DNA of 60,201 bases, from IMG/VR virus record IMGVR_UViG_3300021964_000065, positions 1 to 60,201 of that record; one strand, written 5' to 3'. Source of the stretch: a virus. Its lineage: Duplodnaviria; Caudoviricetes. Of this stretch, positions 1-60,201 are shown in pieces. Both the position numbers and the translations under genes were made by a program. Under the pieces are notes generated by a model, which worked only from the letters and a program-made list of their open reading frames with translations, searched no databases and was not told the DNA's origin. Position 1 is the first letter of the stretch, and every line of letters starts with the position of its first letter.

Positions 1-114
1 ATACACAAACCTAATACATATCAGTTAGTGTATAAAGATTTATACAACGAAGAAAAAACATTAACTGGTACACCAAAGCAAATTATTAATCATATATTAC
101 AACAACAGTTATAA
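1..114 (+). CDS. 3' part of a 48-aa hypothetical protein spanning the circular junction (starts at 60158)
   Basis: After merging the 11-nt terminal overlap, ATG 60158 reads in frame to TAA 112-114 (MAGNKHNTQFAIHKPNTYQLVYKD...). Confidence 0.7.
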   Translation: MHKPNTYQLVYKDLYNEEKTLTGTPKQIINHILQQQL

Positions 115-119
115 CATAT

Positions 120-198
120 ATGATGGTCCTCTACCCCGTTGGCTTCGGCGAGGATAAGGATTAGCTACCTGAAGAACCCGCACAAGGGACGCCATCAT
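120..198 (+). ncRNA. putative structured small RNA 1 (tRNA-sized)
   Basis: GC-rich intergenic island; ATGATGG/CCATCAT closing stem; C(TTCG)G tetraloop; AGG-ATTAGCTA-CCT hairpin; GTCCTCT/AAGGGAC stem followed by G-CCA. Confidence 0.5.
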
Positions 199-213
199 TA
201 TAATATTAAAAAC

Positions 214-285
214 TACAGAGGATTACCGACGGGTAAATAGATACTCGAGTTGAAGTGAGAATAATGTTCCTCCTCCTCTGTACCA
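214..285 (+). ncRNA. putative structured small RNA 2 (tRNA-like acceptor stem plus CCA)
   Basis: Perfect 9-bp TACAGAGGA/TCCTCTGTA stem followed by CCA; internal CGGGTA-AATAGA-TACTCG hairpin. Confidence 0.5.
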
Positions 286-300
286 TATTAATAATACCTT

Positions 301-360
301 TTTTTGTTGTTTGTTACGGGTGGGAGTTAATTCTAAAATTGCTCTCACCTAACAACAAAA
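301..360. terminator. long hairpin (terminator or RNase III-type processing site)
   Basis: TTGTTA..GGTGGGAG / CTCTCACC-TAACAA inverted repeat in an intergenic region. Confidence 0.45.
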
Positions 361-381
361 CAAATAATAAATTAAATTAAA

Positions 382-564
382 ATGATAAACAACTTAAATG
401 ATACCACTTCTGGTATATGGAATTTTTTACTAGATTTTCAAACTGGTTTATATGACAATAGCCCTATAAATGAAAATGAACAATATAGTATATATGAATT
501 TTCAAAAGCTATTGAAGCAACACAAAAAGAATTAAATGAAATAATAAAATTAATAGACAGATGA
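382..564 (+). CDS. hypothetical protein
   Basis: ORF with AT-rich leader, overlapping the next gene. Confidence 0.6.
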   Translation: MINNLNDTTSGIWNFLLDFQTGLYDNSPINENEQYSIYEFSKAIEATQKELNEIIKLIDR

Positions 565-746
565 CAAAGAAATATAAAAACAAAAAAGAATTAATAATAA
601 CTGACCCTGCAGATTTTCCTGATGACTTTTGGAATTACTGGGTAAACCCTATCGTTGGTTATTATATACCTAACAGAAAATCAATGACAAAAAAAGAAGC
701 ACAAAGAAAAAAAGAATTAAACGAACAAATTAAAAATGAGTATTAA
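561..746 (+). CDS. hypothetical protein
   Basis: ATGA overlap with the previous ORF. Confidence 0.65.
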   Translation: MTKKYKNKKELIITDPADFPDDFWNYWVNPIVGYYIPNRKSMTKKEAQRKKELNEQIKNEY

Positions 747-767
747 CAATTAAATTAAATAACTATT

Positions 768-980
768 ATGAAAAAAATCAAAGAAGAAACAATTAAAGTA
801 AAATCAGCAGCAATTAAAAAAGCTAAATACAACCGCAGAAAAAAAATATTAGCTATTAAATTTCACAACGGCGATATATATTATTATCCTGAAATTGAAC
901 CATTTATTTTTGAAGGCTTGAAAGCGGCTAAGTCTGTAGGAAAATTTTTAAACAAATATATTATCCATGCAAAAAATTAA
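768..980 (+). CDS. KTSC domain protein
   Basis: VKSAAI..AKYN....LAIKFHNG..Y.Y..I....F..L..AKSVGKFLNKYI matches the KTSC pattern. Confidence 0.8.
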   Translation: MKKIKEETIKVKSAAIKKAKYNRRKKILAIKFHNGDIYYYPEIEPFIFEGLKAAKSVGKFLNKYIIHAKN

Positions 981-1182
981 AGAAGAAGCATTAAACAAAA
1001 TGCATGCAAAGCTAATAAACCAAACCAGAAAAGTAAGAGAGGCTGAAGAATTTAAAGGGTTTTGGTGGGATGATAGTGCAGATGAAATTGAATCGTCTAA
1101 ACAAATGTTGTTAGATGACGCTATTAAAAATCAAGAAGTATACGAATACATATATAAATTAATAAAGAATGACATTAACTGA
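967..1182 (+). CDS. hypothetical protein
   Basis: Tightly packed ORF. Confidence 0.6.
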   Translation: MQKIKEEALNKMHAKLINQTRKVREAEEFKGFWWDDSADEIESSKQMLLDDAIKNQEVYEYIYKLIKNDIN

Positions 1183-1465
1183 TGGAGATATTGAGCGTAT
1201 TGCTCAACTAATATTTGAAAAGCTTCTTGACAAACAAAAAAAGTTTGAAGAAGAAGAAGAAGAGATTGAACAAATATATCATATACATGATGAGCTAGGG
1301 CAAATTGCTGTGGTAAGTGAACAAGAATTTTTTGAATATGAATTAGACAGACTAATTGATTTAGAAAGAAAATATGTAGAAGAAGAAGAATTTGAAAAAG
1401 CTAATATTATTAAAAATAAAATACGTAAAGTCAAGTTGAAAATTAAAAAACAAAATGGAATCTAA
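1169..1465 (+). CDS. acidic protein with a C-terminal UVR (UvrB/UvrC) coiled-coil motif
   Basis: L..LERKYVEEEEFEKANIIKNKI resembles the UVR motif. Confidence 0.6.
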   Translation: MTLTDGDIERIAQLIFEKLLDKQKKFEEEEEEIEQIYHIHDELGQIAVVSEQEFFEYELDRLIDLERKYVEEEEFEKANIIKNKIRKVKLKIKKQNGI

Positions 1466-1658
1466 AAGAATAAAAACAAGATTAATAACTTTAGGCATAC
1501 CAGATAATTATAACGCTATGAATTACAGAGTGTTATGGAAACACAAAGACGGAATTTATGCAAATTATAAAGACTTCTCAAATATAAATGAAGCAAAAAA
1601 ATACGAACAAGAAATACCTAACAATTTAAAATTAAACACATGGATGGACAAACGATAA
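1455..1658 (+). CDS. hypothetical protein
   Basis: Tightly packed ORF. Confidence 0.55.
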   Translation: MESKRIKTRLITLGIPDNYNAMNYRVLWKHKDGIYANYKDFSNINEAKKYEQEIPNNLKLNTWMDKR

Positions 1659-2035
1659 CGCCAACAATATCTTTAGCAGCTTTAAAACATTTAGTTGAAA
1701 AAGAACTAAACATTAAAGACTTAAGTAATAAATGCAGATCAAGAGAATTAGCTCAAGCAAGATTTGTTTATTTTAAATTAAGCCGTAAATTCTGCCCACT
1801 TAGAAGCTTAACAGCTATAGGTAGAGAAGTTAAAAGAGACCATGCTACAGTTATTAATGGATTAAAAAAATGGGATGTAGAAATTATATATGACCCATAT
1901 ATGGAGATGGTATATGATAAGATTAGTTCTATATTAACTAATTCATCTATAATAGTTAGTGCTGGAGAAAACGCAATGACGTTTCAAATACTAGAAGAAA
2001 GAATATCTAAATTAGAAGAAGCTTTATTAGTATAA
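1640..2035 (+). CDS. DnaA C-terminal (domain IV) HTH protein
   Basis: SNKCRSRELAQAR...SLTAIGREVKRDHATVINGLKK matches the Bac_DnaA_C signature (SL..IG..F.RDHTTV). Confidence 0.8.
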   Translation: MDGQTITPTISLAALKHLVEKELNIKDLSNKCRSRELAQARFVYFKLSRKFCPLRSLTAIGREVKRDHATVINGLKKWDVEIIYDPYMEMVYDKISSILTNSSIIVSAGENAMTFQILEERISKLEEALLV

Positions 2036-2037
2036 TT

Positions 2038-2133
2038 ATGATGGAAATATTAAGTTTTAGTTTATTTATTATGTCAATTGGTATATTGTTAATTGGCATT
2101 GGGTTCATAATTGAAGTATCTAAAAAAAAATAA
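2038..2133 (+). CDS. small membrane peptide
   Basis: 31-aa ORF read manually; one hydrophobic helix plus KKK tail. Confidence 0.5.
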   Translation: MMEILSFSLFIMSIGILLIGIGFIIEVSKKK

Positions 2134-2218
2134 TAATATTAAACATGCTATTAAATAAGCAATATTTAATAATACCCTTTATTATAAAACATATTAATAC
2201 TAATTTAAAATAAAAAAT

Positions 2219-2425
2219 ATGAAAATAAATGTATCGAGTAGAAAAAAGAAACATGTTAACTATATAAGAGATTATATATTTAGCATTCATAGAGAATTAT
2301 CACAAGAAGTATTAGAAATAGGTGAGTTGTCTGGAAGACAATTAAATGAAAAAGTAAAAGGTTTACAAGAAAAAACAAATAAAATAAAGAAATATAAAAA
2401 ATATTTAAATTTATTATTATTCTAA
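2219..2425 (+). CDS. hypothetical protein
   Basis: ORF with A-rich leader. Confidence 0.6.
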   Translation: MKINVSSRKKKHVNYIRDYIFSIHRELSQEVLEIGELSGRQLNEKVKGLQEKTNKIKKYKKYLNLLLF

Positions 2426-2511
2426 TGGGAAAAACAAAACAACTATTATTGGGTATGTCTGAAGAAGAATTATTAGATTTGCAAGTATTATACGAAGTAA
2501 TCGGAGCAGAG

Positions 2512-2558
2512 TGCGACGATAGGTAATTATATATAAATAGTAATAGGCTAATGTCGCA
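2512..2558. promoter_or_regulatory. inverted-repeat operator-like site, copy 1
   Basis: TGCGACGATAG-N25-CTAATGTCGCA; right arm overlaps ATG 2551; recurs at 56171 and 59953. Confidence 0.65.
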
Positions 2559-3192
2559 TAGAAATACTGAGTATTTAAATCGTAGAAAAATAATTTATAG
2601 GAGAGATCCTGTGAATGATACCCCGACTGAAATTTTTGGTTGGGGTAAATTCTATAAAGAAGGTACGTATGAATGTTATGAGCTGTTTAGAAGTAAAGCT
2701 AAAATAACCACATATAAGTCTTTTAAATGGCATGCACTAGTTCTTTGGTATTTAAATCCTCAGTTAAATAAAAAAGATTTTGAAAATTTAATCTATTTTA
2801 TAGCTGAAAAGCAAAATGGTTTTATTACCTTCACAATTCCCATGCATGCTATACACAATATTATTTATGAAGTTTCAATGGAAGATTTAGAAGATCCCCC
2901 TAAAAACAGAATGAGAAAAATAATATTTAAAGATAATTGTGGATTAACAAGCAAGGAGAAATTAAAGATAGTAGGAACTTTAATGGGAAGAACTAAAAAA
3001 GCAGAAGAAACGGATATTTATGAGGCTATGATAGTACTGCATGACAACTCTAAAAAAATCACAATGAAAAGTTTATCTAAGATATTAAAAGTATCTACTA
3101 GAACGATATACAGAAACATTACAAATGATTTGAACAGAGAAAAAGCATTACTAAATGAAGAAATTCAACATACAAAACTATGCAAGGTTTAA
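2551..3192 (+). CDS. DNA-binding protein with C-terminal HTH (regulator or replication initiator)
   Basis: KKITMKSLSKILKVSTRTIYRNI helix-turn-helix. Confidence 0.65.
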   Translation: MSHRNTEYLNRRKIIYRRDPVNDTPTEIFGWGKFYKEGTYECYELFRSKAKITTYKSFKWHALVLWYLNPQLNKKDFENLIYFIAEKQNGFITFTIPMHAIHNIIYEVSMEDLEDPPKNRMRKIIFKDNCGLTSKEKLKIVGTLMGRTKKAEETDIYEAMIVLHDNSKKITMKSLSKILKVSTRTIYRNITNDLNREKALLNEEIQHTKLCKV

Positions 3193-3892
3193 AAACGATT
3201 TAAACGAAGTAAACCTTGACCTATATAACGATAGAGATAAATTAATAGTAGAAAACATAAAGCTAGTGGAAAACATAGCAAGATCATTTTCAACCATGCA
3301 ACAAGCCTCAGGGGTGTTAGATATAACTGACATGATACAAGAAGGTACTATAGGCTTAATAGCGGCTGTAGACAAAATTGAATGGCAAACTATAAAGCTA
3401 TCTACAAATCCAGAAAGAACATTAAAATCCTTCTTAAGCAAAAGAATTAAAGGTGCTATAAGAAGAGCTATTGATATTAATAGAGGAAATATTAGAATAC
3501 CAGAGCATAAACTTAATGATATGCGCAAAAATTCAGAACAAGAAAAAAAAATGGTAGAAATATTCTTTAATAGTATTTTTCAGAGTATTGATACTATTGA
3601 ATATAATACAAATACAACATACGACATAATTGATCCAGCAAAAGAGTACAATATAGATATATTAAATAAATATTTATTAAGTATAATGGGAGCTCATTTA
3701 TCTATAAAAGAATATGATGTACTCCGTATGAGTTATGGATTAGATTGTGAAAAAATGCAAGCTAAAGAAATTGCAAATAAATTAAAAATAGAAGGAACAG
3801 CCGCTTACGTTAGAATATCTCAAATAAAAAGAGATGCTATTAATAAACTAATAGAAAATGTAGATCCAGCGCAAGTATCTGACTTATTTTAA
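3155..3892 (+). CDS. sigma70-family RNA polymerase sigma factor
   Basis: Region 2 (LIVENIKLVENIAR..DMIQEGTIGLIAAVDK..RIKGAIRRAI), IRIP, and region 4 (E.DVLRMSYGL..KEIA..RISQIKRDAINKL). Confidence 0.9.
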   Translation: MKKFNIQNYARFKNDLNEVNLDLYNDRDKLIVENIKLVENIARSFSTMQQASGVLDITDMIQEGTIGLIAAVDKIEWQTIKLSTNPERTLKSFLSKRIKGAIRRAIDINRGNIRIPEHKLNDMRKNSEQEKKMVEIFFNSIFQSIDTIEYNTNTTYDIIDPAKEYNIDILNKYLLSIMGAHLSIKEYDVLRMSYGLDCEKMQAKEIANKLKIEGTAAYVRISQIKRDAINKLIENVDPAQVSDLF

Positions 3893-3920
3893 ATTATGTA
3901 TAATATTAAATTAAATAAAT

Positions 3921-4475
3921 ATGACAATTCAAGAAAAATTAAGTTTAATTCAACAAGAGTTTAAAGCAAAAAAATCTCGCTATAACTCATTCGGCAAGTA
4001 CAACTTTAGATCTGCTGAAGACATTTTAGAAGCACTTAAACCAATTAACAAAAAGTATAAAGTATACTTTACAATTGAGGAACAAGTCAGTGAAATAGCA
4101 GGTATACCAATTATTCATTCAGTTGCAAGTATGAATGATGGCGACCTTAGTATTACAGCTACCGCTATTGTTGGTGTAGATTTAAATCAAAAAGGTATGC
4201 AGGTACCTCAACAGTTTGGGTCTGCTTCTTCTTATGGTAAAAAATATGCTTTAGGTAATCTTTTATTAATTGATGATACAGCTGATTCCGATGCTACAAA
4301 CACTGGAGGTAATCAACCTAAAAATAATTTAGTTAGAAATATAGCTAAACCTGAAATTAATATGGATAACATTGAGCAAGCTAAAAAGTTTTTAGCGAGT
4401 GGTGGTTCTATAGAAACATTGCACGAAAAATATACTATTAGCCCAACTATGTTGAAAATATTAAAAAATGGATAA
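3921..4475 (+). CDS. ERF-family single-strand annealing protein
   Basis: NSFGKYNFRSAEDILEALKP and Q.FGSASSYGKKYAL motifs. Confidence 0.85.
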   Translation: MTIQEKLSLIQQEFKAKKSRYNSFGKYNFRSAEDILEALKPINKKYKVYFTIEEQVSEIAGIPIIHSVASMNDGDLSITATAIVGVDLNQKGMQVPQQFGSASSYGKKYALGNLLLIDDTADSDATNTGGNQPKNNLVRNIAKPEINMDNIEQAKKFLASGGSIETLHEKYTISPTMLKILKNG

Positions 4476-5199
4476 GGATAAAATTTTAAAAAAATTACAA
4501 GAAGATGAACATTACTATGGGGCATTTGGTAAGCAATATTTAAGTAATTCTGATATAATGGCATTACTTAATAATCCTTTGGATTTTAAAAAGCCATCAC
4601 CACCATCCTCAGCTTTTTTAATTGGAGGATATTTTCACACTTGCATATTAGAACCAGACAAACTAAAAAAATACAAAGTAGTTCAATCATCAAATAGAAA
4701 TACAAAAGTATATAAAGAAATATCTGGAGGAGAGTTATGTATGTTACAACATGAAGTTGATATGGTTGAAATGCTTAGAGACAAAATGTTTAGTAACGAA
4801 ATTTGTAGAGATTTTATACAAAATCCAAATAACGATTATGAAGTACCAGGTATTGTTGAATTGCAAAACAATATGTGGAAGGGGAAAGCTGATATTATTA
4901 ATCATGACGAAAAATTAGTTATAGATTTAAAAACCACAAATGATATATCAAAATTCAAATGGAGTGCATATAAATATAATTATGATAGCCAAGCTTATAT
5001 ATATAAGAAAATATTTGGATATGATCTTTTATTCTTGGTTATAGATAAAAATACGCAACAAATTGGTATCTTTGATTGCTCGGACAAATTTTATGAATCA
5101 GGGTCTGATAAAGTTACTCGAGCAATTGAAGTATATGAACTGTTTTACAAAACAGAAAACTTTGATCCAAATCAATATTTTTTAACAAAGACCCTTTAA
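4468..5199 (+). CDS. PD-(D/E)XK exonuclease (RecE/DUF3799-like)
   Basis: LSNS, G..FH..ILEP, KGKAD, IDLKTT and Y.Y..QA.IY motifs; adjacent to ERF. Confidence 0.8.
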   Translation: MDKDKILKKLQEDEHYYGAFGKQYLSNSDIMALLNNPLDFKKPSPPSSAFLIGGYFHTCILEPDKLKKYKVVQSSNRNTKVYKEISGGELCMLQHEVDMVEMLRDKMFSNEICRDFIQNPNNDYEVPGIVELQNNMWKGKADIINHDEKLVIDLKTTNDISKFKWSAYKYNYDSQAYIYKKIFGYDLLFLVIDKNTQQIGIFDCSDKFYESGSDKVTRAIEVYELFYKTENFDPNQYFLTKTL

Positions 5200-5213
5200 T
5201 TAAATTTTATATT

Positions 5214-5534
5214 ATGGCAGGAATTTTAAAAGGAAGCATTAACTTAAGTGCAATTCCAAAAGACAAGATTATCGCAGGTAAAAAAGGACAATACCTACCG
5301 GTAACAATTACTTTTAACGATGAAGTAGATCAATTTGGCAATCAAGGGCCTATTATTGTCGAACAAACTAAAGAAGAAAGAGATAGTAAAGTGGCTAAGA
5401 CTTACTTGGGAAACATTAAAATTGTTTGGACTAATGGTCAAGTTGAAGCAGCACCTAGGCAAGATCAAGGTATGCAACAGCAAATTAATGCAGCTATACC
5501 ACAACAACCATCAACACCAGATTTACCATTTTAA
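5214..5534 (+). CDS. probable single-stranded DNA-binding protein
   Basis: OB-fold size, flexible tail ending DLPF, located between exonuclease and primase. Confidence 0.65.
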   Translation: MAGILKGSINLSAIPKDKIIAGKKGQYLPVTITFNDEVDQFGNQGPIIVEQTKEERDSKVAKTYLGNIKIVWTNGQVEAAPRQDQGMQQQINAAIPQQPSTPDLPF

Positions 5535-5544
5535 ATTAAATTAA

Positions 5545-7254
5545 ATGAACACAACGGAGATCAATGGATTTTTGATTGATAAATTCAATCAACATGGTCT
5601 ACCAGAAGGGAAAACGCAGGGGATTTGTCCCCTGTGCTCTTTAGATAGACAACCTAAAAATCAGAAAGCAAACTGTGCTTCTTATGATTGGGAACGTGGT
5701 CTTGGTACTTGTCACAATTGCAACAAAACATTTCAGCTACATTCATACCAGCGTAAAGGTTCATCAAATAAAGTATACGTTAGGCCAACTACGCCTGACT
5801 TTATTGAAGAAGTGAGCACTAACGTGGAGAAATGGTTTGATGGTCGAGGTATATCTAAAAACACGCTAAAGGAACTTAAGGTTACTGAAGGTGCTGAATT
5901 TATGCCGCAGACGGGTCAAATGGAAAATGCTATACACTTTAATTATTTTATAGGAGACCAATTAATAAACGTCAAATATAGAGATGGACGCAAAAACTTT
6001 AAATTATATAAAGGGGCGGAAAAAGTATTTTACAATATAAATAGTGTTGTAGGATATGAATACTGTGTTATAGTTGAAGGTGAAATGGACGTACTAAGCT
6101 TACATGAGGCAGGAATTGAAAATGTAGTATCTGTACCTAATGGTGCAACTTTAAATAACAACAACCTTGACTATTTAGATAATTGTATAGATTATTTTAC
6201 TGATAAAGATAAAATAATAATTGCAGTTGATGATGATGATGCTGGACAAGCTCTACAACAAGAGTTAGTTAGAAGATTAGGTGCGGAGATATGTTATTTA
6301 GCTACATTTGAAGATTGTAAAGACGCAAATGAATATTTATTAAAATATGGAAAAGAAGAACTGGCGAAGCGTATTGCCAAAGCAAAACCGGTCCCTCTTG
6401 AAAACGTTACAACGTTCAGGGACATTGAAGCAGAAATTACAGATTTTGTTGAAAATGGTTTTAAACCCGGTTTCCAAGTTGGATTACCTAATTTCGATAG
6501 TATTTTCAGTACTTATACTGGTCAGTTTATTACTGTTACTGGTATTCCTTCTAGTGGAAAGTCTGACTTTGTTGATCAAATGGTGGTGGGGTATAATGTA
6601 AATTATCAATGGAAAACCGCTTTTGCATCGCCTGAAAACGCTCCAACATATTTGCATGCTCATAAGTTAATGAGAAAAGTTTGGCAAGATATGCCATCTA
6701 AAAAAGATATTGGTACAGATAAATGGAATCAAGTAGCAGAACATATTAATGATAACTTTTATTTTATTGATATGGATAAATATAGTTTAGAAGCTGTATT
6801 ACGCAAAGGTGCTGAATTAGTAAAACGTAAAGGGATTAAATGTTTAGTTATTGATCCTTTTAATAAAGTTAGATCTAATGATGCATCAGGAGATGTTAAT
6901 GTATACACCCTTGAATATTTATCTAAAATAGAAATATTTGCAAAAAAATATGATGTTTTAGTTATTGTGGTTGCTCATCCTACTAAAATGTATAAAGATG
7001 CTAATGGTAAGATTGAAGAACCTACAATGTATAATATTAAAGGAGGAGGAGAATGGTATGATGCCAGCTATCATGGTATATTAGTTCACAGAGATTATGA
7101 GCAAAGAACTGTTAAAGCTAAAATATTGAAAGTCAAATTTCAAAACCTTGGTGAAAATGGGGCTGAAGCTCATTTTAAATGGGAACCAAAATCAGGTTGC
7201 TTTATACCACATGAGCCTTTAGATTTAACTGAGGAAAAAATGCCTTGGGAATAA
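5545..7254 (+). CDS. primase-helicase (T7 gp4/Twinkle-like)
   Basis: CPLC/CHNC Zn finger, TOPRIM (VEGEMD, D.DDAG, KDANE), Walker A GIPSSGKS, VIDP, VAHP. Confidence 0.93.
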   Translation: MNTTEINGFLIDKFNQHGLPEGKTQGICPLCSLDRQPKNQKANCASYDWERGLGTCHNCNKTFQLHSYQRKGSSNKVYVRPTTPDFIEEVSTNVEKWFDGRGISKNTLKELKVTEGAEFMPQTGQMENAIHFNYFIGDQLINVKYRDGRKNFKLYKGAEKVFYNINSVVGYEYCVIVEGEMDVLSLHEAGIENVVSVPNGATLNNNNLDYLDNCIDYFTDKDKIIIAVDDDDAGQALQQELVRRLGAEICYLATFEDCKDANEYLLKYGKEELAKRIAKAKPVPLENVTTFRDIEAEITDFVENGFKPGFQVGLPNFDSIFSTYTGQFITVTGIPSSGKSDFVDQMVVGYNVNYQWKTAFASPENAPTYLHAHKLMRKVWQDMPSKKDIGTDKWNQVAEHINDNFYFIDMDKYSLEAVLRKGAELVKRKGIKCLVIDPFNKVRSNDASGDVNVYTLEYLSKIEIFAKKYDVLVIVVAHPTKMYKDANGKIEEPTMYNIKGGGEWYDASYHGILVHRDYEQRTVKAKILKVKFQNLGENGAEAHFKWEPKSGCFIPHEPLDLTEEKMPWE

Positions 7255-7515
7255 ATGGCTAAAAGAAGAGAAACAATTTGGATGCCAGAATATATGACTT
7301 CTAAGAATGAAAATGAATGGTATGCTTGGGGAGTTAACAATAACATTAGAATTTCACCTAAGCCAGCAACTCAGGGTCCAAACCCTAAGGAATGGTATTT
7401 AGAGGTTTTTAATAATGGTAGATGGTATAAGTCTCCTAATGTTTATGGACCAAAAGAAATATGGTATGAATTTTATTTAATGTATAAATTTTATTTTGAC
7501 AAATATAAAAAATAA
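7255..7515 (+). CDS. hypothetical protein
   Basis: Abuts the primase stop codon. Confidence 0.7.
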   Translation: MAKRRETIWMPEYMTSKNENEWYAWGVNNNIRISPKPATQGPNPKEWYLEVFNNGRWYKSPNVYGPKEIWYEFYLMYKFYFDKYKK

Positions 7516-7522
7516 TTAAATT

Positions 7523-8347
7523 ATGATAAATATAGATGAAGAATATAGAGGATTACTCTCTGGAGTATTTCACGCAGGTAAAAGTAAAGAAGACCGAACA
7601 GGTGTTGGTACAAGATCAGTGTTTGGTAGAACCATAAGACACGATATGCGTGCTGGTTTTCCTTTAATAACTACTAAAAAAGTAAATTTTAATCATGCAC
7701 TTACAGAAATATTATGGATACTTCAAGGCCGCACTGATTTACAATATCTTATTAACCATAGGGTTAATTATTGGACTCCCAACTATGAAGCCTCAGGAAG
7801 GACTGATGGAACTCTTGGTAAGGTTTACGGTTATCAGTGGAGAAATTTCAATGGGGTTGATCAATTGTTCAATTTATTATTGGACATCAATAAAAACCCA
7901 GATTCGAGAAGACTCATGGTTAATGCTTGGAATCCTGCTGATTTCGATGATATGGCATTGCCTCCTTGTCATTATGGTTTTCAAGTCTATATAAATGATG
8001 GTGTTATGGACCTTATGTGGCAACAAAGATCAGTTGATGTATTTTTAGGATTACCATATGATATAGCAATGTACGGTTTATTATTATTAATGTTAGCTAA
8101 AGGAAGTGGCTATGAGCCGGGACAACTGATAGGACAGCTTGGTGATTGTCATTTGTATAATAACCATTTAGAGCAAGCTAAAATACAATTAGCAAGAGAA
8201 CCAAAAGCATTACCTACGGTTGATGTTTCATTTGGTTTAAAAGTTCAAGAAGGAGCGGGAAACTTTTTATTTGTCCCTTCACATAATATGTTTAAAATAA
8301 ATAACTATGAATCACATCCAGGAATCAAAGCAGAACTTGCAGTCTGA
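7523..8347 (+). CDS. thyA: thymidylate synthase
   Basis: DRTGVGT, FPLITTKKV, YGYQWR, MALPPCH, QRSVD.FLGLPY, DCHLY.NH. Confidence 0.96.
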   Translation: MINIDEEYRGLLSGVFHAGKSKEDRTGVGTRSVFGRTIRHDMRAGFPLITTKKVNFNHALTEILWILQGRTDLQYLINHRVNYWTPNYEASGRTDGTLGKVYGYQWRNFNGVDQLFNLLLDINKNPDSRRLMVNAWNPADFDDMALPPCHYGFQVYINDGVMDLMWQQRSVDVFLGLPYDIAMYGLLLLMLAKGSGYEPGQLIGQLGDCHLYNNHLEQAKIQLAREPKALPTVDVSFGLKVQEGAGNFLFVPSHNMFKINNYESHPGIKAELAV

Positions 8348-8442
8348 TAGAATATGGTTTCAAAAAACCAATTACCCATCAAAATGGCTATCAGAAAGAA
8401 GTATTAAAATAATAAATGATATTTTAAAAAAAAACAAATAAT

Positions 8443-9195
8443 ATGTATTATATTTACCATATACCTAATAAAAAAATTGGTGTTACGCGTAATTTAAATA
8501 ATAGAGTTACTGTAGCACAAGGTTACAAGCCTGATGAATATGAAGTTCTAGATTCTTCTAACGATATAAATTATATATCCAACAGAGAAATAGAGCTTCA
8601 AAAATATTATGGCTATAAAATAGATAGAAAATTATATAAAAATTTATTTAAAAAAATGAAGATTAACGCTACAGAACAAACCACAACATTTCCAATAGCT
8701 AAATCAGAGCTTAAAGGTTTTTTAAAAGAAAACTTAGGTTTAAAATGGGAAACATCATTAGGCGAATTTGAATTAACAGAGCAGTCTATAAAATGGATAA
8801 AAGCTAATGCTAAAAAATCAATGTATAATGATACACGTACATACATTTATAATAAAGCTTTTTATGAAGCTTTATTGGCACAACCATCATATAACAAGGA
8901 AAACATATTTGGACTCATTAGAGAGTGGGCACAAGAACGTGGTTTATATGATAAGGGAGATTCTAAGACTCAATATATAAAACTTATAGAAGAATCAGGT
9001 GAATTAGCTCAAGCCATATTAAAAAATGATGAACCGGAAGTTATTGATGCTATAGGAGATATGGTTGTTGTATTAACTAATTTAGCTAAGTTACGGGGAT
9101 ACAATATTGAAGATTGTATTCAGTCTGCTTATGATGAAATATCTAATCGTAAAGGCAAGATGGTTAACGGTACATTTGTAAAAAATACGCTATGA
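8443..9195 (+). CDS. fusion: GIY-YIG-like N-terminus plus C-terminal MazG-like NTP pyrophosphohydrolase
   Basis: YYIYHI..KIGVT.NL..R..E at the N-terminus; WA.ERGL...Q..KL.EE.GEL....DAIGD..VVL..LA at the C-terminus. Confidence 0.8.
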   Translation: MYYIYHIPNKKIGVTRNLNNRVTVAQGYKPDEYEVLDSSNDINYISNREIELQKYYGYKIDRKLYKNLFKKMKINATEQTTTFPIAKSELKGFLKENLGLKWETSLGEFELTEQSIKWIKANAKKSMYNDTRTYIYNKAFYEALLAQPSYNKENIFGLIREWAQERGLYDKGDSKTQYIKLIEESGELAQAILKNDEPEVIDAIGDMVVVLTNLAKLRGYNIEDCIQSAYDEISNRKGKMVNGTFVKNTL

Positions 9196-9422
9196 GAGAT
9201 AAGGTAATACAAGATGTAGTTGAAAAGTTTCAACAACGCTCAGATGTGGGTTATAAAAAATACGGTGTTACTCTTCATGATGATGAACCTAACTTACATA
9301 AATGGCTTAATCATTTACAAGAAGAATTAATGGATGCGGTTAACTATATTCAGAAGCTCAAGATGGAATCTACTACGGCTTTAGAAGAGAAGCTGTTAAA
9401 AGACTTTGAAGAAGATGCTTAA
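9192..9422 (+). CDS. small all-alpha NTP-pyrophosphatase-like protein
   Basis: R..VG.KKYG.TL....WL.HLQEELMDA..Y motif common in phages. Confidence 0.55.
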   Translation: MRDKVIQDVVEKFQQRSDVGYKKYGVTLHDDEPNLHKWLNHLQEELMDAVNYIQKLKMESTTALEEKLLKDFEEDA

Positions 9423-9879
9423 TAGAAATAGAAAGGGAAGAAGAAAGAAAGGTCCTGTTAGAGCTAAAAAAGTTAGCTTTGATGGGATTGACTTTGCTTC
9501 AGGTTTAGAAAAGTATATGTATACTGCCTTAAAAAAAGCAAAGATTAAAAATAAATATGAAGGTGAAACGTTTGTTTTAATTAATGGTTTTCATTTTGAA
9601 AACGAATCTTATGAAAGACAAGCTAATGGTAAAGGGGAATTAATTAATAGAGGTAGTAAAAGAATATTACCTATTAAGTATACACCTGATTTTATTGGTG
9701 AAGATTTTATAATAGAAACAAAAGGTAGAGCCAATGAATCTTTTCCTATTAGATGGAAACTGTTTAAAAAATTAGTTACTGAGCAATTTCCCCAGTATAC
9801 TTTATATAAACCACAAAATCAAGGAGAGTGCCAAAGAGTTGTAGAGCTTATATTAGAAAAACAAAAAAGCAAACGATAG
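9406..9879 (+). CDS. T7 endonuclease I-like Holliday junction resolvase
   Basis: FASGLE...YE...YTPDF...IIETKG. Confidence 0.8.
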   Translation: MKKMLNRNRKGRRKKGPVRAKKVSFDGIDFASGLEKYMYTALKKAKIKNKYEGETFVLINGFHFENESYERQANGKGELINRGSKRILPIKYTPDFIGEDFIIETKGRANESFPIRWKLFKKLVTEQFPQYTLYKPQNQGECQRVVELILEKQKSKR

Positions 9880-9977
9880 CAACACTTTAGAATAAAAAAA
9901 GCTTACTGTTACGTAAATTGTAGAAGCAGCTTTTCATTTACATGGATATTATGGGTGTAATTATAAATAATAAAAGA

Positions 9978-10151
9978 ATGCGACAGAGTAGTAGAAATAA
10001 TCCTGAGCAAGAAAAAAAAGTAGCTCGGCTTAGATATGCTGAAAGGCAGATTGAAAAATGGATTAAGTGGTCTATCCAAAATAGAGGATATGTAAAATAC
10101 AAAGAGATAGTTGAAATACATGATAAATATAATATAAAATGCTATGGCTAA
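9978..10151 (+). CDS. hypothetical protein (likely start 9978)
   Basis: A-rich leader and GTAATTATA motif upstream of ATG 9978. Confidence 0.55.
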   Translation: MRQSSRNNPEQEKKVARLRYAERQIEKWIKWSIQNRGYVKYKEIVEIHDKYNIKCYG

Positions 10152-10278
10152 AGTAATATCAAATAATTATAAAAGTAACACAAGGGTTAAAAGACCAGGA
10201 GTACATGCTAAATCTAAATCTTCTAGTTTAAAAACAAGCAAAAATTATGTTAAACAATATAAAGGACAAGGTCGATGA
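10144..10278 (+). CDS. small basic protein ending YKGQGR
   Basis: 44-aa ORF read manually (MAKVISNNYK...KQYKGQGR). Confidence 0.6.
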   Translation: MAKVISNNYKSNTRVKRPGVHAKSKSSSLKTSKNYVKQYKGQGR

Positions 10279-10409
10279 GGAGTTGGGAGCTTAGTGTAGG
10301 ATTATACCCAGGGGTATTATTTGGAATTAGAACATACGTTGAACCAGAATATAAACAACACGTGCTATACATGCCGTTTGTAGATATTTGTTTAGAAATA
10401 GAAAATTAA
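10275..10409 (+). CDS. hypothetical protein
   Basis: 44-aa ORF read manually (MRSWELSVGLYPG...); ATGA overlap; ends 1 nt before nrdB. Confidence 0.6.
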   Translation: MRSWELSVGLYPGVLFGIRTYVEPEYKQHVLYMPFVDICLEIEN

Positions 10410-10410
10410 T

Positions 10411-11379
10411 ATGGGATTATTTGATAAAAGAGTAGCATATAAACCTTTTGATTACCCCGAATATTACACTGATGGGTGGTTAAAACAAGCTCAAGCTTTT
10501 TGGTTACACACTGAAATATCAATGTCGGGTGATGTAAAAGATTGGAATGAAAAGTTAACACCTGAAGAAAAAAGTTTAGTAGGTAATATATTATTAGGAT
10601 TTGCACAAACAGAATGTGCTGTATCTGATTATTGGACGCAAAAAGTAGTGGGTTGGTTTCCAAAACACGAAATACAACAAATGGCAATGATGTTTGGATC
10701 ACAAGAAACAATTCACGCTGTTGCTTATAGTTATTTAAATGAAACATTAGGTTTAGAAAATTTTGAAGCATTTCTCCAAGACGAAGCTACGATGGCTAGG
10801 TTTGATAATTTGGTTGCCTATAATGGCAATGATAATAAAGGTATTGGAACATCACTCGCCGTTTTTAGCGCATTTGCTGAGGGCGTTAGTCTTTATAGTG
10901 CTTTTGCGGTTCTTTATTCTTTTCAGTTACGAAACCTACTTAAAGGAGTTGGACAACAAATGAAATGGAGTGTAAGAGATGAATCTTTGCATTCTAAAAT
11001 GGGTTGTAGACTTTTTAGACATATGTGTGAAGAAGATGAAAGTTTATTAGAGGATTGTAGAAAAGATATTATTAGTGCAGCAACAGCAATGCTTAAAGCA
11101 GAAGAAAATTATATTGATAAAATGTTTGAAGCCGGAGACGTTGAAGGAATTAAAGCCTACGATCTTAAGCAATTTATTAGAAAAAGACTTAACGAAAAAT
11201 TACAAGAACTTGGTTACTTCGACCTCGGGCTCTACTTTGAATTTAACGAAGAGGGCGCATCAAAACTCGATTGGTTTTACCATCTTACAGGTGGTCATAC
11301 TCATACTGATTTTTTCGCTGTTAGGTCAACTGATTATTCAAAAGCAAATGAAGGTGAAGATTTTGAAGATATTTGGTAG
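10411..11379 (+). CDS. nrdB: ribonucleotide reductase class Ia beta subunit
   Basis: FW...E, ETIHAVAY, EGVSLYSAF, RDESLH, DFF motifs. Confidence 0.95.
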   Translation: MGLFDKRVAYKPFDYPEYYTDGWLKQAQAFWLHTEISMSGDVKDWNEKLTPEEKSLVGNILLGFAQTECAVSDYWTQKVVGWFPKHEIQQMAMMFGSQETIHAVAYSYLNETLGLENFEAFLQDEATMARFDNLVAYNGNDNKGIGTSLAVFSAFAEGVSLYSAFAVLYSFQLRNLLKGVGQQMKWSVRDESLHSKMGCRLFRHMCEEDESLLEDCRKDIISAATAMLKAEENYIDKMFEAGDVEGIKAYDLKQFIRKRLNEKLQELGYFDLGLYFEFNEEGASKLDWFYHLTGGHTHTDFFAVRSTDYSKANEGEDFEDIW

Positions 11380-11524
11380 TTTATTTTTATTTTTGTTTTT
11401 AAGTTGTACGGCAGAAGATATTATAGAAGAAGATTGTATTAAAGTTGCAAAACACTGCATAACAAATAGAGACCAAACAATTATGTGTACTAGTTATTAT
11501 GAATGTATTATTTATAACAATTAA
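11348..11524 (+). CDS. putative small Cys-rich lipoprotein
   Basis: MKVKILK plus hydrophobic core plus FLS-C lipobox, followed by acidic residues. Confidence 0.5.
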   Translation: MKVKILKIFGSLFLFLFLSCTAEDIIEEDCIKVAKHCITNRDQTIMCTSYYECIIYNN

Positions 11525-11566
11525 AACCTAATAAAAATTATTAAATAAAATGAAAAAACAAAAATT

Positions 11567-13312
11567 ATGAGTTGGAATGAAAAATGGATAAAAGGAGAAG
11601 ACTATCCAACCTGGGGGGATACTGAAGTTTATAAAAAAACAATTTCAGGAGGGTATTTGTTTCAAGGTGAAACACCTAAACAAGCATATGAGCGAGTAGC
11701 TAATGCAGTTGCTAAGCGTTTATATAAGCCAGAACTGGCTGAAAAGTTTTTTCAGTATATATGGGATGGTTGGCTATGTTTAGCTTCACCAGTGCTTTCT
11801 AATACAGGTACAGATCGAGGTTTACCAATTAGTTGTTTTGGTATTGATGTTGCTGATAGTATAAATGATATTGGACAAAAGAATTTGGAAATGATGCTCT
11901 TAGCCAAGCATGGAGGCGGTGTTGGCTTAGGGGTTAATATGATAAGACCCGCTGGTGCTAAAATTACAGGTAATGGAACAAGTGATGGAGTGGTCCCGTT
12001 TTGCAAGATATACGATTCAACAATACTTGCCACTAATCAAGGATCTGTCCGCAGAGGAGCTGCGTCAGTTAATATCAATATTGATCACGCCGACTTTGAA
12101 GAATGGTTGGAGATCAGAGAACCTAAAGGAGATGTCAATAGGCAGTCCCTCAATCTACACCAGTGCGCTGTGGTCGGTGACAAGTTTATGCGAAGACTTG
12201 AACAAGGAGATACAGATGCTAGACGTAAATGGGGAAAACTATTACAAAAGCGTAAAGCAACTGGAGAGCCTTATATTCTCTTTAAGGGAAATACAAACAA
12301 GAATAACCCAAAAGCATACAAATCAAATGGGCTCAAAGTTCATATGACAAATATATGTAGTGAAATTACATTACATACAGATGAATCACATTCTTTTGTT
12401 TGTTGTTTGTCTTCTGTCAATTTAGATAAATATGATGAATGGAAAAACACAAATTTAATATATGATGCAACATGGTTTTTAGACGGAGTGCTGGAAGAAT
12501 TTATTCAGAAAGCAAAAAATATGAAAGGTTTCGAGAACTCTGTCCGCAGTGCGGAAAAAGGGCGTGCCCTTGGTCTAGGAGTATTGGGATGGCACAGTCT
12601 ACTCCAAAAGAATGGCATTGCGTTCGAAAGTTTATTAGCTCAATTTAAAACCCGTGAGATTTTTAGTAAAATTAAGATTGAGTCTGAAAGAGCATCGCGA
12701 GATCTTGCAGAAGTATATGGCGAGCCGCTGTGGTGTGTTGGTACTGGTATGCGCAACACTCATCTTCGAGCTGTGGCCCCTACTGTCTCTAACAGCAAGC
12801 TTAGTGGAAATATATCTCCTGGAATTGAGCCTTGGGCTGCTAACGTATTTACAGAACAATCTGCTAAAGGTACGTTTATTAGAAAGAATAAAGAACTTAA
12901 AAAAGTATTAAGAAAAATTGGAATTGATAATAAAGAAACTTGGGATAAAATTTTGGAAGATGGCGGATCCATTCAGGATATTAAAGAACTCGATGGATGG
13001 AATTATGATCACCAAGGAAGACTTACCGAAGAAGATGGTGAGTCTGTAAAGAATGTATTTAAAACATTTAAAGAGATTAATCAATTAGAATTAATTAATC
13101 AAGCTGGTATACGCCAAAATTATATAGATCAATCGGTAAGTTTAAATTTAGCATTTCCTTCTGTAGCAGATCCTAAATGGCTTAATAAAGTTCATTTAGA
13201 AGCATGGAAGCGTGGTATTAAAACTTTATATTATATGAGGACTGAGTCTGTACTAAGAGGTGATATTGCTGCTAAAGCTATGGATCCAGATTGTATAAGT
13301 TGTGATGGCTAA
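11567..13312 (+). CDS. nrdA: ribonucleotide reductase class Ia alpha subunit (no ATP cone)
   Basis: ISCF, GGGVG, TNICSEI, APTVS, KTLYY, C-terminal CISC. Confidence 0.96.
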   Translation: MSWNEKWIKGEDYPTWGDTEVYKKTISGGYLFQGETPKQAYERVANAVAKRLYKPELAEKFFQYIWDGWLCLASPVLSNTGTDRGLPISCFGIDVADSINDIGQKNLEMMLLAKHGGGVGLGVNMIRPAGAKITGNGTSDGVVPFCKIYDSTILATNQGSVRRGAASVNINIDHADFEEWLEIREPKGDVNRQSLNLHQCAVVGDKFMRRLEQGDTDARRKWGKLLQKRKATGEPYILFKGNTNKNNPKAYKSNGLKVHMTNICSEITLHTDESHSFVCCLSSVNLDKYDEWKNTNLIYDATWFLDGVLEEFIQKAKNMKGFENSVRSAEKGRALGLGVLGWHSLLQKNGIAFESLLAQFKTREIFSKIKIESERASRDLAEVYGEPLWCVGTGMRNTHLRAVAPTVSNSKLSGNISPGIEPWAANVFTEQSAKGTFIRKNKELKKVLRKIGIDNKETWDKILEDGGSIQDIKELDGWNYDHQGRLTEEDGESVKNVFKTFKEINQLELINQAGIRQNYIDQSVSLNLAFPSVADPKWLNKVHLEAWKRGIKTLYYMRTESVLRGDIAAKAMDPDCISCDG

Positions 13313-13351
13313 AGGCTAAAAGTCATAACTTTTATATATATATAAATTATT

Positions 13352-13383
13352 AAGGGGAAAGCTTTTTGCAATCCCCTTTTTTT
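13352..13383. terminator. terminator between the convergent genome arms
   Basis: AAGGGGA...TCCCCTT followed by a T-run. Confidence 0.7.
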
Positions 13384-13679
13384 TATTTTCTTTTCTTGTT
13401 GTCGGCTTCTTTTTGAATCCATTCAAGATCTTTCATAAAATCTCTCATTTCTAATTTTATTTCTTGAAATTCTCCCTCAAGCTTTCTTTGAGCTGGCCAA
13501 GTGTACTTCTGTTCATTTTCTTTTAATTTGCTATATGCTTCTTCTACAGCATCAACACGAGCATTTAAAGTATAATAAGATCCAATTATAGAAGCAAACA
13601 TTGTTGCTATAGTTATTATTTGAATAGGGCTTATACTAAAATCCGCTACGCCGTCGCCGTTAATGTCTATTTTTGCCAT
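13383..13679 (-). CDS. membrane-anchored coiled-coil protein in the lysis cassette
   Basis: One TM segment followed by coiled coil; downstream of endolysin. Confidence 0.6.
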   Translation of the reverse strand: MAKIDINGDGVADFSISPIQIITIATMFASIIGSYYTLNARVDAVEEAYSKLKENEQKYTWPAQRKLEGEFQEIKLEMRDFMKDLEWIQKEADNKKRK

Positions 13680-13830
13680 TTGTTTTGTTTTTTAATTTTT
13701 CGGTTATTTGTATAACAGTATATATTAATGTTGCACTCAAAACTAAAGTAGATAAAATAGGATTTAAATCACTAATCATTCCCCCACCTAAAGCGGATAA
13801 GCTTATTCCGTATATCTTCAAATCATCCAT
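13660..13830 (-). CDS. putative holin
   Basis: 56-aa ORF read manually (MDDLKIYGISLSALGGG...LSTLVLSATLIYTVIQI...KK); hydrophobic with basic tail, directly after endolysin. Confidence 0.6.
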   Translation of the reverse strand: MDDLKIYGISLSALGGGMISDLNPILSTLVLSATLIYTVIQITEKLKNKTNGKNRH

Positions 13831-13832
13831 TT

Positions 13833-14291
13833 TTAAATTATTGTATATGTTGTTTTGCCATTTATTCTTGACGCTTTTAAAATTCTATTTCTATTTTCTT
13901 CTTTAGATACATAACTCACATGGACCCAATCAGGGTTAGCATCATCCCCAAACTCCCATATAAGTTGATCAAAATTTAAATTTTCTTTAATATAATTAAA
14001 CATTTCTGCATTTGTTTTATTACCAAATGTGTCATCTACATCTATTGCTCTGCCTTGACAATGTTGCGACCTTGAACTTCCACCAATAGCTGTATTTAAT
14101 TCTTCACATCTAAACATACTATTAATCTTTATTGGACCACCTACCCACTTTCTAAGTGGTTCAAAAATATTTTCAGCAATTCCAACCATATTAGTTATTT
14201 CATAATCCCCAGGGGTATTATCAATACCTCTTCTTATTGCTGTATTAGATTTTATTGCTTCTGTATAAGATATATGATCAGATATTTTCAT
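13833..14291 (-). CDS. endolysin, peptidase M15 family
   Basis: INSMFRC..LN.AIGG...SQH..G.AID and WVHVSY. Confidence 0.88.
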   Translation of the reverse strand: MKISDHISYTEAIKSNTAIRRGIDNTPGDYEITNMVGIAENIFEPLRKWVGGPIKINSMFRCEELNTAIGGSSRSQHCQGRAIDVDDTFGNKTNAEMFNYIKENLNFDQLIWEFGDDANPDWVHVSYVSKEENRNRILKASRINGKTTYTII

Positions 14292-14301
14292 TTTATTTAA
14301 T

Positions 14302-17300
14302 TTAATTAGCTATTTTTCTTGTAGCTGTTTTTCTTTTTATAGTTTTTCTGTTTATAGTTTTTCTTTTTATAGTTTTTCTGTTTTTTCTTAATGGAGTTTT
14401 AGATTTTTTAGTTTGTTTTTCAATCATACCTAATTCCCATTCTCCCCACCCAAGTGACAATGCTATTGCTTGCCACAATTCTGTTTCAGGTTCCATAGCT
14501 GTTTTTATGTGATCTAGCTTAGTAACAATTCTATCAGCAGGTATATTAGTTCCTGCAGAAATAACTTTTCCTGCGGCTAAAAAAGCTGGGTTTTCTAAAC
14601 TTAAGCCTTCATTAAATACCTTCTTTCGCGATTGCTTATATTTAAAGGTATTACCAGCAGAAATTAATTTTCTTAATTTAGAATTTATAGGAGGCGAAAT
14701 TGAAGTTGCGGCAATAGCTGCTTTAGTGTAGTCAGGTCTATTGCTTTTTGCTTGATCAATAATTTCAAGTATTACATTTTTAACAGTAGAAGCCGCTGCA
14801 CCATAAACACCCATGCCTCTCAAGAAAGTATCAGCAGAGCTGTTTGCTACTCTAAAGTATTTTTCTTTCTTTTCCGGTTCTTCTTCGTCATCAAATAATA
14901 ATGTGAATAATGCAGACTGAAGTGAAGAGAATATAATGTTTTGTATCACACCATAATAAGCAATTTTACTAATATTTGTCTTCCAATCTCCTCTTCCATT
15001 ATATAAATCTAACGCAGCCTTTTTCTGAAGTCGGGCATATTGCATAGGAGTATTTGCAAAAGCTAAAACAACACGTCCTAAACTACCGGCTTGCTCCATA
15101 GAAACTCTATCTGGCCTTGACGATTGTTGTGTTTCTTCAGCAATCTCCTGAAAATCAGTAAATGCCTTTTGTTCTGCCTCTTGTTTGGTTAAACCTTCTT
15201 TAACATACTTATTAATTCTATTACGATAAAATGTAGCACCCCCGGAAGCAATTGCAAAGCTATCCGCTATTTGAGTTGGTGTAAAACCAATTTTTAACAA
15301 AGCATTGAACAACGCTCTAGGTGATCTTTCATTTCCTTTAGTTGCTTTAGCAATTTCATCTGCACTAATGTCTGTTTGCAAACCGCTTCTTCTTTGTTTT
15401 AAGAAATCAGAATTGAATAGGTTAACAAAATCTTTTCTATATTGTCCAAAATTAGCAAGAGCAATTGCTGCGTTAATAGGATTATTATCTGAAAAATTTA
15501 TAAAGTTTACTGTAGACAAAGTTTGTAGAACGGCAGATCTTGCGTTAAAGAACATGATAGCACCCACAGAATTATTCACCCAATCCATCCAAGCTCTTTC
15601 CTGTTTGCTTGTTCCGAATTTTCTATTAACACCTGTTTTCATTCTATAAAGAATGTTTTCAAGAGCCTCAACATATCTTTCGCCGTATAGCCCTCTTAAC
15701 TTTGTAATGTTTTTTTCGGAAAATATTTCATTTACGTTTTCTTGCCATTCAGATAAAAATTCAGATCGTTTTGTTTTATTAATATATCCAATTAAATCGG
15801 TAGTAATATCACCGTCTACCCAATTGTTTTCAGGTTTAGGGTAACCCTCTGAATTTAAAGCCATTAAATTATCAGCAAAGCTTTTAAACTTTTCGTTTTT
15901 ATTTACAGCTTTTATAGCATCATTAACTTCCCCCTTCTTAATGTTTGGTATGTCAAATCCTTGTTTTTGCCACATATACATTCTAAGAGATTGCTCGTTG
16001 GTAAATCCAGATTCGTTTTGTTTTGTTAATCCTCCAGGAACATCTTTTTTGGCACGTTGCTTTAATACAGACCATTCACGCATTGCTCTTTGCTTTTCAG
16101 ACTCATATGCTTGAATACCTCTAGAAAATGGGCGTAATAAGTTTTCACGATACCAATCCATTTGTTGGTTACCTTTTTCGCCTTCAGATAATGTTGTGTA
16201 TAATAAACCTACAAAATCATCTGCTGAATATGGAACAAAAATAGCTCCTTTGCCTTTGCCTTTAGCCATTACTCTAGCCTTAGCAGGGGAGAATCTTTCT
16301 GCCCATTTAACACCAGTAGATTCTTCTAATATTTGGTTAAAACCTTTATTTAGTGATTTAGAAAGTTTAATCTGCCCTTCTTTATATACACTTTTAATAT
16401 TTTTGTATACAATTCCATCTGCTATATCTTGCTTAAAAGCCTCAATAACTAAAGGGTGTTGCATTCTATTTTTACCACTACTTTTTAAGTTTGCGGTTGT
16501 AAGAGCTTTATCAACTCTTTTTGTAACTAAATTTACTTGAGCATTATCAAATTCTTTTTCTAATTGTTCCTGAGATATTTTTCCGTCTAAAAAATTATTA
16601 GAAGCTAATGTTATTTCTAATATTGGATTTTGATGTTCTAAAGTTGTTTCTTTAGTAGAAAGATTTTCAACATACATGCCAGCTTTTGCTATTTTTCTTA
16701 AAGCACCAATTTGGTCATTAGCTAAAAGCTTTATATGAGCTTTACCTTCGTTAATTAAATTATTATCTTTATAATAAACCAATAAATCTAAAATATATTG
16801 AGAAGCTTTTTTTGCTTCATCATTTATTCTGGATGTATATTCACTAAAATTTATTTTTATATCAGTTGTTGATTTATATCTATTAATAGGTGTATTATTT
16901 AAAAATAATTTTTTACCTCTACCTAATGGATTTTTATCTACATTAAAGCCTTCTATGTTATATTTTTTTAATAAAGTTTTAAGTACTTGATTAAAAATAT
17001 GTTGAATTTTTGTTATATTAGGAAGCCCATTAAATGTTGTAATTGCTTTTGATTCATTTATAAACCAATTTAAAATTACTGTTGAGTAATCATTTTTTGA
17101 TGCATTTTTTAAACGATTTTCAAGTAATTTTTTTGATGATTCATAACCAAGCTCTGCAATTTCTTTTTTAAGAGCAATTCCTGTTGCTTGTTTTACTTTT
17201 AAAAAGTAATTTCTAGTTAATTTACCATCAGTATCTAAAACAGCTTTTGAAATTAAATTTTTACCAGTTTCATCCGCTATAAAACTATTTGTTGCATTAA

Positions 17301-20300
17301 TTACATTTTCTAATATTTTATCTAAATTTAAATCTTTTTCAACTTCTTCATTAAATTTATTAAGAATAAAAAAATTTAAATCATCTATAAAGTTTACATT
17401 TTCAGACTCTATATTTTTTAAAATATCACTTTGTAATTTATTTATAATTTTACCAGCAGCAGCTTTTTCTTTTGGGCTTAGACTAAATTTAATATTAGCA
17501 GGATTTGCCTCATAAATTATAGCATCGGATATTAATGGATATTTATTACTTAATTTATCTAAACTTGTTTTATTAAGTATTCCGGCTAGCTCTTGCTGTT
17601 CTAAACCATATTCAGTTTTAGCAGTATTAGCTAAGCTTTTAGAAAATTTAAAACCTTCTGCTCTATCAACTTGCTTAGCTATTAATGATTTAAAGTTTTC
17701 TGGTAATATCTCACCCGTTATTCCAGCTATGTCTTGATACTTTTGAATAACATCAGGATCATTTAATACTTCCATTGTAGCATCAAACGCAATCTCTTCT
17801 GCAATACCCTCAACAATAGCTGTTTTTCTAGCCCCTTTAGTTGATCCACCAACCTCAGCACCTAAAAAATATTTAATCCACTCAGCTTTGTTTATTTTCT
17901 TTTTAACATATATCTTATTACCTTCTGCTGTTTTTTCTCTAACTTGTTTACCATTCTTATCTAAAACAGGCTCGGCGAATTCTTTAAATCTTCTGTTAAT
18001 TAAAGATTGTGGCATTTTGCTATACACAGATTCAAAATTATCTCTTAAGAAAGATTCGTAATCAGCTTGTTTTCCAACAAATTGGAGCATAGGCTTTTTA
18101 AGTTCCGTTCTAAATCTTTTTTGTAATTCAAACCTAAACTTTGGATCTTGAGGATTTGGTAATTTAGTACCAAACGTTTTTACTACCGCATTTTTAACAT
18201 CAGTTATAAGCCCCTCAGGTAGCCCAATTTCTTTTCTTAGGCTTTTTATTTCATCAGCAATCTCAGCTTGCTCTTGAGTCTCTATAGCCTCCTCCGTAGC
18301 TGTATCTGTAACACCTTTGGCCTCTGTTACGTCTACAGTAAATTCAGTATCCAGTATACGATTAGCTGCTTCAATAGCTCTACGGCTTAAAAATGTATTT
18401 ATATAACCAGCGAGTGGAGCACCTTTTGCTTTTTTAGGTGTGTATTCCATTACCATGTCTAAAATGCCACGCTTACCAGTCTCTATTTCATCCTTAAGAA
18501 GCTCATATTCAAACCCAGGAACATCTCTATACTTATTTACTAGCTTGTCTACAATTGGCTTAAACTGGTCAATTATATCCATTGCGCCAGCAGTGCCTTG
18601 TTCTTCGTATATACGTTGAACTTCATCAGATGCTTTTTGTTGTCTTGATTCTTTAATTATTGAATCTAACTCATCAATCTCTTTTTCTTCTTCTGGTTCA
18701 GCAGGTTTTATAATTCTACTAGAGCCTGTTGACAACACATCTTTTGAAAATGTTTGTACCATGCTCCAAGCATCTTCTGCCGAATTAATATTAAAGTTAT
18801 CAGATTCTTCTTTTCCTATAACGGAACCAATAATTGACTTTATATTGGAAGCAAACTTTTGCAAAAAATTAAAATCAGTTTCTTTTATTACCTGTAAATT
18901 AACAGCGTCGGCAGTAAGATTTATTAATTCTTCTGCTTGGGCTTTAGTGCCGTCATATAAAGGTAGTCTATCAAAAATAGAATTATATTGTTTTTGAGTC
19001 AGCTCTTTATTGTCCAGCTTAGTTTTTAATAAAACCTTGTAGTCCTCTTTAATATTATTGAATTGTTCTTCTGTAAAACCTTTCTTTTTAGCTAAAGCGT
19101 GAAAATACTCATGCAAAGTTGTAGAAGGATTTCTAGCTGCAGCTCTTTCAACAATAGTATAGACATTTTCGCTACTATTGAAAGCAAACCCTCCGTCTGC
19201 GTCGTTTTCCCAAATTTCAACTACTTCTTGAGCTTCTTTCTTATTTATAACATTTTTATCTCTTAAAGTAAACAAAGTTTCTTCAGAACTAACAAAATCT
19301 TTTATAGATTCAATCTCATTTGAATAAACATTAACAACCTTATTGGCTAATTTATTTAATGAATTATTTCTTTTAACAGCTTTGTCATTTATCTGGTGTA
19401 TCTTAAAGCCTCTATTAAAATCTCCAGATTTTAAACCTTCTGGTATTTTTAAATTTTTATACGTAGAGCCTTCTTCAATTAATGATTTTTTTTGATTTTG
19501 ATAATCATTATACTCTTTTTCAAGGTCTTTTCTTATTAAATCTTTACTTTGTTCATTTAAATTAGAAGATGCTATTTTATTCCATCTTTGATTAACTTTT
19601 TCAGATTGTCTTTGTGCTTCGAAAACAGCTTTTTGCTCTGATTGAGAAAGATTTAAAAAATTAGTAGCAGTAAAATCTTGATTTAAATTTAATTCTTTTA
19701 TTTTATTTCTAACAGATTTTTTTGCCTCTGCTCTTACATTTATATCTAAATCTAAATTTGTTATCGTATTAGATAACTCTTCAATATCTTTTAAGGTTTT
19801 TTGTATTTTACTTTTATTATTCTTATCGGTTATAACGTCTAAAACATAGGCTTTTGCTAAACTACCTGCCTCAGCTACTTTAAACCCACTACCTATTAGT
19901 GCGCCCTGTGCAGCGGACTCAGTGACTCCTTCAAAAATATTTTTATCTTCACCTAATATTACATTATCAGCTACATTACCTATAAGTGTATTTAAACCCT
20001 CGCCCCCACCTTCTAAAGTGCTTCCTTTAGGAATATCTAAAATAGCTTGCTTAAAAGCTGGTTTAAATCCTTCTTTATAAAACAAAGTATTAGCAGATTT
20101 TAAATCTTTAACTAATTTTAAAGTAGTTAATTCTTCAGTATATTTTTCAGCTGCGCCATATATAGCACTAACTCCTACTTTTTTTAGATCAGTAGTACTC
20201 AGCACTTTTGTATACTCATCTATTTGTTTTTTAATATTTATTTTTTCAAAATCATCTTCTGTTTTATCATAAAGTTTCTGCAATTTAGGCAATTGTCTTT

Positions 20301-21489
20301 CTGCTTCTTTTTTTTCTAATTCAAATTCAGACATTCTTCCTCCATACCCCATTGCAAAAAATAAAGATGGAGCTGCTGCTCCTGAAAAAGCCGCTATTCC
20401 AGACGGCACAAAATTAACAAAAGCATCTGCCCCCCAATTAACTAAATCATTAAGATTTGAAATGCTTTCTACAGGTATTGTTTTAGGTAAAGTTTTTTCA
20501 GCTTCTTTTTTTAATTCCTCTCTGTATTCTAATAAATCTTTTGTATAGGATTTATCTTTTCCAGCTTCGGACTTCAGCATGTCTAAAGTAACTAAAGGCC
20601 CTAAAACTAAATCTGTAGCAGTAGACGCTAAAACATTAGATAGTTGGTCAATATTATTATAAGATCTTTTGAAAGAATCAATAAATTCATTTTTTCTATT
20701 TAAAACAGAAGTATTTTTTAAAAAATTGCTTTCCATTTCAGTGGTTGATTTTAAAATATCATTATATTCAGCTATTTTATTATTATAATCTTGCTTTGAT
20801 ATTTCAATTCCCATTTTTTTATTTTCTTCAAAAAAACTTTTAATATTTTTTAAAGAATTAATATTATCATTTATTTTAGAAAATAATTCATTATTTGATT
20901 TTTGTAAAGAATCTTTTATTGATGTTTCTTTATTAAGTAATTGAACGCGTTGATTATACGGAATATTTTCCATAAAATCACGCTGATTATTTGATATTTT
21001 TTGATTTACTTCTTCAAAATTTAATTGAACAGGCTCAATAGTGTTATTTATTTTAAAATTATCATAATCTTGTTTTTCTGATAATTTAAATTGGCCCTTT
21101 TTAAATCTATTTAATTTTTCTTGTGTAGCCTTTTTATTTTCAAAATCAACATTTAAGGCACTAGCTTTTTCAAATTCTTTTCGTACTGCACTGTATTCTT
21201 CTTCAGAAATTTTTTCTAATTCAATAGTAGTATCTTCTACTGTACCAGTTTTAGGTTGTTCTGGTAAAGCCAATGAAATATCTTCCGATGGTAACTCCGT
21301 AACGGTTGGTTGTATTTCGGGTGTTGCATTTACCTCCGCAGGCACACCCTGATCGATTTCCTCCGGAGGATCTATCTTTCCCGATTCTGCAGAAGTTATT
21401 TCTATAGCGTCAGGATTGTCTTGCAAAAATTGAGTTGAAATATCATCTGGAATATTATAGAACTCATCATTTAATTGAAATCTAGGCAT
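14302..21489 (-). CDS. giant internal virion (ejection) polyprotein with zincin, sigma2-like and nuclease-like modules
   Basis: 2395 aa, last of the internal-protein genes; HEYFH at aa 793; sigma region-2-like segment at about aa 970-1046; helical C-terminus typical of podophage ejection proteins. Confidence 0.75.
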   Translation of the reverse strand: MPRFQLNDEFYNIPDDISTQFLQDNPDAIEITSAESGKIDPPEEIDQGVPAEVNATPEIQPTVTELPSEDISLALPEQPKTGTVEDTTIELEKISEEEYSAVRKEFEKASALNVDFENKKATQEKLNRFKKGQFKLSEKQDYDNFKINNTIEPVQLNFEEVNQKISNNQRDFMENIPYNQRVQLLNKETSIKDSLQKSNNELFSKINDNINSLKNIKSFFEENKKMGIEISKQDYNNKIAEYNDILKSTTEMESNFLKNTSVLNRKNEFIDSFKRSYNNIDQLSNVLASTATDLVLGPLVTLDMLKSEAGKDKSYTKDLLEYREELKKEAEKTLPKTIPVESISNLNDLVNWGADAFVNFVPSGIAAFSGAAAPSLFFAMGYGGRMSEFELEKKEAERQLPKLQKLYDKTEDDFEKINIKKQIDEYTKVLSTTDLKKVGVSAIYGAAEKYTEELTTLKLVKDLKSANTLFYKEGFKPAFKQAILDIPKGSTLEGGGEGLNTLIGNVADNVILGEDKNIFEGVTESAAQGALIGSGFKVAEAGSLAKAYVLDVITDKNNKSKIQKTLKDIEELSNTITNLDLDINVRAEAKKSVRNKIKELNLNQDFTATNFLNLSQSEQKAVFEAQRQSEKVNQRWNKIASSNLNEQSKDLIRKDLEKEYNDYQNQKKSLIEEGSTYKNLKIPEGLKSGDFNRGFKIHQINDKAVKRNNSLNKLANKVVNVYSNEIESIKDFVSSEETLFTLRDKNVINKKEAQEVVEIWENDADGGFAFNSSENVYTIVERAAARNPSTTLHEYFHALAKKKGFTEEQFNNIKEDYKVLLKTKLDNKELTQKQYNSIFDRLPLYDGTKAQAEELINLTADAVNLQVIKETDFNFLQKFASNIKSIIGSVIGKEESDNFNINSAEDAWSMVQTFSKDVLSTGSSRIIKPAEPEEEKEIDELDSIIKESRQQKASDEVQRIYEEQGTAGAMDIIDQFKPIVDKLVNKYRDVPGFEYELLKDEIETGKRGILDMVMEYTPKKAKGAPLAGYINTFLSRRAIEAANRILDTEFTVDVTEAKGVTDTATEEAIETQEQAEIADEIKSLRKEIGLPEGLITDVKNAVVKTFGTKLPNPQDPKFRFELQKRFRTELKKPMLQFVGKQADYESFLRDNFESVYSKMPQSLINRRFKEFAEPVLDKNGKQVREKTAEGNKIYVKKKINKAEWIKYFLGAEVGGSTKGARKTAIVEGIAEEIAFDATMEVLNDPDVIQKYQDIAGITGEILPENFKSLIAKQVDRAEGFKFSKSLANTAKTEYGLEQQELAGILNKTSLDKLSNKYPLISDAIIYEANPANIKFSLSPKEKAAAGKIINKLQSDILKNIESENVNFIDDLNFFILNKFNEEVEKDLNLDKILENVINATNSFIADETGKNLISKAVLDTDGKLTRNYFLKVKQATGIALKKEIAELGYESSKKLLENRLKNASKNDYSTVILNWFINESKAITTFNGLPNITKIQHIFNQVLKTLLKKYNIEGFNVDKNPLGRGKKLFLNNTPINRYKSTTDIKINFSEYTSRINDEAKKASQYILDLLVYYKDNNLINEGKAHIKLLANDQIGALRKIAKAGMYVENLSTKETTLEHQNPILEITLASNNFLDGKISQEQLEKEFDNAQVNLVTKRVDKALTTANLKSSGKNRMQHPLVIEAFKQDIADGIVYKNIKSVYKEGQIKLSKSLNKGFNQILEESTGVKWAERFSPAKARVMAKGKGKGAIFVPYSADDFVGLLYTTLSEGEKGNQQMDWYRENLLRPFSRGIQAYESEKQRAMREWSVLKQRAKKDVPGGLTKQNESGFTNEQSLRMYMWQKQGFDIPNIKKGEVNDAIKAVNKNEKFKSFADNLMALNSEGYPKPENNWVDGDITTDLIGYINKTKRSEFLSEWQENVNEIFSEKNITKLRGLYGERYVEALENILYRMKTGVNRKFGTSKQERAWMDWVNNSVGAIMFFNARSAVLQTLSTVNFINFSDNNPINAAIALANFGQYRKDFVNLFNSDFLKQRRSGLQTDISADEIAKATKGNERSPRALFNALLKIGFTPTQIADSFAIASGGATFYRNRINKYVKEGLTKQEAEQKAFTDFQEIAEETQQSSRPDRVSMEQAGSLGRVVLAFANTPMQYARLQKKAALDLYNGRGDWKTNISKIAYYGVIQNIIFSSLQSALFTLLFDDEEEPEKKEKYFRVANSSADTFLRGMGVYGAAASTVKNVILEIIDQAKSNRPDYTKAAIAATSISPPINSKLRKLISAGNTFKYKQSRKKVFNEGLSLENPAFLAAGKVISAGTNIPADRIVTKLDHIKTAMEPETELWQAIALSLGWGEWELGMIEKQTKKSKTPLRKNRKTIKRKTINRKTIKRKTATRKIAN
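14327..14386 (-). repeat. 15-bp tandem repeat x4 encoding a basic RKTIK/N pentapeptide tail
   Basis: GTTTTTCTKTTTATA units on the plus strand. Confidence 0.85.
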
Positions 21490-22868
21490 TAGTTTTGTTC
21501 TTTATATTGTGAATAATCAATTGGGGTTGTAAATTGGTATCCATACCTATAAGCTTCTTCTGGAGTAGCACCTCTATTTTCAAATAGTTTTCTAGCAAAA
21601 ACTTGAGCAGATTCATTAGGTAATATTTGTATTGCTCTTGAATCAGGTTCACCAATTTTCTTAACAGTAATACTTTCTAAAGTTGGATCATCTTCTGATG
21701 TATCAAATTTTTCTACAATTTCATAATTAATTTCATTAAACGCTTTATCTATATTTGGGTCTTCAAGGTTTATTTGGCCAGTGAATACACCCGCTTTATT
21801 TCTACCTATATTAAATTCTGATTTCTTTTGCTCAAAATCTTGCATAAAAACATTTAAGTCAGAAACTCTTTTACGTTCTGTTTGTCTCCTTTTTTTATCA
21901 GTCTTATCAGGAGTTGTTGGCTTAGGCATTTTAGATTTATTTAAATCAACACCGTAAGCTATTAGTTCCCTGTCATATAATATGTTTTCAACATCTTTTC
22001 TAATTTTAAACATGTGTTGCTCAGGGGGTACACCTGGAGGAGGAGTGAAATACTTTACTTGAGCTTCTTTAGATAATTTAGCTCCAGTTTCTACATTTGT
22101 TAATACGTAATATAGAGCTGCATTTTTTGCTTGTTCATCTGTTAATCCTAAAACTGTTTTTTCAGCAACAGATCTAACTCTTTCTGGAGTTAAAGAACCA
22201 GGTGTTAAAGAAGACGCTTTTAATCTCTTTCTAGCTTGATCTTCTATTGTAAGGAAAATACTAGGATCTGAAGTTTCAACAGGTTTTAAATCAGCTAAAT
22301 TTATATCTGTTGTTTTGCCATCTTTTGTTACAGATAATAAAAATTTACCATCTTTTTTAATCCATTTTTTGTCTTTTATATCTTGGTCAACGGCTAATTG
22401 TATGAGTTCTTGATTAGGCGAATTAGCCCACGGCGCAGCATCACCATTCTTCATAGACTCAATATACTGTGTTCCTAATGCTTTTTTAATTTTATTCATG
22501 CCATTTAAGCCTTCAATTTCTTTAAGCAGAGAAGAATACTGAACATTAAATTCAGTAACGCCTAAATTGCTTTTGTTTTTTATTAGATCAAAAGCTTTGT
22601 TTTTTACATCAGTAGCATAAGCAGTAGTAGATCCTAAAACGTCTGTTCCTAAACCAGCGGTATCAACATTGTCTATTGATAAATATTGTTTTGATCTAAG
22701 CTCATTTTCATTTTTTTCAACGTCAAGTTGTTTTTGCCTAAGTAAAGCGTTTTTGTTTAAGTTTTCTTTAAACCTACCTATTTCTTTGCTATATCCAGCA
22801 AACTTAGGAGCCACGTCCGCTGCTCCTTTAACGAGCAGATTTTCATTAATACCTGTAGTATAAGCCAT
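21489..22868 (-). CDS. probable internal virion protein
   Basis: Lies between the pilot-like protein and the giant ejection protein; helical. Confidence 0.55.
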   Translation of the reverse strand: MAYTTGINENLLVKGAADVAPKFAGYSKEIGRFKENLNKNALLRQKQLDVEKNENELRSKQYLSIDNVDTAGLGTDVLGSTTAYATDVKNKAFDLIKNKSNLGVTEFNVQYSSLLKEIEGLNGMNKIKKALGTQYIESMKNGDAAPWANSPNQELIQLAVDQDIKDKKWIKKDGKFLLSVTKDGKTTDINLADLKPVETSDPSIFLTIEDQARKRLKASSLTPGSLTPERVRSVAEKTVLGLTDEQAKNAALYYVLTNVETGAKLSKEAQVKYFTPPPGVPPEQHMFKIRKDVENILYDRELIAYGVDLNKSKMPKPTTPDKTDKKRRQTERKRVSDLNVFMQDFEQKKSEFNIGRNKAGVFTGQINLEDPNIDKAFNEINYEIVEKFDTSEDDPTLESITVKKIGEPDSRAIQILPNESAQVFARKLFENRGATPEEAYRYGYQFTTPIDYSQYKEQN

Positions 22869-22938
22869 TTTTATATTTTAATTTTATTTACCTAATAAAC
22901 CACCTAAACCGCCAACATTACCAGTAGCTATTTTTTTT

Positions 22939-23835
22939 CTATTTTTTCTTTTTCAATAGCGGAGCTAAACTTAATGCTGAACTAGCTACATCCGAAATAC
23001 CCCCTACTATAGAAGCAGTAGCTTGTTGTCTAGCAAGATCTGCAGCTGCTCTTCTTTGTTGATCCATTCCTAAAACAGTGGCAGTTCTACCGTATTCTCT
23101 TCCTTCAACAGATTCAGCCCCTTGAGCTTCTAAAACATTTAATCTTCCTTGGAAGCTTGCTCTAGCACCTTCATTAGCAACTTCTTGTCTTGCTATATCT
23201 CCAGCAATACGTTGTGTTTGTCTTGATTGTGATTGTGATAGTGCTTGGGCTAATGCTGCAGCTCCAGCACCACCCCCACTAGACCTAAGGGCATCTAGTG
23301 TTTGTGATAATCCTTGCTGTTGTTGTTGAGCTTCAAATTCAGCAGCTTCTTTAGAAACCCTTAAATCTTCAAATGGATTTTCAACATCTGCATAGGCATT
23401 TTCAAATTGAAAGTTTTTAAAATCAGATAGAGACTGCTCGTAAGCTGCGGTTGCGGCTTTTTGTTCTCTTTGTCTTTTACCACTACCAATGATTCCCATA
23501 GCAATACCACCTAAACCTCCAACCCCTTGGCCTATAAGGTTAGCCTTTTCTTCAAGACTAAAGCCAGGCGTTACATCTAAACTACCCCCGCCAGATGTCG
23601 CAAGATTACCCGCGCCTGATGTAATTCCATTAAAGCTCGGTGCTGTATAACCTATTGAGGTATTGCCTAAATATGGGGTTTGAAAAGAATTACCAATTCT
23701 TGGCACTGAGGGGACTGATGCACCACCTAAACTACGACTTTTTGGAGCTGTAAGTATGATTTCGTTTAATCCTTGAGTTTGTCCTGACACTATACTTCCG
23801 CCTGCCGAAAATGGAATTATATTTTCTTCATCCAT
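22939..23835 (-). CDS. probable internal virion / DNA pilot protein
   Basis: Gly-rich hydrophobic patch followed by Q/A-rich helices. Confidence 0.6.
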   Translation of the reverse strand: MDEENIIPFSAGGSIVSGQTQGLNEIILTAPKSRSLGGASVPSVPRIGNSFQTPYLGNTSIGYTAPSFNGITSGAGNLATSGGGSLDVTPGFSLEEKANLIGQGVGGLGGIAMGIIGSGKRQREQKAATAAYEQSLSDFKNFQFENAYADVENPFEDLRVSKEAAEFEAQQQQQGLSQTLDALRSSGGGAGAAALAQALSQSQSRQTQRIAGDIARQEVANEGARASFQGRLNVLEAQGAESVEGREYGRTATVLGMDQQRRAAADLARQQATASIVGGISDVASSALSLAPLLKKKK

Positions 23836-23846
23836 AATTTTATATT

Positions 23847-24164
23847 TTAATTACTACTTATAAATACTTCTGAACTTACTGCAAATATTTCAGCTTCAGA
23901 AGTTGATTCGTTTTTCATTTGTACTTCAGCATAATAACCTATTACGCTTGATGTATTTATTTCATTGTCTTTTCCAAAAAACACAAAAGAATTTGTTTGC
24001 AAATCAGATGTATCACCATCAATAGTACAAACTATTGAGTCAGTATTAATAGAGTCTACGGGTCCTATTCTTTTAACAGTACCGCTAGCGTCATAGTAAA
24101 CAACATCCCCAGATTGTAGGGATGTGTTTTTGTCAAAATTAATATCAAGTGTTATTTGGCTCAT
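23847..24164 (-). CDS. tail protein (resembles the C-terminal domain of nozzle/stabilisation proteins)
   Basis: GYYAEV.MKN.S..EAEIFAVSSE..ISS C-terminus. Confidence 0.55.
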   Translation of the reverse strand: MSQITLDINFDKNTSLQSGDVVYYDASGTVKRIGPVDSINTDSIVCTIDGDTSDLQTNSFVFFGKDNEINTSSVIGYYAEVQMKNESTSEAEIFAVSSEVFISSN

Positions 24165-24195
24165 ATAAAGTATTATTACATTCTAATTAAGTATA

Positions 24196-25248
24196 TTAAG
24201 CGTTGTAGTCTATAGTGTTATTATCGGCTAGTTTTGGCTGGGGTAGTGGGCCTGATGCCCTTAAAGAAATCTCAACATCCTCTTGCCAAAGAGGGCTACC
24301 ATCATATGTGACAGTTATAGGAGTTGTACCTGGACCACCTGTATACGTATTTAATGTAAAATGTGTTGCATATGTACCTCTTAAACTAAGTTGCCAGTTT
24401 GTATTAGAAGTTACTTGAAATTGGGAAGTTTTAGGAATTTGACTTCCAGGATTAAATGCAGAAACAGGCCCACTAAAAGAACCAGTTGGGATTGTTGATG
24501 TACCAGAGGCTGTTGCTGGACACCCTGTTATATTTTGACCACTATTAGTATAGCCAGTTGCAGGCACCGTAATTTCGGCGTAATAATTATTTAAACCCTC
24601 AATATAAGTAGTAACATCATCGCCATTAATATCCCTAATGGCTACTAAAGTTCCCTCGGCAACAGTTGCATTTGCACCAATTGCTGCACCGGCAACACCA
24701 TTTGATATATTGAAGCCTGCATTACCACACTCAAATTCGTCCAATGCACCGCCCGTATTTATTGAAAGATTATCGCTACATAAAATTTGTGCGTCTGTAT
24801 TATCCCAATCTGCTTCTGAATTACTAAATGTATAAGTTACATCAATGTTTCCACTGTTGACAGGAATGTTTGTTGGTTCATAACTATGTATTGTAGTGTT
24901 GGCAGATGGAGTAAGTGTAACAGCTCCCGTGCTTGAATTCCAATTAACAGTTGCCCAATTTCTTGTGCTACAGTTGTAAGACACTCCTGGTGTTGAAGGA
25001 GTTTCTGCAACCGGTGGGGTTGCGCCCGCATCTTGAGCTATGTCACTAGCTATAACGTTTGAACAAGTGCCACTTGTTGCAACGGCGGTTACTGTAGCTC
25101 CATCGTCAATTTCTACATTTAAACCAGCCGCTAAAGCCCCTTTAGTTGTTGTTGATGGTGTTATTGAACCAGAACTTACAGATAACAATATTGTGTCACT
25201 GTTTTCAAATGATGTTCCAAATGTTCCTGTTATAGTGTATTGTGCCAT
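24196..25248 (-). CDS. T/S/G-rich tail appendage protein with C-terminal BACON/Ig-like domain
   Basis: Beta-rich; F.VTSNT.W.LS....GG.GT..ITV; Cys-bounded module shared with the upstream gene. Confidence 0.6.
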   Translation of the reverse strand: MAQYTITGTFGTSFENSDTILLSVSSGSITPSTTTKGALAAGLNVEIDDGATVTAVATSGTCSNVIASDIAQDAGATPPVAETPSTPGVSYNCSTRNWATVNWNSSTGAVTLTPSANTTIHSYEPTNIPVNSGNIDVTYTFSNSEADWDNTDAQILCSDNLSINTGGALDEFECGNAGFNISNGVAGAAIGANATVAEGTLVAIRDINGDDVTTYIEGLNNYYAEITVPATGYTNSGQNITGCPATASGTSTIPTGSFSGPVSAFNPGSQIPKTSQFQVTSNTNWQLSLRGTYATHFTLNTYTGGPGTTPITVTYDGSPLWQEDVEISLRASGPLPQPKLADNNTIDYNA

Positions 25249-25259
25249 TTTTTATTATT

Positions 25260-27026
25260 TTAATTTTCTTGTATATCAATGAAAAGTGTATCTCCATTTG
25301 CAACATTTGTAAATGTATACCCTTGAGAAGTTACCGCGTTAGTAGGATTAATAGTTACTTGATTTGTTTCTTGTTGTACCAAACTTGAGTTTTGTCTTGT
25401 CCAAGTTATTTCTGTGGTTGCATCGGCTATAGCATCAGGTGAGGTTCTTGAAACACTAACCGCAATTGATGTATTTGATAAAGTTTGAGTTGCAATTTTT
25501 GTTGCACCAGAACCTGTTGAAACTAAACTTACTGTTTGTGAATTATCTGACCAAGTAATCTGATATGTTGGGTTATCAGTAACACCTTCAGCTAATAACA
25601 TATTTCTAGTATATGCATCAGTACCTGTTGCAGTGGCTGGACAAGCAGTTAAAATTAAAGATTGGCCTGAATTTGTGTACCCGACTGGTACCGTTATTGT
25701 TGCTGTATAAGTGGCTGATCCAGAAGTATAAGTTGAAGGACTTATTGAATACGTTGTTATATTACTATCTGAAAAAGTTGCCCCGGGAACAGTAGCGTTT
25801 CCAGTTGTTCCATTAGCCTGAGTGTAGGTTGTATTGCTACAAGAATATGTTGGTGTAGCTGCTGTTCCAGTTGCTGTATCTCCGCAATCAGGATTACCAC
25901 TAGTACCATCAAATGTTACTGAACTTCCTGCGCCAGCATATGTTGGAGGAATTGTTACTGTAGGATAGTATGTGCTAGAACCAGATTGATAAGTAGATGG
26001 CGTAACAGCAGTTACAGTTCCTTCATCAACAGTAATATCACTGTTTAAATTTATTGTAGCTCCTGTGGTACCATCAGAAATAGCAAAATTAAGATCGCCA
26101 CAAGTAAATACCGGTAAACTAGCTGCCCAGTTTACAATGTGCGTATCAGCATAAGCACCATCAACAGTAGCTCCATATTCTACATTCCCTGTACTCGTTT
26201 CTGTAATTGTTATTGTTTTAGAAGTAAGCCCTTGAGCAGCTCCTCCTGTCCATGCCCAAGTTGTACCAGTGAAATTGTAATCTTCCGCAGTTAAAGTTAT
26301 ATTACTATTTACAGCACCGCCAGTAACCCCGTTTATTTGTATAAAAGGTGCTGGAGGACTCCAAGTAACTGTATGTGTATCTGAATAAGTTCCATCAATA
26401 GTTACTCCGTATGTCTGAGTACTAGCACTTGTTTCCGTAATTGTTATTACTTTGCTTGTTAAACCAGCCGCCGCACCACCAGTCCATGACCAAGTACTTC
26501 CAGTAAATCCATCATCTTCTCCTGTTAAAGTTATATTGCTATTTATAGTTTGTGAAGTTGGGCCTGTAATTGTTGCAGAATAGGGGTTAGTCCAATTAAT
26601 AGAATGTGAATCTGTATATGTATCGTTTATTGTTACTCCATAGGTAACAGAACCTGCTGTTGATGAAGTAGCTGAAACATTTTTAGTTGTTAAACCTTGT
26701 AAATTTCCACCTGTCCATTCCCATTTGTAACCGGTAAAGTTATTGTCTTCTCCTACTAAAGCAACGTTTGTGTTTGTGTTCGCAGAAGTTTGTCCTGTTA
26801 TTTCCGCTGTTCTAGCTGGACCAGAATAAACAGATGTTAATGTAATTCCACAACTGTCATCTGTAGGTAGTGGTGATATAACTGCTGGAACAAATTTATC
26901 TACAGAAATAGAAAAACTACAGTCGGTAGGAATAACTGGAGCTGGAGGTCTATTAGTAAACGTAAGTATATATTGCTTACTATGTATGTCGTAACTTCCT
27001 ATTATATTTTCTGCGTTTATACTCAT
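25260..27026 (-). CDS. tail appendage protein with tandem Ig/PKD-like repeats
   Basis: Three ~74-aa repeats (I.G.T....N.NITL.GED..FTG..W.WTGG...YGVT.D..Y.D.H...W) plus two Cys-bounded repeats. Confidence 0.7.
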   Translation of the reverse strand: MSINAENIIGSYDIHSKQYILTFTNRPPAPVIPTDCSFSISVDKFVPAVISPLPTDDSCGITLTSVYSGPARTAEITGQTSANTNTNVALVGEDNNFTGYKWEWTGGNLQGLTTKNVSATSSTAGSVTYGVTINDTYTDSHSINWTNPYSATITGPTSQTINSNITLTGEDDGFTGSTWSWTGGAAAGLTSKVITITETSASTQTYGVTIDGTYSDTHTVTWSPPAPFIQINGVTGGAVNSNITLTAEDYNFTGTTWAWTGGAAQGLTSKTITITETSTGNVEYGATVDGAYADTHIVNWAASLPVFTCGDLNFAISDGTTGATINLNSDITVDEGTVTAVTPSTYQSGSSTYYPTVTIPPTYAGAGSSVTFDGTSGNPDCGDTATGTAATPTYSCSNTTYTQANGTTGNATVPGATFSDSNITTYSISPSTYTSGSATYTATITVPVGYTNSGQSLILTACPATATGTDAYTRNMLLAEGVTDNPTYQITWSDNSQTVSLVSTGSGATKIATQTLSNTSIAVSVSRTSPDAIADATTEITWTRQNSSLVQQETNQVTINPTNAVTSQGYTFTNVANGDTLFIDIQEN

Positions 27027-27039
27027 TTTCTTTTAATTA

Positions 27040-30000
27040 TTATACTATTGTAAAACCAGTTATATTGCCTAAACCTTGAATTGAAAATTCTTTGGTATCT
27101 AAATTATTATCTGAGTTCGCAATACCTTTAATATTATTAAACCATTTACCCTCTTTATTTATAAAAGAATCTATTTTTCCAGATTGTTGATCCGTTTCTA
27201 TTGAAGGTGTAACCCACCCGCTAGTACCTTCGTAGTTTAAAGTCTTAAAGCCTTTTCTAATGGACGCATCTTGATTGTATACAAGATTAACAGTAGAATA
27301 GTTTTGAACCCCATAGAATCGATTATAACCAGCTGTAGGATCGTGGTGTTTATACAGTTCGCCGTTCTTTACAGTAAAATAGTTTCCATTTAAAGAAAAA
27401 CCAGATTCAGGAACAAAGGTTAATCTTGATGTCCATCCATCAACGCCCTCTCTAAAAGAAATAGATTCCGCTGTTGTAAGAGTGTTGAATTTATCCCTTA
27501 TAAAATCAGATATTCCGTAATTTGAAATAACCGTTAATCCATCCATTGATAATCTTAACACTGCATTTCTTGATCTATCTGTAAAATATATTTGGTAACC
27601 ATAAGAAGCAAATGATTCAGGGTTCGTAGATATACCAAATTGTCCTTTGTATGGAATTGCTTGGCCAACAACAGATCTTGTAGATGTTAAATTAATATTT
27701 CCGTCTGCATTATAAAGAGCATCTTTATTAGCTAATATCCTTAATACTTTGTCTTCACAAAAAGTTATTATATCAGTATCTCTAGTATGAAGTTTTTGTA
27801 TACTACCATATTCTGGATTAAGATCTTTGGTTATAGGCTCCGCTGTATTAAATTGATTTATATCATTGACACCACTTCTTGAGTTAAATAGTCCACTTGA
27901 AAATATAAGACCATATTTATTGTGTCTTTCTTTATCTGCATTTTCAACTACTGTAGAAACACGGACCTGATTAGTTAGTGTAGGTTGATTAAAATCATCT
28001 TTTATTCTATCACTTTCAACACCATTTGCAAAATCAAAACAATTAAACCATCTTAGTACTTTTGATTGAGTATACTCAGATATATTATAAGAGTCTTCTG
28101 TTTCGTAATATAAATCTAATATATTATCTTCCGGTATTGTTTCAAAAATAGCACCATTATAATCTGACAATGTAAGATTGCTATTTTTATTAATTTTAAT
28201 AAAAAAATTACCATTAAAATCATTTGCATTGTCTAATGTTGTTGGCTTAGACCCTGTGGAATTTAATACTTTAAATTCAAAGTTTTCATCAGCAACCGGG
28301 TAATAACTAGGGCCTTTTCTTTTTAACCTTATAAAGTCGTTCTCGTCTACTTTGTTTATTTCAAAGCTAGGTATTACAAGCCAAAGAACTCCTGAATCCT
28401 CCGTGTCTTCATGCCCACTGTGTACTAACACATTATAATAGTCTTTAGATTGTTCTTTTATATAATATTTAAAAGTTTTAATTCTATTGTCAAATGTTGT
28501 GCCTACAGGTAAAGGACTCATTGAAATTTTAAATTGTTTGCCATTTTCTTTACCAGTATTATAAACATCCGCCCCTACACCTCTTACTTGTGCTATTTCT
28601 GTTATAAATGTTCCAGTGCCATTGGAAATAACTGGAGTAGGCCTTCCGTATTTATCTTCAAACAAAATACCAAATTGGTAAGTTCTGCCCGATTTAATTG
28701 ATTTTATAGGCTCAGTGGTTCTTTCTTGTGTAGAAATATTAAAAGTAGGAGAATAAGTTATTGATTTTTTATTAGCATCTTTTGTTATATTTAAACCATC
28801 TTTATAATTACCAAATATAATTCTATTTGCGACTATTTCTGAAGCTTTAGCTCTATAAGGAACGTTATCATATTGTCTAAATAATTGATTATCTGGCAGC
28901 ACATTATAAAAGCTTTCTTTAGTAATACTAATTTCACAATCTCCAGGAACAGACCCGCTTCTAAAGCCAACTAATTCTTGTTTCTTTAAAGTTGTATAAA
29001 TATATACATTTGTGTTATTAGACTCTTTATAAAGTATATCTACGGATTCAATATTAGTATCTGAACAATCTATTCCATAGAGATCAATGCCCTTTATTGC
29101 ATTTTTCATTGCATCATTATAACCTTTTTCTATAGTATAGCTACTTCTATCCCCTGCATTATTAATCATATTTTCAGGATAAAAAGCTGTTTCTGTAAAA
29201 GGAGACATAACAGAGTACTGCCCATTTTTAAATTTCCATCTATAAGCAAATCTTACAAATTTATCTTCAAACAAAACATCGCCTCTTCTTACTGTTCCAG
29301 TAAAATTATCAAAATCTAAAATAGTAGTACCGCCTAATCCTTGTAAAATTTTGCACTTATCAGAGGTAGCGTGCATATAACCTTTAACTTTTTGAACTAA
29401 ATAAACTTTAGTTAAATCATTATTTGCTAAAACAAATGTTTCTCCATTTTCAATCCCAGAATCTGCTGAAAAATCAATATCTAAAAGATCGCCAAAATTA
29501 GAGCCTGTCATATCTACGCGAGCAGTTATATTGGCCCCGTTTACTTGCACAGCTTGGCCGTATGTGTTTGTAATTAACTTAGGTGCAGATTTAGGCTTGT
29601 TTTTTATTAAAGTAATATCTTGTTCTACAATGTTTCTATTTGCTAAAAGCAAATCATCATATATAGTAGTGGTGGTGGAAAAATTAACAGACCCTGATTT
29701 AAAGAAATTTATATCAATATTTTTTGGCTCAGAATAATCATCTGTCCACATTAAATATCCTTCTATAACATTTATAGCGGTTATTTGTGTGTTTGGGAAA
29801 GTTAATATTGTTTTTGTTGCATCAACTATTACAGGAGATATCGTTTCTGTTGCTTCATCATATTCAGCAATTGCATCTACTGATGTCCCGTAAATAAACC
29901 AATATATTTTATTATTTTGTGTGTCAACAACACTACCAATACAGGAAGCCCCAGAAATATTAAGAGACCCTATTTGAGCGTTACTTAAAACATTATGTAA

Positions 30001-30135
30001 GCTACCAGCATCGCCATTTTCAGCAACCCCAACTTGAATGTTTAAAGCGTCTTTGTATTCTCCAGGTGGCAATACTCGCTCATCTGCGTCTTTATTCATT
30101 TTCCCTTTAAGGAAATTGTTTTTGATTTCCGGCAT
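27040..30135 (-). CDS. tail nozzle / stabilisation protein (P22 gp10-like, crAss-type)
   Basis: MPE.KNNF..GKMNKD.DER..P.GEY.DALN start; NGVESDRI.DDFN; YGSIQKL; GIS.NPESFA. Confidence 0.75.
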   Translation of the reverse strand: MPEIKNNFLKGKMNKDADERVLPPGEYKDALNIQVGVAENGDAGSLHNVLSNAQIGSLNISGASCIGSVVDTQNNKIYWFIYGTSVDAIAEYDEATETISPVIVDATKTILTFPNTQITAINVIEGYLMWTDDYSEPKNIDINFFKSGSVNFSTTTTIYDDLLLANRNIVEQDITLIKNKPKSAPKLITNTYGQAVQVNGANITARVDMTGSNFGDLLDIDFSADSGIENGETFVLANNDLTKVYLVQKVKGYMHATSDKCKILQGLGGTTILDFDNFTGTVRRGDVLFEDKFVRFAYRWKFKNGQYSVMSPFTETAFYPENMINNAGDRSSYTIEKGYNDAMKNAIKGIDLYGIDCSDTNIESVDILYKESNNTNVYIYTTLKKQELVGFRSGSVPGDCEISITKESFYNVLPDNQLFRQYDNVPYRAKASEIVANRIIFGNYKDGLNITKDANKKSITYSPTFNISTQERTTEPIKSIKSGRTYQFGILFEDKYGRPTPVISNGTGTFITEIAQVRGVGADVYNTGKENGKQFKISMSPLPVGTTFDNRIKTFKYYIKEQSKDYYNVLVHSGHEDTEDSGVLWLVIPSFEINKVDENDFIRLKRKGPSYYPVADENFEFKVLNSTGSKPTTLDNANDFNGNFFIKINKNSNLTLSDYNGAIFETIPEDNILDLYYETEDSYNISEYTQSKVLRWFNCFDFANGVESDRIKDDFNQPTLTNQVRVSTVVENADKERHNKYGLIFSSGLFNSRSGVNDINQFNTAEPITKDLNPEYGSIQKLHTRDTDIITFCEDKVLRILANKDALYNADGNINLTSTRSVVGQAIPYKGQFGISTNPESFASYGYQIYFTDRSRNAVLRLSMDGLTVISNYGISDFIRDKFNTLTTAESISFREGVDGWTSRLTFVPESGFSLNGNYFTVKNGELYKHHDPTAGYNRFYGVQNYSTVNLVYNQDASIRKGFKTLNYEGTSGWVTPSIETDQQSGKIDSFINKEGKWFNNIKGIANSDNNLDTKEFSIQGLGNITGFTIV

Positions 30136-30139
30136 TTAA

Positions 30140-31228
30140 TTAGTGTTTTATTTGCTTACTTTTACCACGCATTATTTGGGCCATTTCTAATGACTTCATA
30201 TTTGAAAGTCTAAGTTTAGCATTTCTCATTGCAGCTCTTCTTTCTCTTTTAAATCTATTAACTATATACTCAGGCATGTTTGCTTTAGAAGCAATTACTG
30301 CATGAGATACATATTTATAAATAGCGTCTTCAGCAAGTTTATGTACTTTCATTTCTGAATCAGTACCTAAACCATCTGATATATATTTTAAAGTAAGAAT
30401 TTGAGATTGTAAGTTGCTGCTAAAACCAAATTGACCATTAAGCTCATCTATTACAAACAACCCATTAGATTGCGTTGTTTCCGGATTATTACCGTACCGT
30501 TGGCCTAAACCACTTACAGATAAAGAATTATCTAAATCATCAAATAAACCGGTGGTGTCTGTATTTTCAATTCCTTTAAATCTTTGTGTTGCTATTGATG
30601 TACCAGTAAGTAAACTATCATCATTATCATACAAATAATTTGCATCACTATCTTGTAAAATAGATTGAGAGGGTCTTGATGTATTTGTTGATGGATACAA
30701 TATTCTTTCAATGCCATTTGTATCAACCCAAGATAATTGTACGTAATTTACGTAGTCTTGAGGAAATGGTACTGTTAAAGTAGCTCCAACTTCAATTTCT
30801 TGTATTTTTTCAACCCTTGAAATATCGTAACTAAATTCTTGTATTGCTCTTTTAACATGAAATATAACATCAAGCGTTCTTGCTGTATTTATTATTTTAT
30901 CATCACCAACATATGATACCATAAAATTGCTCACAATATCATTTAAAGAAATATATCTGTAACTACCGTGTTTCTGGTTTTTTAAAACAACTTTTACTTC
31001 TGCATTTGCTGCAGGCGGAGTGGAGGGAGAAAAATCAATAATTCCTGTTCCACTGCTATAAGTATAGTTACTATCATCAATTTCATTCCCATTGATAAAT
31101 ACTATAAAAGAATTTATATCTAAAGGTAATGGATCTAATGTTAAAGTAAAAGTTGATAAACTACCAGTACCTAAAAACTTTTCTGTTAAAGTATAATATT
31201 GTCTTGCTGTTTGTGTTATTAGTCCCAT
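30140..31228 (-). CDS. tail ring / head-tail adaptor protein
   Basis: Synteny; P.DYVNYV..S and Y.SDG motifs. Confidence 0.6.
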   Translation of the reverse strand: MGLITQTARQYYTLTEKFLGTGSLSTFTLTLDPLPLDINSFIVFINGNEIDDSNYTYSSGTGIIDFSPSTPPAANAEVKVVLKNQKHGSYRYISLNDIVSNFMVSYVGDDKIINTARTLDVIFHVKRAIQEFSYDISRVEKIQEIEVGATLTVPFPQDYVNYVQLSWVDTNGIERILYPSTNTSRPSQSILQDSDANYLYDNDDSLLTGTSIATQRFKGIENTDTTGLFDDLDNSLSVSGLGQRYGNNPETTQSNGLFVIDELNGQFGFSSNLQSQILTLKYISDGLGTDSEMKVHKLAEDAIYKYVSHAVIASKANMPEYIVNRFKRERRAAMRNAKLRLSNMKSLEMAQIMRGKSKQIKH

Positions 31229-31231
31229 ATA

Positions 31232-31930
31232 TTATGACTTTTCTTGAGTTATTTTTTTGTTTTCTTTTCCATCCGCTACTTGAACAACAGCAGCATCTTT
31301 TATATTTAAACCAGCATAAGCAAGTATTTTTAAAACTAAAGTTGTTTCTTCAGATTCGTGCAATTCAAAATTTACAGAAGTACTAGCGTTGTATAAAGCA
31401 TTTCCTGAAATACTAGTATAACCCCAGTTTGCTGTGCCTGGTTTTTTAATATATGTACATAAAACATTATCTATTATAGTATCTGGATATATTTTTATAG
31501 ACCAATCTCCACTACTGTTTGCTGAATTTTGTATGTATACAGGGGAAGTTATTGTTGGCTGTGTTAGCTTAGACATTTGATAATCAAGCAGTTGCTTTCT
31601 GTCTACTTGCTCAACTTCGGTGCCATTGTAAATGACAGTTCCCAACTTGTGAAGATTGCTGGGAAAATTAAAATGATCTGTTGAATATGTCAAATTTTGC
31701 TCTGTTTTAAACTTGCTTAATTTTTCATCAACAATTTTATATAAATTAGCATATTCAGTATTATTATCTTGTTGTCTCATATACTGATTGAGATCAAAAA
31801 AATACTGTTCAAATATTTCTAATTGTGATTGATTTGCAAATAAATTAAACTCTTGAGGTGTAATGTATCCTCTATTTTCTTTATTAACAATTGATAATAC
31901 TCTTTGGTAAACCGTATCTATGCTAATCAT
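31232..31930 (-). CDS. tail tubular / ring protein (P22 gp4-like)
   Basis: VY..VL...NKE.RGY.TP.EFN.FA..Q and FELH.SE motifs; synteny. Confidence 0.65.
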   Translation of the reverse strand: MISIDTVYQRVLSIVNKENRGYITPQEFNLFANQSQLEIFEQYFFDLNQYMRQQDNNTEYANLYKIVDEKLSKFKTEQNLTYSTDHFNFPSNLHKLGTVIYNGTEVEQVDRKQLLDYQMSKLTQPTITSPVYIQNSANSSGDWSIKIYPDTIIDNVLCTYIKKPGTANWGYTSISGNALYNASTSVNFELHESEETTLVLKILAYAGLNIKDAAVVQVADGKENKKITQEKS

Positions 31931-31954
31931 ATTTGTTTTTATTATTTATAGTAA

Positions 31955-31979
31955 TTAAACCACCTTTAAGGTGGCTTAA
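31955..31979 (-). terminator. hairpin downstream of the capsid-associated gene
   Basis: TTAAGCCACC-TTAAA-GGTGGTTTAA on the minus strand. Confidence 0.5.
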
Positions 31980-31995
31980 CCACTGTAAAAGGTAA

Positions 31996-32733
31996 CTATT
32001 TAAGTTTCTTTTCTACTGCTTTATATACTTCAATTCCTTCATCTGTTTTAAACCAAGCAGCTAAAGCTGAGTATGGGTTTTCATCAAAAGGTACAGTCAT
32101 TAATTTTCTATCATTACTACCAAATTTAAAAGTACGTTGATCATCTGATAATTTAATGATACCTGCTTCGGTAGCTTTTAGTCCAACATTTCTAACTTGA
32201 ACATTTTCGTCATTAGCCAGTTCTATGAACAATAAAGGATCTGATTTAGCAAATACTAATAAGTCTCTTTTAAGTTCCTTAGAAGTCATGCTAGACACCG
32301 CAGATCCAGCATTAATACGAACAATTGCTTCTGCCTGGTCAATATCCATATCCTTAGCCATCATTAACGCTTCTAATTCGTATTCAATAATTTCTAATTC
32401 ATCACCAGCCTCTACATTAGGGTCAAACTCTTTGTATACTTTATCCCTAGAGGGATGATATAATGAAAGTAATTTCTGTAATGTTTGTTTATTTTTAGGT
32501 ACAGTTAAAACACCATCTTCAAACACAATATGTGCTAATCTTGCATTTCCTACAAATTCATCAACAAATGGTGATTTTTGATTAACCGTATATTTCAATT
32601 CTCTTTCGTAACCTTTTTCTTCATCATACCAAAAAATATTTTTTGATTTAATAGTAAAAGTTAATGGAGATAAATTTTTTTTAAGAAGGTATGTTCTATC
32701 TTTTACCTCCCAAGTATTAGTTTTTTTAGTCAT
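31996..32733 (-). CDS. conserved hypothetical protein downstream of the major capsid gene
   Basis: Long ORF in the head module. Confidence 0.7.
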   Translation of the reverse strand: MTKKTNTWEVKDRTYLLKKNLSPLTFTIKSKNIFWYDEEKGYERELKYTVNQKSPFVDEFVGNARLAHIVFEDGVLTVPKNKQTLQKLLSLYHPSRDKVYKEFDPNVEAGDELEIIEYELEALMMAKDMDIDQAEAIVRINAGSAVSSMTSKELKRDLLVFAKSDPLLFIELANDENVQVRNVGLKATEAGIIKLSDDQRTFKFGSNDRKLMTVPFDENPYSALAAWFKTDEGIEVYKAVEKKLK

Positions 32734-32753
32734 GATATAATAATATTAAATAA

Positions 32754-32805
32754 ATAAAAACAAGTAAATACCCCCACTAATAATAGCAGGGGTGTAATTT
32801 ACTCA
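32754..32805 (-). terminator. rho-independent terminator after the major capsid gene
   Basis: Minus strand GAGTAAAT..CCCCTGCTA-TTAT-TAGTGGGGGTATTTACTT then a T-run. Confidence 0.7.
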
Positions 32806-32810
32806 ATTAA

Positions 32811-34208
32811 TTATGCAAAGTTTCCAAACAATACGAAGTTATTCGCAGCTTGAGTTACTAAACATCTTTCAGATAAATAGTGCACTTCCATCTTGTCAAC
32901 ACCAGAAGTTGAAGCTCCTCCAACAGATCCAGTGATCCAAGATTTCATTTTTCTATCATCAGCTTCAGAAGCACGGTAACGTACATGCAAGAAAGGACGC
33001 TTAAGGTTTTTACCAAGAATTTGGTCGTAAACAGTAGACGTTCCTGCAGGTACTAAAATACCAGTAACATCAGAAGCAATTTCTCCACGTGTAGCAGCAT
33101 CATTTAAGTATTTCCAGTCAGTTTTGTAGAAGTCATAAGAACCTCTGCGGAAACCACTAAATCCTAAATTGATAGCCATATCCTCACTGTTGTTGAATAC
33201 TCCGTAAGAAGTTCCACCAGCACCGTAAGAATTTTGTGCAGCTAACATGTCATCAATATTTAAAGAAAGATCACGATTCAAGAAAAGAACATTTTCTTCA
33301 ATAGCTCCTTGCTTATCAAGCTTCTTTAACATATTGTCAAAATCTGCTAAATCATCCGAAGCAGAAGAACCGTCTAGTCCATCTTCATGAATATGACCTC
33401 TGCTTGTAACAGCAGCAAATAAACCTTCAGATCCTGCAATTGTAGAAGTAGAAGTATTAATATTCTTCTCAGCTTCAACTAGTGCCATTTCTGTATAGTC
33501 TTCAAAACGTGAACGAGTTTCTCCTTCAGCTTTGATATACCATAAGTATCCAGATTCTCCAGATTCTCCAGTAACTTCAACCCATCCAATTTGAGAAGCA
33601 TCAGATCCAGAGATTTCATACTTATCTTTTAAGATAATAGGGTTGTTAGTGTAAGATTGGAAACTTGGCGTTACCGCTTCGTTCATTGAATCAGTACCTT
33701 TTGCAAATTCAGAACCGTATACAAATAATTTGATTGCTGAAGCAGTTGTTGCAATTCCAGCAGCAACACATCCAGTATCACTTGTATAACAGTTAACTTT
33801 AATAGAGTTCGCATCAGGAACTTGAGATACATAAGCCTTTACTGTAGCAGTACCATCAGAGATAACAACTGTTTGACCAACACGAATTGCATGACCAGTA
33901 AGTCCTGTAATAGTATTAGCTTTAGCTGTATCAGCTCCCATAGTCCCACCTGAATAAGAAAGGTGTAGTCTTCCTTGTTCTGACCAAATAACTTGATCTG
34001 AACTCATAGGCATTTCAGCGCCTACCATTTTCAAAAATCCACCTACTGTTCTGTCACCGAATTTTTCAACTTCAGCTTCATATAGATCTGGTAAATATTG
34101 TTGTGCCCATCCTGCAGTACCTGCAGCGGTAAAATCAACGTAGTTAGTTGATAATGTTTGTTTTACTGGAGCTGGAGTTATAGTTCCGCCCCCTAGAGTA
34201 ATAGCCAT
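32811..34208 (-). CDS. major capsid protein
   Basis: 465 aa after portal and scaffold; WAQQYLP.LYE.EVE..G, W.EQGRL, GSEGLFAA motifs; followed by a terminator. Confidence 0.8.
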   Translation of the reverse strand: MAITLGGGTITPAPVKQTLSTNYVDFTAAGTAGWAQQYLPDLYEAEVEKFGDRTVGGFLKMVGAEMPMSSDQVIWSEQGRLHLSYSGGTMGADTAKANTITGLTGHAIRVGQTVVISDGTATVKAYVSQVPDANSIKVNCYTSDTGCVAAGIATTASAIKLFVYGSEFAKGTDSMNEAVTPSFQSYTNNPIILKDKYEISGSDASQIGWVEVTGESGESGYLWYIKAEGETRSRFEDYTEMALVEAEKNINTSTSTIAGSEGLFAAVTSRGHIHEDGLDGSSASDDLADFDNMLKKLDKQGAIEENVLFLNRDLSLNIDDMLAAQNSYGAGGTSYGVFNNSEDMAINLGFSGFRRGSYDFYKTDWKYLNDAATRGEIASDVTGILVPAGTSTVYDQILGKNLKRPFLHVRYRASEADDRKMKSWITGSVGGASTSGVDKMEVHYLSERCLVTQAANNFVLFGNFA

Positions 34209-34225
34209 TTTAAATTTGTTTTAAG

Positions 34226-35431
34226 TTATTTTTTTATTTTTATTCTTAATTTAGAACTATCATTCCCACTAATTGCTCTTACTTTTACTCCACCCGCATC
34301 AACAAAACCATTAGCACTTTTTCGAGGATCCATATTAATATTTTTGGATTCCGCTTCTAATTGTTTAATAGCATCTGCTTTGCCTTGTTCGTAAAAGTGA
34401 CTTGCAATTTTGTCAGAATTTTTAGCAGCAAATAAAGCTTTATGATAAGAAGAAGGATCTGAAAGCATACCTTTATCATCTAAGTAACTACCTAGAAATT
34501 CAGTAATATTACTTTGTACATTCTTCACTTGACCAACATCATTTACTTTAAACCTATATTTATTATCTCCAACTTTAAAATCAAAACCTTTGAAATCTTC
34601 GTTAAAGAAACTATTAGTTTTTTCGGTAAATGTATTTGCTTTAACCTGTTGCTCGGCAGTTAGTTTCGACTGCTCCTCTTTGTAAGCATTGTAAAATTCA
34701 ATTGCTTCTTGTTGTTCTGGAGCTAACTTAGAACCCAACTTGACTTCTTCGTAATATTTACTCTTTAAACCTTCAAGAAAACCTTTGGCTTTCACAAGCT
34801 CTTCTTTATAAGCTAATTTCTTACGTCTAATATCTCGATCATCATCAATCTCTTCGTCATAAGAAAAATTATCTTCAATTAAAAAATCAATTTCATCATT
34901 ATCTAAATGAGATTTTGATTGTTTATAGTACTCTTTTAACAATGTATCTTCATCCACAGTTGAGTAATCTGCATTTAACCTTACGTAGTCTTCAAGGCTA
35001 CCCCCGGTTTCTTGCATAAATTCAACCACCTTCTGTATATTCTCAGGTAATTCAATTTTATTGTCTACAGCTTCTTGAGCCGGAGCCTCTTCAGCTTTTG
35101 TTTCTGTAATGTTTTCAACTTGTGTTTCTGTAGTATCTTCTTCTACTAATTCTAATACTACTTCTTCTTTTTCTTCTTTGGAAGGTTCTTCGGTACTCCG
35201 TACTTCTTCTTCCACTTTTTCGCTAGATTCGGATTCGTTGCGAACAGGAATCTCATCTGTGCTTTGCTCTGGAATGGCATCTTCTTGTTTTTCAGGTGGT
35301 TTTGATAAATCAACTTTATAAGTTGTGTTTCCCGAGTCTGTATTAACTCCTGCATTTTGAAGTACTGTTTCTTCTTTCTCCGCAGTACTAGGCGTTTCGC
35401 CTTCTACTAAATTAACTTTGTAGTCTTCCAT
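34226..35431 (-). CDS. capsid scaffolding-like protein
   Basis: Very acidic N-half and coiled coil; between portal and MCP. Confidence 0.65.
   Translation of the reverse strand: MEDYKVNLVEGETPSTAEKEETVLQNAGVNTDSGNTTYKVDLSKPPEKQEDAIPEQSTDEIPVRNESESSEKVEEEVRSTEEPSKEEKEEVVLELVEEDTTETQVENITETKAEEAPAQEAVDNKIELPENIQKVVEFMQETGGSLEDYVRLNADYSTVDEDTLLKEYYKQSKSHLDNDEIDFLIEDNFSYDEEIDDDRDIRRKKLAYKEELVKAKGFLEGLKSKYYEEVKLGSKLAPEQQEAIEFYNAYKEEQSKLTAEQQVKANTFTEKTNSFFNEDFKGFDFKVGDNKYRFKVNDVGQVKNVQSNITEFLGSYLDDKGMLSDPSSYHKALFAAKNSDKIASHFYEQGKADAIKQLEAESKNINMDPRKSANGFVDAGGVKVRAISGNDSSKLRIKIKK
35158..35280 (-). CDS. overprinted small basic protein (MPFxSKAQ family) inside the scaffold gene
   Basis: Alternative frame MPFQSKAQMRFLFATNPNLAKKWKKKYGVPKNLPKKKKKK. 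Confidence 0.6.
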   Translation of the reverse strand: MPFQSKAQMRFLFATNPNLAKKWKKKYGVPKNLPKKKKKK

Positions 35432-35465
35432 AATAAAATAATATATAATAATTTAAAAAAGTGTT

Positions 35466-37883
35466 CTATCTGGGGCTAAATTGCTCTAACCCAAATCCCC
35501 CTAATGTATCAAAACTAGATGATTCAAAATCTTTGGGGGGTTTATTGTTTTTTCTTTGATCAATCAACTCAGATTGTTGAGAGGCTTGGATTTTAGTTCT
35601 TTTATCCTTGCGATCTTCTTTATACTCTTCTTTATTGTTAATCACTTGTAAATCTAGTTCTTTAAGCTGCTTGCTTAGTTCAAACTCATACGTCATAAGT
35701 TCTTTTTTATATTGAACTTCATACCCCATTTTTTGAACTTCTAGCTCGTGTTCAGCATTTTTAACTTGTAGTTTTGTTTGAGATAAAGCTTGCTGTTTTT
35801 GTACATCAGCTTGTGCAGCAGCCTGAGCCGCCTGTGCATTAGATTGAGATTGTAATGCAATATTTTCTTTTTGCATTTCCCTATCTTGATTCATTTTCTT
35901 TTTTCTTCTAAGCTTTAATAGCTCATTAGCTAACTTTAAGTTTTTAACATTTCTAATATCAATAGCATCTTCTAAAAATATTTGATCACGTGATAAAGCC
36001 ATTTGAATGTTATTTTCTAATAATTGCTTTTCTTCATCATCAGGTGATAAATCTAAAAATATCCCAAAGTCATGTAAGTGCAATTCTTTTAAATCGTCTA
36101 AAACACCTACATTATATTTACCTATACTTTGAATAAAATTATTTCTAGTACTAGAGTATTCCAATACATCAGATATTCTTAATGCAACTGCTTCCGCTGT
36201 TTTCAATGTTAAATATAAACCGGCTTGTAGTATGTGTCTTGTAGCTGTATTTGAATTAGCAGCAGCTAACTTCTGTAAACCAACTAGTGCATTAGAATCA
36301 GGTTTGCTACCATCTCTTGCTTCATTTAGACCCGTTACATCACGAATCATTTGCAGATAATAATTATAAGAGTTTATTAAGCTAGATATTTTAGCATTGG
36401 CACCCGAAGTTTGCAGTTCTTGAATAGGTACTCTACCATTATTAAACTCGCCATCTTGGTTCATAGATCTACCAATTACTGAACCCGTTTGAAAATACAT
36501 ATTTAATGCTTCCTGCGGATTGTAATTAGTACCATTGCCTAAATCTATTTCAGCAATACCATCTGCATCTAAAAATACACCATCTGGCACCATTCTTGAC
36601 AACACTTGTTGTAATTTTAAATGAGTTAATTGAATCATATCAGCAAACGTAGTCATACGTCCTACTAAAGATTCAATAGCTCCTTTGTAAATTCTAGGTG
36701 CTACAATATTATAACTAAACTGTGCTTTTGTAGTATCAGTTTTTGGCCTTGTCATATTTTCAGCCAATTGCCATTTTAAAAGTTTGTTGTGCCCAATAAC
36801 TTTAGCACCTTCGTATATAACCTCTATTGATCTTGAAACTTTCTTAAACCTAGCTTTGTTGTCCTTAGGTGGGTCAAAAGTATCATCTTTTTTGATCACT
36901 TTGCTTCCGCCAGTACTAGTATCTTTTATTTTATATACTTGATTATTAAAAGTTTTATACTCAAAATACAAAACATACACATAAGAACTATCAGAAGAGT
37001 CTTGAGCATTGTGGGACCTATTATATAAAATGCCATTAGCTCCTTTATCTTCTATTTCTTTTATATCTTCAGTAGTTAAATCTGGATATTGCTTTTTTAA
37101 ATCAACAATAGAAACTCTACGCACCTCACCAACATAATATATATCGTCAAAATAAGGTGATTCGGTATAAGAATAAACAAGATCAGAAGGATCTACATAA
37201 TCTATTTTAATCCCTTCAGCAGTGTTGAAACTGTTTTTACACGAAGACATACCAATGGTTACAGCATCATAATTTAATCTTCTTTGTAAAAGATCATATT
37301 TATTATGGTCAAGAACATTGTTTATAGCTTCTTCTTCGGCAATCTCAATAGACTGCTTGTATTCAAGCTGCATGTGTAACTCTAATTCTTCTTCTGTTTC
37401 AGGAAGCTTTTCTTTATCATTCTCATACACATCAATACCTAACTGTGCTTGAATTTGATCAGATATCTCTCTTGTTTGCATATCCTTCAACATGGATTCT
37501 ACATAGCTACTTCTTTTCTTTATAGAAGCTGGATCCTGAGAATATGCTTTAATATCATAAGCTCTTTCAGACATACCATTAACTACAATATCAACAAACT
37601 TTGGTATAATTGGAACAGGCTTCCAATCTAAATTAAGATAAGACAAATCACCATTAATAGATAATTCATCTTTATATTTTTGAATAGACTGTTCACCTCT
37701 TGCGTATAGTCTTAATCTGTGAAAATTATCTCTACTTGCAAAGTAACGCATTGTCCCAGAGTCTCTCTTGAACCATTCGCTTTCAATTGCCCGCGCTATT
37801 TCTAAACCATATGCATTTGCTTTTTTTTCAGAATCTGAAACCGCTTGGCTCGGAAATATACCTTTTGTTTGAGTTTTTAACAT
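35466..37883 (-). CDS. portal protein
   Basis: 805 aa directly after terminase; P.IIPKFVDIVVNG, IRDVTG.NEARDG; Q-rich C-terminal barrel. Confidence 0.85.
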   Translation of the reverse strand: MLKTQTKGIFPSQAVSDSEKKANAYGLEIARAIESEWFKRDSGTMRYFASRDNFHRLRLYARGEQSIQKYKDELSINGDLSYLNLDWKPVPIIPKFVDIVVNGMSERAYDIKAYSQDPASIKKRSSYVESMLKDMQTREISDQIQAQLGIDVYENDKEKLPETEEELELHMQLEYKQSIEIAEEEAINNVLDHNKYDLLQRRLNYDAVTIGMSSCKNSFNTAEGIKIDYVDPSDLVYSYTESPYFDDIYYVGEVRRVSIVDLKKQYPDLTTEDIKEIEDKGANGILYNRSHNAQDSSDSSYVYVLYFEYKTFNNQVYKIKDTSTGGSKVIKKDDTFDPPKDNKARFKKVSRSIEVIYEGAKVIGHNKLLKWQLAENMTRPKTDTTKAQFSYNIVAPRIYKGAIESLVGRMTTFADMIQLTHLKLQQVLSRMVPDGVFLDADGIAEIDLGNGTNYNPQEALNMYFQTGSVIGRSMNQDGEFNNGRVPIQELQTSGANAKISSLINSYNYYLQMIRDVTGLNEARDGSKPDSNALVGLQKLAAANSNTATRHILQAGLYLTLKTAEAVALRISDVLEYSSTRNNFIQSIGKYNVGVLDDLKELHLHDFGIFLDLSPDDEEKQLLENNIQMALSRDQIFLEDAIDIRNVKNLKLANELLKLRRKKKMNQDREMQKENIALQSQSNAQAAQAAAQADVQKQQALSQTKLQVKNAEHELEVQKMGYEVQYKKELMTYEFELSKQLKELDLQVINNKEEYKEDRKDKRTKIQASQQSELIDQRKNNKPPKDFESSSFDTLGGFGLEQFSPR

Positions 37884-40091
37884 TTATTTTATTATTTTTG
37901 AAGCATTACCCTGGTTGTTGTATTTTTTAAAACCAAAATCTAATACTTTTTTTGTAGTATTTGCTTTAGGTTGATATGAATGTTTATTACAAGCTATAAT
38001 AGCTAGTCCTGAACTAATAGAGGCATCAAATTTAGTTCTATTATTAATATTAAATTTAGACCAATCATTCAACGTATTATTGAAATATATATTCCCGTAA
38101 TCACCGTTTTCTTGCAAGCCAACATAATTTTCTATATAAGTTTCAATTGCAGCTGCGTGCACTTGCTTTATATCCTCTGAGGAGTTAGGCATTCCCCCAA
38201 TCTCTTTTTCAGTGACAGATAATTTGTTTATTAATTTATCTGGTCTATTCATTGAAAACCCTCTATATCCTCTTCTTTTTAAATAATATAATAGTCTTGG
38301 TTTATTGTTTTCCGCAAGTATAGGCATCCCATAAAATACTAAAGACATCAAAACGTCTTCAAAAAATATTTCAGCGGTTTGAGGCCTAGCAATGTATTCT
38401 AAAAAAAACGTATTAGCTGGAGCATTTTCCATACTAAATTTAGTTAGCCCGTGAAGAGCTCCTTTTGATCCATTGCCGTCAGTTGTTCCTGATATATCAT
38501 ATGAGTCACATCCGAATGCTCCCATGTGTTCATTACCAGGGTATCTGCCTCCATTTTTTAGTATTACACGGTTTTGCAAATTTAAAGTTGGAATCCATGA
38601 AATATTAAACCTTCCGTCCTTACTTGGATAAAATATTACTTTAGTATCTTTAATACCATTTTCCCATTGAAAATTTCCTTTAACAACAGCCCTTGTAGAT
38701 AGTGTGCCATCATTATAATCTATTTGTTCGTATATTTTTGTTAAATTAAATATACTGTTTTTGCTTTCATCACGAAATGCATGCTCTTCAGATCTTGGGA
38801 ATTGCCTATAGAATTCATTTAAACCGTTTTTATCATTCTTAAGTCCTTCTGCTTCGTTTTCCCAAAACTCAATAACACCTATATCTATGTACTCATTATC
38901 GTTTCCAACAACGGGTTTTTCTGGTGTATCAAATACAGGGTATCCATAAGAATCAATGTATCCTTCGTAGTTCCATTCCATAGGAATGAACAAACTATAT
39001 AATCCCGAGCTAGTCTGTCCATTGCGATTTCGTTTTGTAACATCTGATGCTTTGTATAATTTTTTAAAATTTTCACCACCTTTGTCTAAAGCGTTTGATG
39101 TTGAGCCCATTAAACATTTACCTATTATCTTACTACCTAGTCTTAGTGTAGTTTTAGTAACTCTCCAATTGTTTAATATGTTGTCAGGCTTTTCCCATTT
39201 CCCTGATTCATCATGAACTAATAACTTAAGTTTTTCTCCATCATAGCTGTTATCACCTGTGTTTTTCCAATCTATTGTTGTATCAAGGCCTTCGAGTTGT
39301 GTACGGGTCTCGCTGGAAGTGATGGATTTCCTGGTGAGCTTTGAGGCTGGAACACGGAAGGCAAGTTCCGTTTTGGGGCGGTCCATTCCGTCCTGTATTG
39401 GTTTGAAAAAGAATGGATAGTTGATGGATATTGGGACCACCTTGTCTGTAAACATCTTCTTTGCATCAGATCCCGTTTTTGATAATATTCCAAACCTTGC
39501 ATCGGAAGTAATGGTAGCCTCATGTACTGTTTCGGAACTGGACATAAAAGAAAATCCCGAGCGCCTATTCTTAAGGTAACACATTCCGTAGCATCTTTTA
39601 TCTGCTTTGCAAGCTTCCCAGAAAATGAAGAATAATCTATTTGCTTCTCTAAAGTCTGGTTTCCCAACATCAATTTTGGACCACTGCAGGTACATATAAT
39701 GGGAACCAGTAATATAAGTAGGTACGTTTTTGTTTTTAAACCAAAAACCTTCTTCACGCCTTGTAAACTCTTTATTAATATATCCATACCACTTTTCTTT
39801 AAATTCTTCTGAGTATTTTTCCCAATCAAAAATAGTTTTAATATTTTTTAACTCTTTAGGATATTCATTTGGTACCCATCTATTATTAATTGTAGAAACG
39901 CCCTTAGGTTTTGGAAGAGCAATTTTTAAATTTTGTATTTCATATATATCTCCAATTTCACCTGTATGGCTTATTACAATAACGTCATGCTCTTGATTAT
40001 ACCCATACTTCCAAGCTTTTTTCTTATTAAGTCTGTCCATTGTGGTTAACTTAATTGGCTCAATTATTTTTAATAACTTTTGCTCGTACAT
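37884..40091 (-). CDS. terminase large subunit
   Basis: KNRRSGFS Walker A variant, HDESGK Walker B, GCDSYD and D..ISSG nuclease motifs. Confidence 0.88.
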   Translation of the reverse strand: MYEQKLLKIIEPIKLTTMDRLNKKKAWKYGYNQEHDVIVISHTGEIGDIYEIQNLKIALPKPKGVSTINNRWVPNEYPKELKNIKTIFDWEKYSEEFKEKWYGYINKEFTRREEGFWFKNKNVPTYITGSHYMYLQWSKIDVGKPDFREANRLFFIFWEACKADKRCYGMCYLKNRRSGFSFMSSSETVHEATITSDARFGILSKTGSDAKKMFTDKVVPISINYPFFFKPIQDGMDRPKTELAFRVPASKLTRKSITSSETRTQLEGLDTTIDWKNTGDNSYDGEKLKLLVHDESGKWEKPDNILNNWRVTKTTLRLGSKIIGKCLMGSTSNALDKGGENFKKLYKASDVTKRNRNGQTSSGLYSLFIPMEWNYEGYIDSYGYPVFDTPEKPVVGNDNEYIDIGVIEFWENEAEGLKNDKNGLNEFYRQFPRSEEHAFRDESKNSIFNLTKIYEQIDYNDGTLSTRAVVKGNFQWENGIKDTKVIFYPSKDGRFNISWIPTLNLQNRVILKNGGRYPGNEHMGAFGCDSYDISGTTDGNGSKGALHGLTKFSMENAPANTFFLEYIARPQTAEIFFEDVLMSLVFYGMPILAENNKPRLLYYLKRRGYRGFSMNRPDKLINKLSVTEKEIGGMPNSSEDIKQVHAAAIETYIENYVGLQENGDYGNIYFNNTLNDWSKFNINNRTKFDASISSGLAIIACNKHSYQPKANTTKKVLDFGFKKYNNQGNASKIIK

Positions 40092-40369
40092 TACTTAGAT
40101 CTTTTTTCAGCAAAACCACTAAAAGATTTTTCTTCTTTTTGCAATGTTTTGTTTTCTAGCATTGCTTTTTCTAACTCTATACGATTAAGTATTTCAAAAG
40201 CATCAAATATTGCTAATTTTTTTGTGGCAGCTGCATTTTTTAATCTGTCAGCGGCTAATTCATCTTCAGCACCATCTACTATAATTTCTTCCTCAGCAAC
40301 TTTTATTAGCTCTTCAACTGCTTTGTACCCAGACTGGATTATACGGTTCTTCTGTTCCTTTGCTGTCAT
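40091..40369 (-). CDS. probable terminase small subunit
   Basis: Small helical protein directly upstream of TerL. Confidence 0.55.
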   Translation of the reverse strand: MTAKEQKNRIIQSGYKAVEELIKVAEEEIIVDGAEDELAADRLKNAAATKKLAIFDAFEILNRIELEKAMLENKTLQKEEKSFSGFAEKRSK

Positions 40370-40910
40370 ATTTAATAGTAATAGATTGTATTGGTACTCT
40401 ATATAATCGTTTATCTTCTATAATAAACTCATATTCTGATTCAGGTGAAAAACCTACTAGGGTATTTTTGCTATACACGCCACTAGAATACGTTACAAAG
40501 CCTTTTAAGGGTTCTTCAGTATCTTCTGATATAATAGTATCAATTTGCTTTTTAATCGGCTGTACAAAGCAAAAACCTTCTGTAGCTTTCCACTTGCTGT
40601 TTTGTTTATATAAAAATATTTGATCTAAGTAACAAAAGTACAAATCATCTTTAAAATAATTTGTACTGTCTTTTTCATTACCGCGTACATCATAAAATCT
40701 TCTAAAAATATTATGATGCACTATGATTTCATCACCTACTTTTATATTTGTTTTTAAAGCTTTAGGAATAGATACAACAATAGCATTTCTACTGACAAAC
40801 TTATGATCCTCTATAGAGGTGTTTAGTATTAAACTTTTGTCTTGTATTTTTTTTGTATTATTATATCTATTCTCTTTAGGCTTTATTATGAAAGAATAAA
40901 TGCTATTCAT
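40314..40910 (-). CDS. GroES-like fold protein
   Basis: FIIKP...A.VVS.P...IKVGDEIIV and a second FV.P...G.V...VGF....EY unit. Confidence 0.5.
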   Translation of the reverse strand: MNSIYSFIIKPKENRYNNTKKIQDKSLILNTSIEDHKFVSRNAIVVSIPKALKTNIKVGDEIIVHHNIFRRFYDVRGNEKDSTNYFKDDLYFCYLDQIFLYKQNSKWKATEGFCFVQPIKKQIDTIISEDTEEPLKGFVTYSSGVYSKNTLVGFSPESEYEFIIEDKRLYRVPIQSITIKYDSKGTEEPYNPVWVQSS

Positions 40911-41124
40911 AGTTTAAATTAAATTCAATACTAACCGCCATATTTTTATTAAAAGATTTCCATGGTAGTACTTCATTATTCTTAACTATATATACTACAT
41001 AATTTTCTTCTTTTTCTAAAATATCGCATATCTTATGGCCTCCGTATACTTCTTGTCCTACTGCATAATGCATTGCGTCATTCTTATAGTCTCTGCCTAT
41101 AGATATTTTTCGTATTAAATTCAC
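40903..41124 (-). CDS. hypothetical protein
   Basis: Packed ORF (IRKISIGRDYKNDAMHY). Confidence 0.65.
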   Translation of the reverse strand: MNLIRKISIGRDYKNDAMHYAVGQEVYGGHKICDILEKEENYVVYIVKNNEVLPWKSFNKNMAVSIEFNLNYE

Positions 41125-41137
41125 TTTAAATTATTTT

Positions 41138-41416
41138 TTATTCTGCAACAAGTAACTCAGGTTCCGCTTGCTCTTCTTCAACAGGGGTTAATTCGCCTGT
41201 ATTTATATCTAATGTAGACTTTCCATGCTCTTCTTCAATTTCTTTTACAATTTCATTCATTTTATTTTGAATGACAGAGTACTCTGAAAGTAAGGCGTTT
41301 TTTTGAAAACTGTATTGCATTTCTAAATCTCCAAGACTATTTTTGATTTTTTCAATTGCTGAATAGTTTTCTTGAACTTTTTTAAGTTCTTTTTCTGATA
41401 ATTTTTGTTTTTCCAT
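41138..41416 (-). CDS. coiled-coil hypothetical protein
   Basis: Heptad pattern; ends I.TGE. Confidence 0.65.
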   Translation of the reverse strand: MEKQKLSEKELKKVQENYSAIEKIKNSLGDLEMQYSFQKNALLSEYSVIQNKMNEIVKEIEEEHGKSTLDINTGELTPVEEEQAEPELLVAE

Positions 41417-41459
41417 TTTATTAAATATTAATTAATTGTTATATAGTATATTACGAATA

Positions 41460-41813
41460 TTATTCATTATTTATGTCTTCAACTATTTCGTTTGTAGCTC
41501 CTATTGTTTTTGTAACTACTGTAGGATTTACTTGCTCTGCAATTTGAGCATCTATACTAGTTTTTAATTCAGCAACTCTTTCTTCTCCTAATGCTGTTTC
41601 AACCCATCCATTAATATCTTCTTCTGTAATATCAACAAATGCTGTAAAATTAGAAAGGTCTGAAGTTTCTAAAGATTGGGTTCCGTAAGTGCTACCTACG
41701 TTTCCATTTTCGTCTTCTCCTGTAAGTCTCCAATGAACATTAAAGATTACGTCGTTATTACCCTCTAGTGTAGGGTAAGTATCTACTGTTTTGTTATTCC
41801 AAGTGTAAGTCAT
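41460..41813 (-). CDS. tail-fibre-associated protein, paralog of 43568-43912
   Basis: TY.W....P.LEG..DVI...W..TG...FT....TE.D...WV shared. Confidence 0.65.
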   Translation of the reverse strand: MTYTWNNKTVDTYPTLEGNNDVIFNVHWRLTGEDENGNVGSTYGTQSLETSDLSNFTAFVDITEEDINGWVETALGEERVAELKTSIDAQIAEQVNPTVVTKTIGATNEIVEDINNE

Positions 41814-41870
41814 TATTTATTTATTTATTTATTTGTAAAAATTTTTAAATTATATCATTATAATTTGGTT

Positions 41871-41889
41871 GTAAGGGGCTAGTGTCATA
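41871..41889 (-). promoter_or_regulatory. half-site of the inverted-repeat operator family
   Basis: Minus strand TATGACACTAGCCCCTTAC versus TGCGACGATAGCCCCCTAC at 56171. Confidence 0.45.
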
Positions 41890-41936
41890 AGGTATATAAT
41901 CTCTTATTTCTTTTATTAAATTCATATTTTATTATT

Positions 41937-43055
41937 TTATGCTATAGCCCAATAAAAATAACTTTGACCAGACCTATTTAATTCATATGATGACGATGTT
42001 ACTGAAAACCCCGTTGAAGTAAAACTAACACCTGAAACAGTATTTGAAGTAGTGGAGTTATCAATTTCAAAAGCAGCGCCCGATCCCCTAGTGGAATCAA
42101 ATAATTTCCAAGACTCATTACCCGTTCCTAAAGTATGGCACTTAATTACTAAAAATCTAGGCTGAAAACCTGTATTAATAGCACGAGTGCCGCTATTGCC
42201 GCTATAACCTCCTATATTTTGATACCCACTAATATTTGTAAAGCAATAAGCCATCATTGTCTTACCTGAACCATTTACTGAAGAGCTACTATTTACGGTA
42301 AAAACACTAGATGTTGGTGCTGTATTATTCCACCTACCACCTATAACAGAGTACCAACCGTCATCATCGTGTAAATTTAAATAACCAGCAGCTCCAATAG
42401 CTGAAGTGTAAACGTCTGTGCCTACACTTTGATTTGAATTCATTACAATAATTAACCGTGGTACTGCACCTAAACCGTGACCTACTCTTGTTGGGTTTGT
42501 CCCTGTCCCTGTCCACTTAACAATACTAAATCCTCCAGCCTGGTTAGCTCTAACTGAAGAAGTAACTGTGCCGCTTGTATTACTCACGGTACTATTTGAA
42601 CCTTTCCAACAATAAGACATATAATTAAACCCCGTGTCATTATATAAAAGGCCCCCTGCGTCCCCACTACCTATAGTATAACTACTAGAATTAAAACTTG
42701 TTAATTGATTGCTCCTACCAGTTATAATATTACCCCCTGAACCACCTGGAAAACGCAATTCATCAGCCCCCAAAAGCGCATCAAACCAACCATGATCTCC
42801 CGTACCAATTTTTTTAGACCAAACTAAATCAGGTCTAAATCCTGTAGATATATTACGTGATACACCATTTCCAGAATAATTAATTATTTTAAAATGATCA
42901 GATGGAGTAAAAGAACTATATCCATAAAATTCACTTATAGCATCAGGAGTTGATTTACCAGCAGCAGCCGATAAAGTTCTTAAAGAACCACTTGAGCTAC
43001 CTAATTCTGTTCTTATGTCATCTATAGATAAAGGTCCACTACTTGGTAAAGCCAT
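41937..43055 (-). CDS. tail fibre tip / receptor-binding protein
   Basis: MALPSSG.LS..DI..E N-terminus; repeated Y.GNG....TGF.P....K and HGLG..P motifs. Confidence 0.65.
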   Translation of the reverse strand: MALPSSGPLSIDDIRTELGSSSGSLRTLSAAAGKSTPDAISEFYGYSSFTPSDHFKIINYSGNGVSRNISTGFRPDLVWSKKIGTGDHGWFDALLGADELRFPGGSGGNIITGRSNQLTSFNSSSYTIGSGDAGGLLYNDTGFNYMSYCWKGSNSTVSNTSGTVTSSVRANQAGGFSIVKWTGTGTNPTRVGHGLGAVPRLIIVMNSNQSVGTDVYTSAIGAAGYLNLHDDDGWYSVIGGRWNNTAPTSSVFTVNSSSSVNGSGKTMMAYCFTNISGYQNIGGYSGNSGTRAINTGFQPRFLVIKCHTLGTGNESWKLFDSTRGSGAAFEIDNSTTSNTVSGVSFTSTGFSVTSSSYELNRSGQSYFYWAIA

Positions 43056-43064
43056 AATAATATA

Positions 43065-43598
43065 TTATAGCTCATATAAAGCTATATCTCTTTTTGTTGT
43101 TAAAGCATTAACTTCAGTTTCTTTACTAGAACACTCTGTTCTTAATGCTGCTCTAGAATCTAAAATAGATTGATCAGTAGCTTGATTTAATTCTTTATCT
43201 CTAATTATAACCCAATCTGTTTCAGATAGTTTTTGGTTATATAAATATTTCAAACCTTGTATTTTTTCAGCTTTCATTTCTTTTAATGTTGATGACCATT
43301 CAATGTCAACAACCGTAGCTTCAAAAATATTATTAGTAGTATTAAATGTTATTTCTGATATTGTTTGAATTGCTGTATCATACTCAGGCTTTGTATAAGG
43401 ATAGAAACCAAAAGATTCCCATTCTTCTTGTGTTAAAGACTCACCGCCCCAATAGCTTACTCCAACGGTAAAATCATTTTCATAGCCTTCTATTATTTGA
43501 AAAGGCTTTGGAGAGTTGCCGTCATAAACAACAACTTCTCCGTTTTCTATTCTAGCCTTAACTGTCATTATTCTGGTATTTGTTCTGCGGGTGCCCAT
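43065..43598 (-). CDS. tail fibre assembly chaperone-like protein
   Basis: N.KL..TDW...R...R.ALR motif. Confidence 0.6.
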   Translation of the reverse strand: MGTRRTNTRIMTVKARIENGEVVVYDGNSPKPFQIIEGYENDFTVGVSYWGGESLTQEEWESFGFYPYTKPEYDTAIQTISEITFNTTNNIFEATVVDIEWSSTLKEMKAEKIQGLKYLYNQKLSETDWVIIRDKELNQATDQSILDSRAALRTECSSKETEVNALTTKRDIALYEL

Positions 43599-43912
43599 GG
43601 CATATCTGCTTCTACGTTAGTCGGAGATACTTTTTGGGTAATTGCTTTTGTGATAACTTCATTCATATGATCTGTAGGATGATTTGCTTTTACCCACTCA
43701 ATAACATCTGCTTCTGTTAAAGAAGCTAACTCTGTAAAGTTTTCCGTATCAGGCAAGCCAATAGGGCAAGCTCCAGGAAAAACGTGTGTTTCTCCAGAAT
43801 CTGCATCTGTACCCGTATAATCAAATCTAATATGTGTGATAACATCTGACAACCCCTCAAGCACTGGTGCTTTTTTCATAGCCGTTATTTTCCAATCGTA
43901 TGTAATATTCAT
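43568..43912 (-). CDS. tail-fibre-associated protein, paralog of 41460-41813
   Basis: Shared motif; ends in a PW motif. Confidence 0.65.
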   Translation of the reverse strand: MNITYDWKITAMKKAPVLEGLSDVITHIRFDYTGTDADSGETHVFPGACPIGLPDTENFTELASLTEADVIEWVKANHPTDHMNEVITKAITQKVSPTNVEADMPWAPAEQIPE

Positions 43913-43936
43913 AATACTTATTTAAAATTTTAATAA

Positions 43937-46900
43937 TTATTTATTTTCTAATGCTTTAACTTTATCTGAAAGTTCTTTTATTGCTTCAATAAGCAAAGGT
44001 ACTAATTTTTCGTATTTAACAGCCTTATATCCGTTATCTCTTGTGCTTACTAATTCAGGTGCGATTTTTTCAACTTCTTGTGCAATGACTCCAATGTCAT
44101 GCCCCTCATAAACATCTTGCTTATCATTCCAATCAAACTCAACACCATTTAATGACTCTACTTTTTCAAGAGCATTATTAATATTCTTTTTATTATCTTT
44201 TAATCTTTCATCTGATGATGAATAAGCTACAACATCACCATTAAAATGAGCGTTTCCTGTTCCAGAAATACTAGCTACTAGATTTGTGCCGTGCTTAAAT
44301 ATCCAACCCCTAGATGTGGACCCGTTCATAGTGAAATAAGTAGCCCAATCACTTGTTACAGAGCCGTGTGTTCCAGATCCAGCAGTTCCAGTGAAAGCCA
44401 AGCCGTATGCTGGCATACCAGTTGTTTGAGTACCGTGAAGAGATATACCGTGTTTGGAGGTGGATGAAGCTGCTGAATTAACAGAAATACCAGCATAAAA
44501 CCTAGCTTGATTTAAATTACTAGCGCTCGCGGGATTGCAATAATATGAGGTATCATTAGAATCGTAGAAGATAGGGGATCTGAATGAGTTTGCTGCGTAA
44601 ACATACCCTGCATTTCCTGGTAATAAATTTACTGATGATATTAAAGCTGTTCCTCCTTGCCCAATATTTATTTGAGCAGATGTGTCAAACTGTAATATAC
44701 TTCTTAAATAACTACCATCATCATTATATATTCTAAACCCACGGTCTATAATAAGAGCTGCATCAGTAACCGAATCAACTCCTGATGAATAAGTACTTCC
44801 TTTTAAAGCAATACTACTCATATTGGATATCCCAGCTGGATTTACATAATAACCAGTATTATCAGAATCGTAGAAGATGGTTCCACGTATATCTCCGTTA
44901 ACGTGTAGCTTACCCGAAGGACTCACAATTCCTATCCCTACGTTGCCTCCAAAAGGACTTAAAGCTAAGTCCCAGTTAGCTGTTGCTGGGCCATTAGTAA
45001 CCTGTAGTCCTATCCCATTACCTCCGTTTACCTGTGCAAATAGTAAATTTGTAGAGTTAGTAGCATGTGGCTGTAATTTTAAAACAGCTTCTGATAGCAT
45101 TGATGCTTTACTTGTAGCATCACCTCCGCTAGAGTTATAAACGTGTAACTTAGCGCCTGGACTAGTAGTCCCTATACCTACGTTGCCTGCAGAGTCAATA
45201 CGCATACGTTCTGTGCTATTAGTTCCAAGCAGCAAATCAAAAGCACCAACCGTTGTAATTGCTGTTTTTGAATTACTAGTAATAGCTGAACCATTAGCAC
45301 CAACATTTAAATAAGTACCTCCTGAATATGCTGAACTGTAAATTACAGTTTCTATACCTTTGGAATTATCATTTTTAATTTGATGGATATTCGCAGAAGT
45401 AGTTGATGTTATATTAGATAAAAAAGTATTTGAGTTAGGAGCAGTAATTACAAGTTTAGCACTCGGACTACTCGTGCCTATTCCAACGTTGCCTGAACTA
45501 TATAAAGCCTGGACTGAGGTACCACGAGATATAAAATCAAGACTAGCATAATCAGTACCTGAAGCGGAACCGGCTGATAAAGTACCTGTATATACTGTTG
45601 TAGATGCGTTATATCCTAATAGCCAGTCATGATAAACGTTGAATGATAAACCATTACTGTTAGAAGCACAATAAATTTCTAAATAATATTTACCATCACT
45701 ACTATCCAGTCTAATTTTAGCTTGTGAGATGTACCCACTCGCACCGTATTTTTCTAATTTTACAGTAGTTACGTCAGTCCAGTTTTTATAGTACTTTATT
45801 ACATAAGTTACAGGTGTGAAACTACCCCCTGTAAAACTTAAAGTAAATATACCTCCTCCTCTAGTATCTACTTTAGCTAATTTATACCATCCTGCTGAAT
45901 TAGCGGGTGTTGCGGCTCCTCCAATTGCGTTGTGATAAAAGCCTGATGAGTATACCTTTGATGTACTATATATAGTCCCAGCAACATAAAGTTTTTGAGT
46001 AGGATTATTAGTCCCTATCCCAACGTTGCCACTCGAATCTATTCGCAGGCGTTCGTGAAATATATTTACAGTATCCCTTGTATGGATTCTAAATCCACCA
46101 CCATATCCTGCACCTCCACCATCAGCAAAGCCATCAATATAAAATCTTTGATTATTACCGTTACCTCCATTAGAACGCATATAAAATTTTGGACTTCCTG
46201 CTGCTCCTAGAGTTACGTCTCCACTCGAATCAATACGCATTCGTTCGGTTCCTGCGGTTTCGAAAATGACCCTTCCCGCACCATCAGTAACACCTACTCC
46301 GTTGTGGTGTAGACCACCTTCAATAATAACATCTCCTGCCCTTATTCCTAGACCAGTATTCACACGCCCTAATCCTGCTGATATTCTTACATTACCCCCT
46401 TGTTGGGCTTGTCCAGATGTTCCAGTAGGTTCAGCATTAGCTCCTTTTATTAGCAATTCTCTTGCTGTTGTAGAATATGGGTTTGTTGGAGATTGTTGTA
46501 TACCGATAGTAGAAGTTCCAGTAGTAGAGTATGGAAAATTAATATTTCCATTTACAGTTAATTTAGCACTAGGACTCGTAGTACCTATTCCTACGTTGCC
46601 ACTCGAATCTATGCGCATTTTTTCGCTTCCATTTCTTGAAAAGCGAACATAGCCCGAAGCATAATCAAGCGTTATTGGATAACCTGAGTCAATTAGAAAT
46701 CCATCAGTAGTACGATTATCATAAGTAATACCTGCTGAAGCAAAAACTGTTGAATCACTATTAAAAGTCCACTGTATATCACCTTTTGTTCCAGCTATTC
46801 CTGCTTTTATTTTTAAGTTAGCATTTGAAGCATCAAGAATTGCATTTCCAAAAACTTCAAGTTTTTCAGTAGGACTCGTAGTCCCTATCCCAACGTTGCC

Positions 46901-49450
46901 GGCACCGGCAATATAGATTCTAGTAGTATTGTTTGTTCCAAAAGCAAAATAATTGTTTCCAACTGTTGTTAAAAAACCAGTACTATCCGTTACAATGCTA
47001 TTCCCATCTAAATACATATTAGCATTACTATCTTGTATTCTCAACCCAGCATTGGCTGTAGTAGTTGATGTTATAGCACCAATTGTAGCATTTTTGTATA
47101 TGTGAGTGGTGTTAGAAGGACTAGCAGTCCCTATACCTACATTACCTGTCTTTTCAATAGTTATAATATTGCCAGTAGTTGAGCTATCTATTTCAAAAGC
47201 ATCGTCATTAGTGTCATCATTTCTGATTGTCCAAGTTTCTTGGGTGTTTTGAAGTTCAATAGCAGAGCTGTCATTGTCTGTTGATGCAGCTACTCTTATA
47301 TAAACATTTCCGCCACCCTGTACTTCAAGTTCTCTAAAAGGATTACTCGTCCCTATCCCTACGTTGCCGTTAGAATCAATACGCATTCGTTCTGTATCAC
47401 CAGAGCCTCCACCGCCACCAGTTCTAAAAGCTAATTCTCCAGACCCTGCTGTAGCACCATAAGCCCTAATTCTTAAATCGTCACCAGCCCTATCTAATAC
47501 ACCTGCACTTGTTTGGGATGTAGTTAAAGGGCCTTCCCACACAATAGCGCCATTAACTTCAAGTTTTTCGGTTGAAGGTGTTTTATTTATCCCTACTCTA
47601 CCACTCGAGTCTATGCGCATACGTTCGGTTTCAGAACCTGCCGTACTAAATACTATCCCATCATATCCGTGCAGTTTAGCGTTTCCATTAACACCTAAAT
47701 CCTCATTTTTAGTTAAATAAACAATATTAGGAGAATTGTCACTTGCTCTCTCCCATCCAAGTTTTGTTCCTGTTCCTTTTATCCCTACATTACCACTTGA
47801 GGTTATGCGCATTTTTTCTATATTCCCACCGCTTGCAAATAATATATTAGAATTTGAACGTATTGCAAAATCATCAACAGCAGAAGTGCTTATCATATCT
47901 CCTGCAGTTGTAGCCACTTCTATCCCTGCTTTAAATGTTGTGCTATTATAATATCTTAAAGCTAAATTGTCTGTGGCTTGTAAATCTAATAATTTAGAAG
48001 GCGTCATTCCTATCCCTACGTTGCCTGCTTCTGTAATACGCATTCTTTCCACATCGGCGCCGCTTATTACTGAACCAAAAACGTGGTCTCTGTTTGGAAA
48101 ATATAATATATCAGAACTTGAGTTAGAGGTTATTCTGCTGTTTGCATTTCCTAAGTATAAAGAATCGTTAAGGCTAATATAAGCGTCTCCATTTACATCT
48201 AACTTATAAGCAGGACTATCAGTCCCTATACCTACCTTACCGTCTCTATCGATTCGCATAGCCTCCGCCATACTTCCAGCATCTGTTTTTGTTTCAAATG
48301 CCAATTCACCAGATGGATTAGCACCAAGGTGATCCGGATATATTGCTGTTATTCTTGCCGCGTCTAATAAGTCACCAGTTTGATTGTTGTCTGAATTTGA
48401 TTGAAAAGATATTCTATTAAAATTATTATCTGTTTCATCATTATTTTGTAAAACTAAATCGCCTGTGTTCGTGCCAGCATCACCTGTAGAATAGACGGTG
48501 GTAGAGTCATCTCTAATTGTTAGTTTTTGAGAAGGACTCGTAGTCCCTATCCCAACGTTGCCACTTGCGGCTATGCGCATTCGTTCGGTGCTATTTGTAT
48601 TAAGAGTTAAATAGCTTGTTGCTAAACTGCTCCCCCTTACACCTCTAATGTAAATAGGAGATACTGAATTATCCGCAGTTGATGGAACAAAAGAAAGTTG
48701 TGAATAATCCCCTTGTGTTGTAGAATTTATCTGTAGTGTTAAACCTTCTCCATTTACGCTTGTTTTAATATGCTCAATATTATTTGGACTAGCAGTCCCT
48801 ATTCCAACTCTACCGTTTAGTTCATCAATATGTACAACTGTAGATTCAATAGTATTACCATCACCTACCCATATCTTTCCTGTTGATAAATTAGGAACGT
48901 CATTTGTTCTAAGAATTGATGATACTATAAGAGATCCGTTAGAAGAATGGACTCTTGCTACTTTAGCAATGTTTTGTATAAAGTTTGTTGACCCAGTTGG
49001 CTTTGTTAAAGTTAATCCACCACCCGCTTTTACATATACTGTATCATTAGCTGTAGATGATGATCCATCGATTGTGTCCGTTACAAGACCTTTTAATAAA
49101 CCACCTTGTACTACAAAACCTTCACCGTTATTAGCTAAGGTAGATTCTAAAAGACCAATAGCTGGCATATGTGATGCGTTAGAAGCATCTGCTGGTGCAA
49201 TTTCAAGCTTATCAGTATTTCCAACATTACCTGTTACATATACAGGAGTACCTTTTGCTATAGAAGCTCCCGAAGTATTTTTAACATTTAAATGTGTAGA
49301 TTCAGCTGAATCAGCGGAAGATGCTACTGCACTCCCAAATGTTAGGTTTCCTGCCCCGTCGGTAACAATTGCCTGCCCTACAGATCCATCATTATCAGGA
49401 AAAGTATAAGCGTCGTTTATTCTTAAATTACTTAAAAAACGGTTAGCCAT
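43937..49450 (-). CDS. long tail fibre with C-terminal intramolecular chaperone (peptidase S74)
   Basis: About 14 ERMRI.SSGNVGIGT..P repeats; SSDERLK.N...G.IAQEV...PELV...V.YEKLVPLLIEAIKEL. Confidence 0.9.
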   Translation of the reverse strand: MANRFLSNLRINDAYTFPDNDGSVGQAIVTDGAGNLTFGSAVASSADSAESTHLNVKNTSGASIAKGTPVYVTGNVGNTDKLEIAPADASNASHMPAIGLLESTLANNGEGFVVQGGLLKGLVTDTIDGSSSTANDTVYVKAGGGLTLTKPTGSTNFIQNIAKVARVHSSNGSLIVSSILRTNDVPNLSTGKIWVGDGNTIESTVVHIDELNGRVGIGTASPNNIEHIKTSVNGEGLTLQINSTTQGDYSQLSFVPSTADNSVSPIYIRGVRGSSLATSYLTLNTNSTERMRIAASGNVGIGTTSPSQKLTIRDDSTTVYSTGDAGTNTGDLVLQNNDETDNNFNRISFQSNSDNNQTGDLLDAARITAIYPDHLGANPSGELAFETKTDAGSMAEAMRIDRDGKVGIGTDSPAYKLDVNGDAYISLNDSLYLGNANSRITSNSSSDILYFPNRDHVFGSVISGADVERMRITEAGNVGIGMTPSKLLDLQATDNLALRYYNSTTFKAGIEVATTAGDMISTSAVDDFAIRSNSNILFASGGNIEKMRITSSGNVGIKGTGTKLGWERASDNSPNIVYLTKNEDLGVNGNAKLHGYDGIVFSTAGSETERMRIDSSGRVGINKTPSTEKLEVNGAIVWEGPLTTSQTSAGVLDRAGDDLRIRAYGATAGSGELAFRTGGGGGSGDTERMRIDSNGNVGIGTSNPFRELEVQGGGNVYIRVAASTDNDSSAIELQNTQETWTIRNDDTNDDAFEIDSSTTGNIITIEKTGNVGIGTASPSNTTHIYKNATIGAITSTTTANAGLRIQDSNANMYLDGNSIVTDSTGFLTTVGNNYFAFGTNNTTRIYIAGAGNVGIGTTSPTEKLEVFGNAILDASNANLKIKAGIAGTKGDIQWTFNSDSTVFASAGITYDNRTTDGFLIDSGYPITLDYASGYVRFSRNGSEKMRIDSSGNVGIGTTSPSAKLTVNGNINFPYSTTGTSTIGIQQSPTNPYSTTARELLIKGANAEPTGTSGQAQQGGNVRISAGLGRVNTGLGIRAGDVIIEGGLHHNGVGVTDGAGRVIFETAGTERMRIDSSGDVTLGAAGSPKFYMRSNGGNGNNQRFYIDGFADGGGAGYGGGFRIHTRDTVNIFHERLRIDSSGNVGIGTNNPTQKLYVAGTIYSTSKVYSSGFYHNAIGGAATPANSAGWYKLAKVDTRGGGIFTLSFTGGSFTPVTYVIKYYKNWTDVTTVKLEKYGASGYISQAKIRLDSSDGKYYLEIYCASNSNGLSFNVYHDWLLGYNASTTVYTGTLSAGSASGTDYASLDFISRGTSVQALYSSGNVGIGTSSPSAKLVITAPNSNTFLSNITSTTSANIHQIKNDNSKGIETVIYSSAYSGGTYLNVGANGSAITSNSKTAITTVGAFDLLLGTNSTERMRIDSAGNVGIGTTSPGAKLHVYNSSGGDATSKASMLSEAVLKLQPHATNSTNLLFAQVNGGNGIGLQVTNGPATANWDLALSPFGGNVGIGIVSPSGKLHVNGDIRGTIFYDSDNTGYYVNPAGISNMSSIALKGSTYSSGVDSVTDAALIIDRGFRIYNDDGSYLRSILQFDTSAQINIGQGGTALISSVNLLPGNAGYVYAANSFRSPIFYDSNDTSYYCNPASASNLNQARFYAGISVNSAASSTSKHGISLHGTQTTGMPAYGLAFTGTAGSGTHGSVTSDWATYFTMNGSTSRGWIFKHGTNLVASISGTGNAHFNGDVVAYSSSDERLKDNKKNINNALEKVESLNGVEFDWNDKQDVYEGHDIGVIAQEVEKIAPELVSTRDNGYKAVKYEKLVPLLIEAIKELSDKVKALENK

Positions 49451-49458
49451 AATTTAGA

Positions 49459-50769
49459 TTATATCTTTTGGATTAGCACTCTTATATCGTTTGTTGCTGG
49501 TGCTGATGTGAAATTTATAGTGACTTGATTAACAGAATTTCTAATAACGTCTGCATATACTGTGTCAAAAGTAGAAGTGTCAAATAATTGTACTATAACA
49601 TCTTTTGTATTTAAAGAGTGTGTTATAACAAATGATGTTGTGGTTGTATCCCCAATAGAAGTTTTATAGCTATCATTAGATGTGATTATGTTATAATAAT
49701 CAGTCCCATTTTCTGTAACTTGCCATTTATCCGTTGATTCTTCCCATCTTAATTGAACATTGTCAGAAGTACCTCTTTGGATTTCAATACCACCATTTTC
49801 GCTAGGAGCATCATCAATTACATTACTATTAAGTAATATAATGTTATCCGCTATTGTAAGTGTTTCTGATTTTACTGTAGTCGTAGTTCCTTCTACTATT
49901 AAATCACCCCATACGGTTAAATTTTTTGCATTACTAGCATCACCAATAATTGTATTACCGTTTAACTGCACTGTATTGGCTGCACCAGCAACGCCAGTTA
50001 TAAAGTTACCATTTATAGTTAAATCAGCATTGTTACCAGATGTACCAAGCGTTGTGTCACCATATATAGTCACTGTATCTGTGCCAGCAAAACCGTCTCT
50101 GCCTAATTCAGTAGTACCTTTAACTGTTAAACTAGCATCACCAGCTGTACCTGTTTCACCCGAAGGAGGATTCACTGAAGCATCGTTTTGAATTACAACG
50201 TCTGAAGGTAAACCTATTTTAATTACTGCACCCTCTGTAATGCCAGGATTTAATTGTGCCGCTGGCGTTCCATAAACATCAGTATCATCTGAGAACACGT
50301 CAATTTCATTTGAAGTACCTGAAATAGTAACAAATTCTTTTAAGTATTCAAAAATGTGCTTACTACGTACAAGAAATTCGCCTTTATCGCCATTAGCTAT
50401 TATATCCTCATATATACCATCAGTTTCTAAAACCCTAAGATCTACAGTCCCATGATCATGACTGCCATTACCACCTGTATTAGTCCCTGTATCAGATTCA
50501 TTAACCTCAACGAGCGGAGGATTAGTTGATGCGCCTGGCGTTGATGCTGATACCGCGCCATTTATGTTTATAGAGTTACCTTCTATTGTGTGTAAATCAC
50601 CAACAGGCTGCCAATCCGTACCATCATAAACATATATTTTATCATCTCCTGAATTATAATATATTTGCCCTTCAACAGGAGAACTAGGGGCTGTAGCTAA
50701 AGGTTGAATAACAGCATTCTGTAATTCATTCTTATTAAGGTTAATGTTGTTTAAGTAATTTATAGACAT
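49459..50769 (-). CDS. tail fibre / structural protein
   Basis: G.L.V.GTTTTV...L.I.DN.I.LN motif; ITHSLNT C-terminal domain. Confidence 0.7.
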   Translation of the reverse strand: MSINYLNNINLNKNELQNAVIQPLATAPSSPVEGQIYYNSGDDKIYVYDGTDWQPVGDLHTIEGNSININGAVSASTPGASTNPPLVEVNESDTGTNTGGNGSHDHGTVDLRVLETDGIYEDIIANGDKGEFLVRSKHIFEYLKEFVTISGTSNEIDVFSDDTDVYGTPAAQLNPGITEGAVIKIGLPSDVVIQNDASVNPPSGETGTAGDASLTVKGTTELGRDGFAGTDTVTIYGDTTLGTSGNNADLTINGNFITGVAGAANTVQLNGNTIIGDASNAKNLTVWGDLIVEGTTTTVKSETLTIADNIILLNSNVIDDAPSENGGIEIQRGTSDNVQLRWEESTDKWQVTENGTDYYNIITSNDSYKTSIGDTTTTSFVITHSLNTKDVIVQLFDTSTFDTVYADVIRNSVNQVTINFTSAPATNDIRVLIQKI

Positions 50770-50801
50770 TTTTTTTATTTTAAATAATTTTTATTTTTTT
50801 T

Positions 50802-51518
50802 TCAATTTAGGTATGCTACGCCACTGAAAGGCGCGCTGAAATTAATAGTTATCTGATTCGTCCCATTATAAGTTGTATTTCCATAAACTATACTGCTTCC
50901 TGAATCTACAACAGTAACAGACGGTCTTTTATCTAAATTATGCGTTATTACCCAAGTATCAGATGCCGATTCTTGTATGTAAAGAAAATTTTTGTCTCCA
51001 GGAGGAGGTGGCACTAATGTTACTTTTTCAATAAAGCTATAAAGTTTGCCTGGCTCGAACGAGCCTTGTCCTTCCACAAATTCTACTTCTATATCTAAAA
51101 AAGCTACCTGGGAAAATCTATTTGTTATGTCAGTTAAACGATATTTTGCAAAATTATTTATATTTGAAGTTTCAAATATAAATATATATTTTCTTTCTAA
51201 ATATTCTAAGTAATTAGTTATAGTTTCACCCGCTAAATTTATTTTACTAAATACAAGATCCGTTATCGTTGAAAAAGGTATAGTGCCTCCAGTACTGTCT
51301 GGCAAAGAAATACTTCCGGTTTCTCTACCTGAAACACTTCCTGAATAAAATTTATATGTTTGCTGTCCACCTGCTGATATTTTGCCAGTAGTATTAAAAT
51401 TGTCTGCAATTCCTTGTGCGGTAAAGTTTTTTGTTATTCCAGTTGGCCCGTCAGTCCCAATCCATTTGTCAGTGTCTTGTATTATAAGGTCTCTAGCGTA
51501 ACTACTTATTTTAGCCAT
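50802..51518 (-). CDS. structural protein
   Basis: W.ITHNL.K.PSVTVVD...F...FSG.AYLN C-terminal domain typical of phage tail proteins. Confidence 0.65.
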   Translation of the reverse strand: MAKISSYARDLIIQDTDKWIGTDGPTGITKNFTAQGIADNFNTTGKISAGGQQTYKFYSGSVSGRETGSISLPDSTGGTIPFSTITDLVFSKINLAGETITNYLEYLERKYIFIFETSNINNFAKYRLTDITNRFSQVAFLDIEVEFVEGQGSFEPGKLYSFIEKVTLVPPPPGDKNFLYIQESASDTWVITHNLDKRPSVTVVDSGSSIVYGNTTYNGTNQITINFSAPFSGVAYLN

Positions 51519-51978
51519 TTTTATTTTCTTTTTTTACAGCTGATCCAAAATAATAACCGAAGATGCTTAATGCAACACCCTCTACAATACCAATCATATG
51601 AATGAATATTTCTTTATTACTTTCCGGAACGTTTGTTGTTACTACAGTATATACTAAAAAAGCAAAAGCAGATAACCCGACTATTCCAGTTAAGGACATC
51701 ATCCAGTCATTACCGCCTGCTTCTTTTATTCTAGCTTCCCTACTCCTAGCAGAGTCTCTATCCTCTACTTCTAGTCTATAAAGTTCTAATAATTGATCGT
51801 GAGCAGCCTCTTTTTCTTCAGTAGACATGTCAGGGTCAGTATCAATAATATTTTTTATTATACCCAGAACACCATTATCTGGTAATACTTTTGAAGCGCC
51901 TTTTATTACTTGAGGTAAAACACCAGTTAATATTTTGCCAAGACCTGTTTCGGAAAAAGATTTTTTATTTTTAGACAT
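51511..51978 (-). CDS. holin-like membrane protein
   Basis: DR.SAR.RE followed by two TM helices ending YYFGS. Confidence 0.65.
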   Translation of the reverse strand: MSKNKKSFSETGLGKILTGVLPQVIKGASKVLPDNGVLGIIKNIIDTDPDMSTEEKEAAHDQLLELYRLEVEDRDSARSREARIKEAGGNDWMMSLTGIVGLSAFAFLVYTVVTTNVPESNKEIFIHMIGIVEGVALSIFGYYFGSAVKKENKNG

Positions 51979-52249
51979 TTTTCTTTCTGCCTTTTCTTTT
52001 TGTTTTCAACGCATCCGGAATATCTCCCAGTTGATCCCCAACCTCTTTAACAGCATCTTTAACATCACCAATCTCTTCGCCTAGTCTTGATTTTATTTCT
52101 GAAATATCTTGTTTTATTCCTTTTACTTTATCTTCTAAACTGTCTGGAATAAAATTTTTATCTTCATCCTTAATAGCACCAATATGTACAAACACTAAAT
52201 ACACTATAGCTATTAATAGTATGACATTTATAATAATACTTGGTATCAT
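51971..52249 (-). CDS. membrane-anchored protein
   Basis: N-terminal TM, D...IPD, amphipathic repeats, basic tail. Confidence 0.6.
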   Translation of the reverse strand: MIPSIIINVILLIAIVYLVFVHIGAIKDEDKNFIPDSLEDKVKGIKQDISEIKSRLGEEIGDVKDAVKEVGDQLGDIPDALKTKRKGRKKNV

Positions 52250-52254
52250 AATAG

Positions 52255-52410
52255 TTATTTTTTATATGGAAATAAATTATTTAATTTTTCTTTTCTTTCT
52301 TTACAACCACACGGAACATTTAGTCCATTAGATATTTTTTCTGTAATAGTCTTTATACCTGTTGCTTTAGTTATTTTTTCAATAGAATCTCCTAACCCTT
52401 TTGATTTCAT
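52255..52410 (-). CDS. small basic protein (GLGD...CGC..R..KLN family)
   Basis: 51-aa ORF read manually. Confidence 0.65.
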   Translation of the reverse strand: MKSKGLGDSIEKITKATGIKTITEKISNGLNVPCGCKERKEKLNNLFPYKK

Positions 52411-52682
52411 TTTTTTCTTTTTAAAGATTTAACCCTTCTTGGCTTGCCTGCCGGTTGGCCTAACCGTTTTTTTTCCGCAATTTTCTTTTTCTTTTCGGAA
52501 GAGGTCATTTCAGATGCTGTTTTTGGTGTTTCCGATGAAACTCTTTTTTTAGGGCGGCAATATGGTACACCTCTTTTTTCACCTTTAGTTCTACCACAAG
52601 GCTCTCCAGTGCGGACATCAATCCATTCTTCTTTAAACCATCTTTTTAGGCTTGCTCCTTTTTTACTTTTTCTTACTGCCAT
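52407..52682 (-). CDS. small basic protein
   Basis: LKRWFKEEW.DV..G..CGR...YCRP; likely start 52682. Confidence 0.7.
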   Translation of the reverse strand: MAVRKSKKGASLKRWFKEEWIDVRTGEPCGRTKGEKRGVPYCRPKKRVSSETPKTASEMTSSEKKKKIAEKKRLGQPAGKPRRVKSLKRKK

Positions 52683-52797
52683 TGCCCCAATTTTTTGCAC
52701 CTACTTTACGGCATTTAGCAATAGCACCGCTTGCATATGCAGATGGAAAAACTTTATATCGTTTTTTTACTTTAGTATAACATGCGTCTTTTGGCAT
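52663..52797 (-). CDS. small basic protein
   Basis: 44 aa, MPKDACY.KVK.RYKVFPSAYASGAIAKCRK. Confidence 0.65.
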   Translation of the reverse strand: MPKDACYTKVKKRYKVFPSAYASGAIAKCRKVGAKNWGNGSKKK

Positions 52798-52904
52798 TAC
52801 TTTCTTTTTTTGTTTTTTATTGTTTTAAAATCAGCTCCAGTGATTTTATTGTAAGGCTTTGCCATTTTAGCAATGCGCATTTGTTTTGGTGATAATTTTT
52901 TCAT
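52797..52904 (-). CDS. small basic protein
   Basis: 35 aa, MKKLSPKQMRIA....NKITGADF. Confidence 0.6.
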   Translation of the reverse strand: MKKLSPKQMRIAKMAKPYNKITGADFKTIKNKKRK

Positions 52905-52908
52905 AGTC

Positions 52909-53196
52909 TTAACAGTTCCATTTACGTCTTGCAGCTTTACCTCTTTCTGAGGTCCAGCTTTTGGATCTAGCACAGAATGCTTTTCTACGCTTCCAAGCCT
53001 TACTTCCTTTCTTTAATTCAGATGGAGGAGTAGTAACTGCTGTTTTTAATTTACTTCCAGGATTATCCTTTCTGTATTTAGCAACACCTTTGGCCGTCAT
53101 ACCGCCACCTGCTTTGGAACCAGTACCACCTTTTTTATTTACTTTAGCATAATAGCCAAGGGATTTTTTTCTTGAAGGTGCGTTTTTAGTTGCCAT
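52909..53196 (-). CDS. small basic protein
   Basis: GGMTAKG...Y...NPGSKLK...RR..FCAR...RRKWNC. Confidence 0.7.
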   Translation of the reverse strand: MATKNAPSRKKSLGYYAKVNKKGGTGSKAGGGMTAKGVAKYRKDNPGSKLKTAVTTPPSELKKGSKAWKRRKAFCARSKSWTSERGKAARRKWNC

Positions 53197-53288
53197 TATT
53201 TTTTGCAGCTACATTTAGATCCTGTATACATTTTACCGCACTTGCTGCATTTTTTTTTAGTTGAAGTCTTTTTTTTAGAATAGGGCAT
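53196..53288 (-). CDS. tiny basic Cys-rich protein
   Basis: 30 aa, MPYSKKKTSTKKKCSKCGK...CSCKK. Confidence 0.5.
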   Translation of the reverse strand: MPYSKKKTSTKKKCSKCGKMYTGSKCSCKK

Positions 53289-53299
53289 AATATTAATTT

Positions 53300-53740
53300 T
53301 TATCGTTCTTTATCTTTTAACATATCATCTATAGCTTTATTAAATACTTTATCTGTATATGTTTTATTATTATAAAATACATTAGTACGTTTAAAAGGAA
53401 TGTCTTCTTTGCCTAACAATATATTGTATATCCTTGTTATTAATCTTTTTGCTTTTGAAGATGTTTCGTATATGTTGTATTTTTGGGTTGTATGGTTTCT
53501 AGGCCTCCATACTTTTATCCAATCTAATTTTCTGAGCTTTTCCCAGCGGTGTTTGTCCCAACTCATTAGGTATGTACCGTTTTTATAATCATTACGCGTA
53601 AATCTACCAACGCAATCTAAATAAATTAATAATTCAAGGTCACCATCAGTGAGCTCATATGTTTTACAAGCCCACTTTCTGGTTAACCTATAATATCGGA
53701 AAAGTTGCATTTCTCTTAATTCAGATGCATCTAGTCTCAT
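53300..53740 (-). CDS. winged-helix-like protein
   Basis: L...DLELL.YL....L.K..WI.......Y..S.K pattern. Confidence 0.55.
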   Translation of the reverse strand: MRLDASELREMQLFRYYRLTRKWACKTYELTDGDLELLIYLDCVGRFTRNDYKNGTYLMSWDKHRWEKLRKLDWIKVWRPRNHTTQKYNIYETSSKAKRLITRIYNILLGKEDIPFKRTNVFYNNKTYTDKVFNKAIDDMLKDKER

Positions 53741-53991
53741 TCGACAATTATTACATCCTGCTGCTTGATAACTGTGTAGCTTTTACCCTCTAGCACTATG
53801 TCGTGCCCTGCGCGTCTATCATAATATATAACGTCTTCTGGATTTATGCACTCGGTTTTTTCACCGCAGTTAACCACTTTTCCTTTTAAATAACGAATTT
53901 CATTTTTATTATCTTGAATAATGAATCCGTAATCTGTTTTAAGCTCTTCTTTAATCTTAGTTATGATTATATAATTATTTACTGCTTTCAT
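53737..53991 (-). CDS. groES: co-chaperonin GroES
   Basis: 84 aa next to GroEL; G.VV..G....D...Y...AG.........I...DV. Confidence 0.8.
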   Translation of the reverse strand: MKAVNNYIIITKIKEELKTDYGFIIQDNKNEIRYLKGKVVNCGEKTECINPEDVIYYDRRAGHDIVLEGKSYTVIKQQDVIIVE

Positions 53992-55537
53992 TTATTCTAA
54001 TGTTTGAAATTATACAATCTGCTGAAATTATAGTTAATGCAACGGAAACTGCATTAATAAGAGCGGTTTTAGTAACTAGTACTGGATCTATAATACCTTC
54101 CTTAACAAGGTCGCATGTTTTTCCAGTAACAACGTTTATTCCTTTACCCTTGTCAAAATAATGAGGGTAAGCGATACCCGCGTTCTCTAGTATTTTTTTA
54201 TAAGGTGCTTTTATAGCATTATAAAGAATATTCTCGGCAATGTCGCCTTTTAGTTCGTCAGCCGCATTATGTAATGCAACACCCGCTCCTGGAACAATAC
54301 CTTCTCTAAGTGCTGCTTTAACGGCGTGTATGGCGTCCTCTACTCGATCCTTTTTTTCTTTTAGCTCTACCTTACTATTTGCACCTACTTTGATCACACC
54401 GACAGCTCCAGAGAGCATAGCCAAGCGTTGTTCAAGCTTTGTTTTAATAAAACCGTTGCTTTCAGATTTTATTTTCTTTTTAACTATAGAAATTCGCTCT
54501 GAAACATCTTCAGGCATTTTTTCTACAGTTACTATAGTATTGTTGTGATCAGTAACTGCTTTTAAGGCTGTACCTAAACAACTTGGGTCTATAAGGTCTA
54601 AATCATCACCTAATTCTTCTGAAATAACGGTTGCTCCGGTAATTACAGCTAAATCTTCTAGTGTGTCTTGCTTTGTTGCTCCAAAGCCAGGCGGATCTAT
54701 TATATTGACTTTTATATTACCTTTTACTTTATTCATTATTAATGCAGAGAGTGGTTGCTGGTCTAAATTAGCTACAACTAGTAGACTTAGTTTGTTTTTA
54801 ACAACATGCTCTAATACATTCTGTATTTTACGAATATTACTTATCGGGCTGGCAACAATAAGTACAGCTGGATTTTCTAGCTCTACTTTGTTTTTCTCTA
54901 CATCTGTTACTAGATGCTGTGATTTAAGCCCTGAATCAAATTCCACACCGTCTATTATATTAACATGTGTTTCGTCTGTTTCAGATTCTTCCATAAGGAC
55001 TATACCGTCTTTACCTACTTTTTTATATGCTTTAGCAATAACACCGCCCAGCTCATTATCATTATTCACCGATATTGATGCAACTGATTCCAGCATTTTA
55101 TTACTTACTTTAACTTTAGAATCGTCGAGGTACTTTATTACCTTTTCTTTTGCCTTTTCTACACCAGCTTTAATATCCCTTAGATTTATCTTGCCTGATG
55201 CTTCTAAGCATTCTGTTAATATAGAGTGAGCAAGGACAGTACTAGTTGTAGTACCATCCCCTGCTTCTTTAACCGTTTTTTGAGCCGCTTCTTTTATAAG
55301 TGTTGCCCCTATGTTTTCTACAGGGTCGAAAAGCACTACACTGTTAGCTACGGTTACTCCATCTTTTGTTACTATAGGTTTACCTGTAGCATCTTCGTAT
55401 ATTACGCACATACCTGATGCACCTAACGTGGAGCTTACAGCACTAGTTAACTTGTTTATTCCGTTTACAATCTTAGACTTAGCATCATTGCCAAAGTCAA
55501 GATTCTTAATAATCTCACTTGGGTTATTGTATTCCAT
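53975..55537 (-). CDS. groEL: chaperonin GroEL
   Basis: TKDGVTVA, AGDGTTT, PGFG, KDRVEDA..A..AA..EGIVPG, GIIDP..V. Confidence 0.95.
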   Translation of the reverse strand: MEYNNPSEIIKNLDFGNDAKSKIVNGINKLTSAVSSTLGASGMCVIYEDATGKPIVTKDGVTVANSVVLFDPVENIGATLIKEAAQKTVKEAGDGTTTSTVLAHSILTECLEASGKINLRDIKAGVEKAKEKVIKYLDDSKVKVSNKMLESVASISVNNDNELGGVIAKAYKKVGKDGIVLMEESETDETHVNIIDGVEFDSGLKSQHLVTDVEKNKVELENPAVLIVASPISNIRKIQNVLEHVVKNKLSLLVVANLDQQPLSALIMNKVKGNIKVNIIDPPGFGATKQDTLEDLAVITGATVISEELGDDLDLIDPSCLGTALKAVTDHNNTIVTVEKMPEDVSERISIVKKKIKSESNGFIKTKLEQRLAMLSGAVGVIKVGANSKVELKEKKDRVEDAIHAVKAALREGIVPGAGVALHNAADELKGDIAENILYNAIKAPYKKILENAGIAYPHYFDKGKGINVVTGKTCDLVKEGIIDPVLVTKTALINAVSVALTIISADCIISNIRINESSK

Positions 55538-55561
55538 TAAATTTAATTTATAAAAGTGGTT

Positions 55562-55852
55562 CTATTTAAATGTTTTAACTACAGTTGGTCCTTCCAATGC
55601 TTTTAATCTCTTCTTGTAGTGATCTACAGAAGAATCAATTGCTTGCTCTGCACCATCTATAGTTTCGCGTCTTGTAACGCTTGTCCAATTGTTATCTTCT
55701 ATGTTAAACTCTGTTTGATAAAAGCCGTTAGGCAATTGTGTAATCCTCCAGTTTTTCTTTTTAGATAACATCTTCCACTGGTTTTTAGCCTCTTCAGAAA
55801 CTTTAGGTTCTTCGTTGGTCCATGTGTTGGTCTTGTAATAATAATACGTCAT
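55562..55852 (-). CDS. hypothetical protein
   Basis: Clean ORF upstream of groEL. Confidence 0.7.
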   Translation of the reverse strand: MTYYYYKTNTWTNEEPKVSEEAKNQWKMLSKKKNWRITQLPNGFYQTEFNIEDNNWTSVTRRETIDGAEQAIDSSVDHYKKRLKALEGPTVVKTFK

Positions 55853-55887
55853 TGGTTTTTTGTTTTGGTTAATTGTTAATTGGTTGT

Positions 55888-56133
55888 TTACTTAGTATTG
55901 TTTTTCTTGGTTCCTTTTCCATGCCCCGAGCGGTTAGCTCTAATAGACACAAACTTTTTCTTAGTGTGATCATAATCCTTATCCGATAAATCCACACCAC
56001 TCTTTAAAGCCGCCCTGCGCTTTCTCTGGTTCTCAGCTTTCATCTTCCTCCTACGAGGCGTCATCGCATAAGCCAAATCCCGAATCTTCTTCGCAGCCGA
56101 AGCCTTACTAGATAATTTTTGTTTACTTTTCAT
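55888..56133 (-). CDS. basic protein with degenerate HNH-like D.DH...NR motif
   Basis: KDYDH......S..ANR; likely start 56133. Confidence 0.55.
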   Translation of the reverse strand: MKSKQKLSSKASAAKKIRDLAYAMTPRRRKMKAENQRKRRAALKSGVDLSDKDYDHTKKKFVSIRANRSGHGKGTKKNNTK

Positions 56134-56170
56134 ACATGTATAATTACAAATAAAATACAAATGTTAAAAG

Positions 56171-56218
56171 TGCGACGATAGCCCCCTACATTATATATAC
56201 TAACACCCTAATGTCACA
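56171..56218. promoter_or_regulatory. inverted-repeat operator-like site, copy 2
   Basis: TGCGACGATAG-N26-CTAATGTCACA upstream of the minus-strand late arm. Confidence 0.65.
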
Positions 56219-56440
56219 CTTTTTCGTAATTATTGTTGTAAGATATACTGAAGTAATGGGTTATACATAACATTCTGATAACCAGCGCTTTAAACTAAAC
56301 CCTTTATTTTAACCCCACGGGGCCCCCTTTTTTGTAGTTTTTATTAGGATTTTTAGGTTTTTGTTGTGTTATTTGTGTGAGTGTTGTGCTAACTAGTTTC
56401 GTGTAACCTCAGCACTTACTTTGAACCGATCTGTGTTTTT

Positions 56441-56474
56441 TACGAACTTAACACGGATCTCTTTGGATAATATA
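56441..56474 (+). promoter_or_regulatory. early promoter-like repeat 1
   Basis: TACGAACTTAACACG-N9-GGATAATATA. Confidence 0.75.
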
Positions 56475-56520
56475 ATTATGCTCTGACCTCAACCACACCC
56501 ATCGACGGTGGTATATTTTT

Positions 56521-56554
56521 TACAAGGTTAACACGACCTACTTTGGATAATATA
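56521..56554 (+). promoter_or_regulatory. early promoter-like repeat 2
   Basis: TACAAGGTTAACACG-N9-GGATAATATA. Confidence 0.75.
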
Positions 56555-56585
56555 AGTGTAACAAATAATAATTAAAACTATAACT

Positions 56586-56735
56586 ATGTCAACTACTAAA
56601 CAACTTAAAAAATTAATCTCTAAAGTATCAAACAAAAAATATTTAAACTATGAGTATTCTATAGAACATGTTCTTAAAAAATTAAATAAAATATACTTAG
56701 AAGAATTAGAGTATCAAAAGGAATTAAATAAATAA
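56586..56735 (+). CDS. early hypothetical protein
   Basis: 49-aa ORF read manually, after repeat 2. Confidence 0.55.
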   Translation: MSTTKQLKKLISKVSNKKYLNYEYSIEHVLKKLNKIYLEELEYQKELNK

Positions 56736-56739
56736 TTCC

Positions 56740-56772
56740 TACAAAGTAAACACGACCTCAACGGATAATATA
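56740..56772 (+). promoter_or_regulatory. early promoter-like repeat 3
   Basis: TACAAAGTAAACACG-N8-GGATAATATA. Confidence 0.75.
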
Positions 56773-56794
56773 TATGAACATTAAAATAAATAAA

Positions 56795-56938
56795 ATGAAT
56801 AGAGAAGATCAAATAGAAGAATTATACAACCAAGTAATACAAGAGTATTCAGAATTACAATACGAATATTCTGATGACGAACTACAAGATGTAATAATGA
56901 ATATAGTTTATGAAGAACTTGATAAATTACAAAGTTAA
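56795..56938 (+). CDS. early acidic hypothetical protein
   Basis: 47-aa ORF; stop codon lies inside repeat 4. Confidence 0.55.
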   Translation: MNREDQIEELYNQVIQEYSELQYEYSDDELQDVIMNIVYEELDKLQS

Positions 56939-56961
56939 TACGAACCTCAACGGATAATATA
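56928..56961 (+). promoter_or_regulatory. early promoter-like repeat 4
   Basis: TACAAAGTTAATACG-N9-GGATAATATA. Confidence 0.75.
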
Positions 56962-56983
56962 TATGTAACTAAATATAACAAAC

Positions 56984-57148
56984 ATGAAAATAGACTTAAC
57001 ACAAAAAGAAATAGATAGAATATACTTTACATTAAAAGATTATATTAAAATATCAAACGATGTTGATTACCTAAATGAATTAACTGAAGTTAATAAAGAA
57101 GAATTTAAAGTAGAATTAGAATTAATTGAAAAGTTTAGTGAACTATAA
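56984..57148 (+). CDS. early hypothetical protein
   Basis: 54-aa ORF (MKIDLTQKEI...). Confidence 0.55.
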   Translation: MKIDLTQKEIDRIYFTLKDYIKISNDVDYLNELTEVNKEEFKVELELIEKFSEL

Positions 57149-57282
57149 ATAGACACTTAAAATTACAAACTAAAATAACAAATATGACTAAAAATACTAA
57201 GTAAAACAAGGGTTTAAGAGACATTCACACACTGAACTATACCTATACACTTAAAAACATTAACAAATAAACAACACACCTT

Positions 57283-57471
57283 ATGACTACTGAAACATAC
57301 AACAAGATACAAAAGAGAATAACAAGACAAAACCAACGTACTCAAGACCTTATGTCTAACTATGTACGACCGATTAAGAGAGTAACAAGAGTAACATTCT
57401 CACGTAAAGCATTGTGGGATAATATAGACACAACAAAAGTATACTACTCTTATACTAAACTACAAGCTTAA
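57283..57471 (+). CDS. early hypothetical protein
   Basis: ORF; stop codon inside repeat 5. Confidence 0.6.
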   Translation: MTTETYNKIQKRITRQNQRTQDLMSNYVRPIKRVTRVTFSRKALWDNIDTTKVYYSYTKLQA

Positions 57472-57494
57472 TACGGCTTTAAATGGATAATATA
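57461..57494 (+). promoter_or_regulatory. early promoter-like repeat 5
   Basis: TACAAGCTTAATACG-N9-GGATAATATA. Confidence 0.75.
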
Positions 57495-57495
57495 A

Positions 57496-57693
57496 ATGAA
57501 TATAAAAACAAACACAATGAAATATAACACTGCATTACACAACTACTTCAACCAACATAAAAACCTCAACAAGTTATTCAATGAGATGAATGATATAGAT
57601 ATTGAAATTGATCCACTACATAATAAAAAACTATACTTACAAAGTCTAGGTTTCAATCAAGAAAAAATAAACCAACTATTAAAAATAAAATAA
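57496..57693 (+). CDS. early hypothetical protein
   Basis: ORF immediately after repeat 5. Confidence 0.55.
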   Translation: MNIKTNTMKYNTALHNYFNQHKNLNKLFNEMNDIDIEIDPLHNKKLYLQSLGFNQEKINQLLKIK

Positions 57694-57694
57694 T

Positions 57695-57874
57695 ATGTCA
57701 CAACTAACAAGACTACACGAACTGAATGGCAAATTAGATATGCTACAAGATCTTAAAATATCTGGTCTAGGTTTATCGCTTGACCAACAAGAAAAGTTGC
57801 TATACACACACCAACAAGTACTTGACCAACGTTTTGAATTACTAAAAGAAATTAAAAAAGAATATATACTATGA
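57695..57874 (+). CDS. early hypothetical protein
   Basis: 59-aa ORF read manually. Confidence 0.55.
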   Translation: MSQLTRLHELNGKLDMLQDLKISGLGLSLDQQEKLLYTHQQVLDQRFELLKEIKKEYIL

Positions 57875-57984
57875 CTATAATAAACAAATATACAGGACGT
57901 GACGTCTCAAGAGAATTCCTAGCCTTAATGGAAGGTATAATAACAAACGAAGAATTTGAACTAATAACATTAACACTAAAATAA
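57871..57984 (+). CDS. early hypothetical protein
   Basis: 37-aa ORF with ATGA overlap. Confidence 0.5.
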   Translation: MTIINKYTGRDVSREFLALMEGIITNEEFELITLTLK

Positions 57985-57989
57985 ACACT

Positions 57990-58319
57990 ATGAGCTATAC
58001 AAATTACAAAATAGACGAACTAGCGCAAGATTTTTCTGAAGATGCATGGAATGCATTTCACAATGCAGAAATAAATGACCAAGATGATCTATATGATTAT
58101 AGACACCAATGGGTTGACAACAAAGTAATATACACACACGATTGCAAAAGATATACTGACGATTTAAACTATGATATATTTGAAGAGCATGACTTATTTG
58201 GCCGTGCAGAAAACTGGTCGCAAGCAGCATATAATGCTATCTACGACGCTCTAGATGAGTCCGATGACACTGTCTCTTGGTATGATATGGAACAGGTATT
58301 GCAAGAAGCCACAAACTAA
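57990..58319 (+). CDS. Ocr-like (T7 gp0.3-like) acidic DNA-mimic anti-restriction protein
   Basis: EINDQDDLYDYRHQWVDNKVIYTHD aligns with recalled Ocr [26 protein letters not shown]; similar size and acidity. Confidence 0.65.
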   Translation: MSYTNYKIDELAQDFSEDAWNAFHNAEINDQDDLYDYRHQWVDNKVIYTHDCKRYTDDLNYDIFEEHDLFGRAENWSQAAYNAIYDALDESDDTVSWYDMEQVLQEATN

Positions 58320-58325
58320 ATAACA

Positions 58326-58451
58326 ATGGAAGAAATAACATTTGAACCAATTTACTGTAACTCTTGCAACAATACAGATCTTACATACAACCAAAGTATT
58401 ATGGATTCATATTGTGCAAACTGTGGCGAATGGCAAGGCGGTGAATATTAA
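58326..58451 (+). CDS. small zinc-ribbon protein
   Basis: CNSC...CANC, 41 aa. Confidence 0.6.
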   Translation: MEEITFEPIYCNSCNNTDLTYNQSIMDSYCANCGEWQGGEY

Positions 58452-58457
58452 TACAAT

Positions 58458-58491
58458 TACAAACTAAATACGAACAACAATGGATAATATA
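58458..58491 (+). promoter_or_regulatory. early promoter-like repeat 6
   Basis: TACAAACTAAATACG-N9-GGATAATATA. Confidence 0.75.
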
Positions 58492-58740
58492 TACGAATCA
58501 GAAATAACGACTAGTCTTCCTCTAGGGCAGCTTCCAATAATGACTAACACATGGATATTTTATGGTACTGACCATAGCGGAATCAAAACAATACACCACA
58601 TTAAACAATGTAAACGCCCTGAAGCAACAAGCGAATACAAAGAAATGATGCACTTACTAGAAAATAATACTTATTACACAACAGGATATATGACTAGTAA
58701 AGCATGGAATAAAGATCACCAATATATAAAAGTAATATGA
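58480..58740 (+). CDS. early hypothetical protein (true start probably downstream, near 58540)
   Basis: ORF; the first ATG lies inside repeat 6. Confidence 0.55.
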   Translation: MDNIYESEITTSLPLGQLPIMTNTWIFYGTDHSGIKTIHHIKQCKRPEATSEYKEMMHLLENNTYYTTGYMTSKAWNKDHQYIKVI

Positions 58741-58844
58741 AAGAATGCTCTTACTGTAACGAACCTTTAAACGAAGACGAACAAATATATTTTAATCGCG
58801 TTGTAGATGAAATGCCTCTATGCGCACAATGCTTAACATTATGA
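58737..58844 (+). CDS. small zinc-finger protein
   Basis: CSYC...CAQC, 35 aa, ATGA overlaps on both sides. Confidence 0.55.
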   Translation: MKECSYCNEPLNEDEQIYFNRVVDEMPLCAQCLTL

Positions 58845-59026
58845 ACACACTAATACAACAAATAGCAGATAAGTGCATCGAAGAAATTGATGAACACATT
58901 GAAAATACAATTCACTGGCAATTTGAATTTGATAATGAAATTATTGAAGGCGATGAATTAAACGAATTACAATTAAAAATTAAACAACAAATATTATTTA
59001 CATTAATTAAAAAAGTAACAAAATGA
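58841..59026 (+). CDS. early hypothetical protein
   Basis: ORF with likely start 58841. Confidence 0.6.
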   Translation: MNTLIQQIADKCIEEIDEHIENTIHWQFEFDNEIIEGDELNELQLKIKQQILFTLIKKVTK

Positions 59027-59370
59027 CACACATTGAACAACTAACAAAAATATTAAAAATAGATAAAGTAACAGAAGACTACGGAAGATATTGCAATTTG
59101 CATATCTACACACAAACAACTGCGGATGGTTATGAAGTCTATGTAGTATCACACGATCCATCTAATATGGACTGGGAAAATGATGTATTCTATTACAAAC
59201 CAGACTTTGATATTTTAATAGAAACTATATCAGAATTAGATGAAGATGCTATTGTATACTGCTCAGATGTAGATGAATTCTTTCCTGAGTATGAAGTTGA
59301 AAACTTTATTGAATGCAATGATGAAGAATACAAAGTTGATGATGGAGTAATTAATTATTTTACAAAGTAA
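59023..59370 (+). CDS. early highly acidic protein
   Basis: D/E-rich, 115 aa; stop codon inside repeat 7. Confidence 0.65.
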   Translation: MTHIEQLTKILKIDKVTEDYGRYCNLHIYTQTTADGYEVYVVSHDPSNMDWENDVFYYKPDFDILIETISELDEDAIVYCSDVDEFFPEYEVENFIECNDEEYKVDDGVINYFTK

Positions 59371-59394
59371 ACACGAAGCATAGCGGATAATATT
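59361..59394 (+). promoter_or_regulatory. early promoter-like repeat 7
   Basis: TACAAAGTAAACACG-N9-GGATAATATT. Confidence 0.75.
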
Positions 59395-59470
59395 AACGAA
59401 CAACAAAACTAGTTGAACCAATGAAAACAACCACTCCATACACAACATATATGGCCAAAGAATTAACAAA

Positions 59471-59617
59471 ATGATTATAGACGTAAGATCACAAGAATCT
59501 GTATTTATAACAATAGGTACTGAAACATATTATATAGACAACTCAACTGGTGAACATATTATGGACCACTGGAATAATGAAATTGAATACTGTAATGATG
59601 AATATGAAAACATTTGA
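59471..59617 (+). CDS. early hypothetical protein
   Basis: 48-aa ORF (MIIDVRS...YYIDNSTGE). Confidence 0.55.
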   Translation: MIIDVRSQESVFITIGTETYYIDNSTGEHIMDHWNNEIEYCNDEYENI

Positions 59618-59801
59618 CAGGTACAAACAAAACTTAAAACTAATAGGTAATGACGTTATATCGTATGATACACACGTCGCAGAAATTAAAGATGGTAAAC
59701 TATATAAACTTAAATGGAATGTAAGAGGCATGACCTCAAGCCCAACTACAACTAAACATATTAATTATGTTGCAAGAGAATTAAACCTTGAAATTATATA
59801 A
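59604..59801 (+). CDS. early hypothetical protein
   Basis: SY.T.VA.I....S.TT.KHINY motif common in phage early genes; likely start 59604. Confidence 0.6.
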   Translation: MKTFDRYKQNLKLIGNDVISYDTHVAEIKDGKLYKLKWNVRGMTSSPTTTKHINYVARELNLEII

Positions 59802-59805
59802 ACAC

Positions 59806-59952
59806 ATGACACTACACGACGTATACATACTAGATAAAATAAATGAAAACAAAATGCATACAATGCACGAGAAAACTTTCATTGCTAAAAATAAATATCA
59901 AATAAAGTTACCAACTGAAAAATTAAATGACTACTTTTACAATAACAAATAA
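59806..59952 (+). CDS. early hypothetical protein
   Basis: 48-aa ORF read manually. Confidence 0.5.
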   Translation: MTLHDVYILDKINENKMHTMHEKTFIAKNKYQIKLPTEKLNDYFYNNK

Positions 59953-59990
59953 TACGACAATAGCAATTTAAATAACAGGCTAACGTCACA
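59953..59990. promoter_or_regulatory. inverted-repeat operator-like site, copy 3
   Basis: TACGACAATAG-N16-CTAACGTCACA, intergenic. Confidence 0.55.
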
Positions 59991-60002
59991 AAACAAACAA
60001 CA

Positions 60003-60152
60003 ATGGGTAAATTAATTATAACATATAAAGGTGAACAACTAGAATACTTAATCAACACAAAAGTAGCCGACCACGTATCTATGAAAGCTATTGAACACAT
60101 ATTAAAAGAATTCCCACCTGAGGCACCCGTTGATTTTATAGAACTATATTAA
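60003..60152 (+). CDS. hypothetical protein
   Basis: 49-aa ORF read manually. Confidence 0.55.
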   Translation: MGKLIITYKGEQLEYLINTKVADHVSMKAIEHILKEFPPEAPVDFIELY

Positions 60153-60190
60153 ATATTATGGCAGGAAATAAACACAACACACAGTTTGCT

Positions 60191-60201
60191 ATACACAAAC
60201 C
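60191..60201. repeat. terminal overlap identical to positions 1-11
   Basis: ATACACAAACC at both ends. Confidence 0.85.

What the first reader, a model, noticed from the sequence alone, without database searches (positions are those of the whole stretch)
18352..18582. Sigma70 region-2-like domain embedded in the giant virion ejection protein: a candidate injected sigma factor
Seen: about aa 970-1046 of the 2395-aa protein reads IIDQFKPIVDKLVNKYRDVPGFEYELLKDEIETGKRGILDMVMEYTPKKAKGAPLAGYINTFLSRRAIEAANRIL. Known: sigma70 region 2 follows LI..N..LV..IA.KY...G....DL.QEG..GL..A...F....G..F.TYA...I...I.R, and the phage's own stand-alone sigma at 3155 shows that pattern. An acidic linker resembling a sigma finger and a ~230-aa module follow. 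Inference: the virion delivers a sigma factor with its DNA so that host core RNAP can read phage-specific early promoters before any phage gene is expressed. This would be an alternative to the virion RNAPs of N4 and crAss-like phages; I know of no described example.
Basis: partly seen in the sequence, partly recalled or inferred. Interest (0 to 1): 0.92.

Follow-up and report, generated by a model that had tools for sequence, protein, structure and literature searches.

The report
Sigma-like domain inside giant phage protein
A giant late protein of an uncultured marine phage carries a real but very diverged copy of the sigma-factor domain that docks on bacterial RNA polymerase, so the phage may deliver a polymerase-targeting module with its DNA, though only that one domain, not a whole sigma factor, is there.

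Summary

**It is most likely a true sigma domain 2.**
- An AlphaFold model (pLDDT 82) matches sigma-2 structures almost exclusively. Best Z is 7.6, and 14 of the 18 best rows name a sigma factor.
- A family profile puts sigma factors on top, in register, but only at E 0.14-1.4.
- Language-model features give Sigma70_r2 for 27 of 30 named hits.
- Against this, no Pfam Sigma70_r2 match was found.

**It is not a whole sigma factor.** An acidic disordered linker follows, then a confidently folded basic domain (pLDDT 92) with no known fold and no sigma-3 or sigma-4 match.

**Context.**
- The roughly 335-aa cassette is the conserved centre of more than 777 giant proteins.
- K-F-S-K-S-like motifs bracket it, and a conserved HExxH precedes it.
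- Virion packaging, cleavage and polymerase binding are not shown. The predicted complex with beta-prime gave only weak support.
- One relative keeps the phage's early promoter-like array without the cassette.

The scan noted the same idea earlier on at least seven other genomes. Verdict: observation confirmed, interpretation partly supported.

The parts
14302..21489 (-). Giant ORF, 2395 aa (P0001). It is a multi-domain late-operon protein lying between structural genes and the endolysin.
18343..18636 (-). Sigma-2-like domain, aa 952-1049. The N-terminal border is fuzzy, because a long helix starts near aa 933.
   Evidence: AlphaFold model. VIA-align top rows are sigma domain 2, model range about 20-120. 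Profile hits are in register. ESM features.
18352..18582 (-).
18250..18342 (-). Conserved F-T-x-D-V-T-E-A motif followed by an acidic, disordered linker, aa 1050-1080.
   Evidence: pLDDT below 50 at model residues 123-150. Charge counts. F1050 invariant and D1053 in 38 of 40.
17650..18249 (-). Domain D2, aa 1081-1280. It is basic, mostly helical with a small sheet, confidently folded, and has no known fold.
18640..18654 (-). Degenerate border motif (K-E-S-R-Q here). It aligns with R/K-F-S-K-S of homologues at the N-terminal edge of the cassette.
17635..17649 (-). K-F-S-K-S motif at the C-terminal edge of the cassette, aa 1281-1285.
17476..17490 (-). K-F-S-L-S motif, aa 1334-1338.
16354..16368 (-). 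K-L-S-K-S motif, aa 1708-1712, just before the conserved C-terminal module.
19099..19113 (-). HExxH (H-E-Y-F-H), aa 793-797, a candidate zincin metallopeptidase motif.
   Evidence: Conserved as a single copy in 23 of 24 full-length homologues. H793, E794 and H797 are invariant in A4. The fold was not tested.
14440..16353 (-). Conserved C-terminal module, aa 1713-2350. It has one strongly hydrophobic helix near aa 2181. Its function is unknown.
14305..14427 (-). Very basic C-terminal tail, aa 2355-2395 (18 K/R, 1 D/E).
3155..3892 (+). Stand-alone phage sigma factor (regions 2 and 4), 245 aa.
56441..59394 (+). Array of seven promoter-like elements: TTACAA, 3-4 nt, TTAAYACG, 8-9 nt, GGATAATATA. 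All are on the + strand at the head of the early arm. Six match the strict pattern, at 56453, 56533, 56752, 56940, 57473 and 58470. A seventh near 59361 has one mismatch.

Best explanation
**Shown or well supported**
- aa about 952-1049 of the giant protein is a true but very diverged sigma-70-family domain 2. In sigma factors this domain grips the beta-prime clamp helices of core RNA polymerase and reads and opens the -10 element.
- With an acidic disordered linker (aa 1050-1080) and a basic orphan-fold domain D2 (aa 1081-1280), it forms a cassette of about 335 aa.
- The cassette is the conserved centre of a large family of giant phage proteins. K-F-S-K-S-like motifs bracket it, and a conserved HExxH lies about 150 aa upstream.
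- No sigma-3 or sigma-4 domain is present.

**Inferred**
- The giant is a polyvalent protein that is packed in the virion and ejected with the DNA.
- It is cut at the K-F-S-K-S-like motifs, perhaps by its own zincin.
- The freed cassette docks through its sigma-2 domain on host core RNA polymerase.

**The mechanism I commit to**
- The cassette acts as a minimal, T4-gp55-like specificity subunit. The sigma-2 domain would read a -10-like element, and the basic D2 would supply the second DNA or polymerase contact. This would redirect host polymerase to phage DNA early in infection.
- A role as a mere competitor of host sigma is the next most likely.
For: **Fold**
- The AlphaFold2 model of aa 930-1300, built from a 40-sequence alignment, has mean pLDDT 82.3, with 81-92 over the domain.
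- An unbiased VIA-align search of 48,161 chains gave 6pmj_F sigma-28 (Z 7.6, rmsd 2.6, 77 aligned), 8x6g_H SigB (Z 7.4), 8b3z_A SigE N-domain (Z 7.4) and 1sig_A sigma-70 (Z 7.4).
- 14 of the 18 best rows, and at least 21 of the 50 rows shown, name a sigma factor in the title. All of them align to model residues about 20-120.

**Sequence**
- The A1 profile against PDB sequences returned 5 sequences at E up to 10. Three are sigma factors, aligned in register over regions 2.1-2.3: sigma-K at E 0.14, 8b3z at 0.3 and RpoS at 1.4.
- hhalign against the phage's own sigma family gave P 0.045 in the same register.
- ESM-Atlas features: 27 of 30 named hits carry PF04542, score 0.96.

**Residues**
- The aromatic residue aligned with the Y of sigma-K's T-Y-A is Y or F in 38 of 40 members. 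That position is sigma-70 Y430 by my recalled numbering.
- Polar residues on the 2.4-like helix are kept: N1031 in 35 of 40, R1037 in 39 of 40, E1040 in 36 of 40. This is more than a pure core-binding decoy would need.

**Selection and context**
- The cassette shows 41-62% column identity, while its flanks show 10-20%.
- 777 giant homologues of 1317-4192 aa were found, and 464 cluster representatives. Only 30 proteins of 204-650 aa were found, mostly on contigs of a few kb.

**Border motif [KQR][FLM]S[KLR][STN]**
- 33 were seen against 3.9 expected in 24 homologues, concentrated at three alignment positions.
- It lies within 12 aa of the N border in 53 of 231 proteins and of the C border in 82 of 180. 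Background is 0.009 per 25 aa.
- The HExxH is conserved in 23 of 24.

**Gene position**
- The gene lies at the end of the structural operon, beside the endolysin.
- It is syntenic with a 3694-aa 'structural protein' of Flavobacterium phage elemoE and a 3860-aa gene of MW202828.1.

**Predicted complex with Flavobacterium beta-prime 150-420**
- The verdict was weak support: score 0.38, best of 3 controls 0.01.
- That mark was reached by 58 of 80 solved complexes and 2 of 110 mismatched pairs. At 0.60 or under it was reached by only 7 of those 80 and by both mismatches.
- The runs agree in at least 47% of contacts, and the partner's pLDDT is at least 69.
- Sigma-2/clamp-helix complexes are solved, so the pass may be from memory.

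**No phage polymerase seen**
- PF00940 found nothing in 5 related records, but no positive control rang.
Against: - **No Pfam match.** There is none for the whole protein, for aa 940-1070 at E up to 10, or among the 25 families listed for the 40 family members.
- **Sequence-level statistics are not significant on their own.** They are E 0.14 and P 0.045.
- **The structural score is modest.** Z 7.6 is in the range the tool warns can be a common helical arrangement. Foldseek gave nothing at E up to 0.001.
- **The fold is a prediction.**
- **D2 has no sigma-3, sigma-4 or helix-turn-helix match.** Best Z was 4.6 and best Foldseek E 0.43.
- **Virion location is not shown.** There was no PHROG match, and tblastn of the cassette and of the whole protein against 50,697 phage records found nothing.
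- **The two deposited relatives lack it.** With portals 43-53% identical, they have no cassette, no C-terminal module and no stand-alone sigma.
- **The cassette is facultative.** It is absent by HMM from 4 of 15 related records. One of them has a giant about 95% identical in two of the flanking segments but with a swapped centre.
- **G003 argues against a promoter-reading role.** It is 89% complete and carries five copies of the same promoter-like motif, yet has neither a detectable cassette nor a stand-alone sigma.
- **The border motif was defined after looking at the family.** Cleavage is untested.
- **The aromatic pair is not kept.** The W433/W434 pair of sigma-70 (numbering recalled) is K and F/Y here.
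Confidence: 0.4

Rival explanations
1. Host shut-off decoy. The injected or late-made sigma-2 domain occupies the beta-prime clamp helices and blocks host sigma factors. It starts no transcription itself. The phage's stand-alone sigma or host sigma then reads phage promoters.
For: - Only the core-docking domain of sigma is present, with no sigma-4.
- The region-2.2-like segment D-E-I-x-T-G-x-R-G is strongly conserved.
- The complex score with beta-prime is weak but above the controls, 0.38 against 0.01 (with the caveats given there).
- G003 keeps the promoter-like array without the cassette.
- The cassette co-occurs with the stand-alone sigma: 9 of 11 cassette-positive records against 0 of 4 cassette-negative ones.
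Against: - The 2.3/2.4-like helix, which contacts DNA in sigma factors, is at least as conserved as the 2.2-like part. That includes the polar residues N1031, R1037 and E1040.
- A conserved basic domain D2 travels with the sigma-2-like domain in many members.
- A decoy would also block the phage's own sigma.
Confidence: 0.2
2. One reading: a complete sigma factor (sigma-2, sigma finger, promoter-reading C-terminal module) is injected and alone directs host core to phage-specific early promoters.
For: - The domain order is sigma-2 fold, then acidic linker, then a second conserved domain.
- Seven long, strand-specific promoter-like elements head the early arm. By my recall they do not match the Bacteroidota -33/-7 consensus.
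- No phage polymerase was found (no positive control).
Against: - D2 matches no sigma-3 or sigma-4 fold.
- D2 is replaced or diverged in several giants that keep the sigma-2-like domain: L028, L037 and L038.
- G003 has the promoter-like array without the cassette.
- Packaging is not shown.
Confidence: 0.07
3. Not injected. The giant is a late-made polyprotein that acts inside the producing cell. Its sigma-2 module would serve late transcription or couple polymerase to packaging, and the rest would serve assembly.
For: - The gene is in the late operon.
- There is no direct evidence of packaging.
- T4's sigma-2-only late factor gp55 exists, and a link between gp55 and terminase is cited in passages of PMC6669764.
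Against: - The size, the syntenic position of giant 'structural protein' genes in relatives, the HExxH plus repeated border motifs, the hydrophobic helices and the very basic tail all fit the polyvalent, ejected-protein pattern described in PMC5512222 (abstract and passages).
- The phage already has a stand-alone sigma for later classes.
Confidence: 0.13
4. Chance likeness. The domain is a generic helical bundle that AlphaFold and the aligner place near sigma-2, and it has no relation to sigma factors or to RNA polymerase.
For: - There is no Pfam match.
- E-values are not significant.
- Z is under 8, and cyclin/TFIIB folds also appear lower in the list.
Against: - Four methods agree on the same family and register. 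They are only partly independent, because the hhalign comparison reused the A1 profile.
- The 18 best structural rows are almost all sigma-2.
- A shuffled sequence reaches 0.95 or more in the Atlas about once in 100.
Confidence: 0.12

Closest known systems
Sigma-70 family, domain sigma-2 (regions 1.2 and 2.1-2.4; Pfam PF04542). Nearest rows: sigma-28 6pmj_F, SigB 8x6g_H, SigE 8b3z_A, sigma-70 1sig_A, pro-sigma-K 8vjl_B.
   Same: - The predicted fold is the same.
- The conserved pattern is in register: D-x-I-x-x-G-x-x-G-hydrophobic, then Y/F, then G-x-P/K-L/F-x-x-Y.
- An acidic linker follows the domain.
   Different: - It is below every Pfam threshold.
- It is embedded at aa 952-1049 of a 2395-aa protein rather than being free-standing.
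- It has no sigma-3 or sigma-4.
- It is followed by an orphan basic domain.
T4 gp55, the sigma-2-only late sigma factor (structure row 7d7d_F; that chain F is gp55 is my recall)
   Same: - It is a phage factor made of a diverged sigma-2 alone, which needs other parts for the second contact.
- 7d7d_F aligns at Z 6.5, rmsd 3.1, 90 residues.
   Different: - gp55 is a small free protein made in the cell for late genes. It works with gp33 and the sliding clamp (recalled).
- Here the domain is inside a giant late-operon protein, and partners are unknown.
Polyvalent proteins of phages and conjugative elements (Iyer et al. 2017, PMC5512222; abstract and passages read)
   Same: - It is a giant multi-domain protein.
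- It has a zincin-type HExxH proposed for self-processing.
- Its domains would jump-start transcription or modify the host.
- Some homologues carry Zeta-toxin/kinase domains.
   Different: - The word 'sigma' does not occur in that paper's main text. The supplements could not be opened.
- None of Pfam's models matched the giant.
Virion RNA polymerases: N4 gp50 and crAss-like phi14:2 gp66 (recalled)
   Same: A giant virion protein would solve the problem of transcribing phage DNA before any phage gene is expressed.
   Different: - Those are whole polymerases.
- Here only a sigma-2-like docking and specificity domain is seen, and it would have to use host core.
- No polymerase domain was found (no positive control). 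The C-terminal module was not folded.
The phage's own stand-alone sigma (window 3155-3892) and similar free phage sigma factors (PHROG 351)
   Same: - It belongs to the same protein superfamily.
- It co-occurs with the cassette in 9 of 11 cassette-positive records.
   Different: - The stand-alone one has regions 2 and 4 and hits Pfam.
- The two are only remotely alike (hhalign P 0.045).

Membership tests
Sigma-70 family (PF04542 Sigma70_r2) | Match to the Pfam Sigma70_r2 model at or near its gathering score | tested here: not met
   - There was no match for the whole protein at E up to 1.
- There was none for aa 940-1070 at E up to 10.
- PF04542 is not among the 25 families listed for the 40 members of A1.
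- The six-frame search of the genome finds only the stand-alone sigma.
Sigma-70 family (PF04542 Sigma70_r2) | Sigma-2 fold (helical domain of regions 1.2-2.4) | tested here: met
   The predicted model was searched against 48,161 chains. The best rows are sigma domain 2, at Z 7.6-5.5, rmsd 2.5-3.8 and 74-92 aligned residues. This rests on a prediction, not a solved structure.
Sigma-70 family (PF04542 Sigma70_r2) | Profile-level sequence similarity in register with regions 2.1-2.4 | tested here: inconclusive
   Sigma factors are the top hits in the right register, but at E 0.14, 0.3 and 1.4. hhalign gave P 0.045. ESM features gave 27 of 30 named hits with PF04542 at score 0.96.
Sigma-70 family (whole factor) | Region 4 / sigma-4 helix-turn-helix (PF04545), or sigma-3 | tested here: inconclusive
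   D2 was folded alone (pLDDT 91.6). No sigma row appeared among the VIA-align rows (best Z 4.6) or the Foldseek rows (best E 0.43). There was no Pfam hit.
Sigma-70 family (whole factor) | Binds the beta-prime clamp helices of core RNA polymerase | tested here: inconclusive
   The predicted complex with RPOC_FLAJ1 150-420 gave weak support: 0.38 against a best control of 0.01. No experiment was possible.
Sigma-70 family (whole factor) | Confers promoter-specific initiation | not testable with these tools
   This needs in vitro transcription.
Polyvalent proteins (Iyer et al. 2017) | Several unrelated domains in one giant protein of a phage | tested here: met
   The protein has an HExxH region, a sigma-2-like domain, D2 and a conserved C-terminal module. 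Homologues carry extra kinase domains.
Polyvalent proteins (Iyer et al. 2017) | Zincin-like metallopeptidase domain | tested here: inconclusive
   The HExxH is conserved in 23 of 24, but there was no Pfam or PDB match for that region. The fold was not predicted.
Polyvalent proteins (Iyer et al. 2017) | Delivered into the host with the DNA | not testable with these tools
   The only evidence is gene position and synteny with genes annotated 'structural protein'.
Virion RNA polymerases (N4-like single-subunit) | Polymerase catalytic domain (PF00940) | tested here: inconclusive
   There was no match in 5 related records, but the search also rang in no control genome.

The most novel reading that the evidence does not exclude
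The giant protein is ejected with the DNA and cut at its K-F-S-K-S-like sites. The freed cassette of about 335 aa (sigma-2 plus acidic linker plus the new basic domain D2) then acts as a two-part minimal sigma factor. It loads host core RNA polymerase onto the 40-nt promoter array at the leading end of the genome before any phage gene is expressed. This would be a third solution, beside N4-type and crAss-type virion polymerases, to the problem of the first transcript.
Probability: 0.15. Interest if true: 0.9.

Novelty: new variant of a known kind. Interest (0 to 1): 0.7.

Why it matters
Phages either rely on host sigma for their first transcripts or bring a whole polymerase in the virion. A sigma-family docking domain built into a giant virion-type protein would be a cheaper route: bring only the specificity or docking part and use the host's catalytic core.

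The family is large. It has 777 or more proteins and 464 cluster representatives, many from marine samples. It has no cultured member in the phage collection searched.

The hypothesis can be tested directly. There is a defined cassette, a defined candidate promoter array, and a natural cassette-minus relative (G003).

The cassette also contains a confidently folded domain with no known fold. The repeated border motif could mark a new processing site.

Tried and rejected
**Searches that gave nothing**
- Single-sequence Pfam and PHROG scans of the giant and its pieces gave nothing useful.
- Megablast and tblastn of the gene, the cassette and the whole protein against 50,697 phage records found no match.
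- Foldseek of the two-domain model against PDB was not significant, with sigma factors scattered at E 0.8-1.6. A flexible linker makes whole-model comparison weak.
- D2 was compared with PDB by VIA-align and Foldseek, with BFVD, and with the ESM Atlas. The only match was an uncharacterised protein of an uncultured virus.
- The whole-protein profile A4 against PDB gave only weak coiled-coil hits, weak sigma hits and one ribosomal-protein hit, and nothing significant for the HExxH region or the C-terminal module.
- No tRNA or Rfam family was found in the window.
- PF00940 found nothing in 5 records, with no positive control.

**Alternative cassettes and free-standing forms**
- Pfam and PDB scans of the alternative central cassettes of L014, L020 and L045 gave nothing.
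- Local hhalign hints that some 'cassette-negative' giants may hold very diverged versions: L045 at P 1.3e-4, L014 at 0.001 and L023 at 0.003. 'Absent' therefore means not detected.
- Only 30 short proteins matched, mostly on short contigs. P0248 lacks a start methionine and is a fragment.

**Ideas I rejected or left open**
- I considered that the early elements are ordinary sigma-70-type promoters. The consensus scan found 33 sites against 28.1 +/- 5.0 in shuffles, so it has no power here.
- I noted a likeness of TTAATACGA to the start of the T7 promoter. That sequence is recalled, and I could not test it.

**Literature**
- Searches, and passages read, found no injected or virion-borne sigma domain.
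- Supplements are closed. The domain tables of PMC5512222 could hold something the main text does not.
Full report
**1. The observation**

The window is a whole IMG/VR virus record of 60,201 bases, estimated 94% complete, with 32.6% G+C. The ORF at 14302..21489 on the minus strand encodes 2395 aa, stored as P0001. The stand-alone sigma at 3155-3892 is real: Sigma70_r2 at E 3.9e-5, Sigma70_r4 at E 8.9e-4, and PHROG 351 at E 2.4e-22.

**2. Is it sigma region 2?**

Ordinary annotation says no.
- There is no Pfam Sigma70_r2 hit for the giant or for aa 940-1070 at E up to 10.
- PF04542 is not among the 25 families listed for 40 family members scanned one by one.
- There is no useful PHROG hit.

Deeper tests say yes.
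- I collected homologues: 777 giants at E up to 0.001 and 464 cluster representatives. From them I aligned 40 diverse copies of aa 930-1300 as alignment A1.
- The A1 profile against all PDB sequences returned five sequences at E up to 10. Three are sigma factors aligned over regions 2.1-2.3 in register: pro-sigma-K 8vjl_B at E 0.14, 8b3z_A at 0.3 and RpoS 5h6x_A at 1.4.
- hhalign against the phage's own sigma family (A2) gave the same register at P 0.045.
- AlphaFold2 on A1 gave mean pLDDT 82.3. It shows a helical domain at model residues about 20-120, a disordered stretch at 123-150, and a second domain at 150-355.
- Foldseek on the whole model was not significant.
- VIA-align against 48,161 representative chains put sigma domain 2 on top: 6pmj_F sigma-28 (Z 7.6, rmsd 2.6, 77 aligned), SigB, SigE, sigma-70, AlgU and so on. 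14 of the 18 best rows, and at least 21 of the 50 rows shown, name a sigma factor. TFIIB and cyclin folds come lower.
- ESM-Atlas features of aa 940-1070 gave PF04542 clusters for 27 of 30 named hits at score 0.96.

The Z values are modest for a helical domain, and the sequence statistics alone are weak. The agreement of the methods on one family and one register makes a true, very diverged sigma-2 the best reading. I put it at about 0.85.

**3. What follows the domain**

- After the 2.4-like helix comes a conserved F-T-x-D-V-T-E-A motif. F1050 is invariant.
- Then comes a disordered linker. Counted over aa 1051-1080 it has 10 D/E against 1 K/R here. It is net negative in 39 of 40 members.
- Domain D2 (aa 1081-1280), folded alone with 25 sequences, gave pLDDT 91.6 and pTM 0.85. 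It is net positive in 39 of 40 members.
- D2 has no match in PDB by VIA-align (best Z 4.6, none at 5 or more) or by Foldseek (best E 0.43). In BFVD it matches only an uncharacterised protein of an uncultured virus. It has no Atlas lead.
- So there is no recognisable sigma-3 or sigma-4, and the protein holds a sigma-2 domain rather than a whole sigma factor.
- Sub-profiles show that the sigma-2-like part is more widespread than D2. L028, L037 and L038 keep the first at 144-147 bits and lack the second. Many representatives match only query residues about 8-145.

**4. Anatomy of the giant**

- Among 24 full-length homologues, two blocks are conserved: aa 950-1290 (41-62% column identity) and aa 1700-2350 (41-70%). 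The rest lies at 7-21%.
- A single HExxH (aa 793-797 here) is kept in 23 of 24.
- A pentapeptide of the type K-F-S-K-S recurs at three aligned positions: just before the cassette, just after D2, and just before the C-terminal block.
- By the pattern [KQR][FLM]S[KLR][STN], 33 were seen against 3.9 expected from shuffles.
- Over all stored homologues the pattern lies within 12 aa of the N border in 53 of 231 and of the C border in 82 of 180. Background is 0.009 per 25 aa.
- I wrote the pattern after seeing the family, and the sequences are related, so these numbers overstate independence.
- A G003-type giant with a different central cassette keeps F-S-K motifs at both edges of that cassette.
- The C-terminal block has a hydrophobic helix near aa 2181, and the protein ends in a very basic tail.
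- This is the pattern of polyvalent proteins with zincin-mediated processing described by Iyer et al. (PMC5512222; abstract and passages read).

**5. Is it a virion or ejection protein?**

This is not shown.
- The gene ends the leftward late arm: TerL, portal, structural-protein PHROGs, then the giant, then the endolysin.
- Portal relatives infect Flavobacterium, Cellulophaga, Tenacibaculum and Maribacter.
- In Flavobacterium phage elemoE and in MW202828.1 the syntenic place holds giant genes of 3694 and 3860 aa. The first is annotated 'structural protein'.
- Those two giants share nothing detectable with P0001, and both genomes also lack a stand-alone sigma.

**6. Distribution**

I examined 15 related virus records, including the window. 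They were chosen for contig length from 42 loci found with four queries.
- The cassette profile hits 11 records.
- The stand-alone sigma profile hits 9, all of them cassette-positive.
- The four cassette-negative records have no sigma. Fisher p is 0.011. Kinship and incompleteness (68-100%) make this a clade pattern and not proof of coupling.
- One cassette-negative giant (L014) is about 93-95% identical to a cassette-bearing one in two of the three flanking segments and 59% in the third, so the centre has been swapped.
- Free-standing copies were not found.

**7. Promoters**

- The early arm begins with seven plus-strand copies of a roughly 40-nt element: TTACAA, TTAAYACG, 8-9 nt, GGATAATATA.
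- The core pattern occurs 6 times in the window. It occurs 5, 5, 3, 2 and 2 times in five cassette-positive relatives, always on one strand and clustered. The reversed control pattern gives 0 hits.
- In G006, the one record with terminal repeats, the copies lie within about 1 kb of the genome end and inside the repeat.
- The element also occurs 5 times in G003, which has neither cassette nor stand-alone sigma. This one genome is the best evidence against the cassette being needed to read the array.

**8. Polymerase docking**

The sigma-2-like part (A1 residues 15-125) with Flavobacterium johnsoniae beta-prime 150-420 gave weak support.
- The score was 0.38 (runs 0.38, 0.39 and 0.04), with a best control of 0.01.
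- The mark was reached by 58 of 80 solved complexes and 2 of 110 mismatches. At 0.60 or under it was reached by only 7 of those 80 and by both mismatches.
- Contacts agree in at least 47%, and the partner's pLDDT is at least 69.
- Similar complexes are solved, so memory may explain the pass.

**9. Reading**

- Shown: a sigma-2-like domain, an acidic linker, an orphan basic domain, strong selection on the cassette, border motifs, an HExxH, and a late-operon position.
- Inferred: packaging, ejection, cleavage and docking on host core.
- I favour a gp55-like minimal specificity subunit, because the 2.3/2.4-like helix is as conserved as the core-binding 2.2-like part. That includes the Y430-equivalent aromatic (38 of 40) and polar residues. 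A sigma-competitor role is close behind.

**10. Novelty**

- My literature searches and readings found no sigma domain in a virion or polyvalent protein.
- 'Sigma' has 0 occurrences in the main text of PMC5512222. Its supplements were closed.
- The scan itself noted the same idea on at least seven other genomes, and an ECF-type case in another phage.
- On this genome it also noted the promoter array, the border motifs and the zincin.
- I reached the HExxH motif before reading any of those notes. I looked for border motifs after the notes had mentioned conserved linker motifs. I found the promoter array before the notes on this genome.

Noticed in passing
window 56441-59394 (+): Seven one-strand copies of a roughly 40-nt promoter-like element (TTACAA, TTAAYACG, 8-9 nt, GGATAATATA) head the early arm. 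The core pattern is conserved and clustered in six related records. It lies next to and inside the terminal repeat of G006. Its start resembles the recalled T7 promoter start TAATACGA. What reads it is open.
   Followed up: partly
window 17635-17649, 17476-17490, 16354-16368, 18640-18654 (-): K-F-S-K-S-like pentapeptides recur at module borders of the giant and its homologues. They are candidate processing sites.
   Followed up: partly
window 17650-18249 (-): Domain D2 folds with pLDDT 91.6 but matches no solved fold. It is a conserved basic orphan domain.
   Followed up: yes
window 14440-16353 (-): A C-terminal module of about 640 aa is the most conserved part of the family. It is present even in giants without the sigma-like cassette.
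   Followed up: partly
L014 giant (aa about 746-1564) against P0159: The two giants are 93-95% identical in the first 85 aa and the last 890 aa, and 59% identical in the segment before the cassette. Their central cassettes are different, which suggests cassette exchange inside the giant gene.
   Followed up: partly
homologues P0102, P0104, P0105, P0106, P0112, P0117: Some giants of the family carry Zeta-toxin / AAA_33 / chloramphenicol-phosphotransferase-like kinase domains (PF06414, PF07931, PF13671) in the precomputed Pfam column.
   Followed up: no
G001:C1:8520-9255: The stand-alone sigma of this 99%-complete relative is split into two pieces (profile positions 1-112 and 91-245, with 2 TAA inside the second match). 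This could be a frameshift, an error or a broken gene.
   Followed up: no
window 1-254: This is a G+C-rich non-coding stretch in an A+T-rich genome. ARAGORN and Rfam find nothing in it.
   Followed up: partly
window 53975-55537 (-): The phage encodes a GroEL-type chaperonin (PHROG 5725, E 1.3e-133), as do its relatives elemoE and MW202828.1.
   Followed up: no
whole window: Among the ORFs I scanned there was a primase-helicase, ribonucleotide reductase, thymidylate synthase and MazG, but no DNA polymerase or RNA polymerase. Not all ORFs were scanned, and the record is 94% complete.
   Followed up: partly
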